This document shows, piece by piece, positions 1-17,199 of a stretch of 17,199 nt of DNA. Below the pieces are notes generated by a model. That model worked only from the letters and a program-made list of their open reading frames with translations. It was not told the origin of the DNA and did not search any database. Both the position numbers and the translations under genes were made by a program. This DNA is from Candidatus Hodarchaeota archaeon (GTDB lineage: Archaea; Asgardarchaeota; Heimdallarchaeia; Hodarchaeales; Hodarchaeaceae): NCBI GenBank assembly GCA_029856365.1, contig JAHQWW010000079.1:1-17199 (forward strand). The letters run 5' to 3'. Each line of letters opens with the position of its first letter. The stretch's first letter is position 1.

Positions 1-714
1 AGAAGAAAAGATTTGATCTCTCAGGAAGCTAATGCCAAGACAAGCTTACGTGAAACTATCTTACGAAACCCTAACATCTTATTAGCAATATTATTATTCG
101 CTGGTGTTTCATTAGCGTTTTCAAAGATGCAGACAACCTTAGCATTACTAGGAAATGTACGCTTTGGGTTAGATGAATCTCTTACAGGGGTAATTTTCTT
201 TGTAGTGGGGATAATTGTCATAATCACCCAAGCAGGTCTGATTAAACCCTTATCAAGTCGATTTCCAGATACCACTCTCATTACAGCAGGAATATTTTTC
301 TTGATTGTAGGATTTTTAGGATTAAGTACTGTTACATCTCTTTTAGAGATGATAATTTGGGTAATTCCACTTGCATTCGGATCATCAATTTCAAATCCTA
401 CCCTGGGAGCGTTCTTGTCCAAAGAAACCCCAAGAGAAAATTCAGGAGCTGTTTTAGGTTTAAATCAGGGAATTGGATCCTTGATGAGAATTGGAGGCCC
501 TCTAATTGGGACTGCACTCTTCGAACTAGATGCAGCTTATCCTTATTATTTGGGTGCATTAATTCTTATCATTGGATTTATCATTGCGGGAAGCCTAGTA
601 GTTAAAACACGTTCGTCACTTAAAGACAATCCCTGTCTTCAATGTGGATTTCAGATTCGAGAGGGAGTAACCGTCTGTGATCAGTGTGGATTAAACCAGC
701 TTACTAATACATAA
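1..714 (+). CDS. MFS transporter (DHA1/TetA-like), 5'-partial, with C-terminal zinc ribbon
   Basis: The frame is open from base 1 (RRKDL...). It contains about 6 hydrophobic helices of an MFS C-terminal half with typical segments (QAGLIKPLSSRF, GAVLGLNQGIGSLMRIGGPLIGTALF, PYY) and ends in CLQC-x10-CDQC. Confidence 0.88.
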   Translation, partial: RRKDLISQEANAKTSLRETILRNPNILLAILLFAGVSLAFSKMQTTLALLGNVRFGLDESLTGVIFFVVGIIVIITQAGLIKPLSSRFPDTTLITAGIFFLIVGFLGLSTVTSLLEMIIWVIPLAFGSSISNPTLGAFLSKETPRENSGAVLGLNQGIGSLMRIGGPLIGTALFELDAAYPYYLGALILIIGFIIAGSLVVKTRSSLKDNPCLQCGFQIREGVTVCDQCGLNQLTNT

Positions 715-727
715 GAAAAAGAAAAAT

Positions 728-1420
728 CCTCCTTACATTCTTCTGAGGAGCCCAATAAATAATACCTATACAAAGCACGATGTCTGGTTAAACTTTACCA
801 CCGATGAAGCAACTATTTGGATTGCTTATTCGTTGGATAGTTCCCCGAATGTTACAATAATTAGGACTATATTATTAAACTCACTTTCTGAGGGTTCTCA
901 TTCAATCATTATTTTTACTAATAATACTGTAGGAAATTTAGGAGTTTCTACCATTAATGGGTTAACTATTGACACCATAGCCCCTGTAATTACCATTATT
1001 AGTCCATCAAACAGTACTTATAATGGGGATATAATTTGGTTAAACTTTACTTGTAGTGAATCCACAGTTTGGATCGGTTACTCATTTGATGGTACGAAAA
1101 ATATTACTATTAATGATAATGTGTCATTAGGAATACTAGATGATGGTTCTCACACAATAATCATCTATACTACTGATTCTGCTGGGAAAGTGGAGTATTC
1201 GGACGTTATTTGGTTTACTATAGATTCTACGTCTCCTATAACAATCCCTACATCTTCTACAACTCCTCCTGCAACTACAACAGAATCGACAATCTCGAGT
1301 ATTATTACTGAAAAGAAAACCACAATGACATCGAAATCAAGCTCCTATTCTAATATTTTCACTACTCTATTAATCATAGTTATAATTGTAGCATGTGTTC
1401 AAAGACATAAGCACAAATAA
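728..1420 (+). pseudogene. 5'-truncated cell-surface protein: two Ig-like repeats, Ser/Thr linker, C-terminal TM anchor
   Basis: The frame of the 833 ORF stays open upstream to a TAA at 692-694. Positions 728-832 encode the start of repeat 1 (PPYILLRSPINNTYTKHDVWLNFTTDEATIWIAYS), which aligns with repeat 2 (APVITIISPSNSTYNGDIIWLNFTCSESTVWIGYS). There is no ATG/GTG/TTG or signal peptide ahead of repeat 1. Confidence 0.7.
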
Positions 1421-1428
1421 ATATTGAA

Positions 1429-1635
1429 CTAGATTGGTGGTTTTGAATCCTTTCGTGACTCAGTTGCAGGTTTCCCCTCAATACCCCAATGAGCTTTAGG
1501 GATTTCGTGAATAATGACTTCTACGGCATGAGAGGGAATTCCAGTTTTCACGAATACATTGGTAATACCTTCAATTATTTCCTTAATTCTCTCTTCAGAG
1601 AACCCTTTCCAAATATGGACATGGACAACGGGCAT
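1429..1635 (-). CDS. 4-oxalocrotonate tautomerase family protein (68 aa)
   Basis: Starts M-P-V-V-H-V, giving the catalytic Pro-1. It carries the family patterns EIIEGITNVF and VEVIIHEIPKAHWGIEG. An SD-like GAGGAG precedes the ATG at 1635, so that is the start rather than 1653. Confidence 0.92.
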   Translation of the reverse strand: MPVVHVHIWKGFSEERIKEIIEGITNVFVKTGIPSHAVEVIIHEIPKAHWGIEGKPATESRKDSKPPI

Positions 1636-1855
1636 ATTACATCTCCTCATCAAATTTGCTATTTGTTATTGATCTAACATTCTCTTGTTTTTGCTCTACT
1701 TGCTTGATTTCTTAAATATTTAAGACTTTAGAGGCCATATTTTTTTGAATAATTTTTTATTTTTATATAATCAAAAGGATTTGTTAATAAAGTACCATAT
1801 AGAGGGATTCAACTGTTCAAGCAAATCAGTCATATTAATGAAAGGAAACAGCTGA

Positions 1856-2737
1856 ATGAAATCTTTGATCCTTCTAGTGGAAGATGAGGAGGCATTACTA
1901 GAATATACTAAATTAATTTTGGAAAATAATGAATATAAGATCATAACAGCCAAAAATGGAGTTGAGGCTTTAGAGATTCTTGAAGCAACTGATCACCTGC
2001 CAGATTTAATTCTTTGCGACATCATGATGCCAAAAATGAATGGTTATGATTTTTTCAAAAAAATGATTGATAATCCTGATTGGAACTTAATTCCTTTTAT
2101 TTTTCTTACAGTAAAAGATTCTCCAGAAGATGTTCGTTTTGGGAAGATGCTTGGAGCTGATGATTACATTGCCAAACCAGTTAATGAAATGGATCTTCTA
2201 GCAAGTATAGCTGGAAAAATCAATCGGGGAAGAAGACATAATATTTTGAGTAGACAGATCAGAAATAAATTATTAACAGATAAAAAGATAGAAATAAGCT
2301 CGAAAAAAGGCGAAGAAAAAAAGACAATTATTGTGTTCTTAGTGGTTTGGGATGACAAGATTGGTCCAAAATTAGAAGTTGTTTATCCAAAGAAAACAAA
2401 ATTACCAATTTCAGTCGAAACTATCGGCATCCAATTATTCCAGACAGCAGGACCAATGTATGGTACCATTGACTATTATGCTGCTCAAGGAGTATTACTA
2501 CGAGTTGCTAATATTGACATGGATAGTTATTTATATTTTTCTACCATTGATGACCATGAAGCCCGTGGAGGAAAACGTCAAATTATGGCTGCAACACTCG
2601 CTCAGAGAATAAATTATTTTGAATCATTAAGAATATCGGAAATTCTTGAAGAGTTTGTAGCTGAGAATAAAGAGGTTCAAGAATATAATATAAAAGAATT
2701 ATGGAAAAGAATTGGAGAGATAATAGCACTTTCATAG
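1856..2737 (+). CDS. Response regulator: receiver domain fused to a uDENN/longin-like C-terminal domain
   Basis: Receiver motifs are intact (LVEDE, DLILCDIMMP, FLT, DDYIAKP). The C-terminal domain has VFLVVWDDKIGPKLEVVYP and FSTIDDHEARGGKR. Confidence 0.9.
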   Translation: MKSLILLVEDEEALLEYTKLILENNEYKIITAKNGVEALEILEATDHLPDLILCDIMMPKMNGYDFFKKMIDNPDWNLIPFIFLTVKDSPEDVRFGKMLGADDYIAKPVNEMDLLASIAGKINRGRRHNILSRQIRNKLLTDKKIEISSKKGEEKKTIIVFLVVWDDKIGPKLEVVYPKKTKLPISVETIGIQLFQTAGPMYGTIDYYAAQGVLLRVANIDMDSYLYFSTIDDHEARGGKRQIMAATLAQRINYFESLRISEILEEFVAENKEVQEYNIKELWKRIGEIIALS

Positions 2738-2752
2738 CAATGAATGTAGGTA

Positions 2753-3494
2753 ACGCTATATCAAGTTTGTTATTTAAATCAACCTTAATTTGATGGGATT
2801 TTTGCAGATTTTTCAATGCCAATTCCTGATCCCCCATTAAGGAGTATGTAATTCCAATATTGTTTAGTATTTTGGAAATGTGATCTTTATCTCCTAGGTC
2901 TTCATATATCGGTAAACTTCGCTTATAGTATTCTAATGCGAGGTTAAATTTTCCTTTTGATTGCTGAATAAGTCCCAAGTTATTTAACGAATCAGCAATG
3001 CCTTGTTTATCATTTTCCTTCTCAGAAATTAATAGACTTTGCTCATGAAATACTGCTGCTTGGTCAAGATTACCCATATACCAATAAATTATACCCGCCT
3101 GGCTCAGTAAATCCTTTTTTCTTACCAGAATTTCTTCTTCATTGCCTAGTTCCACGAGTAGCTTTTCTCCTTCCTGTACTGACTGGACTCCTTCATCCAA
3201 ATTACCTAAACGCCAAGAAATCTCAGCTTTGAGTATGAAAGCATCTAATACTCGTAATAAGTTTACTTCTTTTCTGTCTAGTGATAGTAGCTCTTCAACA
3301 CCCACACGTGCTTTTTCCAGTTCTCCAATTTTGATTCTAAGACGACTTTCAAGTAGAAGACAAGTAAATTTATTATTCATAGTCTGTAATTCCCTTGATG
3401 AGATCGCTTCAACTAATTTAAGAGCCGTTTTATAGTCCCCCTCATTCAATAGGAGTTCTATACGCTGTAATTTCTCATGGATAGTATCGTTCAT
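2753..3494 (-). pseudogene. TPR-repeat protein, probably 3'-truncated
   Basis: Likely start MNDTIHEK at 3494 after GGGAG. TPR units: LSQAGIIYWYMGNLDQA, SLNNLGLIQQSKGKFNLA, ILNNIGITYSLMGDQELA. The pattern breaks after KLDIA (~2753); the rest of the ORF to 2583 is mostly antisense to the regulator gene. Confidence 0.72.
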
Positions 3495-3653
3495 ATCTTT
3501 TTCTCCCAAAACTACTTGAAAACGGTTACATAGAGAAAAACTCTTCTTAATGATTCTAGTTCTTCCAAAAGTCAATATCCTTTATCATTTCTCTAGCTAC
3601 ATGTGGATTTTGCGATATGCATTTTTGATAAACGCACGATTAACCACCATGGA

Positions 3654-3681
3654 AAACACTTGAAATGCTGGATTAACACTT
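3654..3681 (+). repeat. Dispersed boundary motif, copy 1 (AAACACTTGAAATGCTGGATTAACACTT)
   Basis: The core AAATGCTGGATTA matches the other copies; the left arm is degenerate. It lies between divergent genes if the starts are 3494 and 3729. Confidence 0.6.
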
Positions 3682-3728
3682 TTGGAAAAACATTTAAATA
3701 TTCAAACCATATCAAACGAGACCTTAAC

Positions 3729-4553
3729 ATGCGATCTGATATGTTTAATTTTCCTGTGGAAATAAAAAAGCTTGATTGGCCATTTAATTCTAATTTTGAT
3801 GAAAATGAGATTCACCAGCTTCTTAATGATTTTGGAGGATTTTTAAAACCTCAAACAAAAGAAGATCGCTTGGAATTCTATGAATTTACTCGTACAGGAC
3901 TAGGCTTAAGTCGATCAGCCATTGTACTCTTTCTACCAGGTAAAGGACATTTCTCCATCAAAGCATATGCATACCCTCCACCAATAACTCTCTCTCTAAA
4001 GAAACCTCCAGTAAGCTTAGCAAATTATCATCGGATGCGGGTTCAGCATTTAATACATTCTCTTGAAGAGCATTTCCCTGATACACATATCATAGAATCA
4101 AAGTCTGAAAACATGTTAATTATTTGTCAGGAATTTTTATTTCATCCAATATGTGAATTCAATACTCCTCAACAAATCAGCCAATTAATTGAAATTCTTT
4201 GGTTAGCATCACGAGCTCGGATTTTATTAGATTATAATCAAAGTAATTGGCTTGTTTCAGGATTGGAATTCCTTTATTATGTTGACACAGATTATATTGG
4301 CCATTCATATGTTAACCTTGATAGATGTCTTTTAGAGAACTTAAACCAATCGATGGCTTTTTTCACACCAGAAAATGTTAAGTTACTACCTCAAGCTCTT
4401 AAAGGTTTTTCTGAACTCAGTGAAACCCACACTAAGTTTATTAATAGATTTAGAAATGTATTGAAGAAGATTATAGAAAGCTGGGACAAAAATAAGTTAT
4501 CAGAAGGAAATAAACAGAAATATGACATATTTGCTCAAATTGTTAAGGCTTAA
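3729..4553 (+). CDS. Hypothetical protein with probable protein-kinase-like (atypical) fold
   Basis: Motifs occur in kinase order: GLGLSRSA (Gly loop), FSIKAY (beta-3 Lys), ICQEFL (hinge), LLDYNQSNWLV (DxxxxN), YYVDTD (DFG-equivalent). The start is more likely ATG 3729 or 3741 than GTG 3603. Confidence 0.6.
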   Translation: MRSDMFNFPVEIKKLDWPFNSNFDENEIHQLLNDFGGFLKPQTKEDRLEFYEFTRTGLGLSRSAIVLFLPGKGHFSIKAYAYPPPITLSLKKPPVSLANYHRMRVQHLIHSLEEHFPDTHIIESKSENMLIICQEFLFHPICEFNTPQQISQLIEILWLASRARILLDYNQSNWLVSGLEFLYYVDTDYIGHSYVNLDRCLLENLNQSMAFFTPENVKLLPQALKGFSELSETHTKFINRFRNVLKKIIESWDKNKLSEGNKQKYDIFAQIVKA

Positions 4554-4570
4554 AGGCTGGAATAGCCCTT
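4543..4570 (+). repeat. Dispersed boundary motif, copy 2 (TTAAGGCTTAAAGGCTGGAATAGCCCTT)
   Basis: The core AAAGGCTGGAATAG overlaps the stop codon at 4551-4553; the left arm is degenerate. It also forms a small GGCT/AGCC hairpin before a T-rich tract. Confidence 0.55.
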
Positions 4571-4863
4571 TTATTTCATTTTTTCTTTATAATTAAGATG
4601 ATGCCTATAAGGTTGTTAAAAAAACAGCCAAAATCTGAACAGAGTTTTTGATTTCTCAATTGAATAAACGGGAAGAGTTTGTGGATCGAAACTTACAACA
4701 AACTGAAGCATGAGATTGAATATCTAAGGCATATTAAAGATGATGTGAATTAATTTTATTACTAAATTTGCTTATCAAAATTCTAATAGTTTTGAAATCA
4801 AAGAAAACTAACAAAAGATTTAAGAATTTTGAAAATTTTATTTTGCTACTCTTTTTAGGAAGC

Positions 4864-6216
4864 TTGAATTTGCTAAATCAAAAGGAAAAGATTTACTATG
4901 GAATGGGTCGCTTTGGGAGCAGTGTAATGTTAAATTTGGTGTCACTTTTCACTTTATATGTTTATGTAAAGTATTTCGCGTTGTCAGGATTATATACTGG
5001 CTTAGCTGCAGGGTTAGGAAAACTAGCTATAGCTCTTGCTTCTTGGTTAAGTGGTTATTTCAGTGATATTACCCCCAATAATCGATTTGGTAGGCGGAGA
5101 GTGTGGGTAATATTCTTTACTCCAATATTAGCATTCTTTTTTGTAATGCAGTTCTCTCCCCAATTTTTCGTTCCATTAGGTAATGAGTTCCTTGTATTTA
5201 TTTATTTGGCAATCTTTGGGTCTGGTTTCCAGGCTTGTTATGCTCTTTTAACAACTCCCTTTCAAGCTTGGATGCCCGAAGTTGTTCCTGAATCTGACAG
5301 AATTGAAGTTTCAGGTTATCAAAATACTGCTAATTTCATTGGAAATCTGGTGGGGACAGCGCTCGGTTTTCTCCTCCCCTCTTTAATCGGTGATCCTGAA
5401 ACAGCTGACATTCTAGGTTCTGCTGGGTTTATCCTTTTAGCTTGTGTATTGATTATTGCAGGTATTGAATTGATATTCTACCTACCAAGTATTTTCTTTG
5501 TTCCAGATCCCCCACGAGAAAATATTCCTCCTCCAAGTCCGCTAAGAGAGCTCAAAATTATTCTAACCAATAGGAACTACGTCTCATGGATTATGGTAAA
5601 CGGAGTTCACACCATTGGTCTAACTTCACTAGCAACAATAGTATTAATCTACATTGAAGATGTGTTACAATTTGAAGTTACTGAGTACATTATCTTTGGA
5701 ATATGCTTGTTCGGAACTCTTATTCTGATGTTTATCTTTTGGGGATATTTCTCTAATCGTTATTCGAAAACTAGAACCTACCTTGTATCACAACTGTATC
5801 TTGCACTTGTGTTACCATCGACTCTAATTGTTGGACAGGGCGTTATACCGTTATCGTTATTAATTCAAGGAATAATTTTTGCTCTCCTCCTAGCAATCGG
5901 GATGTCAGGTTACTTCATACTACCTTACGCTATTATGGGTGACATTGTCGAAAAGGACGAAAAGGATACTGGTGAGACTCGCTCTGGACATTATACTGGC
6001 TTTTTTGGATTACCACTTAACATCTTTCAAGCAGGAGCAGTCATCCTCACAGGTATTCTGGTCGATGAAGAGCTTCTTCCTCTAGTTGCTGGGGAAGAAT
6101 ATACTGTTGGACTTATTCTCTGGGGGCCAGTATGTGGGATCTTTATCTTAATAGCTACAATATTATTTTATTTTTTGGTCAATGCTGATCCTCTAAAAAA
6201 TGCAAAGAATCTGTAA
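4864..6216 (+). CDS. MFS transporter, glycoside-pentoside-hexuronide (MelB/GPH-like) family
   Basis: About 12 TM helices with family motifs EKIYYGMG, GYFSD...RFGRRR, PFQAWMPE...R and MGDIVEKDEKDTGETRSGHYTG. The likely start is TTG 4864 (or 4870) after AGGA. Confidence 0.9.
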   Translation: MNLLNQKEKIYYGMGRFGSSVMLNLVSLFTLYVYVKYFALSGLYTGLAAGLGKLAIALASWLSGYFSDITPNNRFGRRRVWVIFFTPILAFFFVMQFSPQFFVPLGNEFLVFIYLAIFGSGFQACYALLTTPFQAWMPEVVPESDRIEVSGYQNTANFIGNLVGTALGFLLPSLIGDPETADILGSAGFILLACVLIIAGIELIFYLPSIFFVPDPPRENIPPPSPLRELKIILTNRNYVSWIMVNGVHTIGLTSLATIVLIYIEDVLQFEVTEYIIFGICLFGTLILMFIFWGYFSNRYSKTRTYLVSQLYLALVLPSTLIVGQGVIPLSLLIQGIIFALLLAIGMSGYFILPYAIMGDIVEKDEKDTGETRSGHYTGFFGLPLNIFQAGAVILTGILVDEELLPLVAGEEYTVGLILWGPVCGIFILIATILFYFLVNADPLKNAKNL

Positions 6217-6228
6217 TTTAAATGTACG

Positions 6229-6256
6229 GACGTCATCAAAGGCTGGATTAGATAAG
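6229..6256 (+). repeat. Dispersed boundary motif, copy 3 (GACGTCATCAAAGGCTGGATTAGATAAG)
   Basis: Ungapped match to the consensus, 12 bp after the MFS stop, between convergent genes. Confidence 0.75.
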
Positions 6257-6366
6257 AAAAGTATCTACTAGCTATAGATAAACTAATTCAACAATATAAG
6301 CTTTTTTCTTGTCTAAATGATATGAATAGAAATTTCTATAGAACCAATTGCATTTCCAAGTTCTAT

Positions 6367-7248
6367 TCATTCATGTAACAGGTTCTGTTCATATTGGCAA
6401 ATTATTTTTGCTAACAAGTCTAGGGTAATTCCATTTTGGTAAGAAATTTCAATGAACTGTTGTCCTGACTTAGATAGAATTTTAACTCCTGCTCCTGTTC
6501 GTGTTTTAATGTATGAACAGATTTCTTTCAATAAGTCTTTAGCTGTTGAAGTTAATGGAATAACCTCATAATTTGAGGCCTTTCGATTATCTTTTAGGTG
6601 AAATTTATCAGTTTTTCGTGCTAAAGCGAATGTCTCAGTGTGATTACTTTTTGGGAAATCGAATATCGCTGCAATATTCTTCATAATTTCATCGAAAGAG
6701 CTTTTTGTCGCGCAAATCGGGCATTTTCCCGTCAATTTGAGGCTTTCAGCAAAATGAGGTGGGTGAAAAGGATTCTGACACGTTGGACAATAAATAATTT
6801 CCTCTTCTGATGTTATGGGCTGTCTGCAAACACTACATATCTCTCTTGATTCAGTTTTCTTAACTAGTTGTGATCCCTGCTTTGTGGATCTTTCATCCCA
6901 CTGTTCAACCCAAAAAGCATTATTTCCCCGTTCATCTCTTGAATAACTACTATTTCGGGGTCTTGTGGGATTTGATACTAATAATCTATCACCTTTCTTA
7001 AGAGAGGCAGCCAGATTCATATTATATGTATATCCCTGGTCACCCCAGATATACAACGTTCTAACTATTGAATAGAGGTTATCTGTGACTCGCAGCAATC
7101 GGTATGGTGCTGGTCCATATGTTTTCTTTTCTGAACACCTTTCGAAAACTAGACATTCAAATTCTATGTCCATGCGTGTTCCTTCAGGATATGTTTTAGA
7201 ATCTAATAAGGAAATTGCTTCTAGAAAACTGACTTTTCTAAGAACCAT
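6367..7248 (-). CDS. Hypothetical protein: putative OB-fold plus RING-like zinc finger
   Basis: Zinc finger C-x2-C-x12-C-x2-C-x4-H-x2-H-x10-C-x2-C (CSVC...CPTC...HPPH...CPIC). The N-terminal RLLRVTD...LYIWGD...LKKGDRLLVSNP resembles RPA-type OB-folds. Confidence 0.65.
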   Translation of the reverse strand: MVLRKVSFLEAISLLDSKTYPEGTRMDIEFECLVFERCSEKKTYGPAPYRLLRVTDNLYSIVRTLYIWGDQGYTYNMNLAASLKKGDRLLVSNPTRPRNSSYSRDERGNNAFWVEQWDERSTKQGSQLVKKTESREICSVCRQPITSEEEIIYCPTCQNPFHPPHFAESLKLTGKCPICATKSSFDEIMKNIAAIFDFPKSNHTETFALARKTDKFHLKDNRKASNYEVIPLTSTAKDLLKEICSYIKTRTGAGVKILSKSGQQFIEISYQNGITLDLLAKIICQYEQNLLHE

Positions 7249-7428
7249 CTTTACATTTCCAATTGATTATTGTTTGATCTTCTTGAGCTGGCAAAATACT
7301 TCGTCACTTAAAATTTTATTTTTTCAATTTTCAACCTTATTTATTTCTTATGTCAAGTGAGATACAGCAAAAGAGAGTGATTTTGATATTCTAGTCACTG
7401 TTGATCTTTATGATAATTTCAATTTATC

Positions 7429-7456
7429 AACTTTGCGAAAGGCTGAATTAAAACCC
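7429..7456 (+). repeat. Dispersed boundary motif, copy 4 (AACTTTGCGAAAGGCTGAATTAAAACCC)
   Basis: Ungapped match to the consensus, between divergent genes. Confidence 0.72.
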
Positions 7457-7563
7457 ATATTTTGACTAGAAAGAGTATATATTTGAGTAGTATGAAAATG
7501 TGAGAAACAATTGAGAAATCAATTCTTAAAAAGTCAAACTAATTCCATCTGTGTCGAAGGATT

Positions 7564-8103
7564 ATGACGAGTACTCAAATACCAATAAAAATCTGTGTAA
7601 TGAGTAATCCTAATACTATTGCCACCGATCTCCTACAGGATTACACAGGGGATGCACCAACTAGGGAGGTACTTATCGAGGGTAAGTATAATTTCATTAA
7701 AGAAATCGATGCAGATAACTTCCACATTAGTGTTTACTTAAGTCAGCTCTTTAGTCAGGAGTCTCTTAAAAAGATTAGAGAAAAACATTATCGAGGAGCT
7801 ATAGGAGTAATCTATATTTATCAGAAGAATGATAATTCATCATTTAAATCAGCACAATCTTTGTACAATGAATTCAAACAGCTTGAATTCTTTTCTGATT
7901 ACCAAATAATATTTCTTGGAATTTTGGATAGGGAAGTGGCTAATACTGATATTAATCCACTTCTGAAAGAAAATAAAATTACTTATCTTGAAGTGATGGA
8001 AGGAAACGTTCAAACGTTTGATAAAATAATTCGATCAATCATTTCTCACTCCAGTTATTTCCAAGCAATGACCCAAGGATCATGTGACCTTTCCGTGATT
8101 TAG
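7564..8103 (+). CDS. Degenerate Rab/Ras-like small GTPase (probable pseudo-GTPase)
   Basis: The scaffold pattern is kept (IKICVM, QESLKKIREKHYRGAIGVIYIY, SSFKS, IIFLG, TYLEV, NVQTF), but the G1, G3 and G4 motifs are replaced. Confidence 0.75.
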   Translation: MTSTQIPIKICVMSNPNTIATDLLQDYTGDAPTREVLIEGKYNFIKEIDADNFHISVYLSQLFSQESLKKIREKHYRGAIGVIYIYQKNDNSSFKSAQSLYNEFKQLEFFSDYQIIFLGILDREVANTDINPLLKENKITYLEVMEGNVQTFDKIIRSIISHSSYFQAMTQGSCDLSVI

Positions 8104-8249
8104 TACTGTGAGATCCTCAATTTAGATAACTACTGAACGTTCGTATATAGAGATCCTGTCATAACACTGTCAATTTACTGATATTTTAGATTATTATTTA
8201 TTAATATTTATAAATCTAGAAGACTCCATCAGGAATATAGGAGAAAAAA

Positions 8250-10046
8250 ATGAAAATACTTTGTATTACTGGGAGATTATCTATTGGAATAATACTTTTA
8301 AGCTTAATAGTAGTTATCAATTTTGTAAATTTGGATACTACACTCAACCTACCTATATCATCAAATAATATATTAAAAAGTTGTACTAGAGAAGGTTACA
8401 CCTTTATTTGGGACGAATTTGACGGAGCTCCTGGTAATCAACAGGGTGATGATAGTGTGGTCTTTGGTTCTTCGTTTGGGCCATACCATAACTATTCTGA
8501 ACTTGTCAAAAAGCTAAAGAACCTCAATACTACATATCCAGAGATTATTGAGCTCTTTTCGATAGGAAAGACCTATTTTGGGCGAGACATTTACTGTGTT
8601 CGAATCACTAATGAATCAATTGCACTTCCGAAAACTGAAGTTGTGATCGTTGGTCAACACCACGCTCATGAGCAGATCACGGTTGAAAATGCCCTTTATT
8701 TCATCGATAAAGTAGTATTTGATTTCTTATCATCTTCTGTATTACTTCAGAACCTTTTAAACACTAAAACGATTTATGTGATCCCTAGTCTTAATATCGA
8801 TGGCGCCGAACTTGTGAGTCAATTTCCCTGGCAGAGAAAAACTTCACGGCCTATCGACGAAGACGGAGATGGTGTTGAGGATGAATATGAAGCGCAAGAT
8901 ACCAATAAGGACGGGTATATTGATCGATTAATTGATGAGTTTAACAACTTTGTTGGGTATGAAGGAATAGATCTTGATGGGGACGGGTTAATTGGAAACG
9001 ATGCCCCAGGTGGCGTCGATCCTAATCGTAACTATGCTTACCAGTTTGGGGATCTAACAGGCGCTTCCAATAATCCTTCCTCCTGGAATTACCACGGGCC
9101 CAAAGCATTTTCTGAAAATTGTACAGCACGATTTCGTGATTTTGTAATGCAAAGGAATTTTGTCACTGCAGTCTCCCTACATTCTGGAATGGATTATACT
9201 ATGATATTAAGTCCTTGGGCGTACAAGTGTGAATTGCCAACAGGAATAGATAGAGACTTGTACATTAGCACAGGGACAAAACTGCAAGAACTAACAGGAT
9301 TTTCATATGCGACTGAGGACATTTATGCTTGTTCTGGTGAATGGGCAGACTGGATGTACAGCCACCCTAATGGAACGCTTCTTGCCTTCACGTTTGAGAC
9401 CTATGGAAATCCTTCAGCATTCTATTCAATATATAATGACACAACTGAATATCATCACCAACGTGGTGTGTGGGATTATTGTAATCCACCAGCAGATGAA
9501 GTGATTGATAATTGTGCTCAAGTCTATCCAGGACTCTTTTTCATGGCGGAAGAAGCCCCCTATCTATCAATCCAAACTAATAATCAACAATTAGGGGATT
9601 ATCTCCAAATTAAAGTTATTGTTACTAATCCTTCATTATATGTCCGAACAAATGGTAGTATTACCCTCAACTGTACGGTTTCCCAAGTCGCAGGCTTGAC
9701 TTTTCTCAATACAACACATATAATGAATCTTGGTGAACTAGAAGCGAAATCTAGCATTCCAACCACATTTGTATTTTCAATTGACCAACCTGACTATTCA
9801 ATACATATAAACTTACGAGCATATGGTCCAAAAGTTGGGGATGCAGTAACTGAATACGATTTACATTCTTCTCAGATAACAACAACTACTACAACGTCAA
9901 TCTCTACAACCTCAAGTACTACTTCAGAAGTTCTACGAACCAATAAAACCATTGATCAAATAACAACAGGATTTAACATCACTGGATTGGCATTCTTACT
10001 AATATTGCTTATTGGAATTAAAAATAGAAAGAAATTCGAAAAATAG
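8250..10046 (+). CDS. Secreted, membrane-anchored M14 zinc carboxypeptidase
   Basis: N-terminal signal/TM; HAHE (HxxE), WQRKT, GVDPNRNY, SLHSG and TFE (catalytic Glu); Thr/Ser linker; TGF-TM-KNRKK tail. An SD-like GGAG lies upstream. Confidence 0.93.
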   Translation: MKILCITGRLSIGIILLSLIVVINFVNLDTTLNLPISSNNILKSCTREGYTFIWDEFDGAPGNQQGDDSVVFGSSFGPYHNYSELVKKLKNLNTTYPEIIELFSIGKTYFGRDIYCVRITNESIALPKTEVVIVGQHHAHEQITVENALYFIDKVVFDFLSSSVLLQNLLNTKTIYVIPSLNIDGAELVSQFPWQRKTSRPIDEDGDGVEDEYEAQDTNKDGYIDRLIDEFNNFVGYEGIDLDGDGLIGNDAPGGVDPNRNYAYQFGDLTGASNNPSSWNYHGPKAFSENCTARFRDFVMQRNFVTAVSLHSGMDYTMILSPWAYKCELPTGIDRDLYISTGTKLQELTGFSYATEDIYACSGEWADWMYSHPNGTLLAFTFETYGNPSAFYSIYNDTTEYHHQRGVWDYCNPPADEVIDNCAQVYPGLFFMAEEAPYLSIQTNNQQLGDYLQIKVIVTNPSLYVRTNGSITLNCTVSQVAGLTFLNTTHIMNLGELEAKSSIPTTFVFSIDQPDYSIHINLRAYGPKVGDAVTEYDLHSSQITTTTTTSISTTSSTTSEVLRTNKTIDQITTGFNITGLAFLLILLIGIKNRKKFEK

Positions 10047-10065
10047 ATCAGGAAAGGATATACCC

Positions 10066-10093
10066 AACTTCGTAAAAGGCTGGATTACCACCT
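10066..10093 (+). repeat. Dispersed boundary motif, copy 5 (AACTTCGTAAAAGGCTGGATTACCACCT)
   Basis: The first 22 nt match the consensus fully; 19 bp after the peptidase stop. Confidence 0.8.
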
Positions 10094-10457
10094 TCACTTA
10101 CGTATTCAATATCCTCACTCAGAAATGCAAGGAAATATGAGTAACTTCTTACACAAAGACAAAAAGTATTTAAAGTCCCCTACTAGGCAAGAGTTGAAAA
10201 AAGATATCATCCCTTTTGTAATAGGCATCTATCAACAACTCTAACCTCTTAGTAAGCTTTTGTTACTAAAAATCCTCTTTCACTAGATTTTCCTAGATAG
10301 GCTGCCAAGAAAAATATTATCAGTTAACAGCTCAATACGAATAACTCAAATTCCCCTTTAAAAATGGATTGAACAACATTAATTGGTAATTATTATAAGG
10401 TACAACAATTTCGTCTATGCTTGGTTGATTTTTCAAATTATTCAAAAGGGAAAAAAA

Positions 10458-13118
10458 ATGTCTAAATTGAGAATTATCAAGATTGTAGTAGTTTTTATAT
10501 TTTTAATGACTTTGATTCCAGTATCTTCGATATTAGCAACCGTTCAACAAACACCCATTATTTTTATAGAAGAGATTACAGATTCACTTGATCCAGGGAC
10601 ATATGAGCCATGGGATTATTATATACTCCCTCCTGGTACAAGTTTTGAGGACATCGAATATTGGGGTACGTCTACAGATTTAGTGGAATATACTTTTGTT
10701 GATGGCGGTCAAAATTTTTTTGATTTTGATGATATCTTTCCATTCGACCTGATAAGAGGTAATATGGTTCCAGGGAATTTAGAAGATGAGTTATTAGAAA
10801 ACGATTTATATTATAGTAATCATAATTTCTTCCCATCAATTTCCTATCCAAGAGCAGTCAGGATTGCTAGCAATAAAAATCCTGTATTCAATAAGACTGA
10901 GCTGAAACCTATAAGTTTACATATGAATTATTCTACTACTTTCTTTGCAGAAGATGGAGTAGATTATTGGGGTTATGTAGATAGTGCTGATCCGTTCTAT
11001 TTGGATGTTACCTTTAGTGCTACCAATGTAAGGGGAACTATATCCTTCGAATCTGCGTATCCCCCAACACCAGGATATTTTGTTGGGATACCTAACAACA
11101 AAATGACCTATCCAATTTTTCCAAAGAATGAAAGCTTACTTGAATTTACATTAAGTAATCTAAATGGTTCTAGTTTAGTGACTTTGACTCCCCATTTATG
11201 GACTTTCCCAACTTGGCTTCCAACACTAGAATTAAACAATTTAACTACTGGAAAACTGAATCAAGGACAACCTTGGTATTATAATGAGACCACAGATCAA
11301 TTTACTGAACCTGACTCTGAATTCTTCAGCACCAGGATGTTCACTCTACCCCTTATCAAAGGTAAATACTATCGATTTACAGCTATTTTTGACATGGAAG
11401 ATGTCAAACCAGGAGTGACAAGTAGTGAACCATACAGATTTTTAATTGGTGACCATTATGATGTTATTAGTGGTTTTATCGATCAGGATGGCATGATAAT
11501 TCGTGCACGAGAGTCGGAAAACGCAACTCTTGTCTTATATTCACCAGGTGAAGCAAATGGACAATATTTTATCTTTTACCAAGAAGTACCTTCAACCGAA
11601 AAAACTGAGACCAGTCCATTACAATTGAACACAGATATAACATTAGAATATGATATCTTCTATACTTTTTCGTTCAATGTTCCTAACATGATGGCGATAA
11701 ACTGGACTAATGTAGCCAATCCATTTGATCTCACTTTTTATATTCAAGGAGTTCTTCCAGATGAATGGATTCCTATAATAGATGAGAATTTCTTTGAGCC
11801 AGAACGAGGCAACTTGTATGGTGATAGTGTAGGTGACATTGCTACAGATCATGAAGCTGATCCAAATTGGCGGTATATGCCAGCAGGGTCTTATGCTATA
11901 CAACTTGACAAAGTAAATAATATCGATTATGAAATACGATTTACTACCATTCCAATTCAGCAACCTGGCACTATTCAAGTAAACCAAGACAGCCTTTTTG
12001 CAATTGAGCTCCCAATAGTACGCAATCGACTTAACTGGGTCAACCTTTCTACTGATGATCAAATCTTTCCTATTCAAGCAGTACTATATGAGTGGACTTT
12101 TGTTGGCAAATATAATGAACAAATTGCTTCGAGGACATTTAGTGGATGGTTTGGCAATCAAAATGAAACTATTACCCCAGGTGTTTGGGAAGCATGGAAT
12201 TATAATAATTCCATTATAAACGCGTTACTTCCTACTCGCAATTATGAAGTACCAATCTTAATGATAAGACCCTATGCTGCAATCCAAAATATAACTGCTG
12301 ATCCATATGACACTTTTTCAGCTTCTCTTACAGTCAACACAAATGTAGCAACAAGCCAATCAACATGGGATTTACGTACTTTGGATACTTCATCCATACC
12401 AACCTTAACAGGCTTAACTTTAGATATACCCACGGATTATTTATATTCAGGGCAACAATTTTTCATTCCAGTGTCAGCAATTAGTTCAACAACTTCATTT
12501 ACTATCAATAATGCTTATACCACGGGTGATAACCAGCTTTATGGTATTCCTCTAACTTTAGATCCATACAGCATATACAACATTACGGTGTACCTTATTG
12601 GTAATTATTCAACTTATGATGGAGTAGTGATTGATCAACCCTTTGAATTTCTAAATGCAACCTTTGAAGATTCTCAGATTTTTGTGCATGGCGGAAATTT
12701 ACGAGATTTAGAGATTTTTGAATCTTATTCAGAGGATTTTGATGATACATCGATTTGGAGGTCTCTTCTCATTCTCACAGTTTCAGGTACTTCCTATCTC
12801 TATATTGATCTTGCAAGACAGGGCCCAGGTGTTCCAGGCAAATATAATCTAACAATGCAGGTAGTAATTACAAAACTAAATTTACCGAGCATAGAGTTTC
12901 AATTGGATACTGAATATGATCCAACGGTTAGTAATCAAGAAGTATTTGTAGAAGAGTTCCTTGTTTACGAGATTATACCTCCTGAAATGATGGAAGACAC
13001 ATCAGTACCATCTGAATTCCCATTTGAAGTTTTACTACTCATTGGTGGCGGTGGGGTAGTCATAACAGGAGGAGCAGCAGCAATAGTGTACTTTAGGCGA
13101 AAACGAAGCGGTTTTTAG
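10458..13118 (+). CDS. Large secreted cell-surface protein of unknown function (886 aa), C-terminal TM anchor
   Basis: The likely start MSKLRIIK at 10458 gives a classic signal peptide. The protein is acidic, aromatic-rich and beta-rich with many N-x-S/T sequons, and ends in a Gly-rich TM followed by RRKR. Confidence 0.8.
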   Translation: MSKLRIIKIVVVFIFLMTLIPVSSILATVQQTPIIFIEEITDSLDPGTYEPWDYYILPPGTSFEDIEYWGTSTDLVEYTFVDGGQNFFDFDDIFPFDLIRGNMVPGNLEDELLENDLYYSNHNFFPSISYPRAVRIASNKNPVFNKTELKPISLHMNYSTTFFAEDGVDYWGYVDSADPFYLDVTFSATNVRGTISFESAYPPTPGYFVGIPNNKMTYPIFPKNESLLEFTLSNLNGSSLVTLTPHLWTFPTWLPTLELNNLTTGKLNQGQPWYYNETTDQFTEPDSEFFSTRMFTLPLIKGKYYRFTAIFDMEDVKPGVTSSEPYRFLIGDHYDVISGFIDQDGMIIRARESENATLVLYSPGEANGQYFIFYQEVPSTEKTETSPLQLNTDITLEYDIFYTFSFNVPNMMAINWTNVANPFDLTFYIQGVLPDEWIPIIDENFFEPERGNLYGDSVGDIATDHEADPNWRYMPAGSYAIQLDKVNNIDYEIRFTTIPIQQPGTIQVNQDSLFAIELPIVRNRLNWVNLSTDDQIFPIQAVLYEWTFVGKYNEQIASRTFSGWFGNQNETITPGVWEAWNYNNSIINALLPTRNYEVPILMIRPYAAIQNITADPYDTFSASLTVNTNVATSQSTWDLRTLDTSSIPTLTGLTLDIPTDYLYSGQQFFIPVSAISSTTSFTINNAYTTGDNQLYGIPLTLDPYSIYNITVYLIGNYSTYDGVVIDQPFEFLNATFEDSQIFVHGGNLRDLEIFESYSEDFDDTSIWRSLLILTVSGTSYLYIDLARQGPGVPGKYNLTMQVVITKLNLPSIEFQLDTEYDPTVSNQEVFVEEFLVYEIIPPEMMEDTSVPSEFPFEVLLLIGGGGVVITGGAAAIVYFRRKRSGF

Positions 13119-13130
13119 GTTTTAGTATTA

Positions 13131-13155
13131 TTTCCCTCTTCCTTTTTTTTCTCTT
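13131..13155 (+). terminator. Pyrimidine/T-rich tract, candidate archaeal-type terminator
   Basis: TTTCCCTCTTCCTTTTTTTTCTCTT shortly after the stop at 13118. Confidence 0.4.
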
Positions 13156-13258
13156 AACTGTTTAGAATGTTTGAATTCTCGAATTTAAAGAGTTGATTCT
13201 TTATAGATTCGTAATAACATTACAGGTGACTCCCTCCTAAGCGATTTTGTAGTTCTAA

Positions 13259-13286
13259 GTTTCCTATGAAACCTGGATTAAAGTGA
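13259..13286 (+). repeat. Possible degenerate copy of the boundary motif (core CTGGATTA only)
   Basis: GAAACCTGGATTAAAG in the gap before hcp; the left arm does not match. Confidence 0.3.
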
Positions 13287-13397
13287 TAATGCCAATTATA
13301 AGAAAGATTGTAACCCATCCAAATTTCTTTCTGCTAGAGGTTAATTTTATATATAGTATCAAGCTTTTTTTCATATTTCACATGGAGATACTCTAAA

Positions 13398-14021
13398 ATG
13401 ACTTTTCAACGTAAAAATCAAAAAATAAAAGGAAGTTTTGCTGCTGGTCTTTTTTTCATTTTTGTCAGCAGTATTATCTTATTATCAATAGGAAATAACC
13501 CCACACATGGAGCGGAAACAAGTACTGAGAGATTGCAAACAACACCTGGACAGGTATTTTATGTTCGAATCGAAGGTCAATCGGGTTACATTGATGGCAG
13601 TGTTACCGCAAGTGGATATTTAAGATGGATTGCTGGATATCAATATTCCCATAGTGTATATATTCCCACAGATCCACACAGTGGACAGATGTCAGGGTCA
13701 AGAGTTCATACACCAGTTAAAATCTTGAAGCTCGTTGATAATAGCACTCCACTACTTTTTAAAGCCATGATTCAAATTGAAACATTAATAAGAGTGGAGA
13801 TTCACTTTTTTGATCCTACAGGTGGGCAACATTATTTTACTGTACTGCTAGAAGACGCAAAGATAATATCAATCAGAGAATTTCAACCAAACGTAATGAA
13901 TCCAGACACCTATCAACCCCTCGTGGAAGAAGTTGCATTTGGCTATAAAAAAATCACTTGGACATGGGAAGAACCAAACATTGAATTTTCTGATGATTGG
14001 GTCTACCCTGGGAGCGATTAA
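13398..14021 (+). CDS. hcp: Hcp/TssD (type VI secretion tube protein) homologue with N-terminal signal peptide/TM
   Basis: Hcp motifs appear in order along the whole domain: YVRIEGQ, HSVYIPTDPHSGQMSGSRVHTP, KLVDNSTPLLFKAM, E-L-VEIHF, HYFTVLLEDAKI, EEVAFGYKKITW, SDDW. It has a ~50-aa N-terminal extension with basic n-region and hydrophobic h-region, and an SD-like GGAG. Confidence 0.9.
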   Translation: MTFQRKNQKIKGSFAAGLFFIFVSSIILLSIGNNPTHGAETSTERLQTTPGQVFYVRIEGQSGYIDGSVTASGYLRWIAGYQYSHSVYIPTDPHSGQMSGSRVHTPVKILKLVDNSTPLLFKAMIQIETLIRVEIHFFDPTGGQHYFTVLLEDAKIISIREFQPNVMNPDTYQPLVEEVAFGYKKITWTWEEPNIEFSDDWVYPGSD

Positions 14022-14042
14022 GCTGACTTTGAAGGAATTTCT

Positions 14043-14882
14043 ATGATAATGAAATCCCTCAAACTGACATCCTTCATATGTATTATTCTATTTATTACAT
14101 TGACTCATGTTATCCAAGTCCAAGCCTCATCCCAGACGGATCCCCTTGATGATGTAGTGATCTCAGGCTCGTTAGGCATTGGTGATTATGCTGATTACAT
14201 TGATCTAAAACAGGTCGAAATCCAGGGATCAACAATCATCATTATGACTGATGGTGATTTAACAAATTTAAGTTCAGGAACCTCTACTTATCTTATGGCA
14301 TTATTAAGTGATGATGGTAACCCGATGAACTTTGAAGCGATGATCTTGATCTCACATCCAGCAACAGGACAAGACATTGTGTATTGGATGATTGGTGATC
14401 CTCTAACTGATGTAGGCATAGAATGGGAATCTAGCTACAGTGGAACACATTCACAAATTGATAATAACATTCTTCAACTATTTTTCTTGGAATATTATGA
14501 AATTGTACAATCAGAAGCACTTGTAGTGACCTTCACGGGCGGATCACAATACTTTGATTGGACACCCAATACATATCACAGTAGTTACATCAATACCATC
14601 ATCGATACAATCTCATCTACTCTACCTGTAATAGTTGCCTCTCCTCCTCCACCTACAACAACGACTCCTCCACCACCTCCTCCTACAACAATTACTTCAA
14701 CAATCACCACAAGCAATATCAATCCAGTTATTATAACGACAACAACCAAAGAGACAACGACGGAGGAAACTTTCTCTACAACCTCATCTAGTCCCCCCTC
14801 CCCAACATCAGGGTTTTTATTCATTTCAATAATCCTATTAACACCTTTGATTATCTTGATGAAGCGTCGTAAGAAAAATTAG
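14043..14882 (+). CDS. Secreted surface-anchored protein with Pro/Thr-rich stalk and SGF-TM-basic tail
   Basis: Signal peptide ending VQA, acidic globular domain, PPPPTTTTPPPPPPTT linker, and tail PTSGFLFISIILLTPLIILMKRRKKN. It starts 21 bp after hcp with an SD-like GAAGGA. Confidence 0.82.
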   Translation: MIMKSLKLTSFICIILFITLTHVIQVQASSQTDPLDDVVISGSLGIGDYADYIDLKQVEIQGSTIIIMTDGDLTNLSSGTSTYLMALLSDDGNPMNFEAMILISHPATGQDIVYWMIGDPLTDVGIEWESSYSGTHSQIDNNILQLFFLEYYEIVQSEALVVTFTGGSQYFDWTPNTYHSSYINTIIDTISSTLPVIVASPPPPTTTTPPPPPPTTITSTITTSNINPVIITTTTKETTTEETFSTTSSSPPSPTSGFLFISIILLTPLIILMKRRKKN

Positions 14883-15043
14883 AAGATAATGATAGACAGC
14901 CTCTTATTCAAAGCTTAAGACTAAGTTGATTATTTCTCCCAGTAGCCTTGACTCTATCCTCGTTCACTAGCTCTTACAATGTTACTTCTTAAATTGAGGA
15001 AATACAAATCGAAAAGAAAACCTCTTTTTGTTAAGGACTTCAT

Positions 15044-15082
15044 AACTTCGCAAAATGCTGGTTTAGATTACAAAAATATATA
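15044..15082 (+). repeat. Dispersed boundary motif, copy 6; left member of the 39-bp inverted pair
   Basis: AACTTCGCAAAATGCTGGTTTAGATTACAAAAATATATA is 34/39 identical to the reverse complement of 17131-17169. Confidence 0.85.
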
Positions 15083-15134
15083 TGGTTAAATATGCCCCGA
15101 ACCTTGAAAATCGCCCGTTTTTTGAAAGATAGAG

Positions 15135-15290
15135 CTATTTCTTTCCTCGCGATGAACGGTATGCAGGGTGTTTGGGGTTCAGTTGATTAACTCTATTGTC
15201 TAAAGCATCTTGATACTCTGGGTTATTTGGATTCATAACATCTGAACATTGGTCATTTAGACTACGACCAGCTATAATAGTGGGGGTCAT
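15135..15290 (-). CDS. Small 51-aa Asn/Pro-rich protein with an internal repeat (not in the ORF track)
   Basis: Manual translation: MTPTIIAGRSLNDQCSDVMNPNNPEYQDALDNRVNQLNPKHPAYRSSRGKK*. It has two copies of an (M/L)NPxxPxY unit. Confidence 0.65.
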   Translation of the reverse strand: MTPTIIAGRSLNDQCSDVMNPNNPEYQDALDNRVNQLNPKHPAYRSSRGKK

Positions 15291-15432
15291 AAATCAAGAT
15301 ACAGACCGAATTCTCTTCGCCAATGGAATCAATAACAGTCATCCACGATGATTTTTATGTAACTACTTATGATACATAAGATTTTGCTTTAAACCAAGAT
15401 TTATTATCCATCTTGGTTAATTTGAAGGACTT

Positions 15433-15452
15433 GTATATACCGCGGTCTATAC
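15433..15452. promoter_or_regulatory. Near-perfect palindrome, candidate operator
   Basis: GTATATAC-CGCG-GTCTATAC; the same two arms recur at 17115-17138. Confidence 0.4.
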
Positions 15453-15600
15453 TTATGGATGACATATGAAAAACAGGTAATTGATCTCAAAGGTTTCATC
15501 CAGAATATCGAAAAATCGGTTCTAAAAAAATGATTCTTTACATCAAATAATATAATTTTACTATAACAATTCTTTAAAACCTCTCACTTCTAATAATAAC

Positions 15601-16914
15601 TCATCTAAGAGTATTACTTATTGACAATGATTTCAGGAGGAGAAGAGAGTAAGCTAGTAAACTAATAAATTGAGCTAAACCAAGAATGATTTTCGAAAAA
15701 ATGAATGTTATTATTTTAAAAATCATTGCAGGGTCATTCATCTCTACAGAACTCATTAACATGAAAGAATTAAGAATTGTAGTACTGAACAATAGGAGGG
15801 GACCAAATAGACAAATGTATGATAAAACGCGGCCTATGCTTATTTCAGAAAGATAATTAAAGTGATATTTCAGTATTACAACTATTAAGATTATGATTGA
15901 TGGAATAATTGGGAATAGATTAATGAAAGTCGGAAAAAGGTTTCCAATTGAGGGTAAAATATTTCCTGGTGTACCAGTATAATGAGTAGTGATATTATAT
16001 TTCAAATCAGATGATATAATCGATAGTACGCTGAAAGTTGGAATAGCAATTAACCAAAAGATTTTCTGATTGACGATAGAAAATATTTTTCCTAGCTGTA
16101 GTTCGTCTATTTGATCTTCATTTTTGGATGGAAGATGGTTGATTATGAAAAATACAATACCGAACAGGAAGAAGTAACTCGTTATCCATATGAAAATAAG
16201 AATTCCCATTGTTAGATATGGCTGAATGAATACTATTTCTGGAAAAAACAACTCATTAAACAATAATGCGGTTAATAATTTAGGGAATGATTCCTGATAT
16301 CCCCAAAACGAATACTCCAACAGTATAAATGCTAATACCATGGTGAAAATGCAGAATATCAATAATGAAAAGGAATTAAACAATGCTATTCGAAAAGAAA
16401 TTCTTTTTTTGCTCAAAAGCAGCAAATAATACCCAAGATAGATGAAAGGAAACATTAGTGTGATAGTTAAAAAGAATGGGGAAAATAGATCATAAATTGG
16501 TAACCATGTTATGATTAGAAAAATTAGCATCAATCCTACAATTAGTGTGAATACTTTCATCAATAGAAAGTCATTTCTGAATTTCAGTCTAATATGGGAA
16601 GGAGAGGAGTCGTTTAGAACTATCATCCCTCCTTCGTTATTATTTGCCAGTCGAATTTCATTATTCTCAAATTTTAACAATAAAACATAGATTTTTTGTC
16701 CGAGTGATGTTAACTCATACAATCCCTCTTTATTTTTCCTAATTAAAGAAGAAAGCTTCTCTAAATGAAATGATAATTTACTGGTTGACTCTAATGATAA
16801 TTCCATGAGGATTTCAGAGAACGTCCGCGGTTCATTATCTAATAATTTAATAATTTCAACTCTAATTGGATTTGCTACTAAACTCAAGAGTTTTGCTAAG
16901 TCCTCTGACTCCAT
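15601..16914 (-). CDS. ArsR-type winged-HTH protein fused to a multi-pass membrane domain
   Basis: ANPIRVEIIKLL...TFSEI...LSFHLEKL...YELTSLG followed by about 8 hydrophobic helices; SD-like GAAGGA upstream. Confidence 0.85.
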   Translation of the reverse strand: MESEDLAKLLSLVANPIRVEIIKLLDNEPRTFSEILMELSLESTSKLSFHLEKLSSLIRKNKEGLYELTSLGQKIYVLLLKFENNEIRLANNNEGGMIVLNDSSPSHIRLKFRNDFLLMKVFTLIVGLMLIFLIITWLPIYDLFSPFFLTITLMFPFIYLGYYLLLLSKKRISFRIALFNSFSLLIFCIFTMVLAFILLEYSFWGYQESFPKLLTALLFNELFFPEIVFIQPYLTMGILIFIWITSYFFLFGIVFFIINHLPSKNEDQIDELQLGKIFSIVNQKIFWLIAIPTFSVLSIISSDLKYNITTHYTGTPGNILPSIGNLFPTFINLFPIIPSIIILIVVILKYHFNYLSEISIGRVLSYICLFGPLLLFSTTILNSFMLMSSVEMNDPAMIFKIITFIFSKIILGLAQFISLLAYSLLLLKSLSISNTLR

Positions 16915-17114
16915 ATTCCTTCATATTAATCATAATATCGTATTTTAAATCCATTTTGACAAATAATTCAGGTCAATAAAAATTGACGGTTTCTTTTTTG
17001 GGAAGGATTTCCTAGCAAAATCAAAACAAGAAGTAAATATTGATGTCAAAGTAGATTTAACCTATATAAAGGTCCCAAATTATGATTTAGCTATTTCTAA
17101 TTGTGTTCTGGATT

Positions 17115-17199: not shown

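What the first reader, a model, noticed from the sequence alone, without database searches (positions are those of the whole stretch)
13398..14021. Orphan Hcp/TssD tube protein with a Sec-type signal peptide in an apparent Asgard archaeon
Seen: a full-length Hcp domain (PTDPHSGQMSGSRVH, TPLLFKAM, YKKITW, SDDW) preceded by MTFQRKNQKIKGSFAAGLFFIFVSSIILLSIG and a short linker. No TssB/C sheath, VgrG, PAAR or baseplate genes are in the window. Established: bacterial Hcp forms hexameric rings that stack into the T6SS inner tube, has no signal peptide and assembles in the cytoplasm; the canonical T6SS is a Gram-negative bacterial machine. Inference: a horizontally acquired Hcp has been repurposed as an exported or membrane-tethered ring or tube (surface filament, conduit, cargo carrier or decoy) independent of a contractile apparatus.
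Basis: partly seen in the sequence, partly recalled or inferred. Interest (0 to 1): 0.82.

Follow-up and report, generated by a model that had tools for sequence, protein, structure and literature searches.

The report
Exported Hcp with anchored surface partner
An Asgard (Hodarchaeales) archaeon with no injection machinery encodes a true copy of the bacterial type VI secretion tube protein Hcp behind a conserved export leader, always followed by a gene for a stalked, membrane-anchored surface protein, so the Hcp fold seems to have been reused as an undescribed two-protein cell-surface module.

Summary
Window 13398-14021(+) encodes a 207-aa protein. Residues 54-201 match Hcp/TssD above the curated cut-offs and fold as Hcp (TM 0.89 to E. 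coli Hcp1). Residues 1-38 are a basic n-region, a 20-aa hydrophobic core and a conserved small-x-Gly | Ala/Thr-Glu site. No usable start lies behind the hydrophobic segment.

The gene is not an orphan. A partner gene follows 21 nt downstream (14043-14882): signal peptide, beta-sandwich, Thr/Pro stalk and a weak Heimdall-CTERM-like anchor. The genome encodes a heimdallarchaeosortase. A second, diverged Hcp+partner cassette lies on another contig.

The pair recurs in 27 of 30 Asgard Hcp loci, including the cultured Lokiarchaeum ossiferum (NEF87_000442/443). No sheath, spike, gp25 or PAAR gene was found in the genomes tested, closed ones among them. TssC was found in 0 of 399 Asgard genomes.

About 60% of the nearest Hcp relatives in public data also carry N-terminal signals, so exported Hcps are widespread. 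I found no paper on them.

Ring formation, signal cleavage and Hcp-partner contact are inferred, not shown. This scan has already found the same Asgard pair on other DNA (at least eight windows). My tests agree with those notes and add the sortase, an AU test and the one-to-one pairing.

The parts
13143..13150 (+). Run of 8 T after the upstream surface-protein gene (ends 13118). It is a candidate archaeal oligo-T terminator that would separate that gene from the Hcp cassette.
   Evidence: Read from the sequence. Its function is inferred.
13345..13355 (+). TATA-box-like element (TTTTATATATA) about 45 nt upstream of the ATG. It is a candidate promoter for the cassette itself.
   Evidence: Read from the sequence. 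Inferred, not tested.
13384..13387 (+). GGAG, a Shine-Dalgarno-like element 10 nt before the ATG.
   Evidence: Read from the sequence.
13398..14021 (+). Gene for the exported Hcp-family protein (207 aa, P0001).
   Evidence: ORF; family matches; fold. The in-frame stop upstream is at 13335. No other ATG occurs before residue 98, and the only in-frame TTG (residue 46) has no ribosome-binding site.
13398..13511 (+). Leader, residues 1-38: n-region with net charge +4, about 20 uncharged hydrophobic residues, and c-region ...THG | AETS. It is a Sec-type signal peptide or an uncleaved signal anchor.
   Evidence: Conserved in all seven homologues and in 34 of 34 Asgard Hcps. AF2 models a helix at residues 7-33 with low pLDDT. 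Bacterial relatives of 163-165 aa lack it.
13512..13556 (+). Polar linker, residues 39-53, between the leader and the Hcp barrel.
   Evidence: Low pLDDT. A polar or acidic linker of a few to about 20 residues follows the hydrophobic core in most Asgard copies, and it often carries N-x-S/T sequons.
13557..14000 (+). Hcp/TssD domain, residues 54-201.
   Evidence: TIGR03344 covers 54-201 and PF05638 covers 55-190. The region is collinear with Hcp3 3he1.
14043..14882 (+). Partner gene (279 aa, P0002), 21 nt downstream on the same strand.
   Evidence: Homologous to the gene following the second Hcp copy (BLASTP 1e-12) and to the genes following Hcp in 25 of 30 Asgard loci by HMM. Two further loci have a downstream gene of the same architecture. 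There are exactly two copies in this genome, both next to an Hcp gene.
14043..14126 (+). Partner signal peptide, residues 1-28 (...VQA | SS).
   Evidence: Read from the sequence. Present in all 26 aligned partners.
14190..14618 (+). Partner globular beta-sandwich plus a short helix, residues about 50-192. It has an invariant Trp (W128) and a W-x-[LIV]-[GS]-D-P motif in most members.
   Evidence: AF2 pLDDT of about 70-90 in most blocks (lower around residues 165-180), with strands from 55 to 167 and a helix at 180-191. Alignment. No Pfam, NCBIfam or PDB family matches.
14625..14813 (+). Thr/Pro/Ser-rich, disordered stalk, residues about 195-257.
   Evidence: pLDDT of about 40-60, mostly below 50. 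The composition is read. The only PDB profile hit is the Thr-rich stalk and anchor end of the Haloferax S-layer glycoprotein 7ptp (E 0.04).
14802..14879 (+). C-terminal sorting signal, residues 254-279: S-G-F, a hydrophobic helix and an RRKKN tail.
   Evidence: NCBIfam NF045529 Heimdall-CTERM covers 254-279 at E 0.016 and 15.6 bits, below the 24-bit cut-off. Four of the seven partners aligned at that stage match, the best at E 2e-4. The genome encodes a heimdallarchaeosortase, NF045528, at 251.6 bits against a 130-bit cut-off.

Best explanation
This is a two-gene cell-surface module, not a part of a secretion machine. The Hcp-fold protein is taken across the membrane by the Sec pathway through its N-terminal leader. 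Cleavage after Gly38 is likely. The co-transcribed partner is also exported. Its C-terminal tripartite signal is processed by the genome's heimdallarchaeosortase, which leaves a small beta-sandwich domain on a glycosylatable Thr/Pro stalk anchored to the membrane.

Outside the cell the Hcp domain most likely forms the hexameric ring typical of the family and is held or positioned by the partner. No sheath, spike or baseplate is involved.

Shown here: family and fold; the conserved leader; strict gene pairing; the sortase; and no sheath, spike, gp25 or PAAR gene in the genomes tested. Inferred: export itself, the cleavage site, ring formation and physical contact between the two proteins.
For: - Hcp family and fold.
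- Leader: it is conserved at the amino-acid level in the closest homologues (A/V/T-x-G | A/T-E-T/M-S). A basic n-region plus a 16-30 residue uncharged run occurs in 34 of 34 Asgard Hcps, and N-x-S/T sequons follow it in about 20 of 34. Named bacterial relatives start directly at the barrel.
- Start codon: the ATG at 13398 is the only plausible start.
- Pairing: the partner lies directly downstream on the same strand in 25 of 30 loci by HMM, and two more loci have the same architecture. These include closed Asgard chromosomes and cultured L. ossiferum.
- One-to-one pairing in this genome: 2 Hcp genes, 2 partner genes, both adjacent.
- Co-divergence: Hcp is 54% and the partner 38-39% identical to the ortholog cassette, against 27-31% and 22-27% to the paralog cassette.
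- Anchor: Heimdall-CTERM-like end and heimosortase.
- No machine genes found: TssC, Phage_GPD, gp25 and phage sheath in 0 of 5 genomes (own MAG, two closed Hodarchaeales chromosomes and two more relatives); PAAR in 0 of 5 (own MAG plus four single-contig genomes, L. ossiferum among them); TssC in 0 of 399 Asgard genomes.
- Related single chains with 3, 6 or 7 tandem Hcp domains exist; three of the four carry N-terminal hydrophobic signals. This fits ring building outside a T6SS.
Against: - No signal-peptide predictor was available, and the hydrophobic core is long (about 20 residues, modelled as a 27-residue helix). The leader may therefore stay as a membrane anchor.
- No oligomer or complex could be modelled, so neither the ring nor Hcp-partner contact has been tested.
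- Adjacency and co-divergence follow from co-inheritance and do not prove interaction.
- The partner's CTERM match is below the curated cut-off.
- Three loci of another Heimdallarchaeia family have a larger secreted protein downstream instead of this partner.
- The own genome is only 83.6% complete.
Confidence: 0.6

Rival explanations
1. The leader is not cleaved. The Hcp domain is a type II membrane protein tethered by its N-terminal helix and a 15-20 residue linker, and six chains form a ring lying flat on the outer face of the membrane. The partner is a neighbour in the same surface structure rather than the tether.
For: The uncharged run is 16-30 residues in all 34 copies, which is transmembrane length. 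AF2 models one continuous helix at residues 7-33. In the large paralog clade the residues after the core are N-x-S/T sequons rather than a clear small-x-small site.
Against: In the window's clade the c-region is the best conserved part of the leader and obeys the -3/-1 rule, which suggests signal peptidase recognition. Bacterial exported Hcps have classic short A-x-A signals placed directly before the barrel.
Confidence: 0.25
2. The Hcp is released as a soluble extracellular or surface-space carrier or chaperone for small proteins held in its lumen, as Hcp does for T6SS effectors. Alternatively it acts as an antagonistic factor, with the anchored partner as its receptor, cargo or protective factor.
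For: The partner's globular part is about 140 residues. From my own recollection, small effectors are carried in the Hcp lumen (Silverman et al. 2013), and this size would fit. The pair is strictly coupled, like effector-immunity pairs.
Against: The cassette has no toxin domain. PADLOC and PHROGs give no hit. The partner has no enzyme or toxin fold.
Confidence: 0.1
3. In the window's own clade the conserved Lys-Gly just before the hydrophobic core is a class III (prepilin-type) cleavage site. The mature protein would keep its hydrophobic helix and assemble as a pilus-like fibre with Hcp heads.
For: K-G directly precedes the core in 5 of 6 members of this clade.
Against: The +1 residues (S, G, Y) do not fit the archaeal prepilin pattern as I recall it (FlaFind; from memory, not tested). 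The other Asgard clades lack K-G. A Pro-rich flexible linker separates the helix from the barrel, unlike pilins. The conserved G | A-E-T-S site downstream argues for signal peptidase I.
Confidence: 0.03
4. The leader is an annotation artefact or the contig is contaminated. Under this reading the protein is a cytoplasmic tube subunit of an undetected contractile system or a bacterial contaminant.
For: NCBI annotates the Harpocratesius repetitus ortholog as a 163-aa protein that starts after the leader. The own genome is 83.6% complete with 4.2% contamination.
Against: The window gene has no start codon after the leader. The leader is conserved as protein. The same cassette lies in closed Asgard chromosomes. 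GC content matches the neighbours, 37-38%. The contig carries archaeal-type genes. No sheath, spike, gp25 or PAAR gene was found in the closed genomes tested for each, and TssC was found in 0 of 399 genomes.
Confidence: 0.02

Closest known systems
Hcp / TssD, inner tube protein of bacterial type VI secretion (PF05638, TIGR03344; solved: P. aeruginosa Hcp3 3he1, E. coli EAEC Hcp1 4hkh, V. cholerae 5mxn)
   Same: The whole domain matches above the curated cut-offs. It is 30-34% identical to solved Hcps, with the same beta-barrel fold (TMt about 0.9) and no large insertion.
   Different: It carries a 38-residue export leader and a 15-residue linker that canonical Hcps lack. It sits in archaea in which no sheath, spike, gp25 or PAAR gene was found. 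It is paired with a surface-anchored protein rather than with VgrG, PAAR or effector genes.
Signal-peptide-bearing Hcp homologues of bacteria and other archaea (unnamed; seen here among database representatives)
   Same: They combine an N-terminal hydrophobic signal with an Hcp domain. In the 178-row tree set (top-150 representatives plus the Asgard and named bacterial loci), 112 rows have such a signal. Many are classic 22-28 residue bacterial signals ending A-x-A directly before the barrel.
   Different: The Asgard copies have longer leaders (32-50 residues before the barrel) with a polar linker, and they have the conserved partner gene. I found no paper on either group.
PGF-CTERM / archaeosortase A surface proteins, e.g. 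Haloferax volcanii S-layer glycoprotein (PDB 7ptp)
   Same: The partner has the same layout at its end: a Thr-rich stalk, then a small-Gly-Phe motif, a hydrophobic helix and a basic tail. A dedicated sortase homologue is encoded in the genome.
   Different: The sortase is the Heimdall-specific heimosortase, not ArtA (TIGR04125 scores only 20 bits). The ectodomain is a single small beta-sandwich of an unnamed family, not an S-layer lattice protein.
Extracellular contractile injection systems and phage tail tubes
   Same: The tube-protein fold is distantly shared with Hcp.
   Different: Phage sheath, gp25 and gpD/VgrG each give 0 of 5 genomes. There are no PHROGs hits for the pair. The gp19 tube search was uninformative because its control was silent.

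Membership tests
Hcp/TssD protein family (PF05638, TIGR03344) | Profile match over the whole domain above the curated cut-off | tested here: met
   PF05638 scores 89.7 bits against 23.5, covering profile positions 1-129 of 129. TIGR03344 scores 105.5 bits against 58.9.
Hcp/TssD protein family (PF05638, TIGR03344) | Hcp beta-barrel fold | tested here: met
   In the AF2 model, most of residues 55-200 have pLDDT of about 70-92, with a dip to about 59 at residues 161-170. Foldseek finds 4hkh_A at E 4.3e-15 and TMt 0.89, plus 3he1, 6a2v, 5mxn and 1y12.
Hcp/TssD protein family (PF05638, TIGR03344) | Assembles into hexameric rings | not testable with these tools
   Only single chains can be modelled here. 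Single chains with 3, 6 and 7 Hcp domains among relatives are circumstantial support.
Type VI secretion system component (functional TssD) | Genome encodes sheath TssB/C, spike VgrG/PAAR and baseplate (TssE/gp25) | tested here: not met
   PF05943, PF05954, PF04965 and PF04984 each give 0 of 5 genomes (own MAG, two closed Hodarchaeales chromosomes, two more relatives). PF05488 gives 0 of 5 (own MAG plus four single-contig genomes, L. ossiferum among them). PF05943 gives 0 of 399 Asgard genomes. Positive controls rang in every case. The own genome is 83.6% complete.
Type VI secretion system component (functional TssD) | No signal peptide; assembled in the cytoplasm | tested here: not met
   A conserved basic-hydrophobic leader is present in 34 of 34 Asgard copies. 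No alternative start lies behind it. Canonical relatives lack it.
Heimdall-CTERM surface protein (NF045529), for the partner | C-terminal sorting-signal profile match above the cut-off | tested here: inconclusive
   P0002 residues 254-279 cover the model 1-26 of 26, but at 15.6 bits against a 24-bit cut-off (E 0.016). Four of the seven partners aligned at that stage match, the best at E 2e-4. The tripartite motif is visible in all 26 aligned partners.
Heimdall-CTERM surface protein (NF045529), for the partner | Cognate sortase encoded in the genome | tested here: met
   G000 C17 (L055:801-1580) matches NF045528 heimdallarchaeosortase at 251.6 bits against 130, E 6e-75.
Sec-type (class I) signal peptide | Positive n-region, hydrophobic core, small residues at -3/-1, as called by a trained predictor | tested here: inconclusive
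   Judged by eye and simple counts, the features are present: net charge +4, a 20-residue core and T-H-G | A. No SignalP or DeepTMHMM was available, and the core is long enough to be an anchor.
Class III (prepilin) signal / type IV pilin | [KR]-G cleavage motif before the core with a fitting +1 residue; the helix packs on the globular head | tested here: inconclusive
   K-G is present in the window's clade only, and the +1 residues S/G/Y do not fit the recalled pattern. A flexible Pro-rich linker follows the helix. The pattern is recalled from memory, not run.
Glucodextran_C-like binding module (PF09985), for the partner ectodomain | Profile or clear fold match | tested here: inconclusive
   Leads only: VIA-align finds 1ulv_A at Z 6.8, within the noise range, and the ESM Atlas feature score is 0.91 with 161 shared features. 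hmmscan of 26 partners finds no PF09985.

The most novel reading that the evidence does not exclude
Asgard archaea, including cultured Lokiarchaeum ossiferum, build an undescribed surface fitting from a Sec-exported Hcp ring and a heimosortase-anchored, stalked partner. This would be a non-contractile, extracytoplasmic use of the T6SS/phage tube fold. It may contribute to the amorphous protein coat or to the cell-cell contacts of these syntrophic relatives of eukaryotes. It would belong to a much wider, unstudied class of exported Hcp proteins in bacteria and archaea.
Probability: 0.45. Interest if true: 0.85.

Novelty: new variant of a known kind. Interest (0 to 1): 0.7.

Why it matters
Hcp is textbook-defined as a cytoplasmically assembled, signal-less tube subunit of a contractile weapon. 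Here the same fold sits behind an export leader, in a lineage in which no sheath, spike, gp25 or PAAR gene was found, and is locked to one anchored partner gene. That points to a second, extracytoplasmic role for the fold.

The surface of Asgard archaea is poorly understood. Cryo-ET papers describe an amorphous protein coat rather than an S-layer (bioRxiv 10.1101/2025.11.06.686947). That surface is central to ideas about how these cells interact with partners.

The pair exists in a cultured species, so the question can be tested directly. The many signal-bearing Hcps in bacteria suggest the phenomenon is broad, yet annotation pipelines simply call them 'T6SS tube protein'.

Tried and rejected
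The genomic context of metagenomic and bacterial signal-bearing Hcps could therefore not be examined.
- Partner homology searches in the large protein database were swamped by the low-complexity stalk (1 and 3 hits). The family was assembled from loci instead.
- Partner fold: Foldseek against PDB gave nothing at E <= 0.001; the top rows are jelly-roll or lectin-like at TM about 0.2. VIA-align gave at best Z 6.8, within the noise range. Pfam, NCBIfam, PHROGs and PADLOC gave no family for the ectodomain.
- The gp19 tail-tube search was uninformative because nothing rang in the controls.
- A FastTree of 178 Hcp domains scattered the Asgard copies over about 7 places and united one clade with Planctomycetota/Desulfobacterota Hcps. 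I do not read this as multiple transfers. A tree with all 28 Asgard rows held together scored 11.9 log-likelihood units better than the free quick search, with p-AU 0.62.
- Donor and direction of transfer are unresolved: the alignment has only 163 columns and the tree has no root.
- Literature searches for exported Hcp, Hcp in Asgard, Heimdall-CTERM and the L. ossiferum locus tags found nothing relevant. Two Asgard papers I checked do not mention Hcp.
- No Rfam family matches anywhere in the window.

Full report
**1. Observation**

- Residues 55-190 match Pfam T6SS_HCP over the whole profile (E 2.4e-25, 89.7 bits against a 23.5-bit cut-off).
- Residues 54-201 match TIGR03344 TssD (E 2.6e-30, 105.5 bits against 58.9).
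- phmmer against the PDB finds P. aeruginosa Hcp3 (3he1, E 4.9e-27) and five other Hcps, collinear and without large insertions.
- An AlphaFold2 model built on eight homologues has pLDDT of about 70-92 over most of residues 55-200. Its best Foldseek match is E. coli Hcp1 (4hkh_A, E 4.3e-15, TMt 0.89), followed only by Hcps.

The Hcp assignment is secure.

**2. The leader is real and is translated**

The in-frame stop upstream is at 13335. ATG 13398 is the first start. The next in-frame ATG is residue 98, inside the barrel, and the only in-frame TTG (residue 46) has no ribosome-binding site. A GGAG lies 10 nt before the ATG and a TTTTATATATA element about 45 nt before it.

The six closest homologues (46-58% identity, 193-211 aa) are all from Hodarchaeales or Promethearchaeota MAGs. 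All keep the hydrophobic core and the c-region (A/V/T)-x-G | (A/T)-E-(T/M)-S, and all but the N-terminally shorter P0007 keep the basic n-region.

Across 34 Asgard Hcps, every copy has an n-region with net charge +1 to +5 and an uncharged run of 16-30 residues. Most then have a short polar linker. About 20 of the 34 carry N-x-S/T sequons just after the core, which would only matter on the outer face of the membrane.

Named bacterial relatives (Rahnella, Phycisphaerales, Desulfobacterales, Sumerlaeota, Planctomycetaceae) are 163-165 aa and start directly at the barrel.

I could not run a trained signal-peptide predictor. The core is long (about 20 residues, modelled as one helix at 7-33). 'Cleaved signal peptide' versus 'signal anchor' therefore stays open. 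The conserved -3/-1 site makes me favour cleavage.

**3. The gene is not an orphan**

Twenty-one nucleotides downstream, on the same strand, window 14043-14882 encodes a 279-aa protein with:
- a classic signal peptide (...VQA | SS);
- a beta-sandwich of about 120 residues followed by a short helix;
- a disordered Thr/Pro/Ser stalk of about 60 residues;
- an S-G-F motif, a hydrophobic helix and an RRKKN tail.

The genome has a second Hcp gene on another contig (C142, 31% identical, also with a leader). It is followed by a homologue of this partner (BLASTP 1e-12). A six-frame HMM scan of the whole assembly finds exactly two Hcp genes and two partner genes, each partner next to an Hcp.

In 30 Asgard Hcp loci the partner family lies directly downstream on the same strand in 25. 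Two more loci have a gene of the same architecture. Three loci from another Heimdallarchaeia family have a larger secreted protein instead.

Flanking genes differ between loci, so the two-gene cassette is the conserved unit. Hcp and partner co-diverge: the ortholog cassette is 54% and 38-39% identical, the paralog cassettes 27-31% and 22-27%. This fits duplication of whole cassettes.

An oligo-T run after the upstream gene and the TATA-like element suggest that the pair has its own promoter. This is inferred.

**4. Anchoring of the partner**

The partner's last 26 residues align end to end with NCBIfam NF045529 'Heimdall-CTERM'. The score is below the cut-off (15.6 bits against 24, E 0.016). 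Four of the seven partners aligned at that stage match, the best at E 2e-4.

The genome encodes a heimdallarchaeosortase (NF045528, 251.6 bits against 130).

The only PDB profile hit of the partner family is the Thr-rich stalk and anchor end of the Haloferax S-layer glycoprotein (7ptp, E 0.04). That is an analogy of layout.

The ectodomain has no family. Pfam, NCBIfam, PHROGs and PADLOC are empty. Foldseek finds nothing significant. VIA-align's best match is Z 6.8 to the C-terminal module of glucodextranase, within the noise range. The ESM Atlas gives a 0.91 feature score to Glucodextran_C clusters, which is a lead that hmmscan did not confirm.

**5. No contractile machine**

TssC/VipB, Phage_GPD (VgrG), GPW_gp25 (TssE) and phage sheath each gave 0 of 5 genomes: the own MAG, two closed Hodarchaeales chromosomes and two further relatives. 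PAAR gave 0 of 5: the own MAG plus four single-contig genomes, including L. ossiferum and Harpocratesius repetitus. Positive controls rang each time.

TssC gave 0 of 399 Asgard genomes, while Hcp gave 26 of 399:
- 17 of 21 further genomes in the window's own family (18 of 22 counting the window's own genome);
- 3 of 12 in a second Heimdallarchaeia family;
- 4 of 14 in the family that contains L. ossiferum;
- 1 elsewhere.

The own genome is 83.6% complete, so the closed genomes carry this argument. The gp19 tube search was uninformative because its controls were silent.

**6. Not a contaminant**

The same cassette is in closed Asgard chromosomes (CP070760, CP070695) and in the closed genome of cultured Lokiarchaeum ossiferum. 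There the genes are NEF87_000442 (Hcp, 189 aa) and NEF87_000443 (237 aa, 'hypothetical').

The GC content of the pair (37-38%) matches its neighbours. The contig also carries a Ras-family GTPase and a DUF7347 regulator.

**7. Wider context**

An exhaustive phmmer search found 2288 relatives. In the 178-row tree set (the top-150 representatives plus the Asgard and named bacterial loci), 112 rows have a hydrophobic N-terminal segment before the barrel. Many of these are classic 22-28 residue bacterial signals ending A-x-A immediately before the first strand. Exported Hcps are therefore widespread, and the signal alone is not special to archaea.

Single chains with 3, 6 or 7 tandem Hcp domains also exist; three of the four carry N-terminal hydrophobic signals. 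This is what one would expect if exported Hcp domains still build six-fold rings.

**8. Origin**

A FastTree of 178 domains scattered the Asgard copies. With IQ-TREE, however, a tree holding all 28 Asgard rows together scored 11.9 log-likelihood units better than the free quick search (p-AU 0.62). A single origin is therefore not rejected, and it fits the shared partner gene. Donor and direction are unresolved.

**9. Mechanism**

- Best-supported reading (0.6): a Sec-exported Hcp-fold protein works on the cell surface together with its co-transcribed, sortase-anchored, stalked partner, probably as a hexameric ring held by the partner, with no contraction.
- Main rival (0.25): the leader stays as an anchor.
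- Minor rivals: a released carrier or antagonistic factor, a prepilin-type leader in this clade, or an artefact.

The partner's globular part is about 140 residues. From my own recollection, small effectors are carried in the Hcp lumen, and this size would fit. I could not test that here.

**10. Literature and earlier scan notes**

I found no paper on exported Hcps, on Hcp in Asgard archaea, or on these locus tags. NCBI annotation calls them 'T6SS tube protein TssD/Hcp', and in one case it starts the gene after the leader.

This scan has already reported the same Asgard pair on other DNA in at least eight windows. My independent tests agree with those notes. They add the heimosortase, the one-to-one pairing in this genome, the AU test and the tandem-Hcp chains.

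**Verdict**

- Observation: confirmed.
- Novelty: new variant of a known kind.
- Interest: 0.7.

Noticed in passing
G000 contig C142, locus L001:1342-1965(+) and 2001-2729(+): This is a second, diverged Hcp+partner cassette in the same genome. The Hcp is 31% identical to the window's and also has a leader, and its partner has an S-G-F C-terminal anchor. It belongs to the larger paralog clade found in most genomes of this family.
   Followed up: yes
Database representatives P0014, P0015 (538 and 570 aa), P0030 (1230 aa), P0012 (2164 aa): These single chains have 3, 3, 7 and 6 tandem Hcp domains. The first three have N-terminal hydrophobic signals, and P0012 also has Big_13 and Glucodextran_B-like domains. 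Covalently linked Hcp repeats may form pseudo-hexameric rings outside any T6SS. Their organisms are unknown.
   Followed up: partly
window 10383-13118 (+): This 911-aa ORF probably starts at the internal Met near 10458. It has a signal peptide, a large ectodomain without any family, and a C-terminal Gly-rich hydrophobic helix with an RRKRSGF tail. It is another surface protein just upstream of the cassette, and it is not conserved next to Hcp in other loci.
   Followed up: partly
window 8250-10046 (+): A 598-aa M14 zinc carboxypeptidase (PF00246, E 1.3e-44) lies in the same run of same-strand genes that includes the surface protein and the Hcp cassette.
   Followed up: no
window 7564-8103 (+) and 6367-7248 (-): These ORFs encode a small Ras-family GTPase (PF00071, E 8.7e-7) and a protein with weak RING/PHD-finger-like hits below the cut-offs. 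Both are eukaryote-like features typical of Asgard genomes.
   Followed up: no
window 14883-15600: About 720 nt after the partner gene have no ORF of 60 aa or more on either strand and no Rfam match. The stretch contains short T-runs (15025-15029, 15118-15123) that could be terminators.
   Followed up: partly
L049 (Ca. Harpocratesius repetitus, closed genome), Hcp at 1327-1911: NCBI's record MCF2140055.1 for this gene is 163 aa and starts after the leader, whereas the open frame with the leader is 194 aa. Annotation pipelines therefore sometimes hide the export signal.
   Followed up: partly
L036, L043, L045 (another Heimdallarchaeia family): In these loci the leader-bearing Hcp is followed by a much larger secreted protein (over 465 aa, cut by the locus end) instead of the small partner. 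This may be a different partner type.
   Followed up: no
Asgard Hcp loci L001, L028-L034, L038, L040, L046, L054: In the large paralog clade an N-x-S/T sequon (such as Q-Q-A-N-T-S or Q-V-N-A-S) sits directly after the hydrophobic core. It is conserved across genomes and is a possible N-glycosylation site marking the exposed side.
   Followed up: partly
G000 contig C17, L055:801-1580 (+): This ORF is a heimdallarchaeosortase (NF045528, 251.6 bits), the presumed processing enzyme for Heimdall-CTERM surface proteins of this genome.
   Followed up: yes
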